From Candidatus Wolfebacteria bacterium GW2011_GWA1_44_24 (GTDB taxonomy: Bacteria; Patescibacteriota; Minisyncoccia; UBA6257; UBA9933), in assembly GCA_001001115.1 (NCBI GenBank), contig LCIO01000001.1, positions 71,501 through 135,500 on the forward strand: 64,000 nucleotides of DNA, read 5' to 3'. Positions 1 through 64,000 of the stretch are shown here, in pieces. Numbering within the stretch: the first letter of the stretch is position 1; each line of letters begins with the position of its first letter. The translations under genes and the position numbers were made by a program. The notes under the pieces are model-generated. The model was not told the origin of the DNA. It worked only from the letters and a program-made list of their open reading frames with translations, and searched no databases.

Positions 1-546
1 CAAAACCGTAGAATATGGTTCTGCGATTTGCCAATTTCATAGTTTCTCGCGTTAATCCTTTTGCCCAATAATAACCGATTATTGCCGAGCTTAAAACATG
101 GAGCAATGTGGCGCCCGCAAAACGAAAAGTGACTATTCCGAGAACTTCCGCCAATTCCAAATGCTGTCCCGCAAAATTTCCGAAAACCACGAAAATGTTT
201 TCCAAAGCCGCGAATCCCAAAGCCGCGGTGACCATATACATCATCGCGTCAATCGGTTCGTCAAAAAATTTATTTTTATAAACCGCCAAATAAACGACCA
301 GAAATTTCAGGATTTCTTCGCTGGCTCCAAAAACAAAAAAAGAAAAAATACCGTAATGGCTGATTTTCAAATATTCAAAAAATTCCCGTAGAAAGAATTG
401 GAAAACTACGGCAGCCAAAGCGATTAAAGCGCCGTCCAAAAAAATCCGGGCAATCATTTTTTTCGGCTCCGGATGGATATCTTCTTTCAGAAAGAAAATA
501 AGCCAGACAAAAGAAGGAAGAAGGCCGAAAATCACAGCAAAGAGAA
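1..546 (-). CDS. PrsW-family intramembrane protease, partial (N-terminal part; continues beyond the window start)
   Basis: Minus-strand translation from the ATG at 544-546 gives MVILFAVIFGLLPSFVWLIFFLKED... It has several TM segments plus EEILKF (EExxK) and FAALENIF (FxxxExxxN) motifs typical of PrsW/CAAX-like proteases. It is absent from the ORF track because no stop lies inside the window. Confidence 0.5.
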
Positions 547-2751
547 TTACCATTTTTCTATTATTAACATTTTCTTATTTTCGGCTTGCCCCAAGCCGCG
601 TAGAACGGGTAAATACGACCAGATTTCTTCGGTAATGAACGGCATAAAAGGATGCAACAATTTAATACTGCCTTTTAAAATTTCCAATAAAATATATTGA
701 GCCGCTAATTTATCTTTTTTATTTTCATTATTTAGTCGCGGTTTCATTTCTTCTATGATTTTATCACAAAAAATATGCCAAAAATAATGGTAAATTTTTT
801 CGCTTGCCGCGTAAAATTTAAAAGATTCCATAAGATTAGAAATATCTTTTTTAATTTTTGATAATTCATTCAATTTCTTTTTATCAGTCGCGCTTAATTT
901 CGGCTTTGATTTAAAATCAAAATTTTCAGAATTTATCAGAACAAAACGGCTTGCTTGCCAAATTTTATTGGCAAAATTTCGATAGCCGCGAACTTTATCT
1001 TCTGAAAATACCGGATCGTTCCCCGGCGTATTGCCTACAATCAAGGCCATTCTCAAAGCATCGGCTCCGTATTCATTAACAACGCCGAGCGGATCAATGA
1101 CATTACCTTTTGATTTTGACATTTTTTGCTTGAATTCATCGCGTATCAATCCGTGAAGATAAACATTTTTAAAAGGAATTTTTTTGGCGCGATAAATTCC
1201 GAGCATTATCATCCTTGCCACCCAAAAAAACAAAATATCCCAGCCGGTTTCCATCACGTTTGTCGGATAAAAATTTTTAAAATCTTTTTTGTCGGGATAG
1301 CCCAAAGTTAAAAACGGCCACTGACCCGAAGAAAACCATGTGTCAAAAACATCCAGGTCTTGTTTAATTTCAACGCTTGAACATCTAGCGCATCTGGCCG
1401 GTTTTTCTTTTGAAATAATCCATTCTCGGCAATTTTCACATTGCCATGCCGGAATCCGAATGCCCCAGACAATCTGGCGCGAGATATTCCAATCGCGGAT
1501 ATTTTTTAACCAATGAAAATAAACTTTTTTAAATCTTTCGGGAATAAATTTTATCCGCCCTTTTTTGACGGCTTCAACGGCGGATTTCGCCAACGGCTTC
1601 ATTTTTACGAACCATTGTTCCATCAATCTCGGTTCAATGACATTTTTACACTTGTAGCATAAGGCGATATTATGGCGATAAGTCAAATCGATTTTTTCAA
1701 TCAATCCTTTTTTCTCCAGGTCTTCAACAATTAATTTTCGCGCTTCCGAAATTTTAAGTCCTTCGTATTTTTTAGCCTCTTCGCTATCCGGAAAATGCCT
1801 TATTAAATTCATCTTGCCGTATTTGTTTATCACTTCGCGGGGCCCTTCAATTTCGTTCTTATGCCTTTGCCATATTTCGTAATCGTTCAAATCGTGGGCC
1901 GGAGTGACTTTTACCGCGCCGGTTCCGAATTCGGGGTCAACCGCCGGATCGGCAATTACTTTTAATTTAACCTTCGCGATAACGACATCAACTTCTATTT
2001 CTTTCCCCGTTAAACTTTTATACCTTTTATCTCCGGGATTAACGGCTATCGCCGTGTCTCCGAAAATGGTTTCTGGCCGCACGGTCGCAACCGTCAACGG
2101 GCCGTACTTTATATAATATAAAGGATCAATGCGCTCCTCGTGAACAATTTCCAAATCGGAAAAACCGGTCTGATGCTTGACACACCAATGGACAAGACGG
2201 TTGCCGCGATAAATCAATCCTTCTTTATAAAAATCAACGAAGGCTTCCTGCGTTTTGGAAATAATATCTTCGTCTAATGTAAATTTTTTTCTCGACCAAT
2301 CGCAGGAAGCGCCGAGTTTGCGAATCTGATTTTCCATCAACGCTTTATTTTTTTGGGTGAAATCCCATATTTCCTGATAAAATTTTTCTCGGGCGATCTC
2401 AAATCTGTTTCTGCCCTCTTTTTCAATTATTTTGTCGTAAACGATTTGAGTTTCAAAACCGGCATGATCGGCGCCGGGAAGCCACAATGTTTTATCGCCT
2501 TTCATCCGTCGGTAACGGATCATTATGTCTTCAAGAGCCAGCATTAAAGCATGTCCCAAATGTAAAGAGCCGTTGGCGTTCGGTGGCGGCATTATTATCG
2601 TAAAAGTTTTTTTTCTTTTTCCCGGAAGATTATCGGGATTAAAAAATCCGCTTTTCTCCCAAAGTTTGTAAATTTTTTCTTCAATTTCCCTGGGATTATA
2701 GGGATTATCGAATTGCTTCAACATAAATTTGCGTTTGATTCGGGTCGGCAA
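547..2751 (-). CDS. valS: valine--tRNA ligase (short form lacking the C-terminal coiled coil)
   Basis: 734 aa class I aaRS with PPPNANGSLHLGHAL (HIGH-type) and KMSKSKGNVIDP (KMSKS) motifs and an editing-domain region. An alternative start at the second Met (about 2724) would remove the overlap with the upstream gene. Confidence 0.8.
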   Translation of the reverse strand: MPTRIKRKFMLKQFDNPYNPREIEEKIYKLWEKSGFFNPDNLPGKRKKTFTIIMPPPNANGSLHLGHALMLALEDIMIRYRRMKGDKTLWLPGADHAGFETQIVYDKIIEKEGRNRFEIAREKFYQEIWDFTQKNKALMENQIRKLGASCDWSRKKFTLDEDIISKTQEAFVDFYKEGLIYRGNRLVHWCVKHQTGFSDLEIVHEERIDPLYYIKYGPLTVATVRPETIFGDTAIAVNPGDKRYKSLTGKEIEVDVVIAKVKLKVIADPAVDPEFGTGAVKVTPAHDLNDYEIWQRHKNEIEGPREVINKYGKMNLIRHFPDSEEAKKYEGLKISEARKLIVEDLEKKGLIEKIDLTYRHNIALCYKCKNVIEPRLMEQWFVKMKPLAKSAVEAVKKGRIKFIPERFKKVYFHWLKNIRDWNISRQIVWGIRIPAWQCENCREWIISKEKPARCARCSSVEIKQDLDVFDTWFSSGQWPFLTLGYPDKKDFKNFYPTNVMETGWDILFFWVARMIMLGIYRAKKIPFKNVYLHGLIRDEFKQKMSKSKGNVIDPLGVVNEYGADALRMALIVGNTPGNDPVFSEDKVRGYRNFANKIWQASRFVLINSENFDFKSKPKLSATDKKKLNELSKIKKDISNLMESFKFYAASEKIYHYFWHIFCDKIIEEMKPRLNNENKKDKLAAQYILLEILKGSIKLLHPFMPFITEEIWSYLPVLRGLGQAENKKMLIIEKW

Positions 2752-3547
2752 GATTGAAATTGAGCAACGGCGACGCGGTTGCCGTCATTAAAGAAACGTT
2801 TTGAGGAAAAGCGATTCGGAAAAAAAAATCTTCAAATGCTTTTAAATTTTCCAGTTCGGTTTTGGAAACACTGATTTTCACGCCATTTTTATTCGCCAAA
2901 AAACCGATAATTCTTAATCTTGAAAGAAGAAAAGCGTTGTTATTCAAAACAAATCCGCTTGTTTCTATTTTTATTTTATCTTCAGCCATTGCCGTTTTCG
3001 CCTCCCTAATCTGAATTTTAGGGCGTTCAAATTCGCTTTTCGATTTCCAGCCGACATCGGCGATGGATATTCTGATATCCGAAACATCTCTCGGATTAAT
3101 TTCAAGCGGCTCAACGATATATTTTATTTCAGCCGCGTAAATGAAAGATTTTCGGGTTAAACTTTTAATTTTTCCTCCATTTTTGCCGTAAATATCCAGA
3201 GTGTAAGAAAAACCGTCGGCGCCGTAATTGGCGTTGGAATTTTTGATTTCCGCCGCAACCGCGATTTTATCGCCGGTTGGAAAATATTTTACCCAATTTA
3301 CTTGAATCGGAGATAGAGTTTTAATTTCGCAGGATTGACATGACCCGCCGCAATCAATGCCGGTTTCGCTTTGATTTTGTCTATTATCAAAACAACTCGG
3401 CGCCTGTTTTATTATAAAAAAATAAATGCCGTAAAAAATCAAAGAAAAGAAAAACAAATATCCGGCGCCGTAAAGAAGCTGTTTTACTAAACGTTTATTC
3501 ATATTAAATAATTTTAACAAAAAAAATGAAAACAAAAAAGCCGGCAA
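2705..3547 (-). CDS. hypothetical membrane-anchored protein
   Basis: 280 aa ORF with an N-terminal hydrophobic segment and no recognisable motif. Confidence 0.35.
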   Translation of the reverse strand: MPAFLFSFFLLKLFNMNKRLVKQLLYGAGYLFFFSLIFYGIYFFIIKQAPSCFDNRQNQSETGIDCGGSCQSCEIKTLSPIQVNWVKYFPTGDKIAVAAEIKNSNANYGADGFSYTLDIYGKNGGKIKSLTRKSFIYAAEIKYIVEPLEINPRDVSDIRISIADVGWKSKSEFERPKIQIREAKTAMAEDKIKIETSGFVLNNNAFLLSRLRIIGFLANKNGVKISVSKTELENLKAFEDFFFRIAFPQNVSLMTATASPLLNFNLADPNQTQIYVEAIR

Positions 3548-3653
3548 ACCCTACTTTCCCAGCCGCCGAAGCAGCAAGTATCATCGGGACCGTACGCTTT
3601 CACTTCTCTGTTCGGAATGGGAAGAGGTGGGACACATACGGTTAAATCACCGG
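3541..3653 (-). rRNA. rrf: 5S rRNA
   Basis: The reverse complement reads CCGGTGATT...GTCCCACCTCTTCCCATTCCGAACAGAGAAGTGAAAGCGTACGGTCCCGATGATACTTG...GCCGG. This matches the conserved 5S core (CCGAAC.CAGAAGTGAAAC..) and the terminal helix I pairing. Confidence 0.8.
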
Positions 3654-3711
3654 CTTATTTATTTATTCAATTTATTAAATCCTGAACCGAATTACGCGCT
3701 CGGCGCTCCGG

Positions 3712-6688
<2,977 letters not shown>

Positions 6689-6843
6689 CTTCTAAAAACC
6701 AGAGCGCTGAATGCGCAACGCTCCGATTTCGGGACTTAAAAATTGGATTTTTCAGTTTTCAACGAGCAATCGGCCGGTTGTTTCATCTTTAGCATTCCAC
6801 TTTCAATCATCTTGAACCGATGAGCGAAAGCGGAGCGCCAATG

Positions 6844-6868
6844 AAATAAAAAATCCGCCTTGAGGCGG
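6844..6868 (-). terminator. rho-independent terminator between the cupin gene and the 23S rRNA
   Basis: Hairpin CCGCC-TTGA-GGCGG; on the minus strand it is followed by a U-run (plus-strand AATAAAAAAT precedes the stem). Confidence 0.4.
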
Positions 6869-6994
6869 ACAAACATCGACAAAACGCAAATTTCGCCGAA
6901 TGATTCATCCGCTTGATATGTTTAATAATTTAATCATCTTATTTGTAAATTATATGTTTGCGCCCCAATTCTTGTCAATAGACAAAATGACAAT

Positions 6995-7363
6995 TTAGTA
7001 TTCTTCTTTCATCGCCTCGGCTTTGGTTTTTTGAATTCGGTCTGCCGGATGATTCACCGGCGAATAAACGGTGTAAATCTTCAACGGCGTTGAGCCGGTA
7101 TTCCTGAAATTGTGCTTGACGCCGGCATTAACAAAAACCAAATCCCCTTCTTTTACTGGCGACGGCTGGCTCTCTATCACCGCCTCGCCATTGCCTTGAA
7201 CAAAAACCAAAATCTGATCAACGGCGTCGTGAACTTCTTCGCCAATGTCTTCTCTCGGCAACAAAGACATTAAAACAATCTGGGAATGTTTTCCCGTACT
7301 GACCACCTGCCGGAAATTTTCGTTTTGCTTGGCGAGCTCAATTATATTTTTATGAAAAACCAT
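6995..7363 (-). CDS. cupin domain protein
   Basis: 122 aa; beta-barrel cupin-like region GDLVFVNAGVKHNFRNTGSTPLKIYTVYSP. Confidence 0.55.
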   Translation of the reverse strand: MVFHKNIIELAKQNENFRQVVSTGKHSQIVLMSLLPREDIGEEVHDAVDQILVFVQGNGEAVIESQPSPVKEGDLVFVNAGVKHNFRNTGSTPLKIYTVYSPVNHPADRIQKTKAEAMKEEY

Positions 7364-7369
7364 ATTATT

Positions 7370-7498
7370 TTATTTTTCCAATTTTTCGAAATGAGATTTT
7401 GAAACGCCGCACCGCGGACAAATATCCGGCGGATTATCGCCTTCGTGGATATAGCCGCAAACATCGCATTTCCATTTTGTCGATTTTTCTTCCGCCAT
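7370..7498 (-). CDS. small rubredoxin-like zinc-ribbon protein (42 aa), hand-called
   Basis: Minus-strand ORF MAEEKSTKWKCDVCGYIHEGDNPPDICPRCGVSKSHFEKLEK with a CxxC...CPxCG motif pair typical of rubredoxin-type metal-binding knuckles. It sits immediately upstream of the cupin gene and is below the ORF-track length cutoff. Confidence 0.4.
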   Translation of the reverse strand: MAEEKSTKWKCDVCGYIHEGDNPPDICPRCGVSKSHFEKLEK

Positions 7499-7542
7499 AA
7501 TAATCTTATTATATATCTATTTTATTATAAATCAAAATTAGC

Positions 7543-7617
7543 TGGGGTGCCCGATGGGAATCGAACCCACGTTGCCGCTGCCACAGAGCGGAGCTTTACC
7601 ATTAAGCTACGGGCACC
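7543..7617 (-). tRNA. tRNA-His (anticodon GTG), G-1 present, CCA encoded
   Basis: The reverse complement folds as a cloverleaf with acceptor GTGCCCG/CGGGCAC plus an extra 5' G(-1) facing discriminator C. The D stem is GCTT/AAGC, the anticodon stem CCGCT/AGCGG with loop CTGTGGC, and the T stem GTGGG/CCCAT with loop TTCGATT. Confidence 0.85.
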
Positions 7618-7618
7618 A

Positions 7619-7704
7619 TGGTGCCCGGGGTGGGACTCGAACCCACAACCTTTTTAAAGGCACGGATTTTAAGTCCGCTGCGTAAACCATTCCGCCACCC
7701 GGGC
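7619..7704 (-). tRNA. tRNA-Leu (anticodon TAA), type II long variable arm, CCA encoded
   Basis: Acceptor GCCCGGG/CCCGGGC, anticodon stem GCGGA/TCCGT with loop CTTAAAA, long variable arm CCTTT..AAAGG, and T stem GTGGG/CCCAC. It lies 1 nt from tRNA-His. Confidence 0.85.
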
Positions 7705-7708
7705 ATTG

Positions 7709-7780
7709 AGGCCTGAGGGAGAATCGAACTCCCGTATAAGAGTTTTGCAGACTCTCGCCTTACCACTTGGCTATCAGGCC
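7709..7780 (-). tRNA. tRNA-Cys (anticodon GCA), CCA not encoded
   Basis: Acceptor GGCCTGA/TCAGGCC, anticodon stem AGAGT/ACTCT with loop CTGCAAA, and T arm GGGAG-TTCGATT-CTCCC. Confidence 0.85.
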
Positions 7781-7809
7781 GTTGAATTTATAAAAATTAT
7801 AATTATTTA

Positions 7810-9214
7810 TTACATCCAAAGCAAGTGGTCTCCTTCTTTTATAAGAATATCCGATTCAAACATTAAGCCGCATTCTTCTTCGGTTTTTACTTCATTAACT
7901 GTCTGTTTTTGCCGGCGCAAGCTGGAAATTTTGCCGGTTCCGATTTCGTTGTTTTCTCTGACGATTTTCAGGCGAATATTATTTTTGATGACACCTGTAA
8001 CGACCCGTCCGCCAATCAATTGTTTTTTGCCTTTTGGCGAACTGAAAATTTTAAGAATTTCCAGTTCAGCTTGAGGCAATGGTTTTTCCAACAACCTTGC
8101 TTCTTGTTTAAGCAAATCAATCAATTCATAGATGATTCCCGAGGAAATAATTTTAATATTTTGGGCTTTGACAAAACTTTCCGCGACTTTATTGATTTTT
8201 GTTTTGAAGGCGACAATAACGGCGTTGGAATTAACGGCGTCTTTGACATCGCCATCGGTAATCTCACCGATTGATTCTTTTAATATATTTATTTTAATGT
8301 TTCCAAAATCGGTATTTTTAATGATTTCCGAGAGAATTTCCAAAGAACCGCTGACATCGGCTTTAAGAATCGTATTAAAAATCCGAAAATATCCACCCGC
8401 CGGGACGCCTATTTCTTGAACTCGCGGAATCGGCGAAATAATATCCGCGGCGGGCGCGGCCGCGGAAAATCAAAGCCGGACTCGAAGGCCGAAGTTCTGC
8501 CGTTTTTTCTCCCAAAAAATTCTCCAAAATTTTTATTTTTCCGCCGGCGCCGAAAGTGGCAATTTTATCTCCGATTTTCAAAATTCCGTTCTCCGCGATG
8601 ACGGAAACGACGATCCCGCGGCGATTGTCGGATTTCGCTTCGATAATCACGCCGCCGGCGTCAGCGTCCGGATTGTAAGTCAAATTTTCCATTTCAGCCG
8701 CCAACAAAACCAAGTCCAGTAATTCATCGACTCCTTGGCCGGTTTTGGCTGAAATTGCCTGCCAGGAAACATTGCCGCCGCGGCCCTCAAGCAAAACGCC
8801 GTTTGCCGTCAAATCGTTGATGGTTTTTTCAATGTCCGCGTTCGACTTGTCTATTTTGTTAACGGCGACGACAAACGGCGTTTTGGCCGAATTCAAAATT
8901 TCAATGGATTCTTTAGTTTGAGGTTTAACGCCGTCGTCGGCCGCCACCACTAAAATCGCCAAATCAGCCGCAATAGCTCCCCGAGAACGCATTTTTGAAA
9001 ACGCTTCGTGTCCGGGCGTATCGATAAAGGTTATTTTTTTGCCATTATGAATAATTTCATAAGCGCCGATTGATTGAGTTATGCCGCCGGCTTCCCTGGC
9101 GACAAAATTGGTCTTGCGGATAAAATCCAGCAAACTGGTTTTGCCGTGGTCAACGTGTCCAAGAACCGCCACAATCGGCGGCCGGATTATTAAATTTTTG
9201 ACTTTTTCTGTCAT
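7810..9214 (-). CDS. infB: translation initiation factor IF-2 (short form starting at the G domain); reading frame interrupted as assembled (two ORFs, 8375-9214 and 7810-8343)
   Basis: The upstream ORF carries the GTPase motifs [23 protein letters not shown] and NKIDK plus a domain II beta-barrel. The downstream ORF is in a different frame; read upstream of its TTG it gives ...[35 protein letters not shown], the conserved IF2 VKADVQGS region and C-terminal barrel. The two frames differ by 1 nt, and the switch lies near 8413-8497, where there is a GC-rich GCGGCGGGCGCGGCCGCGG tract. Confidence 0.8.
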
Positions 9215-9307
9215 GATTGGAAAGGCTAACAGAAAAAATTGACAAACACAAGATTTTTTATAATTCTTGATTCTTGATTCATTATTCAGTATTCTTAACG
9301 AAAGAAT

Positions 9308-9397
9308 GGAGGCGTGGCTGAGCGGTTTAAAGCAGCATCCTGCTAAGATGTTAGGGGAGCAATCCTCTCGGAGGTTCGAATCCTCCCGCCTCCGCCA
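9308..9397 (+). tRNA. tRNA-Ser (anticodon GCT), long variable arm, CCA encoded
   Basis: Acceptor GGAGGCG/CGCCTCC, anticodon stem GCATC/GATGT with loop CTGCTAA, variable arm GGGGAGCAATCCTCTC, and T arm GGAGG-TTCGAAT-CCTCC. Confidence 0.85.
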
Positions 9398-9411
9398 AGT
9401 TGGGAAAAATT

Positions 9412-9909
9412 ATGAACAGCGAATTAATTGAAATAATTTGGCAAATTTCGGAAGAAGAATTTAGGTCAAAAGATATTTCTTGGCGCTGGTTAAGTTTGAT
9501 TGCGGCGATAGTTTTGCTGGCTTTTGCTTTTTGGCAAAAGAATTTTTTATTCGCGATTTTTGTGGTTATTGCTTTTTTAACGCTCAATGTTTTGTCCGGC
9601 CGCTTTCCGACAATCTGGGAATTCAAACTGAACAAAGAAGAAATATCTCTTAATTCGCTCAAAGGAGAGGGCAAAAAATCTTATTCTCTAAAAGATATCG
9701 AGAGTTTTGACATTCATGAAGAAATCGGCGGCGTTGAAAATTACAAAGAATTGGTGTTAAAATTAAAATCTCAATTTTCGCCGTTTTTAAAAATCAATAT
9801 TCATTCGGAAGACGAACAAAAAATCAATGAATTTCTTTTAAAATTCATCCCGCGGGAAGAACATCCGAAGTCGCTGATTGATTCATTGCAAAAATTAACG
9901 GGATTTTAA
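9412..9909 (+). CDS. hypothetical membrane protein
   Basis: ORF-track 9400-9909 begins at TTG; the first ATG is at 9412 (MNSELIEIIWQ...). Two predicted TM helices and no motif. Confidence 0.35.
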   Translation: MNSELIEIIWQISEEEFRSKDISWRWLSLIAAIVLLAFAFWQKNFLFAIFVVIAFLTLNVLSGRFPTIWEFKLNKEEISLNSLKGEGKKSYSLKDIESFDIHEEIGGVENYKELVLKLKSQFSPFLKINIHSEDEQKINEFLLKFIPREEHPKSLIDSLQKLTGF

Positions 9910-9912
9910 AAC

Positions 9913-9984
9913 GCCCTCGTCGTTCAACGGATAGGACGCAAGATTGCGGATCTTGCAATAGGGGTTCGATTCCTCTCGAGGGCA
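9913..9984 (+). tRNA. tRNA-Arg (anticodon GCG), CCA not encoded
   Basis: Acceptor GCCCTCG/CGAGGGC, D stem GTTC/GGAC, perfect anticodon stem CAAGA/TCTTG with loop TTGCGGA (positions 34-36 = GCG), and T arm AGGGG-TTCGATT-CCTCT. Confidence 0.7.
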
Positions 9985-9995
9985 TAATTAAATAG

Positions 9996-10028
9996 AAAAA
10001 TCCCGTTTGTTTACAAACGGGATTTTTT
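9996..10028. terminator. bidirectional rho-independent terminator
   Basis: AAAAA-TCCCGTTTGT-TT-ACAAACGGGA-TTTTTT. It serves the plus-strand tRNA/ORF unit and the minus-strand gene ending at 10043. Confidence 0.6.
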
Positions 10029-10042
10029 AAAACTTTCCGATT

Positions 10043-10618
10043 TTAATGAAGGAACGGATGATGATTATTGAACGCGCCACTTTCTTCTGTTTCTTTTGTT
10101 TCTTCTTGGAAAAAACGTCTAACGATATATGGCCGGGGCGTAATCAGGCCAAAATGGGAATGATGAGGAAGAATAACAGGAAAAGCGATTGTGAGCGGAC
10201 CAGATAAATTGTTGTTTATCGCGCGCGTTATTGGTATACGACAACAGACAATCCATTTTTCCTCGTCTCCTTCAGCCACATTTCCGGCTATTTCTTTAAT
10301 CTCTTCTTGATACGGCCAGTCCTTAATTTGGCCGATAAATAACACTCCCCACGACAAAAGCGCTTCTTTTGAAAAAATTACTTTCTCAAGTTCGCCGTTA
10401 AGCAAAGTTTGAGTCGTTGAATTTATCAAAAGAGGAAGAGGAAAATAAAACTGAAGCAAGCCGAAATTATTTTCTTCCTCCGTTTCTCCAAACCATTGAA
10501 GCGCCACTATCTTTTTTGCGGAATCGCCATGTTTTACTTCTACGGCAAAAACGGCCGGGTATTTTACGTATTTATTTCTGTCAATAAAAGCCGCCAATAA
10601 ATGTTTTTTTCCGTCCAT
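10043..10618 (-). CDS. hypothetical protein
   Basis: 191 aa ORF with no recognisable motif. Confidence 0.3.
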   Translation of the reverse strand: MDGKKHLLAAFIDRNKYVKYPAVFAVEVKHGDSAKKIVALQWFGETEEENNFGLLQFYFPLPLLINSTTQTLLNGELEKVIFSKEALLSWGVLFIGQIKDWPYQEEIKEIAGNVAEGDEEKWIVCCRIPITRAINNNLSGPLTIAFPVILPHHSHFGLITPRPYIVRRFFQEETKETEESGAFNNHHPFLH

Positions 10619-10700
10619 TTATCCCTCCTTTTAAGTTATCAAATACGAAATTCGAAGCTGCTTAGAGTATGCCAAAATGCGATTAAAAAGTCAAAATCAT

Positions 10701-11372
10701 TTATGGAATAATCAGCGCGAACTCCCCCTTTCCTTTTTTGCCGCTGAAATAATTTTTTACTTGTTCAACGCTTCCCCAAAAACGCTCCTCGTGGATTTTG
10801 GTCAACTCTTTGACAATAAAAATCTTGCAATCTTTGCCGAAAATCTCCGCTAAATTATCAAGGGTTTTAATTAAGCGATGGGGCGATTCATATAAGATAA
10901 TCGGCCTGATTCCATTATCTTTTAAATTTTGAAAAAATTTCAGCCGTTTTTTCTTTGACGGCGGATAACCGGCAAAAACAAATTGATTGGCAAAAATTCC
11001 GGCGATTGATAAAGCCGCCACCGTAGCCGACGGTCCAGGAATCGTCATGATTTTCGCTTCCGGCAATTCCTTGTTAATATAAGCCACTAAAAGCGCGCCG
11101 GGGTCGGAAATCGCCGGCGTGCCCGCGTCGGAAACCAAAGCGACGCTCTCCCCTTTTTGAAGCCGAGAATTAATTTCTCGATAAGTTTTTTCCGGATAAT
11201 ATTCATTATACCGCTCAAGAGGCGTATGAATATCGTAATGCGAAAGTAGTTTTTTGGTGATTCGCGTGTCTTCGGCCAAAATCAAATCAACGCTTTTTAA
11301 TATCTCCAAAGCTCGCAAAGTAATATCTTTTAAGTTGCCTATTGGAGTGGCAACGATATATAAAGCGCCCAT
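10701..11372 (-). CDS. rsmI: 16S rRNA (cytidine1402-2'-O)-methyltransferase
   Basis: Tetrapyrrole-methylase fold with N-terminus MGALYIVATPIGNLKDITLRALEILKSVDLILAEDTR, typical of RsmI. Confidence 0.75.
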   Translation of the reverse strand: MGALYIVATPIGNLKDITLRALEILKSVDLILAEDTRITKKLLSHYDIHTPLERYNEYYPEKTYREINSRLQKGESVALVSDAGTPAISDPGALLVAYINKELPEAKIMTIPGPSATVAALSIAGIFANQFVFAGYPPSKKKRLKFFQNLKDNGIRPIILYESPHRLIKTLDNLAEIFGKDCKIFIVKELTKIHEERFWGSVEQVKNYFSGKKGKGEFALIIP

Positions 11373-11433
11373 TTGAAATTACAATAATAAATTATATGGA
11401 TTTGTCAAAATAATAATAAAAAAGGCCCCTAAA

Positions 11434-12282
11434 TTAACGAGGCCTTGTCGCCGAAGAATCACCGACAATAAGATATTTGCCGGCAAAAGCAATCGGTTTG
11501 CGGTCATTCCGCAAAAGCCACGATGCTCTCTTCATATTCCTGTTTTTTTCGTAGTCATCGTCCAAAACTCCATAATGATCAAGAAATTTGTTCAACTTTG
11601 CCGATATTCTGATGCAACCCTTGGAGTCACGCTTCCCCAATCTTTTTTCTCCGTAAATCGGGTCAGTCGCATGTATAAGCAAACGAATCTGCTTTCCGCC
11701 GTTTTTATATTCTGTTTTCTGCCAGCCAAAATCCCATATCCGACTGCCTTTTTCCCCTAACCCTTTCCAACCTTTGTCATTTTTTGTTCCCAGCGCCCGA
11801 TAACCGAAATTCTTAACCGTGTTTTCAAAAACTCCCACTGGCGTCAAAAAATGGCCCTTTCTAACGGGATTGCCGGTTGAAACTATATCCGCGCCGATAA
11901 TATTCACATTTTTGCCGAACGAATCGAAAAAACATATGAATATCAGCTGTTTTGCCGGATTACGGTCAACATAAACAAAATACTTCGACTCGTTTGGATT
12001 TTCCGGCGAAATTATTCTAGCGGCGTCGGACAAAACAAATTGAAGATAATCGCCGTCCAATTTGATTTCTTCTCTGTTGCCAACCGTTTCTTTGAACAAA
12101 TCCCTGATTCTCGCCGATTCCGCTTTTTGAATTTCATTTATTTCGGCGCTTATTTCCGTTCGAACAAAAACGCTTAATAATGCAATCAAAGCAAGCAGAA
12201 CCCTGCCGTAAGCCATAAATTCCTCCTTTCCTGAAAATAAATTTTTAAAAAACCTCTTATAATGATAAGCAAAGACAGCCAA
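11434..12282 (-). CDS. L,D-transpeptidase (YkuD) domain protein
   Basis: C-terminal HATDP...GEKRLGKRDSKGCIRI matches the catalytic H...(S/G)xGCIR motif of L,D-transpeptidases; N-terminal TM anchor. Confidence 0.6.
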   Translation of the reverse strand: MAVFAYHYKRFFKNLFSGKEEFMAYGRVLLALIALLSVFVRTEISAEINEIQKAESARIRDLFKETVGNREEIKLDGDYLQFVLSDAARIISPENPNESKYFVYVDRNPAKQLIFICFFDSFGKNVNIIGADIVSTGNPVRKGHFLTPVGVFENTVKNFGYRALGTKNDKGWKGLGEKGSRIWDFGWQKTEYKNGGKQIRLLIHATDPIYGEKRLGKRDSKGCIRISAKLNKFLDHYGVLDDDYEKNRNMKRASWLLRNDRKPIAFAGKYLIVGDSSATRPR

Positions 12283-12292
12283 GCCGTCAATC

Positions 12293-14287
12293 TTATAACG
12301 TCTTATTTTTCAACAGCATCGCGTTGATTGCGACGATTACGGTTGAAAACGACATGAATAAAGCTGCAAGAGCCGGTTGCAAAAGAATGCCCTTTGACGC
12401 AAGAATCCCCGCGGCAAGCGGAAGCGCGACCACATTATAGCCGGTTGCCCAAAAAAGATTCTGGATCATTTTAGAATACGTCATTTGCGAAAGCTTGATA
12501 ATTTTTACGATATCCATGGGATTATTTCTGACCAGAATAATTCCGGCTGATTCTATGGCGACATTGGTGCCCGCGCCAATGGCAATGCCGAGATCGGCTT
12601 GAGTAAGGGCGGGCGCGTCATTGATGCCGTCTCCGACCATAGCAACTTTAAGATTGCGTTTTTGAAGCTCTTTCACTTTTTCTGATTTTTGATGCGGCAA
12701 GACGCGGGCAAAGTATTCATCAATGCCGAGTTCTTTACTCACCCATTTCGCCACGTCTTCCGAATCTCCGGTAATCATCGCGGATTTAATTCCTAATTCT
12801 TTAAGAGTTTTAAGCGCGTCTCGCGATTCTTCGCGGACAATATCGGTCAGAGCGATTGCGCCCAAAAGCACGCGGTCTTTTAACGTAAAAATAACGGTTT
12901 GTCCTTTTTCCCCCGCGTTTTCCACTTGCTTTGAAATTTCAGCAGGAATGGCAATTCCGACATTTTCAAGAAGCGCCGGACCGCCAACCATAACTTCTTT
13001 GTCGTCAATTACGGCCTTAACTCCTTTTCCTTTCAATGTTTCAAATTTTTTGGGTTCTTTAAGCGACAGTCCGCGCTCTTTGGCTTTGTTAACCACCGCC
13101 TTTGCGATAGGATGCTGAGAAAACGCGTCAAGAGAAGCGGCTAATTGTAGAGTTTCATCTTGCGTGTGTCCATTAATATTCCAAATTTCCACAACTCCGA
13201 ATTCACCTTTCGTCAAAGTTCCTGTTTTATCAAAAAGCACTACATCAACAGTTCGAGCCGATTCCAGGGCAAGCCGCTGTTTTATTAAAAATCCGTTTTG
13301 CGCCGCTTTGGTTGTAGAAATAGAAGCTACGAGCGGCACAGCAAGGCCCAAAGCGTGCGGGCAGGCAACGACAAGCACAGCAACGAGCCGGGCCACCGCA
13401 AATCCAATATCGGCGCCGGCCGCAAACCAGGCGACGAGAGTTATCAATCCTCCAACAACGGCAATAATTGTCAAATAAAACGCCGCCCTGTCAGAAAGCA
13501 TTTGAAACCGCGACTTGGACGCTTGCGCCTCGGTTACCAAGCGCATAATGCCGGCAAGAAAAGTTTTCTCTCCGATATTTGCGATTCTTATTTTCAATGC
13601 CCCGTCGCCGTTTATCGTGCCGGCAATGACTGAATCTCCTTCTTTTTTGAAAACCGGTCTTGACTCTCCGGTAATCATTGATTCATTCACGTCAGATTCT
13701 CCGTCTATAACTTTGCCGTCAGCGGGGATTTTTGCTCCGGATTTCACAAGAACAGTGTCATTCTCCCGAAGCTCAGAAAGAGGAATTATTTTTGTTCCGC
13801 CGTTGTGTATCACTTCAGCGATGTCTGGAAGCAATTTTGACAATTCTTTTAGCGCGCCTTGCGCGCTTGATATCGCGCGCATCTCAAGCCAATGGCCAAA
13901 AAGCATGATGGTAATAAGCGTCGTAAGTTCCCAAAATAAAGCTTCAACGCCGGCAAATGCGGCGTAAATGCTCCAAAAATAGGCGGCGAAAATCGCGATG
14001 CTTATAAGTGTCATCATTCCCGGCAATCTGCCTTTAATTTCTCGCCACGCTCCGGCAAGAAACACCCAGCCGCCGTATAAAAATACGATTGAGCCAAAAA
14101 CTAAAGGGATATATTGAGAACCAAAAAACACCGGCGCTTTAAAATCAAAAAACGTTTTCAGAATGTCCGAATAAAAAATCACCGGTATGGTTAAAATCAA
14201 ACTTATCCGGAATTTTTTGAGAAACATTTGCGGACTATGCCCAACATGTTTGTTATGAACCGCGTGTTGCTGATGCTCGATTTTCAT
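12293..14287 (-). CDS. heavy-metal P1B-type ATPase, CopB-like (His-rich N-terminus, CPH motif)
   Basis: DKTGTLT phosphorylation site, MVGDGINDAPAL hinge, TGES-like TGESRP, membrane CPH (VVACPHALGLA), and a His-rich N-terminus MKIEHQQHAVHNKHVGH in place of a CxxC metal-binding domain. Confidence 0.85.
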   Translation of the reverse strand: MKIEHQQHAVHNKHVGHSPQMFLKKFRISLILTIPVIFYSDILKTFFDFKAPVFFGSQYIPLVFGSIVFLYGGWVFLAGAWREIKGRLPGMMTLISIAIFAAYFWSIYAAFAGVEALFWELTTLITIMLFGHWLEMRAISSAQGALKELSKLLPDIAEVIHNGGTKIIPLSELRENDTVLVKSGAKIPADGKVIDGESDVNESMITGESRPVFKKEGDSVIAGTINGDGALKIRIANIGEKTFLAGIMRLVTEAQASKSRFQMLSDRAAFYLTIIAVVGGLITLVAWFAAGADIGFAVARLVAVLVVACPHALGLAVPLVASISTTKAAQNGFLIKQRLALESARTVDVVLFDKTGTLTKGEFGVVEIWNINGHTQDETLQLAASLDAFSQHPIAKAVVNKAKERGLSLKEPKKFETLKGKGVKAVIDDKEVMVGGPALLENVGIAIPAEISKQVENAGEKGQTVIFTLKDRVLLGAIALTDIVREESRDALKTLKELGIKSAMITGDSEDVAKWVSKELGIDEYFARVLPHQKSEKVKELQKRNLKVAMVGDGINDAPALTQADLGIAIGAGTNVAIESAGIILVRNNPMDIVKIIKLSQMTYSKMIQNLFWATGYNVVALPLAAGILASKGILLQPALAALFMSFSTVIVAINAMLLKNKTL

Positions 14288-14302
14288 TTTTAATCGGCTA
14301 CA

Positions 14303-14524
14303 TTAGCTTAATTCTTTCTTTTTTTCCTCAAATTCTTTTTTGTCAATTTCGCCCTTGGCATAACGTTCTTTAATAATATCTAAGGCAGATTTGTTTTCTC
14401 TTTTCCCCCCTTGGTTCGCCAACCATTTTAATAAAACAATTATGCCGGCAATAACCAATACCCAAAATAAAACCATAAAAATCCAGCCAAAACCGAAACC
14501 AAAACCGCTATAATCGTACATCAT
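14303..14524 (-). CDS. SHOCT domain small membrane protein
   Basis: 73 aa with an N-terminal TM helix and C-terminal [25 protein letters not shown], resembling the SHOCT short C-terminal domain. It lies immediately downstream of the ATPase. Confidence 0.5.
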
Positions 14525-14564
14525 ATTTTTTAATATAAAATTATTTATTTAATTACTCGACCTT

Positions 14565-15434
14565 TTATACGCCGCAGCCTCCTCCGCCTTGCGGCTGAAT
14601 CGGTTCAACTTCGGAAAGAATTTGCTGGTAGCCAGAAGCGCTGAAATAAGCTGAACTTAAAATTTCTTTAGGGTCAACATTTTCCCAATCAACGCCGCGA
14701 TTTTGAAAATATTTGGCAATAGTCAAATAAGTGTCCGGAAACCAGTAAGAATTGACAATAAGCGCGACGCGGTACATATCGCTTTCGGAAACTCCCTGAT
14801 TTGCCATTAATTCCAACAGTCCCAACATTGCCATGCCGTGATTGCAATCCGGAAAATAAGTGGAATTTCCGCAACAGGGCCGGTAAATATTTTTAGAAAC
14901 TCGTTCAACCAAAGATTGCTGTTCGTTTGTCAAATCAATGAATTGATGTTTGCTGTAATGATTCATCGTATCGTTTTGGCTCATTGTCCAGCCGCCAGTT
15001 GAAGCGAAATTTCCCGCGCCGCCGTATTGCGAGTCGGTCATTGGCCCGTTCTCTAAAATTTCATTTTTATTCGCCAAACCAAAAGCCCAAAACAAATTAA
15101 GAATATAACCGGCGTTTTCGGAATCGATTGTCAAATTTCCGTTATTTTCTCCGTAAAGAAGATTTTTGTCTTCATTATTTAATCCTCCGCGCTGATTATA
15201 AAGCATTTCAAATTTGTTGGCGTCAATGGCGCCGGATTCAACCAGTTGTTTTCCTAAATTTCCCCACTTGACCGGCAGTTCAACGCCGTTTGCAGGAATA
15301 ATTTCTTCCGCGGCAAAATTTGATTGCGATTCCGGCGCGTTAACAGCTTTTAATCCCGCGCCGTAAATTAAAGCGCCGGCGATAAGCACGCTGGAAAATA
15401 TCAGTGAAGTGGAAAGCAAAGGATTATTATTCAT
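14565..15434 (-). CDS. hypothetical secreted protein with Cys cluster
   Basis: Signal-peptide-like N-terminus, CCGNSTYFPDCNHG and C-terminal GGGGCGV; no confident family. Confidence 0.35.
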   Translation of the reverse strand: MNNNPLLSTSLIFSSVLIAGALIYGAGLKAVNAPESQSNFAAEEIIPANGVELPVKWGNLGKQLVESGAIDANKFEMLYNQRGGLNNEDKNLLYGENNGNLTIDSENAGYILNLFWAFGLANKNEILENGPMTDSQYGGAGNFASTGGWTMSQNDTMNHYSKHQFIDLTNEQQSLVERVSKNIYRPCCGNSTYFPDCNHGMAMLGLLELMANQGVSESDMYRVALIVNSYWFPDTYLTIAKYFQNRGVDWENVDPKEILSSAYFSASGYQQILSEVEPIQPQGGGGCGV

Positions 15435-15440
15435 TAATCG

Positions 15441-15983
15441 TTATTTTATAATTTCCACGAAAATTTTCAATTCAATTTCCCGATTGGTCGGATCATTGGT
15501 TGGAATAAAAACCGAACGCGAAAATCGGCCTTCCGGCTCTTCGTGAAAATTGGGGTCAAATTTAACTTCTATGCTAATTTTTTCATTTGGAGCGGCTTCT
15601 TTTTTATCTGCTTGTGCGGAAGCGCAGCCGCAAGAAGTGGATATCTCTCCAATGATCAATTTCCCTTCGCCGCCGTTTAAAATAGTAAATTTTTTACTGA
15701 CAACGCCGTCAATTCTGCTGATTTTCCCAAAATCATATTCCAAAACGCTTATTTCAGCTTTCGGATTTTTATCGGAATTTGATTGAAAAGACAAAGACGG
15801 CCTATTTAGCATTCTTTTGACGCCAGAATTCGCCTCATCTATTTCTTCCCCGATATGTACAAGTTGTTTTTCAATTGCTGAAATCTTTTTGTTGGCGATA
15901 AAAAAGTTGGCGATCAGAATCATAATGCCGATAAACAATGTCGAAATCGCGATGATTTGGATATTTTTTATTAATTTTTCCAT
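15441..15983 (-). CDS. DUF1573-like protein (membrane anchored)
   Basis: N-terminal TM; FTILNGGEGKLIIGEISTSCGCASA resembles the DUF1573 N-G-x-x-PL-x-I...SCGCT signature. Confidence 0.5.
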   Translation of the reverse strand: MEKLIKNIQIIAISTLFIGIMILIANFFIANKKISAIEKQLVHIGEEIDEANSGVKRMLNRPSLSFQSNSDKNPKAEISVLEYDFGKISRIDGVVSKKFTILNGGEGKLIIGEISTSCGCASAQADKKEAAPNEKISIEVKFDPNFHEEPEGRFSRSVFIPTNDPTNREIELKIFVEIIK

Positions 15984-15985
15984 AT

Positions 15986-16501
15986 TTATTTTATTACATT
16001 GGCTTCAATTGACAATTGAAGCGTTGGATTTATTTTAGAATTTGTTTCTAAATAAATAAGGCGTTTGACTTTGCCGATATCTTCCGGGCCGTGCGCCACC
16101 GGGTCAAAAACCGCTTCAACGATAATTGATTCGCCGTTTTTTACTTCAATGTTCGCCGCGCTTAAACCTCCCCCATGCCCCGGCATACCGAAAATTCCCA
16201 ATTCTTTTCCATTTTCGTCAATAATGACGGCTGTCGTGCACATGCAAGAAGTATAAACTTTCTTGATGATTATTTTTTCATTTCCTTCGTTTTTAAGCTT
16301 AAATTTGTAAAAGGCGTTTCCGTCAGCCATAGGAATCGTTCCGAAATCAAATGCCGGTTCTTCGGCTACAAGAGCACTATTCGAAATTACATTTACCGCG
16401 CCGCTGTTCTGCCGGCTTGTCCCAAAGCTCAAAAACCATATCAATCCTCCGATAACAAGAATTACGATGATTGCAATGATAATAATATTTTTATTTTTCA
16501 T
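15986..16501 (-). CDS. DUF1573-like protein (paralog of the upstream gene)
   Basis: N-terminal TM; FKLKNEGNEKIIIKKVYTSCMCTTA has the same signature as the neighbouring gene. The two are tandem paralogs. Confidence 0.5.
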   Translation of the reverse strand: MKNKNIIIIAIIVILVIGGLIWFLSFGTSRQNSGAVNVISNSALVAEEPAFDFGTIPMADGNAFYKFKLKNEGNEKIIIKKVYTSCMCTTAVIIDENGKELGIFGMPGHGGGLSAANIEVKNGESIIVEAVFDPVAHGPEDIGKVKRLIYLETNSKINPTLQLSIEANVIK

Positions 16502-16614
16502 AATTAGAATTTTATTCGAAACAAAATAAACATAAATACAAATCCCGCCGATTGCGTCCGCTATAGCTTTATGTAACAGCGGATTATACGGAATTCATGT
16601 CTTATGTTTTTTTA

Positions 16615-17034
16615 CTAAAAAGAGGGGCTATTTTCGCGGAGAGCAAGCCAAGAAAAAAATTTTTGCCGAGAAATTGGAATTAAAAAATCTAAAAATCGCC
16701 TGGCTCGAAAATAAATGGCGGGTTTTAATAATCCGCGGCCGATGATGTTATCAAAAATTCCAAAAGTAAAAGATAAAAACAGAGCGGCGAGACAGGCAAG
16801 AAAAAGAATTATTGCGGAATTATTAAACGTTGAAATCAAAAAAATTTTGAAAAAATTGAAGTGAAAAACGATAAAAGAAATCGGGCTGTTTTCAGCTAAA
16901 CAATCCGCGCCATTGGCAACCGCGGCAATACAACCGTCTTGGCCGTGTTCACCGTTGTGATTCATGCCGACAATTCCAAAAACAGCTGCTCCGACAAAGC
17001 TGAAAATCAATATCGTTGTAAATGCGAATTTCAT
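16615..17034 (-). CDS. hypothetical membrane protein
   Basis: 139 aa with multiple hydrophobic segments; GCIAAVANGADC near the N-terminus. Confidence 0.3.
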   Translation of the reverse strand: MKFAFTTILIFSFVGAAVFGIVGMNHNGEHGQDGCIAAVANGADCLAENSPISFIVFHFNFFKIFLISTFNNSAIILFLACLAALFLSFTFGIFDNIIGRGLLKPAIYFRARRFLDFLIPISRQKFFSWLALRENSPSF

Positions 17035-17087
17035 AAAAAATAATTATAAATCAAAATATCTAAAATATCAACGGTTGAATTATGGCG

Positions 17088-18893
17088 TTATTGTTTCCTT
17101 GTTCTTTTTCTTTCGTGTTCCGATAAAATCGCCTTTCTGATGCGGATATTTTTTGGGGTAATTTCAACCAATTCGTCTTCACCGATGTAATCCAAAGCGT
17201 CTTCCAGCCCCATCTGCTTCGGCGCTTCAAGCCCTTCCTGAACGCCGAAATTTTTTGTCCGAAAATTAGTCAGTTCCTTCGTTTTGCAGATATTCACCAT
17301 AATGTCTTCGGCTTTGGCATTTTGTCCCACCACCATTCCCTCATAAATTTCAACGCCCGGCCCGATAAAAAGCCGTCCCCGGCCTTGAGCGTTCAATAAG
17401 CCATAACTGTTGGAGACCCCGCTTTCCGAAGCCATCAATGAACCGTGAGGATTTGAAAAAAATTCTCCCTTAAATTCTTCATAGCCCATAAAAATGCTGT
17501 TGATTATCCCCAACCCCTTGGTATTTATTAAAAATTCGTTCCTGATGCCGATTAATCCTCTTGTCGGGACGACAAAATCCAGGCGAGCTTCCTCGCGCTC
17601 CACTTTCATGTCTTTCATTTTTCCCAATCTGCGGCCCATCATTTCGATAATAATTCCGGAAAATTTATCCGGCGACTCGATAAAAACAAGTTCCATCGGT
17701 TCCATTGTCTTTCCGTCAACTTCTTTTAAAATCACTTGGGGCTTGGAAACTTCCAACTCATGTCCTTCGCGCCGCATTTTTTCAATCAAAATCGCCAAAT
17801 GCAATTCTCCTCGTCCGGAAACAATCCAGCGGTCGGAAACGCCGGCCGGAACCACTTTCAACGCCACATCGGTTTCAAGTTCCTGTTCCAAACGTTCTTT
17901 AAGATTGCGCGAGGTCGTGTATTGGCCGTCTTTGCCGACTAACGGCGAAGTATTGACGCCGAAAGTCATTTTAATGGTCGGTTCGTCAATGGTGATAACC
18001 GGCAAAGCCTCGGGATTGTCAATATCAGAAATGGTTTCGCCGATGGAAATATCGGCGATGCCGGAAATCGCAACGATGTCGCCGGCCGCCGCTTCTTCAA
18101 CGTTTATTCTGTTCAAACCGTCGAAAAGCATCACCGAGGTCAATTGAATTTTTTTAATTTCACCGTTGCGATTAATATGGCTGACAACCATTCCTTTTTT
18201 CAAAACGCCCGAATACAGACGGCCGATGGCGATTTTGCCTTTGTAGTTGTCGTAAGCCAGATTCACCGTCAGCATCTGCAGCGGCTTATTTGAATTGATT
18301 ATCGGCGCCGGAATATATTCAATAATTTTTTCAAAAAGCGGCTGGACATTTTCCATTTTGCTTAAATCCGGCTCCAAGCCCGCTTTGCCCTGGATAGAAG
18401 AAGCGTAAATAACCGGAAAATTTATTTGTTCGTCGCCGGCCCCCAATTCAATGAATAAATCAAACGTCTGATTCAGCGCCCATTGCGGCCTGGCATCGGG
18501 CTTGTCAATTTTATTGATGACCAGAATAATTTTATGGCCCGCTTGAATCGCTTTTCTCAAAACGAATTTTGTCTGCGGCATCGGCCCTTCCTTGGCGTCA
18601 ACCAAAAGCAGAACGCCGTCAACCATTCTCATAATCCGCTCCACCTCGCCGCCGAAATCGGCGTGGCCAGGCGTGTCAACGATGTTGATTTTCACGCCTT
18701 TATGCTTAATTGACGCGTTTTTCGAGAAAATGGTGATTCCCCGCTCTTTTTCAAGCTCATTGGAATCCATTATTAAATTGTTTGCCTCATCGGTTTTTAA
18801 TTTAAATCCCTCCGATTGCTTTAAAAGCGCGTCGACCAAAGTGGTTTTGCCGTGGTCAACGTGGGCAATGATGGCGATGTTTCTGATATTCAT
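17088..18893 (-). CDS. typA: GTP-binding protein TypA/BipA
   Basis: [28 protein letters not shown] and a translational-GTPase domain order. The ORF-track start at 19043 adds a non-homologous 50 aa extension; I placed the start at the Met of [17 protein letters not shown] (18893). Confidence 0.85.
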
Positions 18894-19054
18894 AATTAAA
18901 AAATACGACCGAATTTTTGGGGTCGTGTTATTACGATATCGCAAACCGATAAAATTGGCAAGAACTCCGCTAAATTTTCGCGGTTGCCTGACAAGAAAAT
19001 CCGCTCTCTTTGAGCGGATTTTCTTTGCGACTTGATTCTTCAAAAACTGCTGAT

Positions 19055-19972
19055 TTATTGCGTGGAGAATGACTGTTGACTGGAAGTCGCCGCGTTGTTT
19101 GAAGAATCTTTTGATTCCACGACATAAAAGTAAGTGGTGGTGGCGTTAAGCCCCGATAACGAAACGTTATGGCTTAAAACTAAAGCAACGTCAGCCTGCG
19201 AAGGCGTTGAGGTGCTGGAAATATCAATCGAAGTTGTGGTCGAATAATAAACCTTGCTGGTTGACAATTCATTGGTTATCCAAGCAACGACAGCCGAAGT
19301 CGAACTCGCGCTAACGGCAATGGCAGAAATAACGGGCGCGATTGTGTCCGGCGTTGAAGTTGCCGCGGGCGGCGTTGATGTCGCAAGTTTTGCAAGAATG
19401 CCGGGCGGCAATGTCTGGCAAGCGGGAACAATGAGACGAACTCCGTCTTGTTTGCGCAACCAGCCGGGCGCAATTAAATGGCCGGGCGGAACAATAGCGC
19501 ACGGTTTCCCGCCCGCAGAGCTAGTGGCGTTTTCAAAAGCCAGCGGATTTTTTTTCAAAAGTTCGTTTATTTTGCCAAGCGTTTTCGGTCCGACAATTCC
19601 CACGGATTCAAACCCGTGTTTTTTTTGAAATAGTTTTACGGCGCGGTTGGTCAGCGGCCCAAAAAATCCGGAAATAATTCCTTCGGGATATATTCCTTGG
19701 TCAGCCGCTAAAATCGCCTGAAGAATTTTTACTTGGTCTCCTTGCGCTCCTTGCCTTAAAGTCGTTGCTAGCTGAACGACCATTTGCTGTGTTTGCTCCT
19801 GAAGCTGTTTAATTTGCGTCTGAAGCTCTTGAATTTTCGCAAGCATTTCCTGAATGGTCGGCTGGCTGGAAGTTGCGGAAGTTTGAGCAATCGCCCCGAA
19901 AGGCGCAATGCCTATCATTAAAAGCGTTAAAAAAACTGAAATTTTTTTCATAAATTTATTACTTTCAATCAT
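19055..19972 (-). CDS. secreted peptidoglycan-binding domain protein with a Thr/Ser-rich C-terminal region
   Basis: Signal peptide, a coiled-coil QELQTQIKQLQEQTQQ, and a PG_binding_1-like GDQVKILQAILAADQGIYPEGIISGFFGPLTNRAVKLFQKKHGF. A low-complexity S/T-rich tail follows. Confidence 0.5.
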   Translation of the reverse strand: MIESNKFMKKISVFLTLLMIGIAPFGAIAQTSATSSQPTIQEMLAKIQELQTQIKQLQEQTQQMVVQLATTLRQGAQGDQVKILQAILAADQGIYPEGIISGFFGPLTNRAVKLFQKKHGFESVGIVGPKTLGKINELLKKNPLAFENATSSAGGKPCAIVPPGHLIAPGWLRKQDGVRLIVPACQTLPPGILAKLATSTPPAATSTPDTIAPVISAIAVSASSTSAVVAWITNELSTSKVYYSTTTSIDISSTSTPSQADVALVLSHNVSLSGLNATTTYFYVVESKDSSNNAATSSQQSFSTQ

Positions 19973-20030
19973 TATAATTCTCGCCGACCTTTGAAATTTA
20001 AAAACAATAATATCTTAATTATGGAAAATG

Positions 20031-20723
20031 TCAACTTTTTATTGCGCCCCTTTTCTTAAAATAAACGCACTTGCCGCATTCCAAATCATCGCCGGGATAA
20101 GGGCCGTTTAATAATTTAACCATTTCCGTTATTTTTTTCTCAAGCGCGCCGAGGTCAATTTTTACCGGATCAATATGGCTCACGAATTCCACGTTCAGGG
20201 ATGGATTTTTTGTGTCTTTCACAAAGTAATGCAAAAGTATTGCGCGATCCGACGGTCTGTATCCATGTTCGCGAAACATCAACGCGTAGGCGTTAAGCTG
20301 CGACACATAGTATTTTTGCTTGTCTTCTTTGGGAGCGTATCCCGAAGATTTAAAATCGGTTGGAATCAATCGACCGTCTTTTTCAACAAGCACCTCGTCT
20401 AATTTACCCGAAAGCATATAGCCGATTTTTTCATTTATAATTCTCAAGTGCGATGAATGCCCGCGCCATTTATTCAAAGTTTCCAAATCGCCGAAAAGAG
20501 ACACGCCCTTTTCCCCGAGTTCTTGTATTTCCGGAGGTAATTCGTTTTTCTCCCGATACGTGTCATAACGCGACTTAAAAATGCTGTCCATTGCCATATT
20601 TAGCACCGGCGGAATGCCCGGCGCCTTTTCATGATGATTTTCAATCCAAAAACAAGCTTCACATTCTTCAAAACTGTATAATCCGCTCGGGCTTAATCTC
20701 CATAATCCTTCTTTTGATTTCAT
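20031..20723 (-). CDS. PD-(D/E)xK nuclease, Cas4/RecB-like with Cys pairs (standalone)
   Basis: N-terminal EECEAC and C-terminal CGKC cysteine pairs, GKLDEV ... IPTDFK (D...DxK) and QLNAYALM (QxxxY), characteristic of RecB-family nucleases. Confidence 0.5.
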   Translation of the reverse strand: MKSKEGLWRLSPSGLYSFEECEACFWIENHHEKAPGIPPVLNMAMDSIFKSRYDTYREKNELPPEIQELGEKGVSLFGDLETLNKWRGHSSHLRIINEKIGYMLSGKLDEVLVEKDGRLIPTDFKSSGYAPKEDKQKYYVSQLNAYALMFREHGYRPSDRAILLHYFVKDTKNPSLNVEFVSHIDPVKIDLGALEKKITEMVKLLNGPYPGDDLECGKCVYFKKRGAIKS

Positions 20724-20754
20724 TGTATTTTATTATAATAAAAATTTGGAGAAT

Positions 20755-20789
20755 AAAAAACCGTCCCGCCTAGGCGGGACGGTTTTTTT
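20755..20789. terminator. bidirectional rho-independent terminator downstream of cspA
   Basis: AAAAAA-CCGTCCCGCC-TA-GGCGGGACGG-TTTTTTT. Confidence 0.55.
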
Positions 20790-20798
20790 AACAATTGC

Positions 20799-20996
20799 TT
20801 ATGCGCGCGATACGTTTGTGGCGGCCGGGCCTTTTTCGCCCTGGACGACTTCGAAAGTGACGGCATCGCCAACTTTCAATTCATCAAACGTTACGCCACT
20901 TAATTCTTTGGAATGAAAGAAAAGATCCTTTGTTTCGCCTTCGCGAGAAATGAATCCAAATCCCCTATCCGTAAGAGTTTTAATGGTTCCGTTCAT
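20799..20996 (-). CDS. cspA: cold-shock protein (CspA family)
   Basis: 65 aa; GTIKTLTDRGFGFI (RNP1-like) and DLFFHSKEL (RNP2-like). Confidence 0.85.
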   Translation of the reverse strand: MNGTIKTLTDRGFGFISREGETKDLFFHSKELSGVTFDELKVGDAVTFEVVQGEKGPAATNVSRA

Positions 20997-21119
20997 GTGA
21001 TTTTATTTTTTAAGAAACTCGACTCTGTTTCTGCTTGCGCGTTCATCGCGCTTAATTGTCATAATAGTTTATAAAACATATTTTGTCAAGTCAAGAATAT
21101 TAAAGCAATTAATCTTCAT

Positions 21120-21581
21120 TTATTTTATATTTAAAAGTTCAACTTCAAAAATAAGAGTCGACTTCGGAGGAATAACTCCGGAGATGCCGTTTTCTCCGTA
21201 AGCCAAATTATAAGGAATCGTCAATTTTCTTTTTTCTCCGACTTTCATCCCTAAAACGCCGATGTCCCAGCCTTTAATCACTTGGCCTGCCCCCAAAATA
21301 AATTCAAAAGGTTGGCCGCGGTCCAAACTGGAATCAAACTTTTTTCCGTCTTCAAGCCAGCCCGTATAATGAACGGAAACTTTATCGCCTGCTTTCATCT
21401 CATCCCCCTTACCTGTTTTCAAAACTTCAATAATCGGCGTATTTTCAACAATTTGGCTTTTAATCGACTGGCTTTCACTTCCAGAATCATTGACGTTAAA
21501 ATTAAAATACCGCGCTCCGTAATAAGCGGCGATAAAAACAACGATTATCGCCAAAATTGTCCATAAAATATTTTTATCCAT
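21120..21581 (-). CDS. FKBP-type peptidyl-prolyl cis-trans isomerase (membrane anchored)
   Basis: [63 protein letters not shown] fold. I set the start at [10 protein letters not shown] (21581), abutting the upstream gene; the ORF-track extension to 21746 overlaps it. Confidence 0.75.
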
Positions 21582-21583
21582 AA

Positions 21584-22336
21584 TCAAAATATTACACCAC
21601 TCTTGTTTTTTGCGCGAGACTCTCTTAATTTTTGAACTTCTTGATTTGTAAGAAAACGGTGGCCGCCGACGCCAAGATTGCCCAATAATACATCCCCCAT
21701 CCGGACCCGTTTTAATTTGACGACGGTAAGATGAATATATTCGCACATTCTGCGAATCTGATGTTTTCTTCCCTCTTTAAGAACAACGCGAAAAGTGTGG
21801 CTGTTTAAAACCTTGACAGCCGCCGGAAGAGTTTTTCCGTCTTCAAGCTCAATGCCTTTCTCAAATGAACGAATTATTTGAGAAGCGTTTATTTTTTCCC
21901 GGACGGCAACTTCATATTCTTTCTCCATAATATGGTCGTCTCCGGTTGCGGCCCTTGCGATAACACCGTCATTTGAAAGCAAAAGCAGTCCCTCGCTTTC
22001 TTTATCAAGCCGCCCCACAATATTTAATTTGGAAAATTGAGGAAAAAGATCATATATCGTTTTCCCCTCGGAAGGAATCCTCGAAGAAACAATTCCTCTT
22101 GGCTTATAAATAATTACGCTTTCTTTTTTGTTCTCTTTGCCGGCTGATTTAATGACTACTTCCACCTTATCCGTTCCCGGATTGATTTTGACTCCCATTT
22201 CCTTGACAACTTTGCCGTTTACGACAACCAAACCGCGCCTGATAAAATCTTCGGCTTCCCGACGCGAACAAACGCCTTGGTCCGAAAGATATTTTTGAAT
22301 TCTTATGCTTTTATAAATCACGTTTATTTCCGCCAT
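21584..22336 (-). CDS. pseudouridine synthase, RsuA/RluB family
   Basis: N-terminal S4 RNA-binding domain and the catalytic [17 protein letters not shown] motif. Confidence 0.75.
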
Positions 22337-22859
22337 ATTTCTTTCTTAATAAAATAAAAACTATTACCAGAGAAGAATAATTTAAAATAATAAACCACGG
22401 TTCGCTCCATAAAAACCCGTTGAATTTAAAATCGGAGGCGGGCCATAAAAACGGCGTCGGATAAAATTTATAACTGTGAGTCGGAATATCGATTAAAATA
22501 TGCAAAAGCCAAGCGAACATTTCCCAAACCGGTCTTTTAAAAATCAAGTATGCAATGCCGAAAATAACGACAAACGCGATTAAACTGTGGCTGAAATTAT
22601 AAAGCAAACTTGTAATTTTAAAAATTAAAAGAGTGTCTGGCTTTGCCGGCTCTGTCGCGTCAGGACTTGGAAAGTCAGAAAAATTTGAATAACCGAAAAT
22701 TAAACCTCCAAATAGCCAGATAAAAAGCGGAGCAAATGAAAAAACATCGGGGAAAATACCAAAAAGAACAGCGAGCCATGTTTTCATTCGCTGTTTTACT
22801 TTTATATTTGCGCTTTTATAAATTGCCGCGCTCCAAAGCCCGTGAGAAAATACATCCAT
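22311..22859 (-). CDS. membrane protein, YdjM/DUF457-like (putative membrane-bound hydrolase)
   Basis: N-terminal MDVFSHGLWSAAIY and several TM segments; weak similarity only. Confidence 0.3.
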   Translation of the reverse strand: MDVFSHGLWSAAIYKSANIKVKQRMKTWLAVLFGIFPDVFSFAPLFIWLFGGLIFGYSNFSDFPSPDATEPAKPDTLLIFKITSLLYNFSHSLIAFVVIFGIAYLIFKRPVWEMFAWLLHILIDIPTHSYKFYPTPFLWPASDFKFNGFLWSEPWFIILNYSSLVIVFILLRKKYGGNKRDL

Positions 22860-22881
22860 ATATATTAATTATACCACTTTT

Positions 22882-24000
22882 TTATTTTTTATCTTTTAAT
22901 TTTTCCGGCAAAAAACTGTCTTTGGAGTATTTTTCGTACTCCTTGCCGTACCCCAATTCTTTCATTAACTTAGTTTCAGGATTGCGCAAATTTAAAGGAA
23001 TAGGCAGGTTGCCAAATTTTTTAACATCCGCCATCGCCTCCATATACGCCTCATAGGCGCTCCTGTCTTTTTTACATTGACACAAATATGCGACTCCATG
23101 CGCCAAGTTAATTCCGCATTCCGGCAAGCCGATTATCTCCACCGCCCTAAAAACATCATTTGCCACCATAAGAGCCGCCGGCTGAGCCAAACCGACATCT
23201 TCGCTGGCAAAAATAACCATCCGTCGGGCAATAAATTTCGGGTCCTCTCCGGCGTCAATCATCCGCGCCAAATAATATAAAGCCGCGTCCGATTGGCCGG
23301 CTCTCATGCTTTTAATAAAAGCTGAAATTGTATTGTAATGCTCCTCTCCTTTTTTATCATAACGCAGAAACTTTGATTGCAAAGCATTCTTCAAATTATC
23401 AACCGTGATTTTTCCGTATAAGCTATTTGTATTTTCGAGTATCGTAATCGCCTGTCTTGCGTCGCCATTTGCCATATTTATCAGCCAATCGCGCGTTTCT
23501 TTGTCCATCTTAAAACCGACGCGCTTTATAATTTTTGCCATCTCTTCGTCTGATAAAGAGTTTAAAATAAAAACGCGGCAACGAGAAAGAAGCGGAGAAA
23601 TAACTTCAAAACTGGGATTCTCCGTGGTAGCGCCGATTAAAGTAATTTTACCGTTTTCCGCAAAAGGCAATAAATAATCCTGTTGGGCTTTATTAAAGCG
23701 GTGGATTTCATCCAAAAATAAAACCTTTGGCTTGCCCCAAGAATTTTCTTCAATAGCGCGTTTAATGTCTTCTTTGCCGGCCGAAACCGCGGAAAGCTCG
23801 TAGATTTGAGCGTCAAGAGCGCTCGCGTATATTTTCGCCAAAGTTGTTTTTCCGCTCCCCGGCGGACCCCACAAAATAAACGAAAAAAGGTGTTTGTTTT
23901 TAACGGCAATATTCAACGGCTTATTTTCCCCAACCAAATGCTCCTGTCCGATAAATTCTTTTAGAGTTTTAGGCCTGATTTTTGACGCCAATGGTTCCAT
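22882..24000 (-). CDS. rarA: replication-associated recombination protein A (AAA+ ATPase)
   Basis: FIGQEHLVGENKPL, Walker A GPPGSGKTTLA, Walker B VLFLDEIHRFNK, and a MgsA-type C-terminal domain. Confidence 0.8.
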   Translation of the reverse strand: MEPLASKIRPKTLKEFIGQEHLVGENKPLNIAVKNKHLFSFILWGPPGSGKTTLAKIYASALDAQIYELSAVSAGKEDIKRAIEENSWGKPKVLFLDEIHRFNKAQQDYLLPFAENGKITLIGATTENPSFEVISPLLSRCRVFILNSLSDEEMAKIIKRVGFKMDKETRDWLINMANGDARQAITILENTNSLYGKITVDNLKNALQSKFLRYDKKGEEHYNTISAFIKSMRAGQSDAALYYLARMIDAGEDPKFIARRMVIFASEDVGLAQPAALMVANDVFRAVEIIGLPECGINLAHGVAYLCQCKKDRSAYEAYMEAMADVKKFGNLPIPLNLRNPETKLMKELGYGKEYEKYSKDSFLPEKLKDKK

Positions 24001-24307
24001 ACGCCTTTATACTACTATCAAAACTCCTCTTTATCAAAGAAAAACTTGTGGTTCGCACTATTGTTTGAAAAAACTCCCGTTTGGAAGTTTTGCGCTCGAA
24101 CCTGTGAAAAAGCCCACCAATAAAGAGAAAAGTGCCGCTTTTCGCGATATTCATCCTATTTGGCTCCACACCCTGAACGAAATCCGAACGCATTTTCGGG
24201 AAACCCCCGACGAATGAAGCCGCCCCGCCGCCGCTCGCTAACGCTCGCCAGCCAGCAAAAAAGTTTTCTCTGCATTTCTGATTTTGCACGCGCCGGATTT
24301 TTTCTTC

Positions 24308-24488
24308 TAAAAGGAAAAGAAAACTTTTTTGCTGGGTTCTGCTCTCAACGAGCAGGCGGCGGGGCTGGCCTCTTTTGTATTCGCTCGGACGACTCGGCAT
24401 TACTCCCGACGACTCGGCATTACTCCCCCCCCCCAACCCCCTCCTGCCGAGCCATCCTCGCTTCGGCAAAAGGATTTTTTGGCGGCGG
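24308..24488. repeat. left arm of a GC-rich inverted repeat pair (about 181 nt)
   Basis: It is about 95 percent identical to the reverse complement of 29168-29356. It contains a 20 nt tandem duplication (GACGACTCGGCATTACTCCC x2) and a C(10-11) homopolymer, and it is embedded in an otherwise AT-rich genome. Confidence 0.85.
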
Positions 24489-24512
24489 ATAGTGTCCTGT
24501 GGATAATTCCCC

Positions 24513-24540
24513 CTTGATTGAACTTATACGTTTTGTATAA
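24513..24540 (+). promoter_or_regulatory. sigma70-like promoter TTGATT-16-TATAAT facing into the cassette
   Basis: TTGATT at about 24513-18 and TATAAT at about 24535-40, immediately inside the left inverted repeat, reading toward the structured leader and the XRE-RT-MTase genes. Confidence 0.4.
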
Positions 24541-24544
24541 TACT

Positions 24545-25060
24545 AAGTAGGACGGTTGCAGTTTAAAAATCAATTCGCGCGAGATCGGTTATCACTTCGA
24601 AGATTCTAGATCATTCTCTGTTATTGAGAATATCTGACCTCTCCTGTTTTGACAAGGAGTGGACCTTGCCCCGACATGTATATACATGTGTGCCCTATGC
24701 TTCATGTAATCCTTGAGGGACAAGTTAAGTCAAGTTGCTTTAGGCGTTGAGCTTAATGCTTCACTTGCACAGGGACTGCCATAACCTCACGGTTACTGGT
24801 ATTACCGGAAGGTTTTTATCGAAAACTGATAACCGTGAGGAGTTGGTGTGTTCCGCGTAGTAAATTAAAGGTCAATTATTAACCGTCCCCTTTAACTAAA
24901 AACACATGGAGCAAACAATGAAACACCAAAATCCAATTGCTGAATTGTGCCTTCCGTATAAAGGGGCGATTATCATTTATGAAGTGGTTGAGGTGCTTAC
25001 GGATAATTTTACAAATTATCCGTATCCTCAAAGACCTTCTGCGGTAATCGCCCCTTAGTC
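24545..25060 (+). ncRNA. about 520 nt highly structured leader / candidate ncRNA upstream of the XRE-RT operon (possible retron-like msr/msd region)
   Basis: No long ORF. It has a perfect 16 nt palindrome ACATGTATATACATGT (24673-24688). A long hairpin has an 11 bp perfect stem CCTCACGGTTA / TAACCGTGAGG (24784-24839) enclosing a nested GTTTT-TATCG-AAAAC hairpin, plus several further stem-loops. It lies between the promoter and the XRE start. Confidence 0.3.
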
Positions 25061-25067
25061 GTTCTAT

Positions 25068-25394
25068 ATGTATACATTTCCTGATTTAATCAAAAAAATT
25101 AGAGACGAAGCTGGTTTAACTCAAGCCGAATTTGCAAAAGCACTCGGCGTATCTGCTGTGCTTATTGCAATGGTAGAAACTGGTCAAAAAGAAGTTTCAA
25201 AAAATTTGCTTATTAAAATTGCTGAATTATTAAATGTTCATCCTTCATCAATAACTCCGTTTCTGTTTATAGATAGAGAGAAATTCAGTAAAGACCCTTC
25301 AGCAATAGATAAAAAATTTATTGAATGGGGGGAGAAAATGCAAACGCACTTAATAAAAGATCGGGCGAAACTCCTCAAAAAATATGCAAACTAG
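25068..25394 (+). CDS. XRE-family HTH transcriptional regulator
   Basis: 108 aa with the HTH_3 motif LTQAEFAKALGVSAVLIAMVETGQKEVSKNLLIKIAELLNV. The start codon sits within the palindrome ATGTATACAT, and the 3' end overlaps the RT start by 11 nt. Confidence 0.7.
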   Translation: MYTFPDLIKKIRDEAGLTQAEFAKALGVSAVLIAMVETGQKEVSKNLLIKIAELLNVHPSSITPFLFIDREKFSKDPSAIDKKFIEWGEKMQTHLIKDRAKLLKKYAN

Positions 25395-26310
25395 TAGATA
25401 CCCAAAACTTTACATACGGAGCAAGAACGAACTGGCAAAACATTTAAGCCATAGTAAGTTTCCGAAAGAGGAGGCGTTGGCTTTAATAAACGACACTCTT
25501 AAAAACTTTAACAAATATTGGAAAGATAACGAATATAAATCAGAACCAGAAAAAGAAAAATTTGTCAGAAGTGCGAAGGGCACACCACTAGGGAGGCTTT
25601 TAGATAACATTAACAAGTCTGTTCTTGCCCCACATGATAAAATGCTCCCCGTTTTTATATTTGGCGGTGTGAAAAATATGAACCATGCGAAAGCGGCAAA
25701 GTATTTACTCGGGAGAAAGCGAAAACGAACCTCTCTAAAATTAGATATAGCTCGCTTCTTTGAACAAATAAGTGAAGAAAGAGTTTATCACTTCCTCCAT
25801 GACAAGTGCGCGTGTAGTAAAAGGGCCGCAAAATTACTTGCAGGTTTTTGTTGTGTACCTAAGGGGCACAAGGGATCCGGTTTTGAATATAAAACGATAG
25901 CTCGCGGATTTGCCACATCCTCACGTCTTGCCATCTGGTGCAATTTAGACACTTTTATCAGGCTGGATCGTCTTGTTCAAAAACGACTTAAAGGGAAAGA
26001 CGCTCGTATCGCTATTTATGTTGATGATATTGGAATAACTGCTAGCAGAGTATCAAAAGAAGAAATGAAAAAGTTATCTGACGAAATTACAAAGCTTCTA
26101 CTAAATGCAGACAGAAACCAAAGATTGCCGATAAATGAGAAAAAGACAAAAATATCTTCCCACGAGGAGGGTATAGAACATCTTGGCTTGCGGTTATACA
26201 GAAATAGATTGTCTGTTGGCGCAAAAACAAAATCAAAAATAGATAGGGCAAGGAATAAAAGTGAACGCAAGCCACTGATTAGATACAAGCATTATGTTGA
26301 GAAAATCTGA
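25384..26310 (+). CDS. reverse transcriptase, retron-like (308 aa)
   Basis: RT motifs LKLDIARFFEQI (motif 2, compare Ec86 LNIDLEDFFPSL), TIARGFATSSRLAIWCNL (motif 4), AIYVDDIGITA (YxDD motif 5), LPINEKKTKI (motif 6, compare Ec86 LVINSKKTCI) and EHLGLRL (motif 7 position). Its size fits retron RTs. Confidence 0.8.
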   Translation: MQTSRYPKLYIRSKNELAKHLSHSKFPKEEALALINDTLKNFNKYWKDNEYKSEPEKEKFVRSAKGTPLGRLLDNINKSVLAPHDKMLPVFIFGGVKNMNHAKAAKYLLGRKRKRTSLKLDIARFFEQISEERVYHFLHDKCACSKRAAKLLAGFCCVPKGHKGSGFEYKTIARGFATSSRLAIWCNLDTFIRLDRLVQKRLKGKDARIAIYVDDIGITASRVSKEEMKKLSDEITKLLLNADRNQRLPINEKKTKISSHEEGIEHLGLRLYRNRLSVGAKTKSKIDRARNKSERKPLIRYKHYVEKI

Positions 26311-26318
26311 TTGCTTGT

Positions 26319-27956
26319 ATGGAAAACTTTGTGTATACTAAAGTTAGCGAGAAAATTATGACCCCCGGTTACGAAAACGATTTAGAGAACGAATATTCAA
26401 AAACTGTCGACCTAGAGCATAGGCGTGCTTTTGGGCAATTCTTTACCCCCTTTAAAATTGCAAAGTTTATGTCGGAGTGGGTTTTAGATAGTGAAAAACA
26501 GGAAATGGAGGTTTTAGATCCAGCCGCGGGCTTTGGGATTTTCCCTCGCGTAATGTCTTCCTTTAATAAGCGAAAAAAAATTAACTTTGACCTCTGGGAG
26601 ATAGACGAAAACATCGCAAAAAAACTAAAAGATGTTATACAAGAAATTAAAATGGAGGCGGTGATACATCAAGCAGATTTTCTAAAAAATGGCTGGGACA
26701 AAAAATATGACGGTATTATTGCAAATCCGCCATATTTCAAACACCACTACATAAATGAAAAAGAGAAAGTTTTTCAGGAAATTTGTCTGCGAACATACTT
26801 TAGATTTAGTATTCAAACTAATATTTACTGCTGGTTTTTAATTAAAGCTATAAATTTACTTGATAAAGGGGGGAGGTTAGCATTTATTGTGCCAAGTGAA
26901 TTTTTTAATGCGAACTATGGTGAAAAAGTTAAAGAGTATCTAAAACAATGTGGTGTTGTCCTTCATTTTATCAGCGTTAATTTTGAGGAAAATGTTTTTG
27001 ATAATGCACTGACTACATCAGTAATTATTCTTGCCGAGAAAAGTCCACAGAAGCATGAAAGTATAAATTTTTACACAGTGCATAATGTGAAAGAACTCGT
27101 TTCTGTAAAAGATTTTCTCAACAAACACCCAAAAAAGACCTTCAAGATTGCTGACCTAAATCCTAAAACAAAATGGAGAAATTATTTTAATGGCGATAAA
27201 GATATATTCTCGAAAGAACTTGTCTCACTTTCGACATTCGGCAAATTTTCTAGGGGCATAGCAACGGGGGCAAATCATTATTTCACACTTTCCTTACCAG
27301 AAGTTGAGGAGCATAAAATATCAAAAAAATGCCTGCGCCCATGTATCACAAAAGCCGTGCACGCGAAAGATATTTACTTTAGTGACGAGCATTTTGATAA
27401 ACTCAGGGAACAAGAAAAGAAAGTTTATTTATTTGATGGGGAAAAATCACAAGAACAAAGTTGTAAAAACTATATTGCACTTGGGGAAAAACAGGGTGTC
27501 AGTCAAAAATATCTTACAAAAAATCGAGATCCGTGGTATGCGCTAGAAAAAAGAGATGTTGCCCCGATTTGGGTAACGGTTTTTGGGAGAAGTGGTTTAA
27601 AATTTGTATGGAACGATTCTTCCTGTATTAACCTAACTTGTTTTCATGCTTTTTATCCTACCGAATTAGGAAAAAACTACCTAGATATATTATTTATTTA
27701 TCTGTATTCAAATACGGCCCAAAAATTATTTGACAGAGAAAAAAGAGAATATGGCGGGGGGCTTGGAAAATTTGAGCCAAACGATCTTAACAAAGCTTTT
27801 GTTGTCGATTTTAGATTGCTCGACAAGAAACAAATCTCTATTTTAGCGAACCTCCAAAGAGATTTTCTCAAATCAGAAAAAAACGAAAGAGAACAATTTT
27901 TGAAAAAAGCTGATGATATTTTTAAACCTCTTGCTCAATCAGTTTTTTCAAAATAG
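26319..27956 (+). CDS. N6-adenine DNA methyltransferase, gamma class (M.TaqI/Eco57I-like) with C-terminal target-recognition domain
   Basis: Motif X FGQFFTP, motif I VLDPAAGFGIF, motif IV IIANPPYF (NPPY), then a ~300 aa variable domain. It starts 8 nt after the RT stop. Confidence 0.85.
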   Translation: MENFVYTKVSEKIMTPGYENDLENEYSKTVDLEHRRAFGQFFTPFKIAKFMSEWVLDSEKQEMEVLDPAAGFGIFPRVMSSFNKRKKINFDLWEIDENIAKKLKDVIQEIKMEAVIHQADFLKNGWDKKYDGIIANPPYFKHHYINEKEKVFQEICLRTYFRFSIQTNIYCWFLIKAINLLDKGGRLAFIVPSEFFNANYGEKVKEYLKQCGVVLHFISVNFEENVFDNALTTSVIILAEKSPQKHESINFYTVHNVKELVSVKDFLNKHPKKTFKIADLNPKTKWRNYFNGDKDIFSKELVSLSTFGKFSRGIATGANHYFTLSLPEVEEHKISKKCLRPCITKAVHAKDIYFSDEHFDKLREQEKKVYLFDGEKSQEQSCKNYIALGEKQGVSQKYLTKNRDPWYALEKRDVAPIWVTVFGRSGLKFVWNDSSCINLTCFHAFYPTELGKNYLDILFIYLYSNTAQKLFDREKREYGGGLGKFEPNDLNKAFVVDFRLLDKKQISILANLQRDFLKSEKNEREQFLKKADDIFKPLAQSVFSK

Positions 27957-28818
27957 CTTCATCAAGTTTTGCCTTGCCACCCTCAAAGCTTACGTGATGA
28001 AGAAGCCTCCCTCCGGCAAGCTCTTTTCTTATACCCAAAAGATTCGGCTCGCCTATATTTTCGCTTATTAAATGACCATTGTTTAAATACATGTGAATGG
28101 TCTCCTTGTACTGATTTTTAGGATTCTTTTCAATAACAAAAGCTAGTGCGTCATTTTTTAAACCGACAACCTTTTTATTTTTGATACCCTTTTCTGAAAT
28201 ATCTGTGTCTCTCAATAATGACAAAATTTCGCTGAACGATATCACATAGATTGCATCAAAAAATACTTGAACGTAAAAATGCGGAACATTAAAAGTATCA
28301 ATCCATTTTAGTACGATCAAAAGATCCTCCACTTTTGGAGTGAAACTCAAAAACGGACGTTCTTTTTTGGCGATAAATTTTTTTGTTAGATATGCGCTAG
28401 ATCGCACTTCAAATCCCGCTGTCGCTTGCGGAACAATTTTTGCAAGTTCTCCATGAGATAATTTACTGATATCGTCACCCCATTCTTTTTTGTAAATTTT
28501 GGGGTCAAATAGTAAAACATCAGGCCTCTTACCGATTGCGTCCAGCTCATCTTGATACTGATTATAAAAGTCTTTGAAGTCGGGGTCTCCAGCAATAATC
28601 TTGTCTGATTTCCCATATCTAACGGGGACTAAATCAAGGTTAGATGCTTTAAGGGAACGAAAGAAAAGCATCTCCGCCCAATCTCCTTGTTCGTTGTGTG
28701 TAAGAAAATCAGAAAATGCTTGCGTGGGTGGTGTTCCTCTCTTGCGTTTCGCTCCCAGATTAACAATATTTGGCGAAATATCCTTCGCAATTTTATGTAT
28801 TTTGTCCTTATAACTCAT
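27922..28818 (-). CDS. putative type II restriction endonuclease (cognate of the methyltransferase)
   Basis: 298 aa with no strong family match. A possible PD...(D/E)xK-like core is PDVLLFD ... GFEVRSS. It is translationally coupled (ATGA overlap) to the upstream C-protein gene, and its 3' end overlaps the convergent MTase by 35 nt. Confidence 0.45.
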   Translation of the reverse strand: MSYKDKIHKIAKDISPNIVNLGAKRKRGTPPTQAFSDFLTHNEQGDWAEMLFFRSLKASNLDLVPVRYGKSDKIIAGDPDFKDFYNQYQDELDAIGKRPDVLLFDPKIYKKEWGDDISKLSHGELAKIVPQATAGFEVRSSAYLTKKFIAKKERPFLSFTPKVEDLLIVLKWIDTFNVPHFYVQVFFDAIYVISFSEILSLLRDTDISEKGIKNKKVVGLKNDALAFVIEKNPKNQYKETIHMYLNNGHLISENIGEPNLLGIRKELAGGRLLHHVSFEGGKAKLDEAILKKLIEQEV

Positions 28819-29054
28819 ATTCCTTTGAAAAAATCAGAGATGCTGATTTTTAGCGCTTTAGAAACTTTTTCGATATTTTCAAGCGTTATGTTCTTTTCTG
28901 CTCGTTCAATCATGCCGATATATGTCCGGTGAACACCGGCGCGTGAGGCTAATTCTTCCTGTGATAAACCTAACCTCGCCCGCTCCTCGCGGACTTTTTT
29001 ACCAAATTTGATAAGGATTTCTCTTTTCATAGTTGATAACTGTAGTATATCCAC
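28815..29054 (-). CDS. controller (C) protein, XRE-family HTH
   Basis: 79 aa; LSQEELASRAGVHRTYIGMIERAEKNITLENIEKVSKAL HTH. It sits immediately upstream of, and overlaps, the putative REase gene, the classic C-R arrangement. Confidence 0.65.
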   Translation of the reverse strand: MDILQLSTMKREILIKFGKKVREERARLGLSQEELASRAGVHRTYIGMIERAEKNITLENIEKVSKALKISISDFFKGI

Positions 29055-29167
29055 TTGCTAACTTTGGTGCTACATACTATAGTTAGCGTATGGATTTATT
29101 GATTTTAGGGAGTTCCTACAACTTGCCCGCGCACGGGAGCGGTGGGGCAAGGGCAAGAATAAATAAT

Positions 29168-29356
29168 TCCGCCGCCAAAAAATCCTTTTGCCGAAGCGAG
29201 GACGGCTCGGCAGGAGGGGGTTGGGGGGGAGTAATGCCGAGTCGTCCGAGCGAATACAAAAGAGGCCAGCCCCGCCGCCTGCTCGTTGAGAGCAGAACCC
29301 AGCAAAAAAGTTTTCTTTTCCGCAGAACCCAGCAAAAAAGTTTTCTTTTCCTTTTT
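29168..29356. repeat. right arm of the GC-rich inverted repeat pair (about 189 nt)
   Basis: Reverse-complement match to 24308-24488. It carries a 30 nt tandem duplication (GCAGAACCCAGCAAAAAAGTTTTCTTTTCC x2) and G-runs (GGGGGTTGGGGGGGA). Confidence 0.85.
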
Positions 29357-29424
29357 CCTTCGACTTTGCTTAGGATGGTGAATTTGCCGAACCACAAGTT
29401 TTTCTTTGGCGGCAAATTCCATTT

Positions 29425-30174
29425 CTAAAGATTAAACAACAACTTGATTATTAACGCTATAACAACCACTATGAGTAACCCTCTAAGCCACTTATCACCA
29501 AACTTTAGTGCAGTGTGTGCGCCGATATACGAGCCCACCATTGAAGTAATGGCCAATGGCACCGCAAGAGAAAAATCGATGTTGTCTCTTCTTACAAAAA
29601 CAAAAAGTGCCGCAATAAGCATAATGGCGGTAACAAAAACAGAATCAGCAATTCCTTGCATTAAGTCTCTACCAAGCAACAAGACAAATAAAAATATCAA
29701 AAATGTTGCGACCCCTACCGAAAAGAACCCGCCGTATATACCCAAGATGAAACATAAAATACCTGCAATAATAAAATCTTTTCTATTGAGTTTTTTGTTT
29801 TCAATCTCAAGGCCAGCAGAAGGTTTTTTGAAAATCAAAAAGATTAAGCCGAAAAAGAAAATAGCAACAATTTTAGATAAAATCTCTTTGTTAATATCAA
29901 GGACAAGATTAGCACCGATAAAAGCACCTATGAGCGAGATTATGGAGAGAGGTAAAACAATTCTAAAATTTATTTTATGGTTCTTCCAATATTTGAAGAC
30001 CGCAACGACATTTATCAACCACCCCGAAAGAATATTGGTACCAATGGCTAATGTGGGTGTTAGCCCAAGAAAAAGTAGAGCTGGCAACGTAATGAGTGCT
30101 CCGGCACCAACTTGTGCCCCTACAAATCCCCCCACCAAACCGGCAAGAGATATAAAAATTAAACTAAAATCCAT
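29425..30174 (-). CDS. TauE/SafE (DUF81) family sulfite/anion exporter
   Basis: 249 aa, 7-8 TM segments; N-terminal LAGLVGGFVGAQVGAGALITLPALLFLGL typical of the family. Confidence 0.7.
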   Translation of the reverse strand: MDFSLIFISLAGLVGGFVGAQVGAGALITLPALLFLGLTPTLAIGTNILSGWLINVVAVFKYWKNHKINFRIVLPLSIISLIGAFIGANLVLDINKEILSKIVAIFFFGLIFLIFKKPSAGLEIENKKLNRKDFIIAGILCFILGIYGGFFSVGVATFLIFLFVLLLGRDLMQGIADSVFVTAIMLIAALFVFVRRDNIDFSLAVPLAITSMVGSYIGAHTALKFGDKWLRGLLIVVVIALIIKLLFNL

Positions 30175-30306
30175 TTATGAAAAATTTTCTTTTACTTTTA
30201 ATTTTATTAAAAACGAAACCGCCAATTGATTTTTTCGCCCAAAATTCCGTTCAATTTGGTCGCCGAGCGAAGCGAGGCGACCTACAAATCGTTGACTTTT
30301 CCTTAC

Positions 30307-30381
30307 TGGCTCCGCGGGTAGGATTCGAACCTACGACCAATCGCTTAACAGGCGACCGCTCTACCACTGAGCTACCGCGGA
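30307..30381 (-). tRNA. tRNA-Asn (anticodon GTT), CCA encoded
   Basis: Acceptor TCCGCGG/CCGCGGA, D arm GCTC-AGTGGTA-GAGC, anticodon stem GTCGC/GCGAT with loop CTGTTAA, and T arm GTAGG-TTCGAAT-CCTAC. Confidence 0.85.
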
Positions 30382-30416
30382 ATATCATTACAATTTAACA
30401 AAAAATAAACGGATTT

Positions 30417-30911
30417 TCAATTCTTGGGCGGGTAAACAGCCATCAACCATCTCAAAATCAAATCGCTCGGTTTTCTGATTTTTTCGCCCGGGAAATCAAA
30501 CCAAACCCTTTCAAATGTTTTCAAATCCATTTTTCTGACTTTGCCGATTTCTGGATCGGCCAGAAAAATATGATTTTTCGTCGCGGCAACAATTGCGGAA
30601 TAATGGCCTTCGTCTTCCGAAAACCAATCCACTATAACCGGTATTTTCTTTTTCAAATAAAATTTAATGTCTTCCGAAGACGCGCCGGATTTGATAACAA
30701 ATTTCAATTTTATTTTTTTTAATCCTGTTCTGAATCCTCTTTCATCTGTCCCCTTTTCTCGGGTGGTCTTCAAAATTTCAGCCAGATAATTCTCGCCATA
30801 ATTCAATCCGTAAAAATCCAAAACCATTTTCAAAGCCACCGGCCCGCAAAAACCCGACTTTGTCTGTTTCATCGGTTTAATTTTCAATATCGTTGTCTTC
30901 ATCAATTTCAC
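30417..30911 (-). CDS. peptidase C39-like (papain-fold) domain protein
   Basis: KSGFCGPVALKMVLDFYG (catalytic Cys context) and a downstream GHY (His), as in bacteriocin-processing C39 peptidase domains. Confidence 0.45.
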   Translation of the reverse strand: MKLMKTTILKIKPMKQTKSGFCGPVALKMVLDFYGLNYGENYLAEILKTTREKGTDERGFRTGLKKIKLKFVIKSGASSEDIKFYLKKKIPVIVDWFSEDEGHYSAIVAATKNHIFLADPEIGKVRKMDLKTFERVWFDFPGEKIRKPSDLILRWLMAVYPPKN

Positions 30912-31212
30912 TCACCATCTCGTCTAAATCATTTTTAATGAGTTTCGGCATCATTTTTTCTATTTCTTCTTTTTTAAGCGCAATGCCTTTATTTAAAAAA
31001 ACTTGTTTAATCGTTTCCGGCGTCATAAAATCAATATTTTCAAACTCAGCAAATTCCAACACTTTTCCCTCTTTGTCTTTAATAAAAAATCTTTTTATTT
31101 CTTTTTTATTGTTTTTAATATTATAATGCGCTTCAGCAGTCCTCCCGTCGGACAAAGGAATGTCTTGTTTAACAATTTCTATTTCTTTTTTAGGCTGTTC
31201 AAATTTTTCCAT
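30877..31212 (-). CDS. hypothetical acidic protein
   Basis: 111 aa, Glu/Asp/Lys-rich, no motif. Confidence 0.3.
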   Translation of the reverse strand: MEKFEQPKKEIEIVKQDIPLSDGRTAEAHYNIKNNKKEIKRFFIKDKEGKVLEFAEFENIDFMTPETIKQVFLNKGIALKKEEIEKMMPKLIKNDLDEMVSEIDEDNDIEN

Positions 31213-31218
31213 ACTCAG

Positions 31219-31695
31219 TTAATTCAACGTTTTCGCTTTTTCCAGCCTCAAAATAAGCAAACTCAAAATAAAAAGAATTGTTGAAATAAACGCCGAAAGA
31301 AGACAATATGGACAAAGCGCTTTAATCACAAAAACTTGGAGATAAACGAAATAAACGGAAGCGAGAAAACCCAAAAACGCCAGGACAGCCGCAAGTTTGA
31401 CAATAACGTTTCTGGCAAAATAAGCGTAAAAAATCATTAAAGAAAAAATCGCAAAATAAAAAATCGCTCCGAGAAGGGAAAGTGGAACGCCGCCGATGTA
31501 AGAATATTTGCTTTTAAAAACTTCGCCGCAATCGAAAAAAGAAGAAATTGGACACGGCGGCGGCAAACCGGCGCCATGCTGCCAAATCAAATAAACCGAG
31601 TCGAAAAAACCGGCTAAACTCATCAATAAAAAAACAACGATAAACCAATTACGGATTGTTAATTGCTTGAGAAATGGCATTTTTAAATTCTTCAT
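31219..31695 (-). CDS. vitamin K epoxide reductase (VKOR) family protein
   Basis: Multi-TM protein with a CxxC active-site motif (LCPYCLLSAF) and an additional Cys pair (CPISSFFDC). Confidence 0.6.
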   Translation of the reverse strand: MKNLKMPFLKQLTIRNWFIVVFLLMSLAGFFDSVYLIWQHGAGLPPPCPISSFFDCGEVFKSKYSYIGGVPLSLLGAIFYFAIFSLMIFYAYFARNVIVKLAAVLAFLGFLASVYFVYLQVFVIKALCPYCLLSAFISTILFILSLLILRLEKAKTLN

Positions 31696-32356
31696 AGCTT
31701 CGCGGCGAAATTTTTCGGCCGTTCAAGAAAAACGTCGGCGTGGCGTTAACGCCGGCTTCAAGGCCGCTCCGCGAATCGCCGCTTATTTTATCTTTCGATT
31801 CTTTTAAATTCAAATCGTCTTTGAACCGGTTAATATCCAGTCCGATTTTTTGGGCATAACCCGCGAAAATATCTTCGGCGTTTAACGCCTCGCTCCACTC
31901 TTTTTGATTTTCAAAAATCAAATCGTGTATTTCCCAAAATTTTCCCTGCCTGCCGGCCGCTTCGGAAGCCATTGCCGCCGATTCCGCGTTTTTATGCTGG
32001 CTAAGCGGAAAATGGCGATAAACAAAAACGATTCTGTCTTTGAATTCATCTGTAATTTGTTTCACTGTCGGCTCGTAAGCGACGCAAGCCGGACATTGAA
32101 AATCGCTGTATTCAATCAAAATAATCTTGGCATTTTTATCGCCTTTTGTCCAGTCAGAAGCGGAAACCGCGTTCATCCCCAAAACCGGCTGTTCCGGAGA
32201 ACTTCCTTTGTATTTTATCGCCAAAAAAACAAAACCGGCAATCACCAAAAAAATAATCGCGCCAAAAACCAGCCGTTCAATCATCCGGCTCCACGCTTCT
32301 TTTTTTCGTTTTTCTTCTTTCTCCGATTGTTTTAATTCGTATTGTTCTTTTGACAT
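31649..32356 (-). CDS. DsbA-like thioredoxin-fold disulfide oxidoreductase (membrane anchored)
   Basis: CPAC active site (DFQCPACVAYEP). I set the start at MSKEQYELKQ (32356); the longer ORF-track start lacks homology. Its 3' end overlaps the VKOR gene start. Confidence 0.6.
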   Translation of the reverse strand: MSKEQYELKQSEKEEKRKKEAWSRMIERLVFGAIIFLVIAGFVFLAIKYKGSSPEQPVLGMNAVSASDWTKGDKNAKIILIEYSDFQCPACVAYEPTVKQITDEFKDRIVFVYRHFPLSQHKNAESAAMASEAAGRQGKFWEIHDLIFENQKEWSEALNAEDIFAGYAQKIGLDINRFKDDLNLKESKDKISGDSRSGLEAGVNATPTFFLNGRKISPRSYEEFKNAISQAINNP

Positions 32357-32400
32357 ATTAAGATAAAGAAGCCCCCGCCTGAATTTTCGACAGGGGCAAA

Positions 32401-32949
32401 TTATCGTGGAACTCCCGCAAACCAATAAGCGCCGCTCCACCAATAATCGTCTCCTAAACAAACCAGATATAATTCCCGACTAAAGCGATCGCCGTACAAA
32501 GCCGGATAGCAATTTTTATTAGCTGATTGCCTCCAGGCGGAACCAAAAGCGATTATCGTGAATTCTCGCTGAAGGTCCGGATATTTCTCGGCCAAAACGA
32601 TAAGTTCCCGAATTTCGGCTGGCCGCAAATTCATCTTTTCGAACTCGCGGAATATCTTGTCGGTTTCTACAATATCGCCGAAATAAATAAGCATAACGTC
32701 GATTTTTTCTTTCCCCAGTCGTTTTACCGGAAAATGTTCGACGTTGATATCCGGATGAACCCAATTATATTTTCCGTCGTCAATACCGTCTTTTAGACTG
32801 CGGTAATAATCGACTTCTAAACGAAAAACCTGTTTTTGGTATGAATTTCCGGCTTCTTCGGCCGCGGCGAGATTAAAAACCGCAAAAATAGCCGTTCCCA
32901 ACAGCAGCGCCCTCAATGTCTTCATCGGTTTCACCTCCCTTTTTTTCAA
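32401..32949 (-). CDS. hypothetical secreted protein
   Basis: Signal peptide (MKTLRALLLGTAIFAVFNLAAA), no motif. Confidence 0.3.
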   Translation of the reverse strand: MKKREVKPMKTLRALLLGTAIFAVFNLAAAEEAGNSYQKQVFRLEVDYYRSLKDGIDDGKYNWVHPDINVEHFPVKRLGKEKIDVMLIYFGDIVETDKIFREFEKMNLRPAEIRELIVLAEKYPDLQREFTIIAFGSAWRQSANKNCYPALYGDRFSRELYLVCLGDDYWWSGAYWFAGVPR

Positions 32950-32997
32950 ATTTAATCAAAGAGCTTCGATTATTAATTATAAGGAAATTTTTATATT

Positions 32998-33678
32998 TTA
33001 CAAATAGATTTTTTTTAGATATTTATCAGCCTGCTTTAAATCCTGTAAATTGTTTATCGGCATCCAGAAGGCGGCTTTTTCTATTTTAATCGGATAATCA
33101 CGGGCCATTTTAGCAATGGTTTGAGGAAGTCCGTATTCATTCTCGCCAATTAAAACTAAAGGATAGTCGAAAATTCTTTTGTCCAAAACATAAAGACCGC
33201 AGTTGATCAAGGCGCCAGTTGGAATTTTCTGGCTTTCAACAATTTCTCGCAGAACGCCGTCATCAATTTTAACAATGCCAAAACGCTCCGGCGCCTCGAT
33301 TTTCTGCGCTAAAAGACAAAGTTTATGCCGCAGACAATTTTCCATATCTTTTTTAAGATACAAATTGTCACCCATAAGAACCAGAAATTTATTTTCAAGC
33401 GAATCTTTGGCAATGAAAAGCGCGTGGCCGGTGCCTAATTGTTCTGTTTGTTCGATGTATTTTATTTGACGGCCGCTAAAATAGTTGCCGATATGCTTTT
33501 TAATCCGGCTTCTTAAGCGCCCCACCACCAAAATAACCTCTTTAACTTCTTGTGGAAGTTGTGAAATGTTGTGCTCTAATACGGTTTTTTTACCGACTTT
33601 AAGCAGGCATTTTGGTATTTCTTCGGCGGCAGAACTTAATTTTATTCCTTCGCCAGCGACTAGAATAACGGCTTGCAT
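32998..33678 (-). CDS. sugar/alcohol-phosphate nucleotidyltransferase (NTP_transferase family)
   Basis: MQAVILVAGEGIKL...PKCLLKVGKK and GTGHAL motifs of the G1P nucleotidyl/cytidylyltransferase fold. Confidence 0.65.
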   Translation of the reverse strand: MQAVILVAGEGIKLSSAAEEIPKCLLKVGKKTVLEHNISQLPQEVKEVILVVGRLRSRIKKHIGNYFSGRQIKYIEQTEQLGTGHALFIAKDSLENKFLVLMGDNLYLKKDMENCLRHKLCLLAQKIEAPERFGIVKIDDGVLREIVESQKIPTGALINCGLYVLDKRIFDYPLVLIGENEYGLPQTIAKMARDYPIKIEKAAFWMPINNLQDLKQADKYLKKIYL

Positions 33679-33728
33679 GATTTTATAATAACAAAAAGGA
33701 TGCCGCTACGCATCTTTTTTGAAATATA

Positions 33729-34319
33729 TTATATGGATCTGTAAACCACAAGACTTACTAAGGCAAATACCAAAGAAAAATACAAAAAATAAGTTGAAAT
33801 AACCAGCAATAACGGAAAAGGATAAATCGCGTGCAAAAGGAGAAGCCCTATGCCGAATGACTGAAGATTCATTTTTATCTTGCCGGCGCGGACTGCCTGC
33901 ACGACAATATTCTGATATTTCTTTTTATAATAGCCGTTTAATATAAGAAGAAGCTCGATAAAAATAATTGCCGCCGCCAAATAAACATTTATAAATTTTG
34001 AAACAATAATCGCCGCCGCGCTCCCGATAAGCATCTTGTCGGCCAAGGGATCGGACATTTTTCCCCATTCGGTAATCTGATTTGTAACTCTTGCCAGGGC
34101 GCCGTCAATCATATCGGAAAAAGCGGATATGGAAAAAAGAATAATGCCGAAAAGATACTTTTCTGAAAATAAAAGCAATATTATAAAAGGGATTGTTAAA
34201 AAACGGAATATAGTTATATGATTGGGCGTAATCCAAGGCGGAAAAACTTTCAAAAAAATTTTAGCGATAACTACCTCAAGTTTTCCAAATTTTTTTGTGA
34301 GATTTTTTACTTGAATCAT
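33729..34319 (-). CDS. CDP-alcohol phosphatidyltransferase family protein
   Basis: Perfect signature D-M-I-D-G-A-L-A-R-x8-G-x3-D-x3-D (AFSDMIDGALARVTNQITEWGKMSDPLADK) within a multi-TM protein. Confidence 0.7.
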   Translation of the reverse strand: MIQVKNLTKKFGKLEVVIAKIFLKVFPPWITPNHITIFRFLTIPFIILLLFSEKYLFGIILFSISAFSDMIDGALARVTNQITEWGKMSDPLADKMLIGSAAAIIVSKFINVYLAAAIIFIELLLILNGYYKKKYQNIVVQAVRAGKIKMNLQSFGIGLLLLHAIYPFPLLLVISTYFLYFSLVFALVSLVVYRSI

Positions 34320-34325
34320 ATAGTT

Positions 34326-35543
34326 TTATTCATATCTCAATGCCTCGATGGGATTGAGCGAGGCCGCTCTTCTTGCCGGATAATAACCGAAAATTATTCC
34401 TATCGCAGCCGATACTCCAAAGGCGAGAATTACCGCTTGCAAAGAAACTTGCGTGACGAGACCGGTAAAACTCGTCACAAGAAAAGAAATAGTCCAACCA
34501 AGAGCAACGCCTGCCGCACCTCCCAAAAAAGTAAGTGCGACCGCTTCGGCAAGAAACTGCATTGATATGTCTTTTTTCTTCGCGCCAATGGCTTTGCGAA
34601 GTCCAATTTCCCGCGTTCGTTCCGTAACGGTGGTAAGCATCATGTTCATAATTCCGATGCCGCCCACAATAAGCGAAATACCGGCAACCGCGGCAAGAAA
34701 AATGGTGAATGTGTCCGTCACTTGCGTGAGCGTGCCGAGAATATCCGCCTGCGAGACGATGGAGAAGTCCGGGCTTTGCGGATCCACGCGGTGTTTTGCG
34801 ATAAGCATGGCAGTTGCCTCTTCTTGAACTTGAGGCATGAGGTCTTTACTTTGAACGCTTATGGCGATAGTTGAAAGAGAATCATCCCCGACAAGAATTT
34901 TTTGCATTGTAGTAAGCGGCACGAAAACAGTATCATCGGGATTGAAAAACCCCGCGCTGCCCTTTGATTGCAAAACGCCAATAACTTTGAAATTTACTCT
35001 GTTGATGCGAATGGTTTTGCCGACAGGGTCATTGCCTTCGCCAAAAAGGTCCTGCGCAACGGTGGGGCCGAGCACCGCTACTCGACCTAAACTTCTTACT
35101 TGCGCTTCGGTTATAAACGATCCGGCCCCTGGGGAGATATTTCTCACCGGCGCATAATCGGGTTCAACTCCGATTATGGTGGAGTTAGTATTATTGCCGC
35201 CAGCGACAATTTGAAATCTTCTTTGAACTTCCGGCGAGATATACGCGACTCCTGAAATTTGACGCAACACCTCGATGTCTTCATTTTTGAGCGTTTGCGC
35301 CGATCCTCGACCAGAGGAGACAATGCCTCTGCCGGGTTGGATAACCCCGGGCATTACCGTGAGGAGATTTGAACCGAGACCCTCAATGCTTGATTGAATC
35401 TGGCCCGATGCGCCTTGACCAATTGAAACCATGGCAATGACTGAACCGATCCCGATGACAATGCCAAGAATTGTGAGGCCTGACCTCGCTTTATTTGCCG
35501 AAAGGGCGTTATATGTTTCTTGAAAAATATCTTGGACTTTCAT
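34326..35543 (-). CDS. ABC transporter permease, MacB/FtsX type
   Basis: N-terminal TM, a large periplasmic domain, and a C-terminal FtsX-like 3-TM bundle. Confidence 0.75.
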   Translation of the reverse strand: MKVQDIFQETYNALSANKARSGLTILGIVIGIGSVIAMVSIGQGASGQIQSSIEGLGSNLLTVMPGVIQPGRGIVSSGRGSAQTLKNEDIEVLRQISGVAYISPEVQRRFQIVAGGNNTNSTIIGVEPDYAPVRNISPGAGSFITEAQVRSLGRVAVLGPTVAQDLFGEGNDPVGKTIRINRVNFKVIGVLQSKGSAGFFNPDDTVFVPLTTMQKILVGDDSLSTIAISVQSKDLMPQVQEEATAMLIAKHRVDPQSPDFSIVSQADILGTLTQVTDTFTIFLAAVAGISLIVGGIGIMNMMLTTVTERTREIGLRKAIGAKKKDISMQFLAEAVALTFLGGAAGVALGWTISFLVTSFTGLVTQVSLQAVILAFGVSAAIGIIFGYYPARRAASLNPIEALRYE

Positions 35544-36262
35544 TTTGCGTTGTGATTATGATTATTGATGACACGCCGATTTTTGACTTTGCCATCCTCG
35601 ACAATACTTCCGTCTCGGATATTAATAATGCGCTCGGCATGTTCGGCGACATAGGGTTCATGAGTGATTAAAACAATCGTCCGGCCTTGTTCTTGGTGAA
35701 GCCGCTGGAAAGTATCCAGCACCATTTCGCCTGTTTTGGTATCCAAATTTCCCGTCGGTTCATCGGCAAGCACAAGCATCGGATTATTTACAAGGGCCCG
35801 GGCAATAGCGACTCTTTGCATCATTCCGCCAGAAAGCTGGTTGGAATAATGATTCCAAAAATCCTCGGGAAGCGTCGCGCCCCGTAAAGCTTCTCGAGCT
35901 TGATTTTCCCGTTCTTCTTTGGAAATTCCAGCATATACCAAGGGAAGCATAACATTACGAAGCACGGTTGCCCGAGGAAGGAGATTAAACGATTGAAAGA
36001 CAAAGCCGATTTTTTTCATACGGATGTCAGCCAATTCATTGTCGGAGAGTTTGGATATATCTTTATTATCTAAAAAATATTCTCCGCTTGTGGGCGTATC
36101 CAAACAACCGATGATGTGCATGAGAGTTGATTTGCCGGAACCAGAAGGACCCATGATTGCCACAAATTCTCCATCGTTTATCTTGAACGAAGTATTTTTT
36201 AGCGCGTGAGTTTCTATCTCTCCGTTTTTGTACGTTTTGACTATGTTTCTACACTCAATCAT
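35540..36262 (-). CDS. ABC transporter ATP-binding protein (MacB/LolD-like)
   Basis: Walker [11 protein letters not shown]-loop, signature [15 protein letters not shown], and Walker [13 protein letters not shown]. Confidence 0.85.
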
Positions 36263-36273
36263 GGCTGTAATTT

Positions 36274-37989
36274 TTAACGCGTTCTTATTTGGCTGCCGCC
36301 TGTTGGAAGACCCGGAATTCTAATAGAGGAACTTTGTTGCGTTTGCGCGGCTTGAGAAGTTGATTGAATAATTCGCGTCACGACGGCGTCTCCCTCCTGA
36401 AGCCCTCTTACAATTTCGGTAAATTCATCATTAGAAAGACCAATTTCGACCCGTTGTTGGCGCGGAGAATTTTTAAGAATCGCTCCGCTTGAATTTGCCG
36501 CAAGCGCCGCGTTTTTATCGTCATCTCCTATAATTTCCGCATAATTTATTCCTCCCTGCGATTTAATCGCTGAATTTGGAACAAGAAGCGCGTTTGATTT
36601 TGCCTCAATAACAATTGCGGCGGAAACGCTCATCCCGGGCTTTATCCTGTCATCTTGAGTGTCAAAAGCGATTTTTACGGTATAAGTAACGACACCCTGC
36701 GAAACCGTCCCGACAGCGTCAATCTCCGCGACTTGACCCGTGATTGTAAAATTAGGTATGGCGTCAAAAACAAGTGTGGTTTTTTGACCAATTTTCACTT
36801 GAGCGACATCGACTTCATTTAAAGAAATTTCCGCAATTTTCTGACGAGTAATAAGCGTAGCAAGAACGCTTGCCGATGACACGGAATCGCCTTTCTTTAA
36901 ATTTGTTTTAGCAATCACTCCGTTAAACGGAGCGCGAATATAATAATCGTCTAATTTTTCTTTGGCATCCAAAAGCGCGTTTTCTTTCTGTTTCACGGCG
37001 AGTTCCTGGCTCGCAACGTCAAAATCTGAACCGACAATCGCTTCTTTGTCCGTTTGAATCCCGTTTTTAATTGAAAGAAGGTTCAGAAGATGGGTGTTTG
37101 TTTTTCCCGTATAATTATTGATATTGGACAAATGCGTATTGGAAAGCGAATTCAACCTGAGACTCCTTTCGGTGAGTTTTTCTTGATAAAACTGGATTAA
37201 ATTATTCGCGCTTTTAAGATAATCAGCGACATTTTTTGTGGTGTCATAAGTTTGGTTTATAAGATGTTCTATCGTCAAAGTATCGGAAAATCTTGAAACC
37301 GATTTATAATCCAAAAAATTTTGGTCATATGCCTTGCGCGCGTCTCGAAATTTTAAATATACATCATCTCTAAAACTTAAAGCGGCAGAATCGTATTGTT
37401 GAACCGCGTCCGCATAATAATCAATATTCCACTGGCTAATATTAAGCGTGCTTGAAAAAAGCGTGTCTTGAAGCCCGATCATAATTGTCGGCAAATCAAT
37501 AAAAACGCTCGCGACAATATTAAACCCGTCTTCGTAATCTTTTTTAAGATTGTCTTTCGCTTTTTCGGTAATACTACGAAGGGTATAATCGTCGCCTTTT
37601 TTGCCCTTCATTTCTTCTAAAGTCAGCCTTACATTTTCCAGATTTAATTCTGCGTCGCGCACCGTTTTTTGCGCGTCTCGAATGTCGAGTTGGGCAATAA
37701 GAGCGCCGGCTTTTACCGCTTCCCCGTTTTCAACGCCGACATAAACCACTTCTCCGGAAACTTTCGGTTTAATATCTATCTGATTGGAAACGGAAACCTG
37801 TCCGCTTCCGGAAATAGAAACGACAAGAGTTCCTTTCCGAGCTTGGGCAGCAATATAACGAATTTCACCGCTATTGCTAAAAAATTTTGTGTAGCCATAA
37901 TAACCGCCGCCGAGGAGAATAAAAACAGCGATGGCCAGCCACAATTTGTTTGATAAAATTTTTTTGACGATTTTGAAAATATACGCCAT
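36274..37989 (-). CDS. periplasmic adaptor (HlyD/MacA membrane-fusion family) with extended coiled coil and a Gln/Ser-rich tail
   Basis: N-terminal TM, a biotinyl/lipoyl-like beta domain, a long coiled-coil region, and a beta-barrel domain (GQVAEIDAVGTVSQGVVTY). Confidence 0.6.
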   Translation of the reverse strand: MAYIFKIVKKILSNKLWLAIAVFILLGGGYYGYTKFFSNSGEIRYIAAQARKGTLVVSISGSGQVSVSNQIDIKPKVSGEVVYVGVENGEAVKAGALIAQLDIRDAQKTVRDAELNLENVRLTLEEMKGKKGDDYTLRSITEKAKDNLKKDYEDGFNIVASVFIDLPTIMIGLQDTLFSSTLNISQWNIDYYADAVQQYDSAALSFRDDVYLKFRDARKAYDQNFLDYKSVSRFSDTLTIEHLINQTYDTTKNVADYLKSANNLIQFYQEKLTERSLRLNSLSNTHLSNINNYTGKTNTHLLNLLSIKNGIQTDKEAIVGSDFDVASQELAVKQKENALLDAKEKLDDYYIRAPFNGVIAKTNLKKGDSVSSASVLATLITRQKIAEISLNEVDVAQVKIGQKTTLVFDAIPNFTITGQVAEIDAVGTVSQGVVTYTVKIAFDTQDDRIKPGMSVSAAIVIEAKSNALLVPNSAIKSQGGINYAEIIGDDDKNAALAANSSGAILKNSPRQQRVEIGLSNDEFTEIVRGLQEGDAVVTRIIQSTSQAAQTQQSSSIRIPGLPTGGSQIRTR

Positions 37990-37992
37990 GGA

Positions 37993-38526
37993 TTATCGGA
38001 TTACCCGAATAAATTTGGCTTCTATCTGACCTTGATCATCAGGAGAGCCGATGACGATTATTCGATCATCAATTTTAAGTTCATTCGATTTTATTGTTTC
38101 ACGGCGGCTTGTAACGGTAGTTTTATCCAAAATAAGAACAGTTTTCTCAATATTATTTTCTTCTTTAATAATAAGTGTATTTCCGTCGATTTTGATGATT
38201 GAACCAAAGACGCCGTGCCCGCTGATAAAATCTCCGGCTGGAAATTCGCGCCAATCGCCAAAAAACCCGCCCCTGGGGCCCGCAAAATTTTTATGGTAAT
38301 TTTCGGCCCATCGATACGAATATCTGGCTTTGAGCGTCCCAACTTTTACTCCCGCGCCGAAAACTATAATAAGAACCACAAAACCGATAAGTCCGATGAT
38401 GACCAGTTTGAGAATCCCGCACCAAAACTCGCCATGCTCGCTTGATACGGGACAAGAAGTCAAATGTTTTCCTTCGGAATTTTGTTTTTCTTCGTTCATA
38501 AATTTATAATTTTTGATATACGACAT
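37993..38526 (-). CDS. hypothetical membrane-anchored protein
   Basis: 177 aa, one TM, no motif. Confidence 0.3.
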   Translation of the reverse strand: MSYIKNYKFMNEEKQNSEGKHLTSCPVSSEHGEFWCGILKLVIIGLIGFVVLIIVFGAGVKVGTLKARYSYRWAENYHKNFAGPRGGFFGDWREFPAGDFISGHGVFGSIIKIDGNTLIIKEENNIEKTVLILDKTTVTSRRETIKSNELKIDDRIIVIGSPDDQGQIEAKFIRVIR

Positions 38527-38535
38527 CGACCCTGT

Positions 38536-39006
38536 TTAGCTAAAATTCATGCCATTCATAAAATATCCAAGCAGTAATCTTTTTCTGTGGAGAAATAATC
38601 GAAGGGTAAATACAGCGATAATCATGTTTACGGCAAAAAGCGTTATACCAACAACCGGCAGCGATTCAGCGATTGCCAGTGCAAAATTCTGCCAAATCGT
38701 CGGGAAATTTCCGAAATTATTGAATGCTGTCTCGATAAAATAAAGTATGCCCGAATTCGCCACTTGTTCCGCCAACAAGGTCACGGAAAACGGCGCGGCA
38801 GAAAGAGATATAACAAGAAGAACTAAAAATCCAAAAGCTAACCTCTTAGTTCTTTGCAACTCCTGCTCCCTTTTAATCGCAAAAATTATTCGATCAAAAA
38901 GGCCTGTCGGCGGCTCCGGCGGCGTAAGATGGGAGAAAAGTTTTTCATAATCTTTTCGCATAATTGCCTTATTACTAATACGACAAAGGGACGCATTTTG
39001 GTGCAT
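38536..39006 (-). CDS. putative anti-sigma factor (membrane protein downstream of the ECF sigma gene)
   Basis: By context only: a small protein with a cytoplasmic N-terminus and TM segments, encoded immediately 3' of the ECF sigma factor. Confidence 0.3.
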   Translation of the reverse strand: MHQNASLCRISNKAIMRKDYEKLFSHLTPPEPPTGLFDRIIFAIKREQELQRTKRLAFGFLVLLVISLSAAPFSVTLLAEQVANSGILYFIETAFNNFGNFPTIWQNFALAIAESLPVVGITLFAVNMIIAVFTLRLFLHRKRLLLGYFMNGMNFS

Positions 39007-39115
39007 CCCTTTATTATTGAGTCCGAAGAAAGGTCGAACAAACTTCGAACGCCCCGATACTTAAAATATGGGGAGAGGTTTTGCGGCCTCTTATATACTA
39101 CTACGAAAACAGTAT

Positions 39116-39697
39116 TTATTTTGGTGCATTATAAAATTCGGTAAGAAGTTTTTTAAGTATGATAAGGGCTCGTCTGTGTCTTGATTTCACGGTATTAAGC
39201 GATTCACCGAGAGATTCGGCAATTTCTTTAAAACTGAAATGGTCGTTGTAGCGCAAGAATAGAACCATTCTGTATTTTGGCGATAATTTTTCAATAACCG
39301 ATGTCAGTATTTTTGCCATGTCGGCTTTTTCTAAAAGTTTATCGGGAAGATGAGCCGGGTCGGCAAATGTTTCTATAAACGCATTTTTTCCCTCCTCGTT
39401 TTCAAATTCCGAGAATGGAATCGTTTTTTTCTTTTTAAGATAATCAAAAGCGGTATTTTTTGAGATTGCGAAAATCCACGTTTTGAAACTTTTTTGCTGG
39501 TTAAATTTTTTAAGATTACGCCAAACTTTCACGAATGTCTCCTGCGTCACATCTTTTGCGTCCTGCCCATTACCCACATATCTGTATGTAAAACTATAAA
39601 TTGGTCTGAGATACCGCCGGATAAGAAGCTCAAGCGATTTTTCATCACCGGCAAGATAATTTACGACAAGTTGTTCGTCTAAAATGTTTTTGTTCAT
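39116..39697 (-). CDS. RNA polymerase ECF-type sigma-70 factor
   Basis: Region 2 (ETFVKVWRNLKKF...) and a region 4 HTH (SFKEIAESLGESLNTVKSRHRRAL). Confidence 0.8.
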   Translation of the reverse strand: MNKNILDEQLVVNYLAGDEKSLELLIRRYLRPIYSFTYRYVGNGQDAKDVTQETFVKVWRNLKKFNQQKSFKTWIFAISKNTAFDYLKKKKTIPFSEFENEEGKNAFIETFADPAHLPDKLLEKADMAKILTSVIEKLSPKYRMVLFLRYNDHFSFKEIAESLGESLNTVKSRHRRALIILKKLLTEFYNAPK

Positions 39698-39743
39698 TAT
39701 TACAAATAGTTTTTTAATAGATTTTTATGGAGCGACGAATTCT

Positions 39744-40967
39744 TCAGTGCCCGTGTCCGCTTTCTATCTCTCCTTTAAAAATTTTCGGGTCCTCTTCTCC
39801 TCTTACATGAAGCGTTCCCCAAGCGCCGCGGTCAAGCCGCGAGAGCGCGTGGTCAACAAGTATGTAGTTTCCCGGATAATCAAGGTGTAATTCAACCGCT
39901 GACGCGCCTCCGGCCGGAACAAGCGTTGTCTGGACGCTCTGCGCCGGAGAACTTACCAAATCCCCCTCGCGAAAAACTCTGTCAAATATCTCGCCGATAA
40001 CATGAAAACTGGAAATTAAATTAACGCCTCCATTGCCGACGTAAATTCGGATTGTTTCGCCGACTTTAGCGTTCAAATTATTCGCCAACGCTCCTGTGCG
40101 GCCGTTAAAAACAATGTATTGCGGTTTTCCGTCAAGCATCGCTTGAGCGTCAAAAAGCTGCAATCCTTCACGACCAATTGCGCCAGCGCTATAAAATTCT
40201 CCCTGCGCTACATAAAATTCACGGTCAACTTTTTCCATTCCTTCTTTCGGTTCCACAAGAATCAGGCCATACATGCCGTGCGTCATATGATTCGCGGCAT
40301 TGGGATGAGCGCAATGATATATGAAAATACCGGGATTAAGCGCTTTAAAAATTATTGTTTTGCTTTCGCCGGGCGCGACTATGGTTGCCGCGGCGCCTCC
40401 GCCCGGACCAGTCACCGCATGAAGGTCTATTGAATGGTGGTGTAAACTGGTCGGGTCATTATGGAGCGTCAGCATCACCGTGTCGCCCTCGCGCACGCGT
40501 AAAAACGGCCCCGGCACCTTGCCGTCAAATGTCCAATAGTTAAAAGTAACGCCGGGTGCCATTTCCGCTACAACCTCTTTGGCGGTTATATTTATTTCCA
40601 CATTCGCAGGTTCTTTGCGGGCAATAGGCAAAGGAATATCAGCCGGATTCCGCGCAATGTCCGCTACCCGTTCAAAACGTCTAAAATTTTTAAAAAACTC
40701 CCATACATTTTTGAAAGGAATCGCCGGTCCGTCTGACGGTCCGTATGTTTTTAGAAAAAACGGGTATTCAAAAGCGCGTGGCAATCCGTTCGGAGCGTAA
40801 AAATAAAATGAAACTCCGATAAATACAATAATCAGCGCGACTATTATTTTCCGGGAGTGGAGACGCCTTAAAACCAAATACAAAAAAAGCGCGGCAAATA
40901 TATACGCAATAAAAAGCCCTGTTGATTGAACAAGATATTGCCAAAGGTATGTTATTAATTCAAACAT
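39744..40967 (-). CDS. nirK: copper-containing nitrite reductase (NirK-type, two-domain cupredoxin) with N-terminal membrane anchor
   Basis: Type 1/type 2 Cu ligand motifs HNDPTSLHHHSIDLHAVTGPGGGA and YHCAHPNAANHMTHGMYG (Cys...His...Met), then a second cupredoxin domain and a C-terminal His-rich tail. Confidence 0.7.
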   Translation of the reverse strand: MFELITYLWQYLVQSTGLFIAYIFAALFLYLVLRRLHSRKIIVALIIVFIGVSFYFYAPNGLPRAFEYPFFLKTYGPSDGPAIPFKNVWEFFKNFRRFERVADIARNPADIPLPIARKEPANVEINITAKEVVAEMAPGVTFNYWTFDGKVPGPFLRVREGDTVMLTLHNDPTSLHHHSIDLHAVTGPGGGAAATIVAPGESKTIIFKALNPGIFIYHCAHPNAANHMTHGMYGLILVEPKEGMEKVDREFYVAQGEFYSAGAIGREGLQLFDAQAMLDGKPQYIVFNGRTGALANNLNAKVGETIRIYVGNGGVNLISSFHVIGEIFDRVFREGDLVSSPAQSVQTTLVPAGGASAVELHLDYPGNYILVDHALSRLDRGAWGTLHVRGEEDPKIFKGEIESGHGH

Positions 40968-41078
40968 ATATGATAATCAACTCCGCCGCGCGCATTAACA
41001 ATTTCAAATTTTTAATTAAGTTAATTATAACTCAAACCAGTGAATTTTTCAATTTAAGATTGTTGGAAAATTCACTGG

Positions 41079-41120
41079 CTTTGGCGGAATACAAATTCGA
41101 GCGTGTAAAGCACGCACAAA
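41079..41120. repeat. 42 nt perfect direct repeat, copy 1
   Basis: CTTTGGCGGAATACAAATTCGAGCGTGTAAAGCACGCACAAA is identical to 43553-43594. It contains the hairpin GCGTG-TAAAG-CACGC. Confidence 0.8.
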
Positions 41121-41130
41121 ATAATTATTT

Positions 41131-41169
41131 CAAAAAATAATGGGTCGGAACGAGTAATCGTTCCGACCC
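41131..41169 (-). terminator. rho-independent terminator of the GC-rich lipoprotein gene
   Basis: 11 bp stem GGGTCGGAACG / CGTTCCGACCC followed on the minus strand by a U-run. Confidence 0.55.
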
Positions 41170-41180
41170 ATGGCGAATCT

Positions 41181-41573
41181 CTACTGCACTTCAACGACTT
41201 CTGGAAAGAAATTGTGCGACTCAAGCTTGCCGTCCTTCGTGATCGTGATTCGCAGAAATTCTGGAAGAATTTGCCGCTCGACGATGATCTCACGCGGCGC
41301 GACTTCTATGACCTCCGTAATGTCCTGCGGAACCTTGTATTGACTACGATCTCCTTCGCCGCGAGCGGAAAATGTGATCTCGTAGGTGCCCCTCTCGTAG
41401 AACCGGAAAATCAAATAGTCATTAGTGCCACGTACACTACTCTGCCGTTTGTATTCGGCGATGACAGCGCCATGGAAGTATGAGCGCCTGCTCATAAAAA
41501 ACTCCTCATAACAGCCCGCTAAAAACGCGACACCAATAAGGAGTCCTATAAACAGCGATAGTTTCCGACTCAT
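41181..41573 (-). CDS. hypothetical lipoprotein (GC-rich gene)
   Basis: Lipobox LAGC after a signal peptide. Its GC content is markedly higher than that of the neighbouring core genes. Confidence 0.45.
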   Translation of the reverse strand: MSRKLSLFIGLLIGVAFLAGCYEEFFMSRRSYFHGAVIAEYKRQSSVRGTNDYLIFRFYERGTYEITFSARGEGDRSQYKVPQDITEVIEVAPREIIVERQILPEFLRITITKDGKLESHNFFPEVVEVQ

Positions 41574-41838
41574 TGCTACCTCCTTTTTTAGGTTAGGAAT
41601 GTACTTTCACAATCTAAGCACCATGCTTAAATTTGATTTAAAGATAGCATATTACACAATAAAAGTCAAGAAGCGGCAAGTCGCCGCAAGGGTTCCTTTG
41701 TCCACTTGTAAAATCCTAATTGGCGGTGTGAATCGGTCTAGAACCTTGCTTATGTAAGTATTGCAAGGTTTTCTTGGGGTCTTTTCCGGGGTACAATTTG
41801 ATGGAGGTCGGTCAGGTTCTCTATTCAAACCGGTTGAT

Positions 41839-43389
41839 TTATTTACACTCCGCCGGCGGCAAAGTTGAAGAACTAAAAGGATATTTGGGATTTTTTTCGA
41901 TTGCAAAACCGTTGGCGTCCCATCCTATGAATTTGGAACAATCAATGCGACCCCCCGCTGGTCTGGCGACGGGCGCATCCTTGCAACAACAATTTGAATC
42001 GTTCTGCCATCCCTTCGGAATCAAATAATCATAACAGGCTTGTTTATTCTGAATACACAAGAAATCTCTGGACGTATCCGAACACGCTTGTTGCGAAGTC
42101 GCCGGGGAATATCTGTCCGTTCCGCATATTACTTTGCATTGAGCTTCTTTTGGATCGACTGGCGCCGGTGGCGCTCCCGGCGGCTCGGGATCGGGTTTTG
42201 GAGATACAGACGGCGACTTTGATGAAGGTGAATCACCAATATAACGAGGCAGCGGCAAACAAGTAATAGGTATCAAAAAATCCCAGTACGTGGCTATACT
42301 ATCGTCGTATTGACCAACAAGAACCTTTTTTCCGTCAGGAGAGTCAATATACAAATTCTCCCGCCATTTATAGCTAAAGATGGCGTTCCATTTCATGTAT
42401 CCTATGCGGCCAAAGTCTTTTCCGTAATTCATTATGTCCAGTTTTCTTCCACCCTCCTTCTCGCATGTGAAGTATGGCGCATCGGTCCACATCAATTCGC
42501 CGGGCTTTATGATGAATTCTGCCGGCATGTCCTCCACGGTTGCCGGGGAAATAACCGGAAACTTCGTCGGCGCGGAGAATGTCCCTTGATTAACCATTAG
42601 ATCTTCTATCGCGCCCCGTTCTATTAAGGTTAGGCGCCGGGAAAGCGGGGCTGTCGGAGAACTGTCTTTTGCCTGCAGTTTAATGGCCCGAATTTCCATT
42701 ATGTGCTCAATGGTGGTTCTTGCTTTAAAGCCTGATCTGACAAAATAAGCCGGCTCTTCTTCACTGATTACCTCAACTTCTCCTATCGCGGCCGCAGTCT
42801 TGCCGGCGCCAAAAATTTCAAAAAGTACGCTGGGGTGAAATTCCGCGGCGTATACCGAAGAAAAACCGCTAATCGGAGCCTTCACGGTCATTTTGCCGCT
42901 TCCGAGGTCAACAACGCCCTTTTGGTTTTCAAGCGGTTTTAGCGAATCGGAATGTGCATGATAAAGCTGAACAAGACGAATGCCATTTCCTTTTCCGTCC
43001 GACATCGGCTCTTTTTTAACCCCCATTGAAACGGAAATAACGACGGGTTTTTTAAATTCGAGGCCGTCCGGTTCCAGGCGATACGCCGTTACTACTCCCT
43101 CAATTTCCTCCGGGCTTATTTTAATAATCGAGATGTCTCTCAAAGAAACACCTTTTGGGAGGGCATCCTTTGGAATTTCCAAAGAAGCCTCCCCATCGTC
43201 GGAAACAATAGTTTGCGTTTTTGGCTTTAAAATGAAAAATATGATTATCAAAATAACTGCGAGAAAAATGATAATGGCAATAAAAAATTTTTTTTCTTTA
43301 AGCCAATTTGCCATACAAGTTATTTTATCGTATTTTGCCGTAATAAGACAATAAGGACTCAGCGCCCGGTCTCTCAAATGAATGCTCAA
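41839..43389 (-). CDS. hypothetical membrane-anchored/secreted protein with a Cys-rich C-terminal domain and a Pro-rich linker
   Basis: 516 aa; TM near the N-terminus (FFIAIIIFLAVILIIIFFIL), a PKPDPEPPGAPPAPVDP linker, and more than 12 Cys in the last 90 aa. Confidence 0.35.
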   Translation of the reverse strand: MSIHLRDRALSPYCLITAKYDKITCMANWLKEKKFFIAIIIFLAVILIIIFFILKPKTQTIVSDDGEASLEIPKDALPKGVSLRDISIIKISPEEIEGVVTAYRLEPDGLEFKKPVVISVSMGVKKEPMSDGKGNGIRLVQLYHAHSDSLKPLENQKGVVDLGSGKMTVKAPISGFSSVYAAEFHPSVLFEIFGAGKTAAAIGEVEVISEEEPAYFVRSGFKARTTIEHIMEIRAIKLQAKDSSPTAPLSRRLTLIERGAIEDLMVNQGTFSAPTKFPVISPATVEDMPAEFIIKPGELMWTDAPYFTCEKEGGRKLDIMNYGKDFGRIGYMKWNAIFSYKWRENLYIDSPDGKKVLVGQYDDSIATYWDFLIPITCLPLPRYIGDSPSSKSPSVSPKPDPEPPGAPPAPVDPKEAQCKVICGTDRYSPATSQQACSDTSRDFLCIQNKQACYDYLIPKGWQNDSNCCCKDAPVARPAGGRIDCSKFIGWDANGFAIEKNPKYPFSSSTLPPAECK

Positions 43390-43552
43390 TCCTGCGGTGT
43401 GTATTTGAAAAAATCCGGAATGATTTTGCGCGCGATTGACTCGGCAGGCGGAATTCCCCCATACCCCCTTCTGCCCACCTCGCCTTGCCTGCCCGACCGA
43501 AATTCGTGAGTGAAAGCGGGAACCGGAGCGGAAAGGACAATTTCAAGTTTTT

Positions 43553-43594
43553 CTTTGGCGGAATACAAATTCGAGCGTGTAAAGCACGCACAAA
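43553..43594. repeat. 42 nt perfect direct repeat, copy 2
   Basis: Identical to 41079-41120. It lies about 80 nt downstream of the stop of the GC-rich gene at 43675-44361. Confidence 0.8.
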
Positions 43595-43674
43595 TAGTTC
43601 TTTCAAATTCAAAAAGAAAAGAGGCGGGAAGATTTCTCTTACCCGCCCCCGATGTCGCCCAGCATGAGTGTCGG

Positions 43675-44361
43675 CTATGCCGGAACTTTGACCCGTTGAG
43701 ACGCGAACACTTGCCGTAAGTCGCCGTAGGTTTTAACCTCCTTCGGGAACAGCACCCGCAGGTGGCAACCTCGGCACACGATCGCGTCGTGCGTACTGGT
43801 CGCCCTTCGGCGATCTATCCAGCAGTTGCAATGCATGTGCACGCCGACGCACGAACCGAGATCATTCTCGTCCCGCGTGTGCTTGACGAAATACTCGGAA
43901 CCGAACGCGAGTGTTCTCGGAGGGTACTCGCGTAAAAGGTCGCCTTCGAGTGTGAGCTGGATCGGCTCAAGCGGAACGCTTCGCTCGACCTCTTCAGCCA
44001 TCATCTCGATGAGCTTCTCGCGATCTTCGTTTTGTCGCGAAGAGCCGTAGACCGCGCGCTGAAGCGCACAGTCGAGCCAGCCCGTCGCGAAGTAGTTATC
44101 GCCGTCTTCCTCGCTCACCACCTTGAACGGACAGAGGCTGTTGATCGGGTACGTCTCGCCCGTGTTGCTGCCGTCCTGGTCACGGTAATGGCCGACGAGT
44201 TTCCCTGGTGCCACCTTTTTCGGATTGAAGCCAGCGGCGGAAACGGTGTCGAAGAGGACTTGCACCTCGTCTGCCGGAAGCGTTTTGACCTCGTCCCATC
44301 GCTTGTACTTCAGGGTGAGATCCACGAACCGCGTTGCTACGTCTGTCATTTTGCTCGGCAT
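43675..44361 (-). CDS. hypothetical protein, strongly GC-rich, with a C-terminal Cys/His cluster (HNH- or zinc-ribbon-like)
   Basis: 228 aa; C-terminal GVHMHCNCWIDRRRATSTHDAIVCRGCH. GC content is far above the window average, suggesting foreign origin. Confidence 0.3.
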   Translation of the reverse strand: MPSKMTDVATRFVDLTLKYKRWDEVKTLPADEVQVLFDTVSAAGFNPKKVAPGKLVGHYRDQDGSNTGETYPINSLCPFKVVSEEDGDNYFATGWLDCALQRAVYGSSRQNEDREKLIEMMAEEVERSVPLEPIQLTLEGDLLREYPPRTLAFGSEYFVKHTRDENDLGSCVGVHMHCNCWIDRRRATSTHDAIVCRGCHLRVLFPKEVKTYGDLRQVFASQRVKVPA

Positions 44362-44544
44362 TTTTGCCTCCTTTCTCTTTGGGTTTGGGAATGTGCTACT
44401 CAGCTAACAATCTAACATTATGTTTAATGAATTGTCAAACGAAAACAAAAACTCTTTCGAGTCTTTGTTTCTAAAAAATCAGAATGAAAAAATTCCTTTC
44501 GCCCTTACAAAATATGGTTCGAGCCAATGACTTCATTTCCCAAC

Positions 44545-44634
44545 TGGCGGAGGCGAGAGGATTCGAACCTCTGAGGCCGATTAAGGCCTATCCGCTTTCC
44601 AAGCGGACGCACTAGACCGCTATGCGACGCCTCC
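44545..44634 (-). tRNA. tRNA-Ser (anticodon GGA), long variable arm, CCA encoded
   Basis: Acceptor GGAGGCG/CGCCTCC, anticodon stem TCCGC/GCGGA with loop TTGGAAA, variable arm GGCCTTAATCGGCCTC, and T arm AGAGG-TTCGAAT-CCTCT. Confidence 0.85.
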
Positions 44635-44640
44635 TTATTT

Positions 44641-44985
44641 TTATGCCGCCGTATCCGACCGGTCGGAATTTTCTTCCCGTTCTTTGCTTTTTCTGTATCC
44701 TTTTAAAGCGATGATTTTATTTTTAAGCAAACCGGCGAGCGCGTAGCTTGATTCCGAAACGTCTTCGCCTTCTTTTCTTAGATTTTCCAGTTCTTCCGTT
44801 CTTTTATCGACGTCTTCCTCGGTCAAAATACCGCCGAAGAATTTACCGATTAAATCAGCGTCGGCGATTTCAATTTTTCCGCAATTTATTTCCTGCCAAT
44901 GGGGGTCATTGCCGGTTTTTCCGCGCAAATTATTGCACAAAAACTGCCCGCTGTTTAAATTTTCAAAATTGCTTTCAATCGCCAT
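44641..44985 (-). CDS. hypothetical protein
   Basis: 114 aa, acidic, no motif. Confidence 0.3.
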   Translation of the reverse strand: MAIESNFENLNSGQFLCNNLRGKTGNDPHWQEINCGKIEIADADLIGKFFGGILTEEDVDKRTEELENLRKEGEDVSESSYALAGLLKNKIIALKGYRKSKEREENSDRSDTAA

Positions 44986-45000
44986 ATTTTTATCCCCCGC

Positions 45001-45873
45001 CTATTTCATTTCTCTTAAAATTTTTATCCGCTCTTCGACCGGCGGATGCGTAAGAAATAATTTGTGCAACCAAAAAATTTTATTCTCTTCCTTAAACGGA
45101 TTATCCAGCCAGAGGTGAGCGGTGGCGTCATTGGCCACTTTCATCGGCGACCTGTCGGAAGAAATTTTTTCCAAAGCCGTTGCCAGATTTTCGGGACGAT
45201 TGGTGAGCAAAGCGCCGGAAGCGTCGGCCAAAAATTCTCTTTTTCTGGAAATCGCCAAACGAATTAAAAGAGCCGCAACCGGCGCCAAAATCGCCAAAAT
45301 CACGCCGATAATCATCAAAACCCCCTGCGTTTGGCCGTTATTTCTGTCGTCGCGCCTTTTGAAACCGCCGAACATAAGCGACCTCAAAAAAATATTGGAA
45401 AGAATGGAAATAAATCCCGCCAAAACCACCGCTGCCGTTGAAATCAGCATATCATGATTTCCAATATGCGACAATTCATGGGCCAAAACGCCTTCCAATT
45501 CGCTGCGATTAAGTTTTTCCAATAATCCTTTGGTAACCGCCACCGCCGCATGTTTGGAATTTCGGCCCGTAGCAAAAGCGTTCGGTTGATTCTCCGGAAC
45601 CAGATAAATTTTCGGCATCGCTAAATTGGCGTTCGTCGCCAGTTTTTCAACGATATCATATATCTCCGGCATATCTTTTTTATCGATAGGCGTTGCTCTT
45701 GCCATTTTCAAGACCAATTTATCGCTGAACCAATAAGCGATAACATTCATCAAAACGCTGAAAATTACGGAAAAATACAAAATCCCCCGATTGCCGTAAA
45801 CTTGGGAAAAAAACCAGCCGATTGCGATAACGACAATCAAAAAAATAGTGAATAGCAGCCAAGTTCTTCTCAT
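45001..45873 (-). CDS. htpX: zinc metalloprotease HtpX (M48)
   Basis: HELSHIGNHD (HExxH), TM topology and the downstream Glu motif typical of HtpX. Confidence 0.8.
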   Translation of the reverse strand: MRRTWLLFTIFLIVVIAIGWFFSQVYGNRGILYFSVIFSVLMNVIAYWFSDKLVLKMARATPIDKKDMPEIYDIVEKLATNANLAMPKIYLVPENQPNAFATGRNSKHAAVAVTKGLLEKLNRSELEGVLAHELSHIGNHDMLISTAAVVLAGFISILSNIFLRSLMFGGFKRRDDRNNGQTQGVLMIIGVILAILAPVAALLIRLAISRKREFLADASGALLTNRPENLATALEKISSDRSPMKVANDATAHLWLDNPFKEENKIFWLHKLFLTHPPVEERIKILREMK

Positions 45874-46889
45874 AATCTGACAATGTCTTTTATCGTAATC
45901 GCGATCATCAACAATATCAAAAAAACCAAGCCAATGGTGTTGGCAAGTTTTTCGGTTCTGGGATTCAAAGACGAACCTTTTATTTTTTCAATCGCCAAAA
46001 AGAATAAACGGCCGCCGTCCAACGCCGGAAAAGGCAAAATATTGATAACCGCCAAATTCAACGAAATCAAAGCCAGGAGCTGAATTAAATAAGCAAAGCC
46101 CAATGTGCCGGCCTGAGCCGTTATCTTCACGATGCCGATCGGTCCGGTAACGGATTCCAAAGACGCTTTGCCGACAAAAACTCCGGCAATCAATTTTGTG
46201 ATGGACATAAAAATCGCTTTTACGAGTTCACTCGAGGTTTTCAATCCTTCCCAAAAACTCGCCAGCGGATTTTTCTTTTGCAAGCCGACGTCAATCAAGC
46301 CCACTCCCAAAGCGCCTTCGTTGACCGGCGGATTGATTCTCGGCGTTGTTTTGAAATTTAAAATTTTTCCGTCCCTTTCAATTCGCAAAACAATATTTTT
46401 CCCTTGCTGCTCATTGATATATTTGATAAATTCGTCGGTTTTTTGAAAATCGATTATTTTATCTCCGGCCAAAATTCCGACTTCTTGAGCCGGACTGTTT
46501 TTTTTAATTTCGGTGATTACCACCGCCTGGGGCAATCCAACGGCGAAGACGATTGAAAACGCCAGCCAGCCGAGCAAAAAATTAAACAAAACGCCGGAAA
46601 AAAGAACAATTGCTCTTTGCCAGATTTTCAAATTTATAAAACTTCTCTCTCTGTTCTGTCCCGCCTCCAAATTATCCTCGCCGAAAATTTTTACGAATCC
46701 TCCAAAAGGTAAAGCGTTAAAACTATAAGTCGTTTCTCCGATTTTCTTGCTGAAAATTTTCGGCGGCAAACCGAACCCGAATTCTTCCACCAAAAGACCA
46801 AATTTTTTGGCAAATAAAAAATGCCCCAATTCGTGGACTAAAATCAAAATTGAAAGAAAAATTACGACGAAAATAATGCCGATTAACAT
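45870..46889 (-). CDS. rseP: RIP metalloprotease RseP (site-2 protease, M50 with PDZ)
   Basis: LVHELGHFLFAKKFG (HExxH in TM1), a central PDZ domain, and C-terminal LDGG (NPDG-like). Confidence 0.75.
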   Translation of the reverse strand: MLIGIIFVVIFLSILILVHELGHFLFAKKFGLLVEEFGFGLPPKIFSKKIGETTYSFNALPFGGFVKIFGEDNLEAGQNRERSFINLKIWQRAIVLFSGVLFNFLLGWLAFSIVFAVGLPQAVVITEIKKNSPAQEVGILAGDKIIDFQKTDEFIKYINEQQGKNIVLRIERDGKILNFKTTPRINPPVNEGALGVGLIDVGLQKKNPLASFWEGLKTSSELVKAIFMSITKLIAGVFVGKASLESVTGPIGIVKITAQAGTLGFAYLIQLLALISLNLAVINILPFPALDGGRLFFLAIEKIKGSSLNPRTEKLANTIGLVFLILLMIAITIKDIVRL

Positions 46890-46890
46890 A

Positions 46891-47421
46891 TTACTCCTTT
46901 ATTTCCTTAATCTTATTCTCCACCATTTTATCAATTTCTTCGTTCGCCTTATCCACTTCTTTTTGCGCCTGTTCTTTCAATTTAAACTTATTGTCTTCGC
47001 TGATTTCTTTTTCTTCAAATTGACGGCTGATTTCTTTGTTGGCTTCGTCGCGCAAGTGGCGGATTTTAATTCTTGTTTCTTCGGCTTCTTTTTTAACAAC
47101 TTTCATCAATTCCTGCCGTCTTTCCTCGGAAAGCGGCGGAAGATTGATTCTTATCAAATTTCCTTCAACGTTGGCGTTTAAATTTAAATTGGAAGATTCA
47201 ATGGCTTTGACAACCGGCGAAACCGCCTGTTTGTCCCAGACGGAAATCTGAATTTCCCGCGGCAAAACGATGCTGATGGAACCTAATTGTTTGACCGGAA
47301 GTTTCTGTCCGAAATAATCGGCTTTTATGTCTTCCACTAACCGCGGCAAAAGCCGGCCGCCGCGCAAACCAGCCAATTGCTCTTTAAAATATTTCAAAAT
47401 CTCGGCAATTTTATTTTCCAT
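46891..47421 (-). CDS. frr: ribosome recycling factor
   Basis: Clear RRF fold sequence (...LLPRLVEDIKADYFGQKLPVKQLGSISIV...RINLPPLSEERRQELMK...). I placed the start at MENKIAEI (47421). Confidence 0.85.
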   Translation of the reverse strand: MENKIAEILKYFKEQLAGLRGGRLLPRLVEDIKADYFGQKLPVKQLGSISIVLPREIQISVWDKQAVSPVVKAIESSNLNLNANVEGNLIRINLPPLSEERRQELMKVVKKEAEETRIKIRHLRDEANKEISRQFEEKEISEDNKFKLKEQAQKEVDKANEEIDKMVENKIKEIKE

Positions 47422-47432
47422 AGACGCGATGG

Positions 47433-47612
47433 TTACCATAAAAACCTGATAATCGGCCCCCAAAAAGGATCGCCGCGAAACGCCGAAAAAACATCCGGCA
47501 ATTTATGCCAATACTGGTTAATAAACAATATCAGGAATCCGCCCCATATCGCAATCATAACTATGATAACGCCACCGGGGGCGCCAGGTTCTTTTTTATC
47601 ATTATTTAACAT
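47433..47612 (-). CDS. small hypothetical membrane protein (59 aa), hand-called
   Basis: Minus ORF MLNNDKKEPGAPGGVIIVMIAIWGGFLILFINQYWHKLPDVFSAFRGDPFWGPIIRFLW with one TM segment. It is below the ORF-track cutoff and lies between frr and the holB-like gene. Confidence 0.25.
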   Translation of the reverse strand: MLNNDKKEPGAPGGVIIVMIAIWGGFLILFINQYWHKLPDVFSAFRGDPFWGPIIRFLW

Positions 47613-48291
47613 ATTTCATCAGCGTTTTTAATTGAAGTTTTTTATTGACATTGAGCATCTTTATCAACGTCAATCTTCTTAAAGTTTCTTTGAGACTGTT
47701 TAAATTTTTAACCGGATCGCGCCGAAGATTCAAAATTAAAGATTCAAAAAATTGGTCAATCTGATTATTTTCAACGATTTTTTCAACCGAAGTTTTTGAT
47801 AAATCAACGCGTTCCCGCATTAAATCCTCCTTGAACCGCGTGAATGAAAAATAAATTTTCTGCAATCGGGAAATCAGCGCCGGCAGAAAAAAATCTTCGC
47901 TCTTGGCAATGAAAATCATTAACGACTGCGGCGGCGGTTCTTCGGCAATTTTTAAAATAGCATTCTGGGCCTCATTGGTCAAATTCTCGGCATTTCTGAC
48001 AATAACCGTTCTCTTTTCCGAAAGCACCGGCTTTTGGCTTAAAAAATGCAGCAAACTTCTGATTTTATCGATACCGATTGTTTCTTTTTCATCGGGCGAA
48101 ATAATCAAACTTTCCTGGAGAATCGCGTTTTCAGCCGGCAACTCGAAAATCCCTTTTTCAAAAAAATTGGCTAAAGATAAAACAAAATCAGAACCCGCTT
48201 GAACATCGCCGAAAAAAAGATAAGCGTGAAATAATCTATCGCTTGCAATCAGTCTTTTAAAATCTTTTGTGAGTTTTTTGTTATCTATCAT
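47602..48291 (-). CDS. holB: DNA polymerase III delta-prime-like subunit (no intact P-loop)
   Basis: 229 aa; LFHAYLFFGDVQAGSDF resembles the delta-prime HAYLF.G region without Walker A. Confidence 0.45.
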   Translation of the reverse strand: MIDNKKLTKDFKRLIASDRLFHAYLFFGDVQAGSDFVLSLANFFEKGIFELPAENAILQESLIISPDEKETIGIDKIRSLLHFLSQKPVLSEKRTVIVRNAENLTNEAQNAILKIAEEPPPQSLMIFIAKSEDFFLPALISRLQKIYFSFTRFKEDLMRERVDLSKTSVEKIVENNQIDQFFESLILNLRRDPVKNLNSLKETLRRLTLIKMLNVNKKLQLKTLMKYVK

Positions 48292-49295
48292 CGTTTGTTC
48301 AGCAATGTTCTCTTATAAACATCCAAGTGGCTTAAAATCATTCCCGCTCCCTTCGCTACGCAAAAAAGCGGGTCTTCGGCGACGTAAGTGTTGACTCCAA
48401 AAAGTTTTTTAAAAAATTCCGCCAGGTTGATTATCTGCGCTCCGCCGCCGGAAAGAATTATTCCCTTTTCCATCACGTCGGCAACCAGCTCAGGCGGCGT
48501 TTCGTTAAAAACCTTCTGAACAGCCGAAGCGATTTCAAGCAAATGAGGATTCAGCGCTTCGGCAATTTCATTGGAATTGATGACCATATCCTTTGGCAAA
48601 CCACTCGTCAAATCTCGTCCCCTTACCTCAAAAGTCAGTTTATTTTTCAGAGGCAAAGCGGAACCGATTTCCATTTTGATGATTTCCGCCGTTTGTTCGC
48701 CGATGGCCAAAGAATATTTTTTTTTCAGGAAATTGATGATGGCTTGGTCAAATTTGTCGCCGGCGATTCTTACGCTTGCCCAGGAAACGATGCCACCGAG
48801 AGAAATTATCGCCACTTCCGAAGTGCCGCCGCCGATATTGACAATCATACTGCCGCTTCGGGCGTTAATGGGAATATTCGCGCCCAGCGCGGCCAGAATC
48901 GGCTCTCTGACAATATAAGCTTCGCGGGCTCCGGCTTCTTTAGCCGCGTTGATAACCGCCCGCCTTTCAGTTTGCGTTATGCCGGCCGGCGAAGAAAGCA
49001 CGACATCGGGCTTTAAGATGTTGAACGAGCCAATCGCATTAGCGATAAAATATTTCAGCATCGCTTTAGTGATGTAATAGTCGGCAATCACTCCTTCCCG
49101 CAAAGGCCGGTAAGCTTTAATGTCTTCGGGCGTGCGGCCAATCATTTCTTTGGCTTCTTTGCCGACAGCCAAAACCGTGTTATCCGGCACGCTTAAAGCC
49201 ACGATGGTCGGCTCATTAATCACAAAACCGCGTCCCGGCACAAAGACAATGGTATTTGCCGTTCCTAAATCTATGCCGATTTTTCTTATAAACAT
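48288..49295 (-). CDS. mreB: rod shape-determining protein MreB
   Basis: Actin-fold phosphate motifs IGIDLGTANT and VNIGGGTSEVAI. Confidence 0.85.
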   Translation of the reverse strand: MFIRKIGIDLGTANTIVFVPGRGFVINEPTIVALSVPDNTVLAVGKEAKEMIGRTPEDIKAYRPLREGVIADYYITKAMLKYFIANAIGSFNILKPDVVLSSPAGITQTERRAVINAAKEAGAREAYIVREPILAALGANIPINARSGSMIVNIGGGTSEVAIISLGGIVSWASVRIAGDKFDQAIINFLKKKYSLAIGEQTAEIIKMEIGSALPLKNKLTFEVRGRDLTSGLPKDMVINSNEIAEALNPHLLEIASAVQKVFNETPPELVADVMEKGIILSGGGAQIINLAEFFKKLFGVNTYVAEDPLFCVAKGAGMILSHLDVYKRTLLNKR

Positions 49296-49297
49296 AA

Positions 49298-50602
49298 TTA
49301 TGCGATTCTTTTTATATCCGCGCCTAATGATTGTAGCCGTTCGTCAATCTTTTCGTATCCCCTGTCTATCTGTTCCACACCCTCGAGAACCGACTCGCCT
49401 TGGGCAATCAACGCCGCGATTAAATGGGCTATCCCCGCCCTTAAATCAGGGACTTTAACTCTCTTACCGTAAAGAGGCGCGGGGCCGGAAATAACCGCGC
49501 TGTGCGGATATCCTTCGCCGTTAAACCGGCAGGGCAATTCTCCTAAACACTTTGAAAATACTTTAATATTAGCGCCCATAAAATTCAAGTCTTTGATATA
49601 ATCAAAACGATTTTCATAAACGGTCTCGTGAATAATGGAAACGCCGTTTGCTTGGGTCAGCAAAATGGTGAACGGCTGCTGCCAATCAGTCATAAAACCC
49701 GGATGCGTGTCGGTTTCTATTTCAATGGCGGATAAGCTGTCCGGCCGCCAAAAAACAATGCCGTCGGATTCAATCCGATAATCTCCTCCCACGCGGCGCA
49801 ATTCGTTGAGAAAAGTTATCAAATGGTCGTGAACCGCCCCCTTAACTTTGATTTTATTCCCTTTTGCGGCGACCGCCAAACAAGCGAAAGAAACCGCCTC
49901 ATTCCTGTCCGGCAAAACCCGATATTTTGTTCCCCTTAATTTTTTTACGCCGTTGATATAAATTGTCCGGTCCGCGCCCAAACCGATAATCGCCCCCATA
50001 TCCTGAAGCATTTTGATTAAATCTGTAATTTCCGGCTCAATAGCGGCGTTTTTGACGATTGTTCTGCCTTTGGCTAAAACCGCCGCCAAAATAACATTTT
50101 CCGTGGCTCCAACGCTGGGATAGCGCAAATTAATTTTGGCGCCTTTTAATCCATCGGTTGCCGAAGCCACAAAAAAACCGTCGGCGGTTTCAATTTTCGC
50201 GCCCATTAATTTAAGCGCTTCAAGATGGATATCCACCGGCCGATAGCCAATCTGATCTCCGCCTAAAAAAGGAATTTCGGCTTTACCCATTCTTGAGAGC
50301 AACGGCCCGAGCGTTAAAATGGGAATCCGATTGTTTTTGCTTAAATCCAAAGGGACAACGCGATAATTTTTAATCTTTGGAGTTTTAATCGAAAGAGTTG
50401 AGCCATTGAGCGCGATTTCAGCGCCAATAGCTTGACAGAGTTCGGAAGTTATTTCCGCGTCGCCGATTCTGGGAAAATTTTCAAAAACGCATTCCTCGTC
50501 AGTCAATAAAGAAGCGACTATCATCTTGGTAGCCGCATTTTTTGAACCCTTAATGGTGATTTCGCCGTTTAATTTTCCGCCGCCATTAACAATAAATTTC
50601 AT
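49298..50602 (-). CDS. murA: UDP-N-acetylglucosamine 1-carboxyvinyltransferase
   Basis: KFIVNGGGKLNGEITIKGSKNAA N-terminus and an EPSP-synthase fold. I placed the start at MKFIVNGG (50602). Confidence 0.85.
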   Translation of the reverse strand: MKFIVNGGGKLNGEITIKGSKNAATKMIVASLLTDEECVFENFPRIGDAEITSELCQAIGAEIALNGSTLSIKTPKIKNYRVVPLDLSKNNRIPILTLGPLLSRMGKAEIPFLGGDQIGYRPVDIHLEALKLMGAKIETADGFFVASATDGLKGAKINLRYPSVGATENVILAAVLAKGRTIVKNAAIEPEITDLIKMLQDMGAIIGLGADRTIYINGVKKLRGTKYRVLPDRNEAVSFACLAVAAKGNKIKVKGAVHDHLITFLNELRRVGGDYRIESDGIVFWRPDSLSAIEIETDTHPGFMTDWQQPFTILLTQANGVSIIHETVYENRFDYIKDLNFMGANIKVFSKCLGELPCRFNGEGYPHSAVISGPAPLYGKRVKVPDLRAGIAHLIAALIAQGESVLEGVEQIDRGYEKIDERLQSLGADIKRIA

Positions 50603-50649
50603 ACCATATATAATAAACCAACAGCCGAAAACTGACAATCAAAATTAAA

Positions 50650-51936
50650 ATGACTCTTAAAACTCGCCGTTTTTTATTTGTGGGGTTTTTTATTATATTT
50701 GTGCCGATTTCTTTCGGCGTCATTTTTTATTCGGCCGGCTGGCGATTTGATTTCAAAACTTTTTCTTTGCAAAAAACCGGCGGAATCTATATCGAAACCA
50801 AACCAAAAGACGTAATGATAAAATTGGACGGAAAAATAATTCCGAACGATTCCGGTTTGATTAGAAGAGGCACCCTGATTTCCAATCTTTTCCCTCAAAA
50901 ATACGAAATAAAAATAGAAAAAAACGGCTATCTTCCCTATTACAAAAATCTTAAAGTCGAACCGTCTCTGGTGTCTGAAATCATCGACACGATTTTAATA
51001 CCGGAGAAAATTGAAAAGAAAATAGTAATCAGCCAAAAGCTGCGAGGCGATGAAATTTCCGATTTTTCTGACAACGTCAAGCAAATAATCGTAAAAAATT
51101 CAAAAAATTATTTTCTCAGCGATTTTAAAGACCGATCTTCCGTTTTTAATGTCAGCGCGGCCATTAACAATCTGCGCGGGAAAACCGAAATCAAAAAAAT
51201 CTCTTTTCACCCCTTTAATCAGCAAAATTTAATTATCGAGGAAAGCAACGGGCTTGATATCTTCAATATCGACCAGCCAAAACTTGAATTTATTTTCCGA
51301 AATTCCACCAGCAGCCGATTATCCGCCTGGACCGCGAAAAATTCATATATCTATTATGTTGAAGAAAAAGATGAAGCGAAGAATGAAAAAACCTACGCTT
51401 TGTTTTTCTACAATTTACTGATAAAAACCAGGGGTCAGATTGCGCAGCTGCCGGCTAAGCCAATCTCCAATATTCTCGTTTCCGATTCCGGCGCTCAAAT
51501 CGCTCTCTTAAATAATTCGGGCGATTTACATATTTTCAGCGCTGAAAGCCAGAAATTAGAGCAAATCGCCCATAACGCCGAGATTTTTGCTTTTTCGCCG
51601 GACAGCAAAAAAATCGCCTTTGCCGACGCAGACGGCAAATTAAACGTCCATTTTATCGAAGATTGGAACAAAAATATCCGCAAAAAGGCTGGGGAAACAA
51701 TCAACATCAAATATCAAACGTCGAACGCCAAACCGATTAAAAACATCGTCTGGCACAAAGATTCCTTTCATCTCTTCGCCGAACTGGGCGATGAAATTCG
51801 AATTATCGAAATAGATGACCGTCCCCTCCTGAACGAATACTTATTGGTTCAAGAAATCAAAGATTTTTATTATGACTTAAAATCGGATATTGTTTATTTT
51901 ATTCAGAATGAAAATCTTTATTCCTTGGAAATTTAG
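50650..51936 (+). CDS. hypothetical membrane-anchored protein (PEGA-like domain, then a beta-propeller-like region)
   Basis: N-terminal TM; KPKDVMIKLDGKIIPNDSG...YEIKIEKNGYLPY resembles PEGA domains. The C-terminal repeats are WD40/TolB-like. Confidence 0.35.
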   Translation: MTLKTRRFLFVGFFIIFVPISFGVIFYSAGWRFDFKTFSLQKTGGIYIETKPKDVMIKLDGKIIPNDSGLIRRGTLISNLFPQKYEIKIEKNGYLPYYKNLKVEPSLVSEIIDTILIPEKIEKKIVISQKLRGDEISDFSDNVKQIIVKNSKNYFLSDFKDRSSVFNVSAAINNLRGKTEIKKISFHPFNQQNLIIEESNGLDIFNIDQPKLEFIFRNSTSSRLSAWTAKNSYIYYVEEKDEAKNEKTYALFFYNLLIKTRGQIAQLPAKPISNILVSDSGAQIALLNNSGDLHIFSAESQKLEQIAHNAEIFAFSPDSKKIAFADADGKLNVHFIEDWNKNIRKKAGETINIKYQTSNAKPIKNIVWHKDSFHLFAELGDEIRIIEIDDRPLLNEYLLVQEIKDFYYDLKSDIVYFIQNENLYSLEI

Positions 51937-52345
51937 AAATAATCAAAAAAATCGAACCGCCGAACAAATCAAAAAATAAATCTTTGACGGTGTCGGTATA
52001 AAAATCTATCGCTTTGTTTTGAAAAGCTAATGAACCGGTTAATCCTCCCTTGGAAACATAAGCGATATAGAAATATTCAAAAAATTCCCAAAAAACGCCG
52101 ATGAAGGCGACAAAAGAAAGAGTAATCAAAATAACGGTTAAGTAATCGGGCAATCGGGTGATTTTTGAATTTAAAATTTCAAATTTAGAATTTAACCAGA
52201 AAAACAGCATTGCCGCCCAGAAACCGCCAAAAAAGTGCATCGGAATGTCAAACCACCAAATTTTCCAATACCAAAAATTAGCCGTGGCCAAGAAATGGAT
52301 AAAAAGAATAAAAATTAAAAAACCGATGAGAATTTTGGAAAACAC
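51899..52345 (-). CDS. hypothetical membrane protein
   Basis: 148 aa, 4 TM. Confidence 0.3.
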   Translation of the reverse strand: MFSKILIGFLIFILFIHFLATANFWYWKIWWFDIPMHFFGGFWAAMLFFWLNSKFEILNSKITRLPDYLTVILITLSFVAFIGVFWEFFEYFYIAYVSKGGLTGSLAFQNKAIDFYTDTVKDLFFDLFGGSIFLIISKFPRNKDFHSE

Positions 52346-52348
52346 AGA

Positions 52349-52798
52349 TTATCGTTTCCTCCATTGATGGCCTCGCCTTGCCTTGTGCCTGCCATATTTT
52401 TTGCGTTCAACCATCCGGCTGTCGCGGGTCAGATATCCGACGCGGCGCAAACGTTTTTTAAAATCCTGATTGAATTTTACTAATGCCCGGGCAATGCCCA
52501 AACGGACAGCTTCGGCCTGAGCCGAAAGCCCGCCGCCTTTTACCCTGACGATAACTCCCAATTTGTCTCCGATTTTCATTTTTTCAATGGGAGCGATAAT
52601 TTCTTTTCGCTGGCTTAAAAGCGGAAAATATTTAGCGGGGTCTTTTTCGTTGACAATAAACCCATTTTTCCTGGTATAAAGCCTGACGCGGGCAATCGCG
52701 GTTTTTCGGCGGCCGACAGCTTCAAAATAATGCTCTTTTTTGGCGGGCGCTGTTTTTTCTTCTTTTGCTATTTTAGTTTTGGAAATTTTTTCTGTCAT
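52349..52798 (-). CDS. rpsI: 30S ribosomal protein S9
   Basis: C-terminal ...LTRDSRMVERKKYGRHKARRGHQWRKR, diagnostic for S9. Confidence 0.85.
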   Translation of the reverse strand: MTEKISKTKIAKEEKTAPAKKEHYFEAVGRRKTAIARVRLYTRKNGFIVNEKDPAKYFPLLSQRKEIIAPIEKMKIGDKLGVIVRVKGGGLSAQAEAVRLGIARALVKFNQDFKKRLRRVGYLTRDSRMVERKKYGRHKARRGHQWRKR

Positions 52799-52801
52799 AA
52801 A

Positions 52802-53143
52802 TTATCCGATAATCAGCCTTTTCATCCTTCTAATCCTTAATTTATTTTCCGGCAGCATTTCTCTGACGACTTTCCGCAAAACTCCGGCTGGGCCTTTTTT
52901 TTCCAAAAACAAACGCAGGCTTTGCTCTTTTAGGTGGCCGATTTGCGTTGTATGCCGGTAATAAATTTTCTGCTCCATTTTTTTTGGGTTAATTTCGAGT
53001 TTATCGATATTTTTTACAATGACTTTGTCTTCCCCTTCCAGCCGCGGTTCGTATTTCGGATTTTTTTTTCCTTGTAAAATCACGGCTATCTCGGAAGCCA
53101 ATCTGCCAAGTTTTTTGTCTGTAGCGTCAATAATGTAATCCAT
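52802..53143 (-). CDS. rplM: 50S ribosomal protein L13
   Basis: MDYIIDATDKKLGRLASEIAVILQGKKNPKYEP matches the L13 N-terminus. Confidence 0.85.
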   Translation of the reverse strand: MDYIIDATDKKLGRLASEIAVILQGKKNPKYEPRLEGEDKVIVKNIDKLEINPKKMEQKIYYRHTTQIGHLKEQSLRLFLEKKGPAGVLRKVVREMLPENKLRIRRMKRLIIG

Positions 53144-53146
53144 GTC

Positions 53147-55288
53147 TTATTTTTTACCTTCAATTATCAATTGCGCGACATTTTGGGGCGTTTCTTCGTA
53201 TTTGTCGAATTCCATCGTAAAACTTCCCCTGCCCTGGGTAATTGAACGGATTTTCGTGGCATAACCGAACATTTCAGACAGCGGAACTTTAGCGTCAATC
53301 ACCCTGAGATTGGCGCGTTCGCCCATTCCTTCAATTCTGCCGCGCTTGCTTTGAAGGTCGCCTGTGGCATCGCCCAAAAAATCGGACGGAACAATTATTT
53401 GAATTTTCATTATCGGTTCAAGAATCACCGGTTTGGCGCGCCTAACGGCTTCGCTCAAGGCCATGGCACCGGCGATTTTGAAAGCAATTTCCGAAGAATC
53501 AACTTCATGGAAAGAACCGTCGTAAATTGCTACTTCAAGGTCGACTATAGGATAACCCGCCAGCACGCCGTTGTCCAGCGCTTCTTTTACTCCTTTTCCC
53601 ACCGCCGGAATGAACTCTTGAGGAATAATGCCTCCTCTAATTTCATTGACAAAAACAAATCCCTTGCCTCTTTCCAGATTTTTAACTCTCAGCCACACGT
53701 GGCCGTATTGGCCGCGACCGCCGGATTGTTTGATATATTTTCCTTCGGCTTCGGCTTCACCTCTGATTGTTTCCTTATAAGCCACTTGTGGCCGGCCGAC
53801 ATTGGCTTCAACGCCGAATTCCCGCTTCATTCTGTCAACGATAATTTCCAAATGCAATTCACCCATTCCGGAAATAATCGTTTCACCGGTCTCAAGGTCG
53901 CCGCTAACCCTGAAAGTCGGGTCTTCTTCGGACAATCTCCTTAAAGCCAAACCCATTTTTTCCTGGTCAACCTTGGTTTTCGGCTCGATTCTTATGGAAA
54001 TCACTGGTTCCGGAAAAACAATTTTTTCCAAAATAACGGGGTTTGACGGATCGCAAAGCGTGTCTCCGGTTGAAGTGTTTTTTAATCCGACAGCTGCGCC
54101 GATGTCTCCGGCATACATTTCCTCCACTTCCTCGCGTTTATTGGCGTGCATCCGGACAATTCTGCCGACCCGTTCCTGGTCGTTTTTTATCGAATTCAAA
54201 ATATAACTGCCTTTTTTAAGAACGCCTGAATACACCCTGAAATAAGTCAGATTGCCGACGTACGGGTCGCTGGCGATTTTGAAAGCCAAAGCCGTAAAAG
54301 GTTCGTCGTCTTTGGGCCGGCGGATAATTTCTTCCCCCATTTTTACGCCAATGCCTTTAATGGGTTTGATTTCGGCCAAATCAATGGGCGAAGGCAGATA
54401 GTCAATGACGGCATCAAGCAAAAACTGCGCTCCTTTATTTTTCAGGGCCGAACCGCAAATTACCGGAACAAAACCGTTTTCAATCGTGGCTTTTCGGATA
54501 ATCCTCCTGACTTCTTCTTTGGATATTTCTTTTCCGACTAAATATTTTTCCATAAAACCATCGTCATATTCGGCGATTTTCTCCAACAGTTCATGCCGAG
54601 ATTTTTCCGCTTGCGCTTTCAAATTCTCCGGAATTTCTTTCTCAATAATTTTTTCACCATGTTCGCCCTGAAACTCATATGCTTTCATTTCAATCAAATC
54701 AATGACGCCGTTGAAATCTGCTTCCAATCCGATCGGCAGCTGCAAAGGATAAGCATTCAAAGTCAGCCGTTCGTGAATGGAACGCAAAGAATTTTCAAAA
54801 CTTGCTCCTGTCCGGTCAAGTTTGTTTATTAAACAAATTCTCGGCACCCGGTATTTGTCCGCCTGATGCCAAACTGTTTCGGATTGAGGCTCCACACCTG
54901 CCACACCGTCGAAAACCACCACGCCGCCGTCAAGCACCCTTAAAGACCGTTCAACTTCAACGGTAAAATCAACGTGTCCCGGCGTGTCAATAATGTTAAT
55001 CCGATACTCGTTGTTTTCCCGAACTTTCTGTTTTTCTTTTTCATCGACGATATTTTGCAAAAATCTGGTAATTGTCCAAAAACAGGTGGTGGCGGCCGCC
55101 GTGATGGTGATGCCCCTTTCTCGTTCCTGTTCCATCCAATCCATAATGGCAGCGCCTTCATGAACCTCGCCGATTTTATGGGAAATGCCGGTATAAAAAA
55201 GAATCCGTTCGGAAACGGTTGTCTTACCGGCGTCAATATGGGCAATAATGCCGATATTCCGGTATTTTTCTAAAGGGTACTGACGCAT
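53147..55288 (-). CDS. fusA: elongation factor G
   Basis: 713 aa; [22 protein letters not shown] and the five-domain EF-G architecture. Confidence 0.9.
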
Positions 55289-55291
55289 AAT

Positions 55292-55759
55292 TTACCGGGC
55301 AAAATGCGCGAATGCCCTGTTGGCCTCCGCCATTCGATGAGTGTCTTGTTTTTTCTTGATGGCCGCGCCTTCGTTCTTGGAAGCCAAAATCAATTCTTCG
55401 GCCAGTTTTTTGGCCATTGATTTTCCTTTTTTTGAGCGAGCCGCGTTAATAAGCCAGTGACAAGCCAGAAAAAATTTTCGCTCCGGCCTGACTTCCCGAG
55501 GCACCTGATAATTGGCGCCGCCGACTCTTTTGGAAACGACTTCAATCAAAGGCGAGGCGTTTTCAAGCGCTTTCTCAAAAATTGCCAGCGGCTCGGTTTT
55601 GGTTTCTTTTCTAATGTCATCGAAAGTCCGATACAGCGTTTTTTCGGCCGTTGATTTTTTGCCGTTTTTCATCAAATAATTAATAAACCGGCCAATCGTG
55701 ATGTTGTCGTATTGGACGTCGGGCTCATGCTCTCTTTTGAATTTGCGTTTTTTTCTCAT
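55292..55759 (-). CDS. rpsG: 30S ribosomal protein S7
   Basis: 155 aa, conserved S7 sequence (...VEVVSKRVGGANYQVP...). Confidence 0.9.
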   Translation of the reverse strand: MRKKRKFKREHEPDVQYDNITIGRFINYLMKNGKKSTAEKTLYRTFDDIRKETKTEPLAIFEKALENASPLIEVVSKRVGGANYQVPREVRPERKFFLACHWLINAARSKKGKSMAKKLAEELILASKNEGAAIKKKQDTHRMAEANRAFAHFAR

Positions 55760-55760
55760 A

Positions 55761-56171
55761 TTATTTCGCTCTTTTTACTCCGTATTTGCTCCTTTCCTGT
55801 TTTCTTCCTTCCGTTCCGGTGGTGTCCAAAACTCCGCGGACAATGTGATATCTGACACCCGGCAAATCTTTGACTCTCCCTCCTCTGATGACAACCACCG
55901 AGTGTTCCTGAAGATTGTGCCCGATGCCGGGAATATAAGCCGTCACTTCCATCCCGTTGGAAAGCCTTACTCTCGCCACTTTCCGCAAAGCCGAGTTCGG
56001 TTTTTTGGGAGTAGTCGTAAAAACTTTCAAACAAACTCCCCTTTTAAAAGGCGATTCCGAATATACCGGTTTATTCAAAACAGTATTAAAATAATGGCCC
56101 AGAGCGGGCGATTTTGTTTTCTTTCCGGTTTTTTTTCTTCCCTTTTTAATTAATTGATTAATTGTCGGCAT
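55761..56171 (-). CDS. rpsL: 30S ribosomal protein S12
   Basis: [14 protein letters not shown] and the [13 protein letters not shown] loop. I placed the start at MPTINQL (56171). Confidence 0.9.
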
Positions 56172-56206
56172 ATCAATAAAAAAATGACTCAATGGAGTTA
56201 TTGAGT

Positions 56207-56236
56207 AGAATAGCAAAATAAAATGATTATTGTCAA
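56207..56236 (-). promoter_or_regulatory. candidate sigma70 promoter of the rpsL-rpsG-fusA (str) operon
   Basis: On the minus strand, TTGACA (plus 56231-56236), an 18 nt spacer, then TATTCT (plus 56207-56212), about 35 nt upstream of the S12 start. Confidence 0.3.
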
Positions 56237-56334
56237 CTCTATATATAAATTTTTATGCGCAAAATCAATAGATTTTTATTTAAGAATAAAAAAGCGCGGA
56301 TTGCATTAAATGCTAACTCCGCGCTAAGGTGCAC

Positions 56335-57276
56335 TCATGCTATTACAACATCCAATATTTCCAAAACCCGAGAATTGATTTTTTCTGCTCTCTCAAGTTC
56401 TTTAATAAGCTCAAGGGGATGTATTTTTCCTTTTGCTGATTTTGCCAAGCTGCCATCGTTGACAATTAAAGCAAGTTCCTCTAGGGCTCCGACAAACCTT
56501 TGTGTCGTTGTCATCACATGGCTAATTGTTAAATCAGTATGCGATATGTGTTTTTTCCCTCTCGCTCTTTTTATCACTAGACCTCTATCTGCCGCTTCTT
56601 TTCGAAGTATCCTTGAGGCCTCGTTCGGATGGATAGATCTCCCGTCTTTTGTTTTTTCAATAATACTCTGAAGCATTATTTTTTGCCCCCTCAAATCAAA
56701 CGATGACAAAAGTTTAGCTATGCCTTTGCCTATCTTCCTTTGAACTACCATCTCCTGGATCTTTGAGCCCAGCTTTAGATACTTCAACAGGTTTGAAATT
56801 TCAAATGAAGTTTTGCCAATTTCATCGGCAACTTCCCTTTGGTTCCAACCATAGTCATCCATAAGTCTTTTGATTGAAATGGCTTCCTCAATCGGAGACA
56901 TATCTTCGCGGCACAGATTGGCTTTTGTGCTTACAAGAAGAATCTCCTTATCATCCATCGGAGAACATATTTGGCAAGATATTTTTTCTATTCCCGCCAT
57001 TTTTGCGGCTCTCCACCGGCGCTCGCCGTCAACAATCATGGCAAATTTGCCGTTTTTTATCACTACCATTACGGAATATTCGACGTCGCCCCTCCTACGA
57101 TAAGACTTTGCCATGGTTTTTAATCCTTCCTCGTCAAAATATTTTCTCGGTTGACGGGGATTGCCTCTTAAAAAACCAACCGGTAATTTTATAACGCTTC
57201 CTATCTCAACCCTGACCATTCCCTTTTTATCAATCCCGAGTTTGCTTCCCTTCACCTCGATAAAATCCTTGCCCAT
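56335..57276 (-). CDS. ParB/Spo0J-family protein (no adjacent parA)
   Basis: ParB N-terminal domain with GERRWRAAKMAG, and a central HTH (WNQREVADEIGKTSFEISNLLKYLKL). Confidence 0.65.
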   Translation of the reverse strand: MGKDFIEVKGSKLGIDKKGMVRVEIGSVIKLPVGFLRGNPRQPRKYFDEEGLKTMAKSYRRRGDVEYSVMVVIKNGKFAMIVDGERRWRAAKMAGIEKISCQICSPMDDKEILLVSTKANLCREDMSPIEEAISIKRLMDDYGWNQREVADEIGKTSFEISNLLKYLKLGSKIQEMVVQRKIGKGIAKLLSSFDLRGQKIMLQSIIEKTKDGRSIHPNEASRILRKEAADRGLVIKRARGKKHISHTDLTISHVMTTTQRFVGALEELALIVNDGSLAKSAKGKIHPLELIKELERAEKINSRVLEILDVVIA

Positions 57277-57383
57277 AAGGCAAACCCTCCTTTTTTAGTT
57301 TTAATTTATTTGGAGTGCTATAAAATAGCCCAAATATGCTGTATATTTTCTAACACCAAATATTAAAAAGGTCAATATTTATT

Positions 57384-58013
57384 TTATAACAACCCGCTTC
57401 CAAGAATTTTATATAATCCGTAAATTATCGGGGAAATAAATCGAAGCCCGAAAAAAATAAAAAATAATAAAATAAAAATTCCGTAGCGTTCCAGCGCCAG
57501 CTGATATTTTCCGGCGCTTTGGGGCAAAAACGCAAAAAGAATTTTTGAACCGTCAAGCGGCGGGACGGGAATCAAATTGAAAACCGCCAACATGATGTTG
57601 ATTAAAACAATGATGTCAAAGAAAATCGCCGGCGCCGGACCGAATGGAAAACCGGCTAAAGCCAAGGATTTGGAAAACAATCCGAAAATTACGGCTATTG
57701 AAAGATTGCTAGCTGGTCCGGCCAAACCGACCAAACCGCCGTCTCTTTTGGGATTTTTCAAATTTAAAGGATTGAACGGCACGGGTTTTGCCCAGCCGAA
57801 TAAAATCGGGCTTCTTAAAATAAAAAGCATTAAAGGCAATAAAAAAGAACCAAAAGCGTCCAGGTGTTTGAGCGGATTCAAACTTAAACGACCGGCGTTT
57901 TTGGCGGTCGGGTCGCCCAAACGATAAGCCATCGCGCCGTGACTGACCTCGTGGATTATCACGGAAAACAACAAAACAATGAGTTGAAAAATTGAAATCA
58001 GAACGCTATTCAT
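57384..58013 (-). CDS. M50-family (site-2 protease-like) membrane metallopeptidase, small form
   Basis: VIIHEVSHGAMA (HExxH) in TM1; 209 aa, multi-TM. Confidence 0.6.
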   Translation of the reverse strand: MNSVLISIFQLIVLLFSVIIHEVSHGAMAYRLGDPTAKNAGRLSLNPLKHLDAFGSFLLPLMLFILRSPILFGWAKPVPFNPLNLKNPKRDGGLVGLAGPASNLSIAVIFGLFSKSLALAGFPFGPAPAIFFDIIVLINIMLAVFNLIPVPPLDGSKILFAFLPQSAGKYQLALERYGIFILLFFIFFGLRFISPIIYGLYKILGSGLL

Positions 58014-58025
58014 AAATAAATTTTA

Positions 58026-58097
58026 TGCCCCCGGAAAGAATCGAACTCTCATCAATGCCTTAGAAGAGCACTGCTCTATCCATTGAGCTACGGGGGC
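58026..58097 (-). tRNA. tRNA-Arg (anticodon TCT), CCA not encoded
   Basis: Acceptor GCCCCCG/CGGGGGC, D arm GCTC-AATGGAT-AGAGC, anticodon stem GTGCT/GGCAT (two G-U pairs) with loop CTTCTAA, and T arm GAGAG-TTCGATT-CTTTC. Confidence 0.75.
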
Positions 58098-58168
58098 GTT
58101 ATTTAATATTTATAAACTATCAAAAAACGCCTTGTAAGTAAAGAAATGGAATGATAATATTCAAAAAT

Positions 58169-58239
58169 CGGGCTGTAGTATACCGGCAGTATACGTGTTT
58201 TGGGAACACGAGGACTGGGTTCAATTCCCAGCAGCCCGA
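58169..58239 (+). other. tRNA-like element with a non-canonical anticodon arm (possible tRNA pseudogene or remnant)
   Basis: Good acceptor (CGGGCTG/CAGCCCG), D stem (GTAT/ATAC) and T arm (CTGGG-TTCAATT-CCCAG). The anticodon region GTGTT-TTGGG-AACAC forms a 5 bp stem with only a 5 nt loop, and the total length is about 71 nt. Confidence 0.3.
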
Positions 58240-58245
58240 CCGGCA

Positions 58246-59499
58246 TTACATCTCAACATATCCTTTCACGAAATTTTCCCTAAGGACTTCTTCCAATTTT
58301 TCTCTGCCGAAATATTCGATAAAAATCTTATTCCACAAAGATTCCTGATGATGATAAAGATATTTTTCCAGTTCTTTTTCCCGAATCAAAGCCATAATGG
58401 CGTCAACCAAATTAAAACTGATTAAAGCTTCGATGCCTCCGGAAGTTTTGAAATAATCGCCTACCCAATCCAAATCCTGCCAAAAAAGGAAATTGACGTA
58501 AACGTTCTTGAAAATTTTATTAATGCCCGTCAACGCTTCTTCCGCTTTTATCCAATAAAAAGCTTCGGGCGAAATATGGGGTTCAACCAACCGCCAATCG
58601 TTTTCATCGTATCTTGCCAAATATCTCGGAATAATCAGCCAACGCAATTTATCGGTTTCCGGCGGCCGCTTATTGATTACTTCCACCTTAATGACCGAAG
58701 CCAGATTTTTCCCGAAACTCTGCGGTTCTTTGGTAAAATTCTCGAACAATTCGGCGTTGAATTTTACTTCGTAAAAATAATGAAGCGCCAAGGAAAACAT
58801 TCTGGTTACTTCGCCAAGCATCCCCAATTCTATCGGCACCACAAAAATAAATCCCAGTTCCTTCAAATGGGAAATGTTTTGGTATTTCTTTTTGAGAAAT
58901 GTTTGCGCCACGCCGACCCATTTTTGCTCCAAAGACCTCATTTCTATTTTTCTTTTTTCGAAATCAGCCGGAACAAGCGCCAGATATTGCTTGGAGAAAA
59001 TATCGTTAAACCATTTTGAATCTTCAAAAAGCCGGATAGCGGCGTAAATTTCAAAGATATCCTCCCTCTCAATCAATTCTTCGACGCTTTTATATCCCAA
59101 ATAATTGATAATTTTTTGCGGCGGTTCTTTTTTCAAAAATTCAACCGCTTTTTCTTTTTTCAGGAAGAATCCTTCGGTCGGTGAAATCAATTCTTTAACC
59201 TTCATCAAAACCATATCCACGTCTTCTTTCAGCATAAAAGACGGCTTACCCAGCGCTTTAAACAGTTGAAGGTCGTCTTCCCGTATTTTTTCGATTAAAC
59301 CACGATAAATTTCTTCGGCAGGAATGCTAGCGCCCAATTCTTTAAGCTGGAGACGATTTCTTATCAACGTTTCGTTTTCATCAAGAATTTTATCCAAAAC
59401 GCCGATTTTACCGGTCAAAGCCTCGGCTTTTTTAATCAGATTCCCGATCGTTTCTTTGTCGCTTCTTAAAATTTTGGCTATTTTTTCTATTGAAGTCAT
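58246..59499 (-). CDS. hypothetical protein
   Basis: 417 aa, no recognisable motif. Confidence 0.3.
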   Translation of the reverse strand: MTSIEKIAKILRSDKETIGNLIKKAEALTGKIGVLDKILDENETLIRNRLQLKELGASIPAEEIYRGLIEKIREDDLQLFKALGKPSFMLKEDVDMVLMKVKELISPTEGFFLKKEKAVEFLKKEPPQKIINYLGYKSVEELIEREDIFEIYAAIRLFEDSKWFNDIFSKQYLALVPADFEKRKIEMRSLEQKWVGVAQTFLKKKYQNISHLKELGFIFVVPIELGMLGEVTRMFSLALHYFYEVKFNAELFENFTKEPQSFGKNLASVIKVEVINKRPPETDKLRWLIIPRYLARYDENDWRLVEPHISPEAFYWIKAEEALTGINKIFKNVYVNFLFWQDLDWVGDYFKTSGGIEALISFNLVDAIMALIREKELEKYLYHHQESLWNKIFIEYFGREKLEEVLRENFVKGYVEM

Positions 59500-59515
59500 T
59501 GAAAATATTTGTTGA

Positions 59516-60160
59516 TTAGCGATTATTCACCAACGGCACAAAACTGAATCCAAAATATTCTTTTTTTGAAAATTCATCTTTGCCGGTTTTATCAATTACC
59601 ACGACGCTGTGTCCGACCGGCGCCACGATACGGCCGCCGATTTTCAATTGTTTTTTCCATTCCTGTGGAATTTCTCCGTAAGCCGCCGCTCCGGCAATAA
59701 TTTTATCATAATGGGTGTCTTTCTTATACCCTTTTGAGCCGTCTCCCAGAACAATCAAAACAATTCCTTTTTCCGTATAATTATACTTGGAAACATTTTT
59801 TTCCGCCATATCTTTTAATTCCGGAATTCTTTCGATGCCGATGATTCTTCCACCGGCTGGCGGATCCCCGACAATATGCGCCAAAAGCGCGGCTGTCCAG
59901 CCGGAGCCGACGCCAACATCAAGAATTTTCTCACCTTTTTTCGGTTCCAAAAGTTCCAGCATAAACGCCACGGTCAACGGCTGGGAAATCGTCTGGCCAA
60001 AACCGATGGGAAGAGGCGCGTTGACATAAGCATCTTTTTTGTATTCTTCCAAAACAAAATCAGCCCGGTCTGTCGCCCCGAAAGCCTCGATAATTTCCGG
60101 CGTTTTCAAATAACCGTCTTTAACAAGCGAATTTATAAGGTTTTCGTATTCGAGATTCAT
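59516..60160 (-). CDS. pcm: protein-L-isoaspartate O-methyltransferase
   Basis: GQTISQPLTVAFMLELL and the SAM motif ILDVGVGSGWTAALLA. Confidence 0.8.
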   Translation of the reverse strand: MNLEYENLINSLVKDGYLKTPEIIEAFGATDRADFVLEEYKKDAYVNAPLPIGFGQTISQPLTVAFMLELLEPKKGEKILDVGVGSGWTAALLAHIVGDPPAGGRIIGIERIPELKDMAEKNVSKYNYTEKGIVLIVLGDGSKGYKKDTHYDKIIAGAAAYGEIPQEWKKQLKIGGRIVAPVGHSVVVIDKTGKDEFSKKEYFGFSFVPLVNNR

Positions 60161-60227
60161 TATATTGATTCAATAAACTGATTATGTTATGCTAATTATA
60201 GTAAATAATTAGTTTTATCGCCAATTT

Positions 60228-60476
60228 TTGAACCTTAAAAATGGAGGGGTTGTGGTCAAATTGCCTCGATGCCCGAATTGCAACAAAATTCTTATCTGCG
60301 AATTCAACGAAAAGGAGGTAAAACAGAAAGGAAAAAACATGTATTGCTCTTATTGTAAATATCTTCTGTGGATTCCTATAGACAAAGAACAAGAGCCGAC
60401 ACTAATTGCCGATAACAACTTCACCGAGCGGTATAATAATTTGCGCTCGGACATAAAAAAAGGCTTAGCCCCCTGA
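60228..60476 (+). CDS. small zinc-ribbon protein
   Basis: 82 aa with CPNC ... CSYC pairs. Confidence 0.4.
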   Translation: MNLKNGGVVVKLPRCPNCNKILICEFNEKEVKQKGKNMYCSYCKYLLWIPIDKEQEPTLIADNNFTERYNNLRSDIKKGLAP

Positions 60477-60498
60477 CATTACGTCAGCGGGGTTTTTT
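60468..60498. terminator. rho-independent terminator (bidirectional context)
   Basis: CCCCCTGAC-ATTAC-GTCAGCGGGG followed by TTTTTT, with an A-run upstream. Confidence 0.5.
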
Positions 60499-60519
60499 AC
60501 GGGTTAATTTAGTTAAAAG

Positions 60520-60591
60520 CGGGCCCACTCCGATTCGAACGGAGAACTTCGGTTTTGGAGACCGACATTTTGCCATTAAAACTATGGACCC
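60520..60591 (-). tRNA. tRNA-Trp (anticodon CCA), CCA tail not encoded
   Basis: Acceptor GGGTCCA/TGGGCCC, anticodon stem TCGGT/ACCGA with loop CTCCAAA, and T arm CTCCG-TTCGAAT-CGGAG. Confidence 0.8.
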
Positions 60592-60793
60592 GGCAACAAA
60601 GATTTTATCTTTTTGCCTCTTTATGAGCGGTGTGTTTCCTGCACCACTTGCAGTGTTTTTTTAATTCCAATTTGCGCTCAAGAGATTTTTTTTTGCGCGT
60701 ATAATAATTCACCCGCTTGCAAACGCCGCATTTTAATTTTATTAAATTTTCGCTGAATTTTGATTTAGCCATAATTTTAAAATATTATCCGTG

Positions 60794-60865
60794 AGCCGAT
60801 GGGGAGAATTGAACTCCCGACCTACTCCTTACCATGGAGTTGCTCTGCCGCTGAGCTACATCGGC
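60794..60865 (-). tRNA. tRNA-Thr (anticodon GGT)
   Basis: Acceptor GCCGATG/CATCGGC, D arm GCTC-AGCGGC-AGAGC, anticodon stem ACTCC/GGAGT with loop ATGGTAA, and T arm GGGAG-TTCAATT-CTCCC. Confidence 0.85.
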
Positions 60866-60921
60866 TAATAAGCATTGGGCTTTGCCCTCTGCCACTGAGT
60901 TGAGTCATCGGCAATAAACCA

Positions 60922-60993
60922 AGCCGGAGAGAGGAGTTGAACCCCCAACCTTTGCTTTACAAAAGCACTGCTCTGCCATTGAGCTACTCCGGC
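60922..60993 (-). tRNA. tRNA-Thr (anticodon TGT)
   Basis: Acceptor GCCGGAG/CTCCGGC, D arm GCTC-AATGGC-AGAGC, anticodon stem GTGCT/AGCAA with loop TTTGTAA, and T arm GGGGG-TTCAACT-CCTCT. Confidence 0.8.
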
Positions 60994-61006
60994 AGCGCTT
61001 ACAATA

Positions 61007-62140
61007 TTACCCCCTTTTTATCAATTCCTCAAGCTCTCCCAGCATTTTTTTCGGTTCGCCTTTTTCAAAATGCTCTCTCACTGGTTTTAATAATTCAATC
61101 AAATACTCCGCGACGAAATTTTTTAAATCTTCCGGATGAAGCTCTTTATTTTTAAACATTTTTTTCAATTCGTCAATGTTATTGAACGTCAAGTTACCGC
61201 CGTGTTCCGGCTTGCGGGGAACAATAATTTTATTCTCGCAGGGAAAAATTAAGTATCCAGCCCAGTCAATAATGGGATTAAATTCAATTTCGCCTTCTGG
61301 ACAATATGCTTTTTTTATTTTTCTTTTGATTTCATCTTCGGAATCGTGAATGAAAACAGCGCTGTCCGGCTTGGATTTGCTCATTTTCATCGAAGTTTGT
61401 TTTTCTTCGTCTTCCGCGCTGGCCGCCGGTTTATCCAGTCCCAAAAGCAAGTGATGATGAACTGCCACCGGCTTAATAATCTCTTTGCCGATTTTTAACG
61501 GCGAGATTTTCAATTGCTTGGCCGCGTCGCGAGCAATGACATTAGCCTTTCGCTGGTCAATGCCAGCCTGGGAAAAGTGAAACCCGCCGGAGAATATGTC
61601 CGCCACTTGCATCGCCGGATAAAGAAGTTTGGCAAAATCAATTTCCTCTCCTTCTTTGCGGCCCATAATGGTGATGCTCCTTTTCATCCGCGCCAATGTC
61701 GTATTTTTGCCGACTTCAATCAATGTCAGCCAGAATTTATCGTTATTATGATAAAAATCCGAAGCCAAAATAAAATTCAAATCTTTTGGGTTGCCACCGA
61801 GGCATTGATAAGCGATTGAAAGCCCTTCCTTGAAATAGCCGACCGCGGTTTTCTTTATGATTTCCAGATTGCCGCCAAGTTTGTCGTTAATCCAGGTGTG
61901 ATAATCAGCCAAAAGAATATGAACTTTTACTCCGGCATCGGCGAAATCTTTGATTTTCTGCATACAAACCAAGCCGGTTCCCAGATGAATTTTACCGGAA
62001 ATTTCAAAGCCGATATAATGATTCAGCGATTCGCCGCTTTTCAATAAAAATTCCAAATCTTCCAGAGTGATAATTTCTTCCGCAAAGCGGGAAATAAGAT
62101 TGATTTTTTCTTTGATATCCATTTCTAATAAAAATAGCAT
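61007..62140 (-). CDS. tyrS: tyrosine--tRNA ligase, archaeal/eukaryotic type
   Basis: HIGH-region [14 protein letters not shown], KMSKS as KMSKSKP, and a C-terminal [26 protein letters not shown]...[30 protein letters not shown]. The last closely parallels archaeal TyrRS (for example the M. jannaschii [25 protein letters not shown]...[30 protein letters not shown]). Confidence 0.85.
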   Translation of the reverse strand: [377 protein letters not shown]

Positions 62141-62180
62141 AAAATTTCCGTTTTTAAAATGGAGATTTTATGCTGTTTTG

Positions 62181-62265
62181 TCCAGGGGGCAGGATTCGAA
62201 CCTGCGCAGGGAACATGCCCGCCTGATTTACAGTCAGGTGCGATTGGCCACTCCGCCACCCCTGG
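62181..62265 (-). tRNA. tRNA-Tyr (anticodon GTA), type II variable arm
   Basis: Acceptor CCAGGGG/CCCCTGG, anticodon stem CCTGA/TCAGG with loop CTGTAAA, variable arm GGGCATGTTCCC, and T arm GCAGG-TTCGAAT-CCTGC. Confidence 0.85.
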
Positions 62266-62658
62266 TTATTCTTTAATTGAAGCAGAATCATCGTCCGCAG
62301 ACGCATTTTCTTCAAATAAATTTGGTTTGTCTTCTTTTGATAATTCGCTGCCGTTGGTTTTTTTGATTTTTTCAATATGACCTGTAACCACATTATCCCA
62401 TTTCATCAGCATCAATTTCAATTTTCTCAAAGATTTTTCAAAAGTCAAACTTAAAACAAAATCAATTTTATCAAGAGGAATTTTGGCGATTAATTTGTCC
62501 AATCGGCCGTGAAACGAATGGTCGGAGGATTCTTCTATGTCGCTGACTCGCGGTGTTGCCCGGGCAACAAGATAAACCATCGCTCCGAGAGAAAGCATTA
62601 TCGCAATTTGAAGGATAAAATTATACATGCTAAATTTCGTATCGGCAGAATTTTTCAA
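62266..62658 (-). CDS. hypothetical membrane protein
   Basis: 130 aa, one TM, no motif. Confidence 0.3.
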   Translation of the reverse strand: MKNSADTKFSMYNFILQIAIMLSLGAMVYLVARATPRVSDIEESSDHSFHGRLDKLIAKIPLDKIDFVLSLTFEKSLRKLKLMLMKWDNVVTGHIEKIKKTNGSELSKEDKPNLFEENASADDDSASIKE

Positions 62659-63070
62659 TTCTGATATTTTCTCCTATTTTCGCGATTGTCGTTTTGAGTA
62701 AAGCCTCTATCGTTAAAGATTCGTCTTTGACGTAATTCTGGGCCAGAAATTCTTTTACATCCGCCGGATTCATCGCCGCAATCTGCATCGCCAGATTATG
62801 CGCCAATTCTTTAAACAACGGATTCCTTGCCGCAAAATCCGTTTCACAGCGCAGTTCCAGCAAAACGCCAACCCGTTCATTATGGATGTAAGAATGAAGC
62901 AAACCGGCGCCGGTGGCCCGTTCGCTTTTTCTCTCGGCTTTGGCCAATCCCTTTTCATGAATAATCGCAACGGCTTTATCCAAATCGTCGTCGGATTCCT
63001 GCAAAGCGCGTTTACAATCCATCACTCCCGCACTGGTGATATCGCGCAATTTTTGAACTTGGTCTTTCAT
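62630..63070 (-). CDS. tsf: elongation factor Ts (short form)
   Basis: N-terminal UBA-like LRDITSAGVMDCKRAL, a core GLLHSYIHNERVGVLLELRCETDFAARN, and C-terminal IAKIGENIRIEKFCRYE. All three are collinear with canonical EF-Ts but with the internal duplication domain shortened. Confidence 0.75.
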   Translation of the reverse strand: MKDQVQKLRDITSAGVMDCKRALQESDDDLDKAVAIIHEKGLAKAERKSERATGAGLLHSYIHNERVGVLLELRCETDFAARNPLFKELAHNLAMQIAAMNPADVKEFLAQNYVKDESLTIEALLKTTIAKIGENIRIEKFCRYEI

Positions 63071-63087
63071 GTGTCAAATGTCAATTG

Positions 63088-63837
63088 TCAAATGTTTATC
63101 TGTTTATCAAGACAATTCATTACCCAATCAACGCTCATTTTCGCGTGGTCATTGGCCGGAATCGGATAATCCGCGAAATCCGGATTGTCATCGCTGTCAA
63201 TGATGCTGACTATTGGAATTTTAAGCTGTCTGGCTTCCTTAATGGCGGTTAAATGACCCTTGATGGCCGTATCAACTACCAGCAAAGCGTCGGGCAATTT
63301 GGTCAGATTTTCCAAGCCGCCAAATAATTTCCGCATTCGCTCTATATTTTTGTTAATTACCACCCTTTCTTTCTTGGTGTGCTTGTCAAATTCGCCTAAC
63401 GCCATATCGGCCTGAACTTTTTTGAAATACTCGAGCCGACCCGAAATTGATTTGAAATTCGTGATTAATCCGCCAGGCCAGCGATTTTTGACATGCGGCA
63501 GATTAAATTTTTTTGCCAAATTTTCTATTGCTCCCGAAGCCGACGGCTGAGTGCCCACCAATAAAATCATTTTATTCTCTTTAACCAGATTTTTTAAAAA
63601 TTCCGCGGCTAAACCAATGGCCGAAACGGTTTTTGCCAAATCGATAATTTCCACATTATTACGGTTGGCAATAATATAAGGTTTGAATTTAGGATTGGTC
63701 TTGGTTTTTGTATGTCCGTACATCACGCCGGCGCCAATCATTTCTTTCAACAATTCAATGTCGGCTTTTGATTCAGCGGTTTCAATTATTTCCTCGGCAA
63801 CGACGGACGGTTCTGTTTTTGTGTCTATTTCAGTCAT
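63088..63837 (-). CDS. rpsB: 30S ribosomal protein S2
   Basis: MIGAGVMYGHTKTKTNPKFKPYI and the remainder of the conserved S2 fold. Confidence 0.85.
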   Translation of the reverse strand: MTEIDTKTEPSVVAEEIIETAESKADIELLKEMIGAGVMYGHTKTKTNPKFKPYIIANRNNVEIIDLAKTVSAIGLAAEFLKNLVKENKMILLVGTQPSASGAIENLAKKFNLPHVKNRWPGGLITNFKSISGRLEYFKKVQADMALGEFDKHTKKERVVINKNIERMRKLFGGLENLTKLPDALLVVDTAIKGHLTAIKEARQLKIPIVSIIDSDDNPDFADYPIPANDHAKMSVDWVMNCLDKQINI

Positions 63838-63848
63838 AATTAAAAAAT

Positions 63849-64000
63849 TTAATATTCTCCTTCCATCATCGGATTCGGCATACCGCCACCTTTTTCTTTT
63901 TTCTCCGGAATGTCAGCCACCACCGCTTCGGTGATTAAAAGCATCGAAGCGATTGAAACCGCGTTCTGCAAAGCGCTACGGGTGACTTTGGTCGGGTCAA
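63849..64000 (-). CDS. groL: chaperonin GroEL, C-terminal fragment (gene continues beyond the window)
   Basis: Minus-strand translation ...[49 protein letters not shown]-stop matches the GroEL C-terminal equatorial segment and Gly-Met tail. Confidence 0.6.

Follow-up and report, generated by a model that had tools for sequence, protein, structure and literature searches.

In the canonical Retron-Eco1 (Ec86), the repeats a1 and a2 enclose the msr/msd, the last position before the msr, at the 3′ edge of a1, is marked by a conserved G, the msr folds into hairpins, and the reverse transcriptase (RT) has about 310 residues. In hok/mok/sok of plasmid R1, the mRNA folds back over a long range and so silences the ORF of a small hydrophobic toxin, which is overlapped in another frame by a second ORF, the translation of which could control the toxin. 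Among retrons, Type VI, an anti-phage RT system, had no known ncRNA before the preprints of 2025-26. These describe a hybrid RNA (hyRNA) of about 470 nt that consists of the msr-msd and the SP coding sequence, with a sequestered ribosome-binding site (bioRxiv 10.1101/2025.10.22.683967), and, for Retron-Vpa2, 7-nt direct repeats that let the msDNA hybridize with the riboregulator (Zhang et al., bioRxiv 10.1101/2025.10.22.683967). A toxin-antitoxin pair made of SP and HTH, together with long-range pairing between the ncRNA and the SP, has also been reported (Garcia-Rodriguez et al., bioRxiv 10.64898/2026.04.27.721009). In Retron-Sen3, control is reported to be post-translational and independent of the level of ssDNA (bioRxiv 10.64898/2026.04.27.721009), and six Type VI retrons, including one from Candidatus Levybacteria, a member of the CPR, gave no detectable ssDNA in E. 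coli under basal conditions (Toro-lab, bioRxiv 10.64898/2026.04.27.721009).

In this study, we describe a retron carried on the chromosome of a bacterium of the Patescibacteria (CPR), the leader of which is very probably a Type VI hybrid RNA that holds both an msr-msd-like ncRNA and a toxin ORF. Coordinates refer to the window, that is, the whole stretch of 64,000 nucleotides that was analyzed, and all features lie on its + strand, except for the candidate operator, a palindrome to which no strand is assigned. Judged from its published description, Retron-Vpa2 resembles this locus in the order of its elements (promoter, structured msr-msd, small toxin ORF, HTH, RT), in a transcript region of ~450-520 nt, in the burial of the toxin ribosome-binding site, in the folding of the 3′ part onto the 5′ part, in the presence of one conserved 7-nt element in an msd loop and another 7-nt element in the toxin control region, and in the hydrophobic helix of the toxin. 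It differs in that its toxin has 55 aa, whereas the peptides found here have 20-31 aa and lack an N-terminal domain; moreover, the ncRNA described here is longer, with two hypervariable hairpins, and the host belongs to the CPR rather than to the Proteobacteria. The hybrid-RNA design is extended to Patescibacteria, with their tiny genomes, and to a minimal toxin peptide of 20-31 aa.

Retron-Sen3/cl2075 shares with this locus the SP-HTH-RT order, an ncRNA with terminal inverted repeats and a long internal stem-loop whose center is not conserved, a sequestered SP ribosome-binding site, long-range pairing that flanks the SP gene, and covarying RNA within the SP coding sequence. However, its SP has 79 aa compared with 22 aa here, its IR1-IR2 stem shows no significant covariation whereas the SP helix described below covaries strongly, and it makes ssDNA constitutively; the Retron-Sen3 paper mentions no contact between loop and riboregulator, no overlapping second frame and no DnaA box. 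The likeness to Retron-Eco1 lies in a1/a2, the G at the a1 edge, the msr hairpins and a retron-clade RT of ~310 aa, but here two ORFs follow the ncRNA, which therefore does not adjoin the RT gene, the same RNA also encodes the effector, and the logic is expected to be inverted, with the msDNA activating the toxin rather than neutralizing it. Fold-back pairing that would silence a small toxin ORF, and an overlapping frame, as in hok/mok/sok, are also seen here, although with no antisense RNA, with a retron ncRNA plus RT and HTH as controller, and with no sequence relationship.

Locus, promoter and overall fold of the leader

The HTH gene (25068-25394) encodes a Cro/C1-type protein of 108 aa (PADLOC HTH_VI, 4e-14; Pfam HTH_3, 3e-15) and shares 11 nt (25384-25394) with the gene of a retron-type RT of 308 aa (25384-26310), which carries the catalytic motif YVDD (PADLOC RT_VI, 1.1e-27; Pfam RVT_1). 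Because HTH_VI and RT_VI are the top PADLOC matches of the two proteins, we assign the locus, in a Patescibacteria genome, to the Type VI retrons, defined in the Mestre classification by a Cro/C1-type HTH immediately 5′ of, or overlapping, the RT. Nearly all the leading PADLOC matches of the RT are retron RT models, RT_IV ranking second (1.9e-17), and its score against RT_VI is modest, 95 bits compared with 294 bits for the Type VI RT of a Pasteurella phage. The HTH gene lies directly 5′ of the RT in ~100 related loci, and by analogy the HTH would be the Type VI antitoxin or a repressor. The RT family has several hundred members, Patescibacteria being in the majority. Searches with the RT gave no match among solved structures (phmmer, 1e-3), none among plasmid records (tblastn), and distant matches only among phage records; one of the latter, Pasteurella phage Pmp14, was used as the proteobacterial Type VI comparator, and a scan of IMG/VR with the Pmp14 RT returned near-identical loci only. 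The first-pass annotation had proposed a retron-type msr/msd ncRNA 5′ of the HTH and RT genes and had pointed to architectures in which the HTH gene sits between ncRNA and RT; this is the Type VI arrangement, and the proposal agrees with the HTH_VI and RT_VI matches as well as with the covarying a1/a2 stem and the near-invariant G presented below.

The leader (24545-25067) has the promoter at its 5′ end and the ATG of the HTH gene after its 3′ end, its length of ~520 nt following from the start of the XRE/HTH gene at 25068. The promoter, of sigma-70 type (24514-24541; TTGATT, 16-nt spacer, TATAAT), matches the consensus at 10 of 12 positions, is the best promoter-like site within 24000-26400, and is conserved across an alignment of 21 leaders; the leader would probably be a single transcript started from this one promoter. 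Between the -35 and -10 hexamers lies the palindrome TATAC-N5-GTATA (24525-24539), present in 31 of the 35 loci matched by model R3 and in 62 of 80 loci overall, the half-sites TATAC and GTATA being retained while the spacer varies (TTT, AAA). It is likely to be the operator of the Cro/C1-type HTH. A DnaA-box 9-mer, TGTGGATAA (24498-24506), adjoins the -35 hexamer and recurs in related promoters: of 80 promoter windows, 28 contain the exact 9-mer and 43 contain it when one mismatch is allowed, mostly 23-27 nt 5′ of the operator palindrome, while none of 87 control windows inside the RT gene contains an exact copy. This box may provide a host-factor input to the promoter.

The fold of the leader is far more stable than expected from its composition, with a minimum free energy (MFE) of -161.4 kcal/mol compared with -128.7 +/- 6.2 kcal/mol for 100 dinucleotide shuffles (z = -5.27), none of which equals it, and nearly every helix is supported by compensatory changes among ~30-80 related loci. 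For each of the three modules modeled (R1, R2 and R3), the observed covariation score is reached by 0 of 500 shuffles, and 87-89% of cells are paired, as compared with 31-54% when the partners are slid by 1-3 columns. With the covariance models for the 5′ module and the msd module, ~30-35 of 87 loci are detected, so that evidence for the msr-msd architecture is confined to the closer half of the family, unlike the toxin module and the 7-mer contact, which hold in nearly all loci; models built from CPR loci do not detect the proteobacterial Type VI leader of Pasteurella phage Pmp14. No Rfam family matches 23800-26500 beyond chance in an E-value scan, and at gathering thresholds the whole window yields rRNA and tRNAs only. 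The pairing of the extreme 5′ end (24547-24555) with 25059-25067, present in the MFE structure, was discarded, as it lacks covariation and 415 of 2000 shuffles are as good.

These results uphold the earlier description of the leader as unusually structured, and all the features it described exist, at positions one base higher than those given. The label of non-coding survives in part: the longest ORF has 50 aa, but small ORFs, one of them the toxin candidate, are conserved in the 3′ third of the leader. A region encoding small proteins was an outcome that the annotation itself had named as counting against a retron ncRNA, and this condition applies here in part.

msr-msd-like elements

The 5′ two-thirds of the leader show the anatomy of a retron ncRNA: the ~520-nt leader contains a1/a2, a near-invariant G, a pair of msr hairpins, a second pair that is hypervariable, and an msd domain that is conserved. 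The a1 arm, GGACGGTT (24550-24557), pairs with the a2 arm, AACCGTCC (24881-24888), as a perfect terminal inverted repeat of 8 bp, which exists in 22 sequence variants with compensatory changes (for example GGACAGU/ACUGUCC, GGUGAUU/AAUCACC and GGGUGU/ACACCC); the observed pairing is matched by 0 of 2000 arm shuffles. The nucleotide that directly follows a1, G24558, stands within (A/U)GC and is a G in 28 of the 30 loci that have a letter at that column, and from canonical retron anatomy it would be the priming (branching) guanosine. The search for a1/a2 repeats and a conserved G suggested in the first-pass annotation thus yields a covarying stem with a G next to a1, features that at the level of sequence are those of a retron ncRNA.

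RNAalifold predicts a long-range helix between CAAUUCG (24571-24577) and UGAAUUG (24941-24947). Its pairs are compensatory, with 16 variants and 88% paired, and none of 2000 shuffles equals it; by this covariation, the helix appears to tie the 5′ end of the leader to the toxin control region. The msr has two stem-loops. The first (24607-24636; UAGAU-C-AUUCUC ... GAGAAU-AUCUG; helix 2 of model R3) has 11 pairs, 8 of which change on both sides, and 89% of cells paired; the second (24639-24662; CUCUCC ... GGAG-U-GG; helix 3 of model R3) has 86% of cells paired, with compensatory changes from CG to UA. The msr segment CGGUUAUCA (24586-24594) can also pair, as an inverted repeat, with 24827-24835, a helix with 22 variants and 85% pairing compared with 77% in shuffles, a value that 0 of 2000 shuffles reach. 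This alternative helix and the conserved 11-bp msd stem exclude each other, since 24827-24835 supplies the 3′ arm of that stem. A further complementarity, between UUCGA of the msr (24596-24600) and UCGAA of the msd loop (24819-24823), is kept in complementary variants (UCAA/UUGA, UCGGA/UCCGA, UCGG/CCGA), but it is equaled by 346 of 1000 shuffles, which is not significant.

The msd domain (24772-24854, model R2) consists of an outer helix (24772-24780/24845-24854), an 11-bp stem and a 34-nt loop; among its 20 pairs, 19 change on both sides, 89% of cells are paired, and the score is reached by 0 of 500 shuffles. The perfect 11-bp stem reported before is part of it and carries small inner hairpins, as described, although its arms lie at 24785-24795 and 24830-24840, not at the positions first assigned. 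The proposal that this long hairpin is the msd stem is also compatible with our data in that the conserved domain is plausibly part of the template, while its loop makes a long-range contact that had not been foreseen. No structured element is nearer to a2 than the msd domain, which the RT would therefore presumably copy first, adjacency to a2 being the only criterion by which the reverse-transcribed stretch is placed.

Two further hairpins separate the msr stem-loops from the msd domain. Variable hairpin 1 (24665-24724) has a conserved base, CUUG/CAAG, which covaries (CCUUG/CAAGG to ACUCG/UGAGU), and a hypervariable interior; in variable hairpin 2 (24729-24768), the base, CAAG/CUUG, is conserved and the tip varies, as judged from fold predictions of homologues. 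Most of 21 homologues are predicted to form the same pair of hairpins, although the interiors cannot be aligned and the lengths differ. The 16-nt palindrome ACATGTATATACATGT, which the first-pass annotation had placed at 24673-24688, is indeed perfect and is located at 24674-24689; as a conserved element it was rejected, since it lies inside hypervariable hairpin 1 and is not kept beyond close relatives. To judge from the alignments, it is a lineage-specific part of that hairpin. Long hairpins that are naturally hypervariable mark insert-tolerant positions for retron-based tools of genome engineering.

Toxin ORF and its contact with the msd loop

The SP toxin candidate, ORF-B (24979-25047; MKWLRCLRIILQIIRILKDLLR), is a peptide of 22 aa predicted to form a basic amphipathic helix. 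Its ATG is kept in ~81 of 87 loci and it shows codon periodicity, the third codon position being the most variable, as seen from codon-position entropies of 1.37/0.76/1.62. It resembles the C-terminal helices of the SPs in Type VI loci of Pasteurella, Photobacterium, Hafnia and Enterobacter, and by its sequence it has the features of a Type VI toxin, a small helical SP with a hydrophobic C-terminal helix located 5′ of the HTH gene. In one locus (L001), the toxin helix and the HTH have been deleted together, and the ncRNA and the RT remain. Many loci have GGAGG 6-7 nt 5′ of the ORF-B ATG; here the Shine-Dalgarno-like AAGGGG is 12 nt from the ATG, a long spacing.

This AAGGGG is covered by a 14-bp helix between 24961-24974 and 25043-25056 (helix 1 of model R1), which includes a perfect 12-bp inverted repeat and the 3′ arm of which spans the toxin stop codon. 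In 65 loci, 10 of its 12 modeled pairs change on both sides and 94% are paired. Inside the toxin coding sequence, a perfect 12-bp hairpin (24998-25024; helix 3 of model R1) shows changes on both sides in 11 of 12 pairs, with 85% of cells paired. As the toxin candidate is encoded toward the 3′ end of the leader, under a covarying helix that sequesters its Shine-Dalgarno sequence, the RNA is a hybrid of coding and non-coding transcript and, as far as sequence and covariation can tell, it has what characterizes a hyRNA: msr-msd and SP in one structured transcript, a sequestered SP site, and fold-back.

A second frame, ORF-A (24906-25058; ATG at 24906 or 24918, TAG stop at 25056-25058), overlaps the whole toxin ORF and ends 9 nt before the ATG of the HTH gene. 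It is open in 94% of loci, compared with 30% expected under full synonymous recoding and 37% under third-position recoding. The peptide is poorly conserved, the start codon is not conserved among close relatives, and no fewer than 5 of 87 loci have an interrupted frame. ORF-A (50 aa) was considered as the toxin and rejected, its third codon positions being the least variable and its start codon not conserved. It may instead act as a leader ORF to which translation of the HTH is coupled.

The msd loop contains the 7-mer CGGAAGG (24806-24812), which pairs with CCUUCCG (24950-24956), located in the riboregulator 4 nt 5′ of the Shine-Dalgarno-sequestering helix. An exact reverse complement of the locus's own downstream 7-mer is found 121-151 nt upstream in 74 of 79 loci, as compared with 2.3 loci expected by chance, and these comprise 27 distinct 7-mers; in the model alignments, the contact occurs in 9 variants and is 100% paired. 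The msd loop therefore appears, from this covariation, to pair directly with the toxin translation-control region in the CPR lineage. This contact differs from that described for Retron-Vpa2, where the 7-mers are direct repeats and the msDNA is complementary to the riboregulator: no direct upstream copy of the riboregulator 7-mer occurs in any of the 79 loci, whereas direct 7-mers are present in two of the four proteobacterial loci examined (AACAAGT in Pmp14, AACATGA in Photobacterium). The alignments thus point to a new, inverted (reverse-complement) 7-mer contact, of opposite polarity to the published Vpa2 model.

Proposed switch and alternative readings

Three neighboring segments that lead up to and take in the Shine-Dalgarno region each have a remote partner: 24941-24947 pairs with the 5′ end, 24950-24956 with the msd loop and 24961-24974 with the 3′ end. 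The folded ncRNA would therefore clamp the site of toxin initiation. At rest, the promoter would be repressed by the HTH through TATAC-N5-GTATA, and the HTH would also restrain the RT, the toxin or both, as has been described for Retron-Vpa2 and Retron-Sen3. On infection, the RT would prime from G24558, begin copying the msd next to the 5′ side of a2 and proceed across the conserved domain; once the loop 7-mer has been copied, or removed by RNase H, the RNA-RNA contact to 24950-24956 would be broken. The clamp would then loosen, the Shine-Dalgarno region would open, the toxin would be translated, and growth of the infected cell would stop, so that cDNA synthesis would be sensed in cis through the loss of an RNA-RNA tertiary pair. 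We put forward this specific switching mechanism tentatively, with somewhat more doubt than confidence. A fuller version of the cis reading, in which the 7-bp pair, stacked between the two long-range helices that clamp the Shine-Dalgarno region, is destroyed by template copying and releases the 22-aa toxin, while ORF-A couples ribosomes to the HTH and the DnaA box adds an input from the replication state of the host, is conceivable, and we consider it a little more doubtful still. If true, this logic, read in cis throughout a large CPR clade of Type VI retrons, would differ from both the Vpa2 model, in which msDNA acts in trans, and the post-translational Sen3 model.

The system might instead work exactly as Retron-Vpa2 does, with msDNA opening the riboregulator in trans and the 7-bp contact serving for folding or as a scaffold, with no part in switching. 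msDNA given in trans does induce the SP in Vpa2 (bioRxiv 10.1101/2025.10.22.683967), direct 7-mer repeats are found in the two proteobacterial loci mentioned above, and, in this window, a cDNA copied from 24827-24835 could pair in part with the 3′ arm of the Shine-Dalgarno helix. However, the CPR 7-mers are inverted, and the msDNA of these loci could not pair with the riboregulator motif because it would have the same sense as this motif. Pairing of the msr repeat (24586-24593) with the 3′ arm of the Shine-Dalgarno helix, a further candidate, was rejected, as it shows no covariation and 1596 of 2000 shuffles are as good. On this evidence, we regard operation identical to that of Retron-Vpa2 as unlikely.

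It is also conceivable that the leader is only a cis-acting riboregulator with a toxin-antitoxin cassette, similar to hok/mok, in which fold-back keeps the small-toxin mRNA silent and the HTH neutralizes the toxin. Such a leader would provide no RT template, and the role of the RT would be non-templating or unrelated. Sequestration of the toxin Shine-Dalgarno region by long-range pairing and the overlapping frame, open as in hok/mok, would fit such a device, as would the reports that the HTH-SP module of Sen3 is independent of RT and ncRNA and that a CPR Type VI retron gave no ssDNA in E. coli (bioRxiv 10.64898/2026.04.27.721009). Nevertheless, the 5′ two-thirds carry retron anatomy, with a covarying a1/a2, a G next to a1 and msr-like hairpins; the leader always adjoins a retron-clade RT; the two halves are linked by covariation between the msd loop and the control region of the toxin; and RT catalysis is needed for defence by Vpa2 (bioRxiv 10.1101/2025.10.22.683967). 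We therefore consider a leader without a template role improbable.

Finally, the proposal that an adjacent restriction-modification (R-M) system has the XRE protein as its controller (C) protein, with the leader as its regulatory 5′ UTR and the RT as an unrelated insertion, could draw on a match to R-M Control_protein models (1.5e-7) and on a Type II methylase that begins 9 nt past the RT and is followed by an AccI-family endonuclease, but it is already contradicted by the data and scarcely credible, as HTH_VI is the better match (4e-14), a methylase after the RT is limited to the five closest relatives, whereas the HTH-RT pair is kept in ~100 loci, the R-M system has a separate HTH gene of its own (28815-29054) 5′ of the endonuclease, and the leader structure covaries together with the HTH-RT pair.

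Returning to the switch read in cis, the ~80 relatives amount to a natural mutagenesis series, with 27 co-varying versions of one 7-bp contact. This series would fix the physical link from the RT template to the control of toxin translation, as well as its polarity, opposite to that of the published model, and, because these 27 versions exist, the proposed switch is directly testable with compensatory mutants.

Locus layout and family assignment

The region described here (24480-26310) opens with a sigma-70-like promoter (TTGATT at 24514, a 16-nt spacer and TATAAT ending at 24541; 10 of 12 positions match), the top-scoring site of the region; behind it come a leader some 520 nt long, a gene for a 108-aa XRE/Cro-type HTH protein (25068-25394) and an overlapping gene for a 308-aa reverse transcriptase (RT; 25384-26310). 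The top PADLOC matches of the two proteins, HTH_VI (4e-14) and RT_VI (1.1e-27, with RT_IV second at 1.9e-17), are both Type VI retron models, the fit to RT_VI being modest. The RT family comprises several hundred proteins, nearly all from metagenome-assembled genomes of Patescibacteria (CPR), and the HTH-RT pair is kept throughout the 121 related loci that we gathered. Judged from its sequence, the leader is very probably a Type VI retron hybrid RNA (hyRNA) of the known kind, holding an msr-msd-like ncRNA together with a toxin ORF. The first-pass annotation, which had proposed a non-coding, retron-type leader, was essentially right about the retron, as the PADLOC matches, the covarying a1/a2 repeats and the G following a1 indicate; "non-coding" holds for the ncRNA part, the toxin ORF (frame B, 24979-25047) lying within the leader.

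Two preprints describe systems of this type. In Retron-Vpa2, the msr-msd shares a hybrid RNA of ~470 nt with the ORF of a small toxin, SP, whose translation is repressed; the HTH protein restrains reverse transcription, accumulating msDNA derepresses SP, and 7-nt direct repeats in an msd loop and the riboregulator point, according to the authors, to possible msDNA-riboregulator pairing (bioRxiv 10.1101/2025.10.22.683967). In Retron-Sen3, SP is paired as a toxin with the antitoxin HTH; inverted repeats bound the ncRNA, which contains a long stem whose central part varies, and the SP gene is flanked by long-range pairing. According to the same preprint, ssDNA was undetectable in E. coli for six Type VI retrons assayed earlier, one of them from Candidatus Levybacteria (bioRxiv 10.64898/2026.04.27.721009). 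Beyond that single example neither preprint includes a CPR organism, and a text search of the literature returned no further paper on hyRNA. Compared with the published examples, the present locus is a distinct variant: its 7-mer is inverted instead of direct, its toxin is minimal, a further open frame overlaps the toxin ORF and a DnaA box lies at the promoter.

This perfect DnaA-box 9-mer, TGTGGATAA (24498-24506), adjoins the -35 hexamer. Among 80 promoter windows of related loci, 28 contain it exactly and 43 contain it if one mismatch is allowed, mostly 23-27 nt upstream of a palindrome, TATAC-N5-GTATA (here 24525-39), that is found in 62 of 80 loci; none of 87 control windows holds the exact 9-mer. 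Regulation of a retron via DnaA is mentioned in neither Type VI preprint. Immediately upstream of the promoter, a GC-rich island (24200-24470) in this AT-rich genome contains a poly-C run, two tandem copies of the 20-mer GACGACTCGGCATTACTCCC (24388-24427) and a long inverted repeat (GCCGCCCCGCCGCC ... GGCGGCGGGGC). Homology to the related locus L001 starts near 24427. The island could be a terminator, an insulator or an insertion boundary.

Anatomy of the ncRNA

The leader is strongly structured, as the first-pass annotation had noted: its fold reaches -161.4 kcal/mol, against -128.7 +/- 6.2 in shuffles (z = -5.27). No Rfam family matches it. We aligned the leaders of 21 graded relatives (RT identity from 99% down to ~56%), derived an RNAalifold consensus from them and searched three covariance models against all loci; these sources agree on one map, the 5' and msd models reaching only ~30-35 of 87 loci. 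Terminal a1/a2 repeats with a branch G, and structure conserved across homologous loci, had been suggested as checks of the retron reading, and both are found, G24558 being the candidate branch point. The arms a1 (24550-57) and a2 (24881-88) occur in 22 variants, including the compensatory GGACAGU/ACUGUCC and GGUGAUU/AAUCACC, with a degree of pairing reached by 0 of 2000 arm shuffles; at the position just after a1 (24558), 28 of 30 loci have G, mostly in an (A/U)GC context. The 5' module, whose three helices are a small hairpin (24585-24600) and the msr hairpins (24607-36 and 24639-62), has 86.6% of cells paired, compared with 31-54% for slid partners, and none of 500 shuffles is as good. Two variable hairpins follow (24665-24724 and 24729-24768), conserved at their bases, unalignable in their interiors and differing in length. 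The 16-nt palindrome ACATGTATATACATGT reported earlier lies within the first of them, one base further right than had been stated (24674-24689), and is limited to close relatives. The perfect 11-bp stem needs the same one-base shift (24785-95/24830-40); together with an outer helix (24772-80/24845-54) it forms the msd domain around a 34-nt loop. Both partners have changed in 19 of its 20 pairs, 89% of its cells are paired and the score is equalled by 0 of 500 shuffles.

An alternative helix, joining msr 24586-94 to 24827-35, also covaries (0 of 2000 shuffles) and is mutually exclusive with the 11-bp msd stem. Short repeats of the CGGUUA type (24586-24594, 24790-24796, 24967-24975) and their complements UAACCG/UAAUCG (24827-24835, 25043-25051) occur in the msr and in each of the two arms of both the msd stem and the Shine-Dalgarno helix described below. 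Unlike the msr:msd pairing, the msr repeat shows no covariation with the Shine-Dalgarno-helix arm. In two related loci, L004 and L057, every repeat copy carries a matching C-to-U or G-to-A change, and the large msd loop (L004:3384-3519 and L057:1387-1523) is GGUGUUCGAAUCCGAC, similar to a tRNA T-arm (GUUCGAAUC).

Candidate toxin frame and its long-range contacts

Frame B encodes MKWLRCLRIILQIIRILKDLLR, a basic amphipathic helix conserved across loci. Its codon-position entropies (1.37, 0.76 and 1.62 bits) are a coding signature, and explain why the third positions of the overlapping frame A are the least variable. The frame-B ATG is found in ~81 of 87 loci, in many of them with GGAGG 6-7 nt ahead, and the helix is similar to the C-terminal helices of SPs (ORFs called upstream of the HTH gene) in Type VI loci of Pasteurella phage Pmp14, Photobacterium, Hafnia and Enterobacter. 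On these grounds frame B is taken as a candidate SP toxin, here consisting of the helix alone. Locus L001, a close relative whose leader is 89% identical (L001:3350-4000, window 24427-25400), is without the equivalent of 24976-25373, a stretch covering the toxin helix and almost all of the HTH gene, and retains ncRNA, RT and methylase; this looks like joint loss of the two genes and thus fits a toxin-antitoxin pair.

Frame A (24906/24918-25058) overlaps the toxin ORF entirely, runs for 46-60 codons in every locus and stops 4-20 nt short of the HTH start. The peptide is little conserved, and the ATG is missing in close relatives in the 21-leader alignment. Frame A is stop-free in 94% of loci, whereas 30% would be expected if frame B were fully recoded with synonymous codons and 37% if recoding were confined to third positions; these figures overstate independence because the loci are related. 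This openness suggests that ribosomes may need passage through to the HTH start; if they read through, frame A would resemble mok of the hok/mok system, or a leader ORF to which the antitoxin gene is coupled. Its stop codon is the TAG of a heptamer, TAGTCGT (25056-25062), which lies past the 3' arm of the Shine-Dalgarno helix, ahead of the HTH start, and is invariant or nearly so in divergent loci; it is unlike a Shine-Dalgarno sequence, and no pairing partner was found for it.

The Shine-Dalgarno helix (24961-74/25043-56, 14 bp) holds a Shine-Dalgarno-like AAGGGG and spans the toxin stop codon. In 65 loci, both partners have changed in 10 of its 12 core pairs and the paired share of cells is 94%; a 12-bp hairpin within the toxin coding sequence covaries too. 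Directly 5' of the Shine-Dalgarno helix, the arm 24941-47 forms a helix with 24571-77, close to the 5' end (16 variants, 88% paired, 0 of 2000 shuffles). Between this arm and the Shine-Dalgarno helix, the riboregulator 7-mer CCUUCCG (24950-56) has its predicted partner, CGGAAGG, in the msd loop (24806-12). A test independent of any alignment found, in 74 of 79 loci, the locus's own riboregulator 7-mer exactly reverse-complemented 121-151 nt upstream, with 27 different 7-mers and a chance expectation of 2.3 loci; for at least two of the remaining five, L083 and L088 (loop CGGATGT against GCATCCG), a G-U pair suffices. This predicted contact is the strongest single result, and the texts of both preprints contain no kissing or pseudoknot contact. 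Covariation shows the toxin initiation region to be clamped by three long-range helices, side by side, that link it to the 5' end, the msd loop and the 3' end of the same RNA.

A possible switch and its alternatives

Retron anatomy and the two preprints lead us to propose, tentatively and at somewhat less than even odds, that copying of the msd loop breaks the riboregulator contact and frees toxin translation. The RT would prime at G24558 on the a1/a2 duplex and copy leftwards from ~24880 through the conserved msd domain; the loop 7-mer, caught in an RNA-DNA duplex or lost to RNase H, would no longer contact 24950-56, the clamp would weaken and the toxin would be translated. The HTH protein probably represses the promoter at the TATAC-N5-GTATA palindrome, and, by analogy, may also restrain the RT, the toxin or both.

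That the mechanism proposed for Vpa2 operates unmodified, with msDNA pairing with the riboregulator, is unlikely. Of four proteobacterial loci, two do have direct 7-mers where SP translation would start (AACAAGT in Pmp14, AACATGA in Photobacterium), as in the Vpa2 description, whereas here the 7-mer is inverted and a direct upstream copy is present in 0 of 79 loci. The msDNA predicted here has the same sense as the riboregulator 7-mer and so pairing with that motif could not be its mode of action; in trans, only titration of msd loops would be possible. The Pmp14 leader (OR544131.1, L122:1505-1975) is itself an unannotated Type VI retron leader, with a 50-aa SP (1768-1920), AACAAGT as a direct repeat, once in the loop of a hairpin (1610) and once in the interval from Shine-Dalgarno sequence to ATG (1761), and a 12-bp inverted repeat across the -10 region.

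A toxin-antitoxin module with a riboregulator and a leader that templates nothing would suit the toxin half of the locus, but we regard it as improbable, since it leaves both the retron anatomy and the covariation of msd loop and riboregulator unexplained. It is scarcely credible that the XRE protein controls the adjacent restriction-modification (R-M) system, because gene co-occurrence contradicts this: the methylase follows the RT only in the five closest relatives, and the R-M system has an HTH protein of its own. This complete AccI-family Type II system (26319-29054), immediately downstream of the retron, comprises an Eco57I-type N6 methylase directly after the RT (26319-27956, plus strand) and, on the minus strand, an RE_AccI endonuclease (27922-28818) and the C-protein-like HTH (28815-29054). 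Retron and R-M system form a small defence island beside an MgsA/RarA ATPase gene.

Follow-up and report, generated by a model that had tools for sequence, protein, structure and literature searches.

The question raised by this locus is whether a compact reverse transcriptase (RT) gene, set immediately before a DNA methyltransferase gene, marks a new kind of RT-based system or belongs to a kind already known. The locus lies in a window of 64,000 nucleotides, the whole stretch of DNA analysed, from Candidatus Wolfebacteria bacterium GW2011_GWA1_44_24. An earlier note on this DNA had read the RT as compact and retron-like, and had taken an altered motif 7 and the methyltransferase neighbour as signs of a distinct, possibly undescribed RT lineage. 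The features on which our analysis rests are collected in Table 1.

Table 1. Features of the RT locus, in window coordinates and in order along the forward strand.
Feature	Position	Strand	Details
Left inverted-repeat region	24035–24489	.	Outer 21-nt repeat 24035–24055; inner arm 24313–24489
Sigma-70-like promoter	24514–24541	+	TTGATT, 16-nt spacer, TATAAT; scan score 10/12
Palindrome TATAC-N5-GTATA	24525–24539	+	Embedded in the promoter
5′ structured non-coding RNA domain, msr-msd-like	24549–24905	+	Helix H1, several conserved stem-loops, variable centre
H1 5′ strand, AGGACGGTT	24549–24557	+	Predicted RNA 5′ end; pairs with 24881–24889; a1/a2-like closing helix
PK2 5′ partner, CAATTCGC	24571–24578	+	Pairs with GCTGAATTG
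Three-way hairpin, stem CCTCACGGTTA / TAACCGTGAGG	24785–24840	+	Conserved; stem pairs covary
PK1 5′ partner, CGGAAGG	24806–24812	+	Carried by the three-way hairpin
H1 3′ strand, AACCGTCCC	24881–24889	+	17–25 nt upstream of the ORF-A ATG
ORF-A	24906–25058	+	50 codons; alternative start at 24918 with GGAG upstream; ends 9 nt before the HTH ATG
PK2 3′ partner, GCTGAATTG	24939–24947	+	Riboregulator segment inside ORF-A
PK1 3′ partner, GCCTTCCG	24949–24956	+	Pairs with 24806–24813; riboregulator segment 24939–24956 in ORF-A
H3 5′ strand, AAAGGGGCGATTATC	24960–24974	+	G-rich, SD-like; ends 4 nt before the ORF-B ATG
ORF-B	24979–25047	+	MKWLRCLRIILQIIRILKDLLR, 22 aa; nested in the +1 frame of ORF-A
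H3 3′ strand, GGTAATCGCCCCTT	25043–25056	+	From the ORF-B stop codon into the ORF-A stop codon
HTH protein gene	25068–25394	+	108 aa, Cro/C1 type; overlaps the RT gene by 11 nt
RT gene	25384–26310	+	308 aa; ATG start; ORF confirmed
Eco57I-like N6 methyltransferase gene	26319–27956	+	Pfam/PADLOC; starts 8 nt after the RT stop
AccI-family endonuclease gene	27922–28818	−	RE_AccI, E = 3e-81
Controller (C) protein gene	28815–29054	−	C-protein profile match
Right inverted-repeat region	29168–29408	.	Inner arm 29168–29321 plus 30-nt tandem copy; outer 21-nt repeat 29388–29408

The RT reads as an intact reverse transcriptase, with YVDD and the motif-A Asp invariant in its homologues. Pfam RVT_1 matches residues 69–270 (E = 2.6e-12, 47.4 bits against a cut-off of 29.6), and the motifs quoted in the earlier note (LKLDIARFFEQI, ARGFATSSRLAIWCNL, IYVDDIGI, LPINEKKTKI, and EHLGLRL) are all found in the translation. 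In an alignment of 30 homologues D121, F125, E127, V213, D214, D215, and G268 are invariant; the catalytic aspartates D121, D214, and D215 are therefore present and conserved, and the proposed motif alignment stands up to close inspection. All family members are 300–335 residues long and carry no maturase or endonuclease extension, as the note had argued in setting the protein apart from group II intron RTs. At the motif-7 position the family has E[HIYF][LV]G (EHLGL here), whereas the canonical type VI loci L062 and L063 have EITGV. The replacement of VTG by HLG that had been noticed here is thus seen across the family, in which the retron-specific VTG motif is absent from motif 7 and the Gly alone is kept.

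The AlphaFold model of the RT (pLDDT 94.5) places it among retron enzymes. In a Foldseek search of the PDB the top 15 matches are all retron RTs, and the comparison with Ec86 RT that had been proposed gives a TM score of 0.68–0.72. This fold search was needed to reveal the kinship, because a PDB sequence search with the family profile returned only a weak match to a group II maturase (6me0, E = 5.8e-7). Among sequence profiles, PADLOC RT_VI ranks first for the RT (1.1e-27, 95 bits) and is the best profile in 30 of the 30 family members tested; matches to the UG/Abi class in PADLOC and NCBIfam reach 44 bits for RT_UG17, 39–46 for Drt3a, and 33–35 for AbiA. The reading as a compact RT of retron type is thus borne out by fold, profile, and length, and the profile search ends in RT families rather than in a non-RT family.

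Type VI retron RTs form RT clade 3, sister to types IV and V (Mestre et al. 2020, PMC7736814). In an exhaustive search of 1.84e9 representatives, the 10 nearest proteins outside the family are all canonical RT_VI (189–299 bits), and a wide gap separates the family itself (E ≤ 1e-20) from everything else (E ≥ 2e-9). The profile score of 95 bits is low for type VI, whose canonical members score 189–301 bits, and the RT is only 23–25% identical to canonical type VI RTs, has three insertions, and carries HLG instead of ITG. A tblastn search of plasmids with the RT gave distant matches only (23–29% identity), two of which served as canonical type VI comparators. We take these comparisons to mean that the RT family lies either inside type VI or as its sister, and that it is a discrete, divergent clade restricted to Patescibacteria/CPR. 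The suggestion of a distinct and possibly undescribed lineage is therefore half right: the clade is distinct in sequence, but it falls within the known kinds, with RT_VI nearest and an HTH_VI partner beside it. Retron-Cle1 of Levybacteria is the sole tested CPR retron classed as type VI, and it gave no RT-DNA in E. coli. Its published predicted ncRNA, taken from the census supplement, matches none of our loci above chance.

The partner that defines type VI is also encoded here, as a gene whose predicted product is an HTH protein of the Cro/C1 type and which overlaps the start of the RT gene. The type VI criterion is a Cro/C1-type HTH protein (cluster cl2_1, 91–110 aa) encoded just upstream of the RT or overlapping it. 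The HTH protein matches Pfam HTH_3 (E = 3.1e-15) and PADLOC HTH_VI (E = 4e-14); its HTH_VI score is 51 bits, against 113–124 bits in canonical type VI, and with the canonical type VI HTH protein of L062 it shares 30% identity. The gene adjoins that of the RT in essentially all loci of the family (about 55). Its product is probably a repressor, an antitoxin, or both. The palindrome embedded in the promoter recurs 500–660 nt upstream of the HTH gene in 47 of the 47 loci with enough upstream sequence, and is probably the operator bound by the HTH protein.

Upstream of the HTH gene the locus encodes a predicted structured RNA of about 510 nt with four covarying long-range helices, H1, PK1, PK2, and H3. 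The fold of 24490–25070 has a z-score of −5.0 against shuffled sequences, and the conserved hairpins in the 5′ domain carry compensatory changes. An Rfam scan of 23500–30500 (E ≤ 10) returned one real match only, a tRNA-Asn, and neither a retron msr nor a group II intron nor any other family of relevance. The centre of the 5′ domain varies too much for MAFFT alignment with RNAalifold over the whole domain, which recovered just two local helices; the long-range pairs came from complementarity searches run on each locus in turn and controlled by comparison across loci.

These searches gave strong pairing signals. For H1, the 5′ and 3′ partners of one locus pair with each other more strongly than with those of other loci (Mann-Whitney p = 1.8e-6, 40 loci), many compensatory variants occur among loci, and a G in the context (A/U)G(C/U) is common 2–3 nt after the helix. 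PK2 is found in at least 8 covarying sequence variants across loci (own versus cross-locus complementarity, p = 3.5e-12). PK1 has at least 7.5 contiguous complementary base pairs in 36 of 36 loci (p = 1e-18 in the same comparison). The 5′ strand of PK1 is displayed by the three-way hairpin, which is probably the template (msd) hairpin. H1 and PK2 cross each other and must therefore form a pseudoknot or represent alternative states. The PK1 and PK2 pairings both fall on the stretch of ORF-A that reads AELCLPY in frame A, and account for its conservation at the nucleotide level. Direct repeats of at least 7 nt at consistent positions were not found in 38 loci, and complementary elements are present instead; the 7-nt direct repeats in msd and riboregulator loops are a proposal for the Vpa2-like sub-lineage and no formal criterion of type VI.

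H3 encloses the nested ORF-B. In an alignment of the loci, 80% of its cells are paired, against 30–50% when the partners are slid, and there are 104 double-change cells against at most 33 for slid partners; none of 500 shuffles reaches the observed values. The helix includes the start region of ORF-B, that is, the SD-like stretch and the AUG. Its 5′ strand has a mean anti-SD duplex energy of −6.9 kcal/mol, and −6 or lower in 76% of loci. The G-rich stretch may, however, be a mere helix strand and not an SD, because this genome rarely uses SD sequences (about 18% of long ORFs).

A small ORF stands at this position upstream of the HTH gene in all loci, and ORFs of the ORF-A type encode 46–60 aa. 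Frame A is open in 38 of 38 distinct loci, the third frame in 0 of 38, and, allowing for the ORF-B peptide, frame A would be expected to stay open with a probability of about 0.27 at each locus. Frame A has no codon periodicity, and within the span of ORF-B its third positions are the least variable. ORF-A thus reads as a leader ORF, whose frame is kept open and whose amino-acid sequence is not conserved. Translation of the HTH and RT genes is probably coupled to ORF-A, because across loci 4–20 nt separate the HTH ATG from the ORF-A stop and the HTH gene has no SD-like stretch of its own.

The conserved coding signal lies instead in the +1 frame. An ATG-started ORF-B of 21–31 residues is found in 38 distinct loci, with codon-position entropies of 1.30, 0.75, and 1.59 at positions 1, 2, and 3, and in the closest clade the variable columns are synonymous in frame B in 7 of 7 cases and in frame A in 0 of 7. 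Frame B keeps its ATG, its stop, its length, and an I/L/V–R/K amphipathic pattern despite widely differing nucleotides. The peptides have a mean hydrophobic moment of 0.71 (0.85 at this locus) and a mean net charge of +3.6. The ORF-B product is probably a cationic amphipathic helix that serves as the toxic effector. Gene callers record the leader, which is not conserved, and overlook the conserved peptide.

Neither ORF-A nor ORF-B nor the canonical small proteins matched any Pfam or PADLOC profile, and when hhalign was used to compare the ORF-B profile with the L062 and L063 small proteins, no significant similarity emerged. The resemblance of ORF-B to canonical small proteins (KWVTQVIYIALAIIKFLRE and LRTIIAVSRMIYEILRFIQRQ against KWLRCLRIILQIIRILKDLLR) is one of composition and position only. 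A programmed +1 frameshift joining ORF-A to ORF-B is unlikely, because the ORF-B ATG is conserved nearly everywhere, the stretch immediately upstream of it differs among loci in both sequence and length, and a slippery or stop context is lacking. An apparent natural deletion of the HTH gene and ORF-B in L001, which would fit a toxin/antitoxin logic, turned out to be a run of N in the record.

The M, R, and C genes downstream of the RT (26319–29054) make up, by their profile matches, a complete AccI-family type II R-M-C unit, a neighbour in the cassette that stands outside the retron. Linkage of the module to the RT is confined to the closest relatives (at least 84% identity); L042, L043, L046, L047, and L064–L067 have the same arrangement of RT and R-M-C, L044, an equally close relative, has the AccI-type module exchanged for a BsoBI-type module, and in about 40 more distant loci the module is absent beside the RT, whereas the HTH gene, small ORFs, and RNA are always present. 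The methyltransferase, which the earlier note had taken as a hint of a new system, is thus an ordinary AccI-type M subunit that other loci replace or do without. The inverted repeats that bound the cassette are 98–100% complementary in a repeat search, and the cassette occurs in both orientations, with an inversion seen in L064. As judged from these comparisons, the retron of this lineage may travel with exchangeable R-M modules in an invertible cassette associated with a serine recombinase. A large serine recombinase gene lies beside the cassette in L042 and L044.

We conclude, with a probability of roughly 0.78, that the locus is a type VI-like retron, a bacterial system against phages, composed of the RT as its polymerase, the HTH protein, a structured hybrid RNA, and a small toxic protein, in a divergent form belonging to Patescibacteria/CPR. 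It is highly improbable that the RT instead belongs to a new system whose function is tied to that of the neighbouring methyltransferase or restriction system, for example one making methylated or restriction-guiding DNA. The RT, M, R, and C genes do share one cassette bounded by inverted repeats, the M gene starts only 8 nt after the RT stop, and the closest relatives keep this arrangement, but the R-M-C unit is complete and ordinary, gives way to a BsoBI-type unit in equally close relatives, and is missing at the distant loci that always retain the HTH gene, small ORFs, and RNA. We give just as little weight to an RT of another defence class (UG/Abi/DRT, such as DRT3 or UG17) that is merely retron-like: the matches to the RT_UG17, Drt3a, and AbiA profiles are weak and score far under the 95 bits of RT_VI, RT_VI accounts for all the nearest neighbours from the exhaustive search, 15 retron RTs rank before any DRT in the fold search, and the partner gene and RNA layout resemble those of type VI retrons. 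Least credible of all is the reading as the RT of a diversity-generating retroelement (DGR) or as the degenerate RT of a group II intron. The group II RT/maturase matches (TIGR04416 at 34 bits, and 6me0 as above) and the DGR RT structures at ranks 16–17 of the fold search are all that speak for it, while the TIGR04416 cut-off is 300 bits, the 308-residue protein has no X/maturase or En domain, and in 23500–30500 there is no Rfam group II intron and no template/variable repeat pair, the repeats there being the inverted repeats of the cassette only. A DGR would also have an accessory Avd gene; the neighbours of the RT here are an HTH gene and R-M genes. Retron matches are better than group II or DGR matches at every level.

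An alternative closer to our conclusion accepts a retron of the type VI kind and takes the annotated 50-residue product of ORF-A as the toxin, with the conservation in the +1 frame arising as a side effect of RNA structure. In its favour, gene callers annotate ORF-A, which is always open and matches the small protein of Vpa2 (55 aa) in size, and its region is under selection for RNA structure, a constraint also reported in canonical small-protein genes. We nevertheless consider this alternative unlikely, since frame A lacks coding periodicity, the substitutions in the closest clade are synonymous in frame B and never in frame A, and a three-base periodicity is not expected from RNA pairing alone.

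For the type VI-like retron with ORF-B as its candidate effector, the arrangement of pairings suggests how the parts could work together. By analogy with Retron-Vpa2 and Retron-Sen3, the HTH protein would repress the promoter and, together with the RT, bind the RNA, and the RT would prime on a 2′-OH near H1 and copy the adjacent template, including the CGGAAGG hairpin. In the uninfected cell no peptide would be made, as H3 would hide its start and PK1 and PK2 would anchor the leader at the template hairpin and the 5′ end. Upon infection, cDNA would build up and turn the CGGAAGG strand into an RNA:DNA hybrid, freeing the leader; alternatively, cDNA bearing CCTTCCG could compete in trans for CGGAAGG with the same effect. 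The cDNA sequence proposed to release PK1 is CCTTCCGGTAAT. Ribosomes reading through ORF-A would then unwind H3, which would open the way to translation of ORF-B, and the peptide would damage the membrane and abort the infection. The derepression step is our own extrapolation, because the direct repeats of the Vpa2 type are absent and the equivalent elements are complementary as RNA. The full proposal holds that across the clade the annotated small protein is a mere translated leader, that the nested +1-frame peptide of 21–31 residues is the real effector, that reverse transcription or its cDNA is the switch in a hok/mok-like coupling, and that in the lineage of this locus the retron is carried in an invertible R-M cassette; we regard it as tentative, with odds somewhat short of even.

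To our knowledge, type VI is the least understood class of retrons, and we know of descriptions of its logic, in which cDNA turns the toxin on rather than off, only from 2025–26 and only for Proteobacteria. The present analysis points to a divergent type VI-like retron that occurs commonly in CPR/Patescibacteria, whose genomes are tiny and in which few defence systems are known. Its wiring at the RNA level can be read directly from covariation, and the four helices and the two-frame leader/toxin arrangement give predictions that mutations can test and that concern the link between reverse transcription and effector translation. Should the mechanistic reading be wrong, the locus would be one more retron beside one more restriction system.

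The published type VI layout has the order SP–HTH–RT and a structured RNA that includes the toxin ORF (10.1101/2025.10.22.683967, 10.64898/2026.04.27.721009). The order here of structured RNA, small ORF, Cro/C1 HTH gene, and RT gene, with the HTH gene overlapping that of the RT, is that of Retron-Vpa2 and Retron-Sen3, and the canonical comparator L062 has the same gene order. The likeness extends to a putative toxin ORF within the structured transcript, its start sequestered and its surroundings joined to the template domain by long-range pairings, and to a predicted effector that is a small hydrophobic or amphipathic helix. The clade differs from type VI in that its conserved peptide of 21–31 residues is encoded in the +1 frame within a longer leader ORF that is itself not conserved, whereas in canonical L062 and L063 the hydrophobic helix forms the C-terminal end, in frame, of a 58–61-residue protein. 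It differs from Vpa2 in having no 7-nt direct repeats, the template hairpin and riboregulator being complementary as RNA.

The solved retron RTs, Ec86/Eco1 (PDB 7v9u, 7v9x), Eco2, Eco7, Eco8, Ec83, and a retron I-A RT, have the same full-length fold as our model (TM 0.63–0.72) and, like the RT here, are about 310 residues long with no extra domains, although identity is only 16–17%. No solved type VI structure is among the Foldseek PDB matches. The msDNA of Ec86 restrains the toxin, an effector logic different from the one proposed here. The three genes downstream match AccI-family R-M systems with a C protein, and make a mobile-cassette neighbour that contributes no component to the retron. 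The closest functional parallel to the proposed leader and effector lies outside the retrons, in the type I toxin–antitoxin system hok/mok/sok of plasmid R1. There, the ORF of a small toxin that acts on membranes overlaps, in another frame, a longer leader ORF, the toxin start is buried in long-range RNA structure, and translation of the leader is proposed to open it. The present locus differs in having no antisense RNA and no sequence similarity, the analogy being functional only, and in its proposed release signal, which would be reverse transcription or the cDNA, together with the HTH protein.

The 308-aa reverse transcriptase (RT) encoded at 25384–26310 (+) most probably provides the polymerase activity of a type VI-like retron and does not belong to an undescribed class. 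The ORF is real, its translation contains all the motif strings quoted in the earlier note, and Pfam RVT_1 matches residues 69–270 (E = 2.6e-12, above the gathering score). Among RT family profiles, which that note had proposed searching, the highest-scoring PADLOC model is the one for retron type VI RTs, RT_VI (95 bits, E = 1.1e-27, over almost the full length), followed by RT_IV (61 bits), and the UG/DRT, AbiA, Cas-associated and group II models score much lower. RT_VI is also the top model in 30/30 tested family members. We modeled the RT with AlphaFold2 from the family alignment (pLDDT 94.5, pTM 0.89). When the model was compared with the PDB by Foldseek, ranks 1–15 were all retron RTs (TM 0.63–0.72), including Eco8, Eco2, retron I-A, Eco7, Ec83 and Ec86, the comparison suggested earlier; DGR, G2L4 and group II RTs rank below these 15.

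A database search returned 445 RT homologues. The best 120 of the 445 are 53–100% identical and nearly all ~300–335 aa long, and the named ones belong to Patescibacteria/CPR lineages (Paceibacterota, Moraniibacteriota, Yonath-, Harrison-, Magasanik-, Jorgensen- and Saccharibacteria). Across 30 aligned homologues, D121 (the motif-A Asp), F125, E127 and V213-D214-D215 of YVDD are invariant. The catalytic Asp residues D121, D214 and D215, whose absence would have made the motif alignment spurious, are therefore in place, and because the motif-A Asp and the YVDD residues do not vary, the RT looks catalytically competent.

The proposal of a distinct, possibly undescribed lineage holds in part. When 1.84 billion cluster representatives were searched exhaustively with phmmer, the RT family formed 61 clusters at E ≤ 1e-30, followed by a gap, with the next proteins starting at E = 2e-9; the ten nearest proteins outside the family are all canonical type VI RTs (10/10, 189–299 bits to RT_VI). 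The clade is thus isolated, yet it does not fall outside the known kinds and is best placed as an offshoot of the type VI retron RTs. The RTs of two canonical type VI comparators, the alphaproteobacterial plasmid loci L062 (Microvirga) and L063 (Acetobacter), share only 23–25% identity with the window RT; three insertions present in it are missing from both, and they have EITGV where the window RT family has EHLGL. Sequence comparison presents the retron as a divergent, CPR-restricted variant of the type VI kind.

The RT is preceded by a helix-turn-helix (HTH) gene whose product has HTH_VI as its top PADLOC match (E = 4e-14), and the HTH–RT pair is kept in essentially all of ~55 related loci, drawn from both genomes and metagenomes. 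Downstream of the RT lies an AccI-family type II restriction-modification (RM) module composed of an Eco57I-like N6 methyltransferase, an AccI-family endonuclease (E = 3e-81) and a controller protein. Only the closest relatives have the AccI-type module beside the RT, and none was found beside it in the more distant family members among the loci compared. In L044 (1933–4442), and also in L045, L048, L049 and L002, the AccI-type methyltransferase and endonuclease are exchanged for an N6_N4 methyltransferase and a BsoBI-family endonuclease; the RTs of these relatives are 84–86% identical to the window RT. Because the BsoBI-type relatives retain the controller protein (83–89% identical) and the right inverted repeat, RM modules appear to be swapped within the same cassette. 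The methyltransferase had been taken as a sign of a distinct RT lineage, a view we abandon: it belongs to an ordinary RM module, and since that module is replaced in equally close relatives and absent beside distant ones, the enzyme is to all appearances a cassette neighbour, no component of the retron and functionally unrelated to the RT.

The retron and RM module form a 5.3-kb unit enclosed by near-perfect inverted repeats. In L064, an 80-kb contig from another sample, the flanks are 100% identical to the window and the segment 24053–29408 is inverted relative to it, with rarA/mgsA on one side and tauE on the other (L064 5620–5730 and 10930–11020). L064 also carries a unique 27–30-nt junction filler, which argues against the inversion being an assembler artefact, and a longer outer repeat (~56 nt). 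In close relatives, contigs end within the inner repeat. L042 has a cassette copy 98–99% identical to that of the window with a different left flank, which encodes a large serine recombinase (7–1005, −). Such a recombinase, with Resolvase, Recombinase and Zn-ribbon domains, adjoins the cassette in several relatives (L044 5006–6598, also L045; L055/L061 6351–7814; L020 362–919 (−); L050 7527–7709), and no homologue of it was found in the 64-kb window. Given the opposite orientation in L064 and the recombinases beside relatives' cassettes, the cassette has the appearance of a defence module that can invert, move or both, and the recombinases suggest either mobility or inversion by this enzyme. 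The repeat arms also hold a poly-C/G tract; the left arm alone has a tandem duplication of 2 × 20 nt (GACGACTCGGCATTACTCCC, 24388–24427) and the right arm alone one of 2 × 30 nt (GCAGAACCCAGCAAAAAAGTTTTCTTTTCC, 29292–29351). ORFs called across the arms (e.g. 23969–24469 and 29090–29428) are artefacts of the repeat and were rejected as spurious. A tRNA-Asn(GTT) gene, one of 13 tRNA genes in the window, lies at 30307–30381 (−), ~900 nt beyond the cassette's right end. tRNA genes are common landmarks for integrated elements.

Features of the cassette and of the RNA upstream of the HTH gene (window coordinates)
Feature	Position or first strand	Partner or placement	Remarks
Outer 21-nt inverted repeats	24035–24055	29388–29408	
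Inner inverted repeats	24313–24489	29168–29321	arms ~155–177 nt, 98–100% complementarity
Sigma-70-like promoter, good	24514–24541		contains palindrome TATAC-N5-GTATA
H1	24549–24557, predicted RNA 5' end	24881–24889, just 5' of ORF-A	p = 1.8e-6
PK2	GCTGAATTG 24939–24947	CAATTCGC 24571–24578, near 5' end	p = 3.5e-12
PK1	GCCTTCCG 24949–24956	CGGAAGG 24806–24812	latter within conserved three-way hairpin
H3	G-rich strand just 5' of ORF-B	sequence starting at ORF-B stop codon	
ORF-A	24906–25058	SP gene position	50 aa; gene callers' annotation
ORF-B	24979–25047	+1 frame of ORF-A	MKWLRCLRIILQIIRILKDLLR
HTH gene	25068–25394	directly upstream of RT	108 aa, Cro/C1-type; 11-nt overlap with RT start

Recent work showed that type VI retrons employ a ~470-nt "hybrid RNA", and the 580-nt non-coding stretch 5' of the HTH gene has the same character. 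The promoter palindrome, a putative HTH operator, occurs at the equivalent position in 47/47 loci with enough upstream sequence. The RNA folds much more stably than shuffled controls (z = −5.0), and no Rfam family was found for the promoter-to-ORF RNA or its long-range helices. For H3, 80% of cells in a 35-sequence alignment are paired, against 30–50% with slid partners, and double changes occur in 104 cells against at most 33 in controls; 0/500 shuffles reached the observed values. PK1 has at least 7.5 contiguous complementary pairs in 36/36 loci across at least 11 sequence variants, with own-locus complementarity exceeding cross-locus complementarity (p = 1e-18).

Two overlapping frames lie within this RNA, a leader (ORF-A) at the position of the type VI small protein (SP) gene and a nested peptide ORF (ORF-B). 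The ORF-A frame is open in 38/38 distinct loci, with ~0.27 expected per locus by chance given the overlapping peptide, and the third frame never is. Across these loci ORF-A has no amino-acid conservation and no codon periodicity; its sole conserved stretch, "ELCLPY", coincides exactly with the PK1/PK2 strand. ORF-B is ATG-started and 21–31 aa long in all 38 distinct loci (consensus ..LRI..IIL.IIRI..DL). Besides L008, two loci failed the automated ATG criterion: L003, which yet has an ATG-started MKLMRLLRIISAIIHILKDLL in the same frame, and L021, which has a GTG-started VLAKWLRKVLRIVKIIAQIIKIIRDILG and no ATG. The one clear exception is L008 (Paceibacterota, ~3590–3660), where an in-frame TGA interrupts ORF-B with ORF-A open; inactivation of the toxin, stop-codon recoding or an error in the sequence could each explain this. 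In L001 the HTH gene and ORF-B are seemingly lost (3891–3990); we rejected a deletion, the interval being a run of N (masked stretch or scaffold gap). Codon-position entropies of ORF-B (1.30, 0.75 and 1.59 for positions 1, 2 and 3) carry the signature of a translated gene, and in the window's own clade (seven distinct sequences) the variable columns are synonymous in 7/7 cases in frame B and 0/7 in frame A. The peptides are predicted cationic amphipathic helices (mean hydrophobic moment 0.71, window 0.85; mean net charge +3.6).

Anti-Shine-Dalgarno (SD) complementarity is found 3–20 nt 5' of the ORF-B ATG in 76% of loci, in the same stretch that forms the H3 5' strand. An SD-like stretch precedes the first ATG in only ~18–21% of 39 window ORFs of at least 200 aa; SD-led initiation thus seems of minor importance in the organism, and arguments from SD presence or absence carry less weight here. 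The HTH ATG lies 4–20 nt beyond the ORF-A stop and lacks its own SD, which suggests that translation is coupled from ORF-A through HTH to RT.

From the parts, conservation and pairings shown here, a mechanism can be proposed by analogy with Retron-Vpa2 and Retron-Sen3. The HTH protein would autoregulate its promoter and, with the RT, bind the RNA; the RT would prime near H1 and copy the adjacent template, including the CGGAAGG hairpin. At rest, H3 would hide the ORF-B start while PK1 and PK2 hold the leader. Upon infection, cDNA would accumulate and the CGGAAGG strand be captured in a hybrid, or else be titrated in trans by cDNA carrying CCTTCCG. Ribosomes could then cross the freed ORF-A and melt H3, allowing translation of ORF-B, whose amphipathic peptide would kill or arrest the cell. 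It is equally possible that the HTH protein neutralises the peptide post-translationally, as in Retron-Sen3. Retron-Cle1, the sole assayed CPR retron classified as type VI, which may or may not belong to the window family, gave no RT-DNA in E. coli. In function, the proposed leader/toxin coupling recalls the arrangement of hok/mok.

The kind of system, a type VI retron, was already known; new here are the RNA wiring and the two-frame leader/toxin layout, for which no description was found in the literature searched. The type VI preprints on Retron-Vpa2 (10.1101/2025.10.22.683967) and Retron-Sen3 (10.64898/2026.04.27.721009) do not mention a nested frame. In the two canonical type VI loci (L062, L063) a 58–61-aa SP carries the hydrophobic helix in frame at its C-terminus; the likeness of this helix to ORF-B is suggestive, without statistical support. 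In Retron-Sen3 the SP gene sits within conserved long-range RNA pairings (10.64898/2026.04.27.721009), and H1 of the window RNA is similar to the a1/a2 helix known from classical retrons. Whereas 7-nt direct repeats have been proposed for Retron-Vpa2, the window RNA has none, and the corresponding elements in its family are complementary as RNA.

Follow-up and report, generated by a model that had tools for sequence, protein, structure and literature searches.

We favour, with moderate confidence, the reading that the GC-rich genes beside tRNA-Ser(GGA) form a tandem array of small, self-contained, horizontally spreading cassettes rather than one island. A 42-nt sequence (CTTTGGCGGAATACAAATTCGAGCGTGTAAAGCACGCACAAA) that occurs twice in the window (the whole stretch of DNA analysed, 64,000 nt) looks like the invariant core of a 3' boundary motif of these cassettes, and not like the paired termini of a single 3.5 kb island. 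The features of the region are listed in Table 1.

We recovered the perfect direct repeat of the preliminary description with 0 mismatches and both copies where it had placed them. Each copy lies ~25 nt beyond the preceding GC-rich gene's intrinsic terminator, which agrees with its reported position 3' of each of these genes. No third copy was found at up to 3 mismatches in the 64 kb (0 matches expected in shuffles), and an exact 22-mer from the core had 0 matches in GTDB representative genomes, JGI metagenome contigs and IMG/VR. With two copies, the 42-mer is rare in the 64 kb; the wider motif is complete at two places there and partial at a third. The arrangement was the same in five independent assemblies, which rules out an assembly artefact.

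GC content reached 0.56-0.60 in 300-nt windows across 43600-44400, compared with a mean of ~0.41 over all windows. Per-ORF composition (68 ORFs; mean GC3 0.429, sd 0.075) showed that the 228-aa gene is the sole ORF beyond 2 sd (GC 0.584, GC3 0.729, z = 4.0), so its GC content is far above background, as first described. The lipoprotein gene, also described as GC-enriched, ranked second among the ORFs and fell below 2 sd (GC 0.491, GC3 0.573, z = 1.9). The 492/516-aa gene between them was native-like (GC3 0.447, z = 0.2), and the atypical composition is therefore not uniform over the segment. Its 492-aa product had no Pfam, PHROG or PADLOC match. Because one 42-mer copy separates the 228-aa gene from the remainder of the segment, the most atypical gene lies outside the repeat-bounded interval. 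These data largely contradict the proposal of one integrated ~3.5 kb island bounded by the 42-mers. The adjacency to tRNA-Ser(GGA) was confirmed by ARAGORN and Rfam, with a gap of 183 nt between the tRNA end and the downstream 228-aa gene.

Table 1. Features of the region from tRNA-Ser(GGA) to the end of the lipoprotein cassette (positions in the window; a slash within a sequence marks the junction; L numbers denote loci in other genomes)
Feature	Positions	Strand	Basis or remark
tRNA-Ser(GGA)	44545-44634	minus	ARAGORN; Rfam RF00005, 56.3 bits
tRNA-Ser(GGA) 3' end ..CTCCGCCA, then shortened "trailer" GTTGGGAAAT..		minus	CCGCCANNNNGGAWWT match at 44535-44550
5' non-coding part of 228-aa cassette	44362-44507	minus	DNA homology to other loci
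Insulating hairpin with GAAA loop, 228-aa cassette	about 44443-44470	minus	Read from sequence
228-aa cassette promoter, 17-nt spacer	-35 TTGACA 44433-44438; -10 TTAGAT 44410-44415	minus	Read from sequence
228-aa cassette leader TAGATTGT..ACATTCCCAAACC..AGGAGG	44383-44414	minus
228-aa GC-rich gene	43675-44361	minus	GC3 outlier; homologue search
228-aa gene intrinsic terminator, GGCGGGTAAGAGAAATCTTCCCGCC and T-run	43623-43647	minus
42-mer copy 2, core of 228-aa cassette 3' boundary motif	43553-43594	minus	Reads TTTGTGCGTGCTTTACACGCTCGAATTTGTATTCCGCCA/AAG
Distal 3' region of 228-aa cassette	43393-43552	minus	Compared with L033, L014, L018, L114
AAAAACTTGAAATTGTC, distal 3' region of 228-aa cassette	43536-43552	minus
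Block common to L011 and 228-aa cassette 3' region	43494-43535	minus
G-rich stretch, 228-aa cassette 3' region	about 43430-43500	minus
End of 228-aa cassette 3' region, ..TTTTTTCAAATACACACCGCA	43393-43413	minus
492-aa protein gene	41839-43317	minus	Membrane-anchored, Cys-rich; between the two cassettes
Hairpin 3' of 492-aa gene	41740-41772	minus
Pseudo tRNA 3' end and trailer start GGTTCTAGACCGATTCACACCGCCA/ATTAGGATTT	both inside 41711-41772	minus	After 492-aa gene hairpin
Lipoprotein cassette promoter	TTGACT 41664-41669, within 5' region 41574-41669	minus
Lipoprotein cassette leader TAGATTGTGAAAGTACATTCCTAACC..AGGAGG	41591-41616	minus
130-aa lipoprotein gene	41181-41573	minus	Lipobox LAGC
Lipoprotein gene intrinsic terminator	41142-41169	minus	Conserved in L114 and L115
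42-mer copy 1, 3' boundary motif core of lipoprotein cassette	41079-41120	minus
Remainder of motif copy 1	40974-41078	minus
Optional inserted hairpin CCAGTGAATTTTCC..GAAAAATTCACTGG, motif copy 1	41037-41078	minus
After the inserted hairpin of motif copy 1: GAGTTATAATTAACT.., then AAAAATTTGAAATTGTTAATGCGCGCGGCGGAG	AAAAATTTGAAATTGTTAATGCGCGCGGCGGAG at 40981-41013	minus

Both cassettes share one chassis: a sigma-70-type promoter, a CA-rich leader (TAGATTGT..ACATTCCnAACC..AGGAGG), a single ORF, an intrinsic terminator and the 3' boundary motif (GTGCGTGC..GCTCGAATTTGTATTCCGCCA/AAG, then AAAAAYTTGAAATTGT...). The bounds are about 44507-43494 for the 228-aa cassette and about 41669-40981 for the lipoprotein cassette. 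Both have their own terminators and promoters of the TTGAC(A/T)-N17-TTAGAT type, conserved across genomes, and the leader motif was found only before 228-aa and lipoprotein homologues. The apex of the 228-aa terminator (AGA-GAAA-TCT) is conserved, with a stem that differs yet stays complementary, in most of the loci whose 3' flank was inspected. An ECF sigma factor gene lies nearby.

Both cassettes recur at the DNA level in unrelated CPR genomes. Identity to the 228-aa cassette was 87% in L043 and 83% in L033 over ~972 nt (44507 to 43536), and L114 was 78% identical to the lipoprotein cassette over 601 nt (41669 to 41079). Homology to the 5' part of the 228-aa cassette begins at 44507 in L043 and L033, and at 44462-44397 in L009, L044 and L006. 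The genes neighbouring recurring cassettes are unrelated between genomes, and the non-coding flanks are conserved. We observed no synteny of the region elsewhere among the loci compared. For HtpX, the best non-self match reached 75% identity, and the loci L112 and L113 of such relatives are not syntenic.

Homologous 42-mer copies were present 3' of 228-aa homologues in L043, L033, L011/L048 and L052, and L114 carries one 3' of its own lipoprotein homologue. An HMM of the right motif matched 3' of 228-aa homologues and of the lipoprotein gene (window and L114), and also 3' of the window's TauE gene and of a 144-aa gene in L040; its sole exception was a weaker match inside an ORF in L046. The motif was missing 3' of homologues in L006, L009, L044 and L115 and of the L040 lipoprotein gene, and so is not needed for gene presence. 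Variable DNA occurs inserted directly after CCGCCAA(A)G, with divergence or a hairpin insertion starting exactly there in window copy 1, L011, L013, L014 and L103. The remainder of motif copy 1 has the layout found 3' of the L014 228-aa homologue (71% identity over 118 nt; L014 5751-5863 compared with window 41098-40981).

The 228-aa family is CPR-specific, with 230 homologues in the protein search and 657 representative clusters at 50% identity; only 8 homologues were found for the lipoprotein family. The 228-aa protein has a C-terminal HxxC..CxxC zinc ribbon, and its family had no Pfam match. The AF2 model is confident (pLDDT 89.8) and had no fold match in PDB or BFVD and no recombinase fold match. 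Protein matches were 91, 87 and 84% identical, further loci 87 and 86%, and a Berkelbacteria copy 78%. Compared with L011, the 228-aa protein was 73-80% identical and the cassette DNA 82%, in contrast to ~38% for EPSP synthase. Across genomes, the 228-aa protein is 73-91% identical whereas housekeeping proteins are just 38-75% identical, which indicates horizontal transfer. In 18 of 23 loci the 228-aa gene was richer in GC than its own flanks, by 0.03-0.17; in the other 5 the two were about equal. The GC3 outlier, the non-syntenic homologues with conserved flanks and the gap in identity support a foreign origin of the tRNA-Ser-adjacent DNA, as the preliminary description had proposed. Cassettes and flanks alike are transferred between distant CPR genomes.

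The cassettes settle preferentially just 3' of tRNA genes. Among the 51 loci of the 228-aa gene whose upstream sequence extends for 800 nt or more, 26 had a tRNA within 800 nt upstream (9.4% expected from flank tRNA density; P = 5e-14), and about half had no tRNA upstream. The tRNAs beside these loci were Ser, Leu, Val, Asp, Trp, Phe, Lys, Arg, Gly and Thr.

The motif itself may mimic the junction between a tRNA 3' end and the conserved trailer that follows it. Its end (..TTCCGCCA/AAG) resembles a tRNA 3' end; real tRNA junctions read ..CCGCCA/GnnnGGAAATTGYCAAA, and the conserved trailer after tRNA genes is roughly 115 nt long. We observed two matches to CCGCCANNNNGGAWWT in the window (0.07 expected), one at the true tRNA-Ser end and one at 41711-41726, and the same sequence follows the motif in L114. 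The pseudo-end at 41721-41745 has a GGTTC-to-CCA length of 25 nt, as in real tRNA-Ser, with 15 of 25 positions identical by eye; neither ARAGORN nor Rfam called a tRNA at 41711-41772. The 42-mer sites were not scored as tRNA-like by Rfam or ARAGORN and had no significant match to a tRNA-trailer HMM, so the likeness to a tRNA end plus trailer comes from short motifs read by eye and one pattern test. We rejected the 42-mer as a duplicated segment of the adjacent tRNA, since it has just 7-8 nt (..TCCGCCA) in common with the tRNA-Ser 3' end. A candidate junction sequence at the motif is CCGCCAAAG.

The hairpin noted earlier within the 42-mer (GCGTG-CTTTA-CACGC) is present but weak (5 bp; centroid -5.7 kcal/mol; z about -2.1), with no compensatory change over six homologous copies and the middle pair broken in 3 of 6. 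The 42-mer had alternatively been described as a cassette-associated recombination or terminator element. Its cassette-recombination part comes close to the comparative data. Its terminator part does not hold: the 42-mer has no T-run, and separate terminators precede both copies. Neither terminal inverted repeats nor a target-site duplication were found at the 42-mer copies. A piece related to the motif lies in the inverted repeats of a defence island at 24-29 kb.

These features suggest that the motif may be an att-like site or junction, or its relic, derived from tRNA-end-targeted integration, or else a recombination hot spot. The 2,474-bp segment with the 492-aa gene and the lipoprotein cassette could have entered via recombination between two full motif copies, whether by a site-specific process or through gene conversion or homologous recombination in the core. 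Each of these would leave the pattern that we observed, in which the two 42-mers show no difference although their arms have diverged. A reconstructed "attB" agrees with the contiguous layout of L014, and a reconstructed "attP" with the layout of L033, L043 and L018. The recombinase for the motif is not encoded nearby: in line with the earlier statement that no integrase is present in this portion of the window, no gene up to 10 kb to the left or right of the site had an annotated integrase or recombinase Pfam domain. A broader proposal, which we regard as speculative and rather improbable, is a CPR cassette system without a linked integrase. Here, ~1-kb cassettes (228-aa zinc-ribbon protein, lipoprotein, possibly others) would insert after tRNA 3' ends and cassette-borne mimics and build arrays, with the trailer as left landmark and the 42-mer motif as a reusable attachment site. 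The mobiliser would be the novel-fold 228-aa protein or a chromosomal Xer-type enzyme. Such a system may be previously undescribed.

Because the leader is common to only two gene families, co-regulation fits as well. Leader and 3' motif would then be cis-regulatory elements of a small regulon of 228-aa and lipoprotein genes, acting for example in operator binding, translational enhancement or 3' stability, with the 42-mers kept identical by concerted evolution. Both families keep leader and motif in other genomes, the leader is placed between the -10 element and the Shine-Dalgarno like a 5' UTR element, and the nearby ECF sigma factor gene would suit such a regulon. However, the motif sits past a strong intrinsic terminator, also follows the unrelated TauE and 144-aa genes, is missing from many homologues, and is broken up by hairpins inserted variably. 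Regulation also leaves unexplained why the loci adjoin tRNAs, the GC3 anomaly and the non-syntenic spread. We consider this explanation unlikely, and it and mobility are not mutually exclusive. That the motif is just a generic REP-, MITE- or terminator-type intergenic repeat, 3' of two genes by chance, is quite unlikely. Like REP/BIME and MITE repeats, which lie between convergent or tandem genes, the motif is a short, conserved, non-coding sequence with a hairpin, hairpin-type modules are variably inserted beside it, and the related piece in the defence island would fit. In contrast to such repeats, it has a very low copy number in the 64 kb, has no match to its 22-mer core in the databases searched, lies strictly at 3' ends of particular mobile genes, and has no T-run after its hairpin, no covariation in the hairpin, and none of the terminal inverted repeats or target-site duplications of such elements.

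Integration of one ~3.5 kb island at tRNA-Ser is largely contradicted and very improbable; in that model the 42-mers would be attL and attR, and the integrase would lie outside the window or have been lost. The tRNA adjacency, the atypical composition and the perfect direct repeats agree with the model. However, the repeats bracket 41121-43552, which leaves out the 228-aa gene and encloses the native-like 492-aa gene, the 42-mer does not duplicate the tRNA-Ser 3' end, each 42-mer accompanies its own gene in other genomes, and the flanking 10 kb hold no integrase. Known tRNA-targeted integrative islands include tandem arrays with repeated tRNA 3'-end fragments, and their flanking repeats duplicate a tRNA 3' segment, typically of 15 nt or more. 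Integration sublocations in tRNA and tmRNA genes were reportedly described by Williams in 2002. The array resembles such islands in having DNA of foreign composition directly 3' of a tRNA gene, tandem accreted units separated by tRNA-3'-end-like sequences (..CCGCCA), and the most atypical unit nearest the tRNA. Unlike them, its units are only ~1 kb with a single cargo gene and no integrase, and its repeats share so few nucleotides with the local tRNA end; the 228-aa unit lies beside many different tRNAs, which is unexpected for a sequence-specific tRNA integrase. It is extremely unlikely that the units form an integron-like array or a CALIN in which the 42-mer region serves as attC. Tandem, same-orientation, single-gene units each end in a 3' repeat that is nearly identical between neighbours in a genome, and the same gene plus repeat occurs in unrelated genomes, as in integron cassettes and CALINs. 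Integrons have an IntI integrase with adjacent attI and Pc, whereas the 20.7 kb of annotated sequence surrounding the site contains no IntI, and inspection of the motif alignment and fold found no R''/L''-L'/R' palindrome, GTTRRRY core, long bulged hairpin or other attC architecture. Just two sites are present, each cassette has a promoter, leader and terminator of its own whereas integron cassettes are mostly promoterless, and a tRNA gene rather than attI anchors the array.

CPR/Patescibacteria have tiny genomes, and their horizontal gene flow is poorly understood; to our knowledge they have few recognised mobile elements. The cassette array provides a trackable ~1-kb unit of promoter, gene, terminator and motif, whose DNA is 78-87% identical between genomes that show only ~40-75% identity in their core proteins. 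It also flags two uncharacterised conserved elements, the 228-aa family and the ~115-nt tRNA trailer. If the motif is a working attachment site, it would represent a new gene-acquisition route in a major bacterial radiation.

The region around the two copies of the 42-mer was identical across five independent assemblies, and the window sequence was also part of contig LCAK01000003.1 (GCA_000996445.1), from a groundwater Candidatus Wolfebacteria (CPR/Patescibacteria). Every gene of the region is carried on the minus strand, as is tRNA-Ser(GGA). The perfect direct repeat reported in the preliminary description was confirmed as exactly two copies, with no third in the window at up to 3 mismatches (none expected by chance). 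An exact search with the 22-nt core of the 42-mer returned 0 matches each in GTDB representative genomes, JGI metagenome contigs and IMG/VR. The element is either rare or so diverged that exact matching misses it; relatives were reached only via neighbouring proteins. Loci fetched in this way from other genomes and contigs are designated by L numbers.

Coordinates of features in the window and in fetched loci
Feature	Location	Strand	Remark
tRNA-Ser(GGA)	44545-44634	minus	first in transcription order
228-aa gene	44361-43675	minus	second; then terminator and 42-mer copy 2
42-mer copy 2	43553-43594		second motif part adjoins core directly (43536-43552)
492-aa gene	43317-41839	minus	after 42-mer copy 2
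130-aa lipoprotein gene	41573-41181	minus	after 492-aa gene; then terminator and 42-mer copy 1
42-mer copy 1	41079-41120		motif split by 65-nt insert with hairpin (41037-41078); second part resumes at 41013-40981
Copper nitrite reductase gene (nirK)	40967-39744	minus	after 42-mer copy 1; TIGR02376, 342 bits, above cut-off
ECF sigma factor gene	downstream of nirK	minus	gene annotation
Trailer, window	30177-30305	minus	after tRNA-Asn
Trailer, L014	4709-4824
Trailer, L043	2266-2380
Trailer, L033	887-1001
Trailer, L018	4773-4890
Trailer, L063	177-287
Trailer, L023	6845-6957
Trailer, L009	4514-4634
Short 3' motif, window	29395-29429		after TauE gene, itself after tRNA-Asn
Short 3' motif, L040			after 144-aa gene
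Defence island	24035-29408		~5.4 kb
Defence-island outer repeats (21 nt)	24035-55; 29388-408		CAAAGAAAAACTTGTGGTTCG
Defence-island inverted-repeat arms (~180 nt)	24313-24489; 29168-29321
Tandem 30-nt unit	29292-29351		GCAGAACCCAGCAAAAAAGTTTTCTTTTCC, perfectly duplicated; inner edge of right arm

We assessed the composition of the 68 ORFs in the window (mean GC3 0.429, sd 0.075). The 228-aa gene was the sole GC3 outlier (0.729, z = 4.0), the lipoprotein gene ranked second (0.573, z = 1.9), and the 492-aa gene was average (0.447). The stretch of 3.5 kb, earlier taken for a GC-rich and foreign-looking segment, is thus a mosaic and not a uniformly foreign block, although its 228-aa gene does stand out as described. 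Neither the 228-aa protein nor the 130-aa lipoprotein matched a family in Pfam, NCBIfam, PHROGs or PADLOC. In the same databases the 492-aa protein gave only two NCBIfam matches, far under their cut-offs and over its N-terminal membrane anchor. Rfam matched the tRNA alone within 40800-44800. We also observed that NirK, encoded directly after the cassette array, has an N-terminal extension of ~100 aa, judged hydrophobic by eye from the translation.

The 228-aa gene is firmly shown to be a mobile module that has been horizontally transferred. A first search returned 230 homologues, and those with a named source were all Patescibacteria; the 20 loci from genome collections belonged to Patescibacteria or to unclassified 'bacterium' MAGs. 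The family comprised 657 clusters at 50% identity. Gene neighbourhoods differed entirely between loci, and in 18 of 23 loci the gene was 0.03-0.17 higher in GC than its flanks (approximately equal in the remaining five). The protein search gave hits of 91, 87 and 84% identity, further loci reached 87 and 86%, and a 78% identical copy was present in a Berkelbacteria genome. DNA identity to window positions 44507-43536 (~972 nt) was 87% in L043 and 83% in L033. At L011, the 228-aa protein was 73-80% identical and the cassette DNA 82% identical, with EPSP synthase at ~38%. For the housekeeping protease HtpX the best non-self match was 75% identical; the nearest relatives reached through HtpX homologues, at that identity, lacked synteny and gave no empty-site comparison. 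The AlphaFold model of the 228-aa protein was confident (pLDDT 89.8) and had no match in PDB or BFVD; a C-terminal HxxC..CxxC zinc ribbon was the only recognisable part.

The gene is accompanied by its non-coding flanks: an upstream hairpin, a TTGACA-N17-TTAGAT promoter, a leader (..ACATTCCCAAACC..AGGAGG) and a terminator. The AGA-GAAA-TCT apex of this terminator is conserved, and its stem varies among loci yet stays complementary. In L114, a contig with flanks of 57% GC, a lipoprotein homologue (67% protein identity) had the same promoter, leader (TAGATTGTGAAAGTACATTCCnAACC..AGGAGG) and terminator as in the window, followed by a 42-mer homologue and then AAAACCTTAAAATTGTCAGTG; the DNA was 78% identical to window positions 41669-41079 over 601 nt. 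Across the window and all fetched loci, the leader motif occurred only before 228-aa and lipoprotein homologues. Given the common leader and the common 3' motif, both GC-rich genes share 5' and 3' non-coding modules. These data firmly show the cassette structure and the shared flanks, with the lipoprotein gene forming a second cassette built like that of the 228-aa gene.

Association with tRNA genes was evaluated in 65 non-redundant loci, 51 of which had at least 800 nt of upstream sequence. A tRNA gene lay within 800 nt upstream in 26 of the 51, nearly always on the same strand, against an expected share of 9.4% from the tRNA density of the remaining flanks (binomial P = 5e-14). The tRNA linkage of the 228-aa loci is thus firmly shown. 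Ser (four anticodons) and Leu tRNAs were commonest, and Val, Asp, Trp, Phe, Lys, Arg, Gly and Thr tRNAs also occurred; because the linked tRNA varies by locus, the association is with tRNA 3' flanks generally and not with tRNA-Ser specifically. At L009 4415-5756, two unannotated ORFs (126 and 92 aa), which could be further cassettes, lie between tRNA-Ser(GCT) with its trailer and the 228-aa cassette. Separately, a short repeat (..CGTCCTCTACTCGGGTGCACCCAAA..) with a terminator-like hairpin behind it was seen upstream of 228-aa homologues at L046 ~790-860 and 2170-2240 and at L047 1-70. These loci have no upstream tRNA, and in L046 two 221-aa ORFs flank the 228-aa homologue.

A longer, interrupted 3' motif has the 42-mer as its invariant core and reads TATTT(T)GTGCGTGC-(3-6 variable nt)-GCTCGAATTTGTATTCCGCCA/AAG on the minus (coding) strand. 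The core is followed by AAAAAYTTGAAATTGTYA.. and then a GC-rich segment (..CGGCGGAGC..). We observed homologous motifs 3' of the terminators of 228-aa homologues in L043, L033, L011/L048, L052, L013, L014, L018/L059, L056 and L103. Shorter versions (GAATTTGCCGCCAAAGAAAAACTTG..) directly followed the stop codons of two unrelated genes, and a match in L046 (674-702) fell within an ORF. The sequences of window copy 1, L011, L013, L014 and L103 diverged, or carried an inserted hairpin module, at the precise point where CCGCCAA(A)G ends. Indels of 1 and 4 nt among copies ruled out a coding remnant (EFAAKEKLEIV..). The hairpin noted earlier inside the 42-mer is present but weak; it was rejected as a conserved structure, since covariation was absent and one pair was broken in 3 of 6 copies. 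Between copy 2 and the 492-aa gene lies a G-rich stretch, GGGCAGAAGGGGGTATGGGGGAATTCCGCCTGCCGAGTC (43430-43500). By eye it is like the G/C-rich core GGCAGGAGGGGGTTGGGGGGGAGTAATGCCGAGT of the defence-island inverted-repeat arms; a multiple alignment did not place the two against each other.

In these genomes a conserved trailer of ~115 nt often occurs 3' of genuine tRNA genes. It starts CCA/G-n-n-n-GGAAAT(T)GYCAAA, continues through a GC-rich hairpin whose sequence varies with its pairing kept, and ends ..AAAAGAAAwTTTTTCAT, a block conserved along with GGAAATTGYCAAA, CTCGGCGAC and GGCGAAAAA. The trailer followed eight different tRNAs in other, unrelated CPR genomes (Asn, Leu, Ser, Asp, Val and Arg among the trailer-bearing tRNAs), always starting no more than a few nt from the tRNA end. 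No Rfam family matched it; it may represent a processing signal, a small RNA or the end of a mobile element. The end of the cassette motif, ..TTCCGCCA/AAGAAAAACTT-GAAATTGTCA, looks like a tRNA end joined to a trailer start, and in L114 the motif region ends ..ACACCGCCA/GTTGGGAAAT. A clearer mimic, GGTTCTAGACCGATTCACACCGCCA/ATTAGGATTTTAC (41711-41745), lies between the 492-aa gene and the lipoprotein promoter; in 64 kb, the pattern CCGCCANNNNGGAWWT had two matches, one here and one at the true tRNA-Ser end (0.07 expected). A trailer HMM gave no significant match at the 42-mer sites (E about 3), upon which the claim that the 42-mer is a diverged trailer copy was dropped, and neither tRNA model scored these sites. 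The cassette motif resembles a tRNA end plus trailer start only at the level of short motifs.

A defence island elsewhere in the window is bracketed by perfect inverted repeats. GC falls to 0.35 within it. An HTH gene of the island has a retron-type reverse transcriptase (PADLOC RT_VI, 1e-27); the island also encodes an Eco57I-like methyltransferase, an AccI-type restriction enzyme and an HTH controller. A copy of the cassette 3' motif (GAATTTGCCGC/CAAAGAAAAACTTG), located after the TauE gene downstream of tRNA-Asn, contains the start of the outer repeat.

The two 42-mer copies match at all 42 nt. Divergence lies in their arms, where the spacers on the terminator side are ~65% alike and 2 of 17 positions differ in the AAAAAYTTGAAATTGTY blocks. 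When rejoined, the 228-side arm of copy 2 and the nirK-side arm of copy 1 give the contiguous layout found 3' of the 228-aa homologue in L014 (71%, 118 nt), and the lipoprotein-side arm of copy 1 and the 492-side arm of copy 2 reproduce the simple layout that L033, L043 and L018 have. Such an arrangement would be expected had a 2,474-bp segment, made up of the 492-aa gene and the lipoprotein cassette, entered the motif downstream of the 228-aa cassette through site-specific recombination, or else through homologous recombination or gene conversion across the core. From these sequence comparisons we infer that the motif serves, or once served, as a recombination site, and that this event may have duplicated it. 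Two contigs of other samples, L116 and L117, cover the end of the 492-aa gene plus the whole-gene lipoprotein neighbour in a strain variant of 99% identity (equivalent to 41133-41970, minus strand), and they terminate at one shared base, 12 nt short of copy 1. Their common endpoint suggests an assembly-graph branch and hence weakly hints at structural heterogeneity at the motif.

No relevant publications emerged from literature searches on tRNA islands in CPR or on attC cassettes. The feature is genuine and out of the ordinary. The tRNA-linked island of the preliminary description holds in its foreign origin and tRNA association but not in the unit proposed or the role given to the repeat. Overall, the locus is best described as an array of small expression cassettes, horizontally mobile and anchored at a tRNA gene, that have a common chassis and in which the 42-mer is the core of an att-like motif at the 3' boundary.
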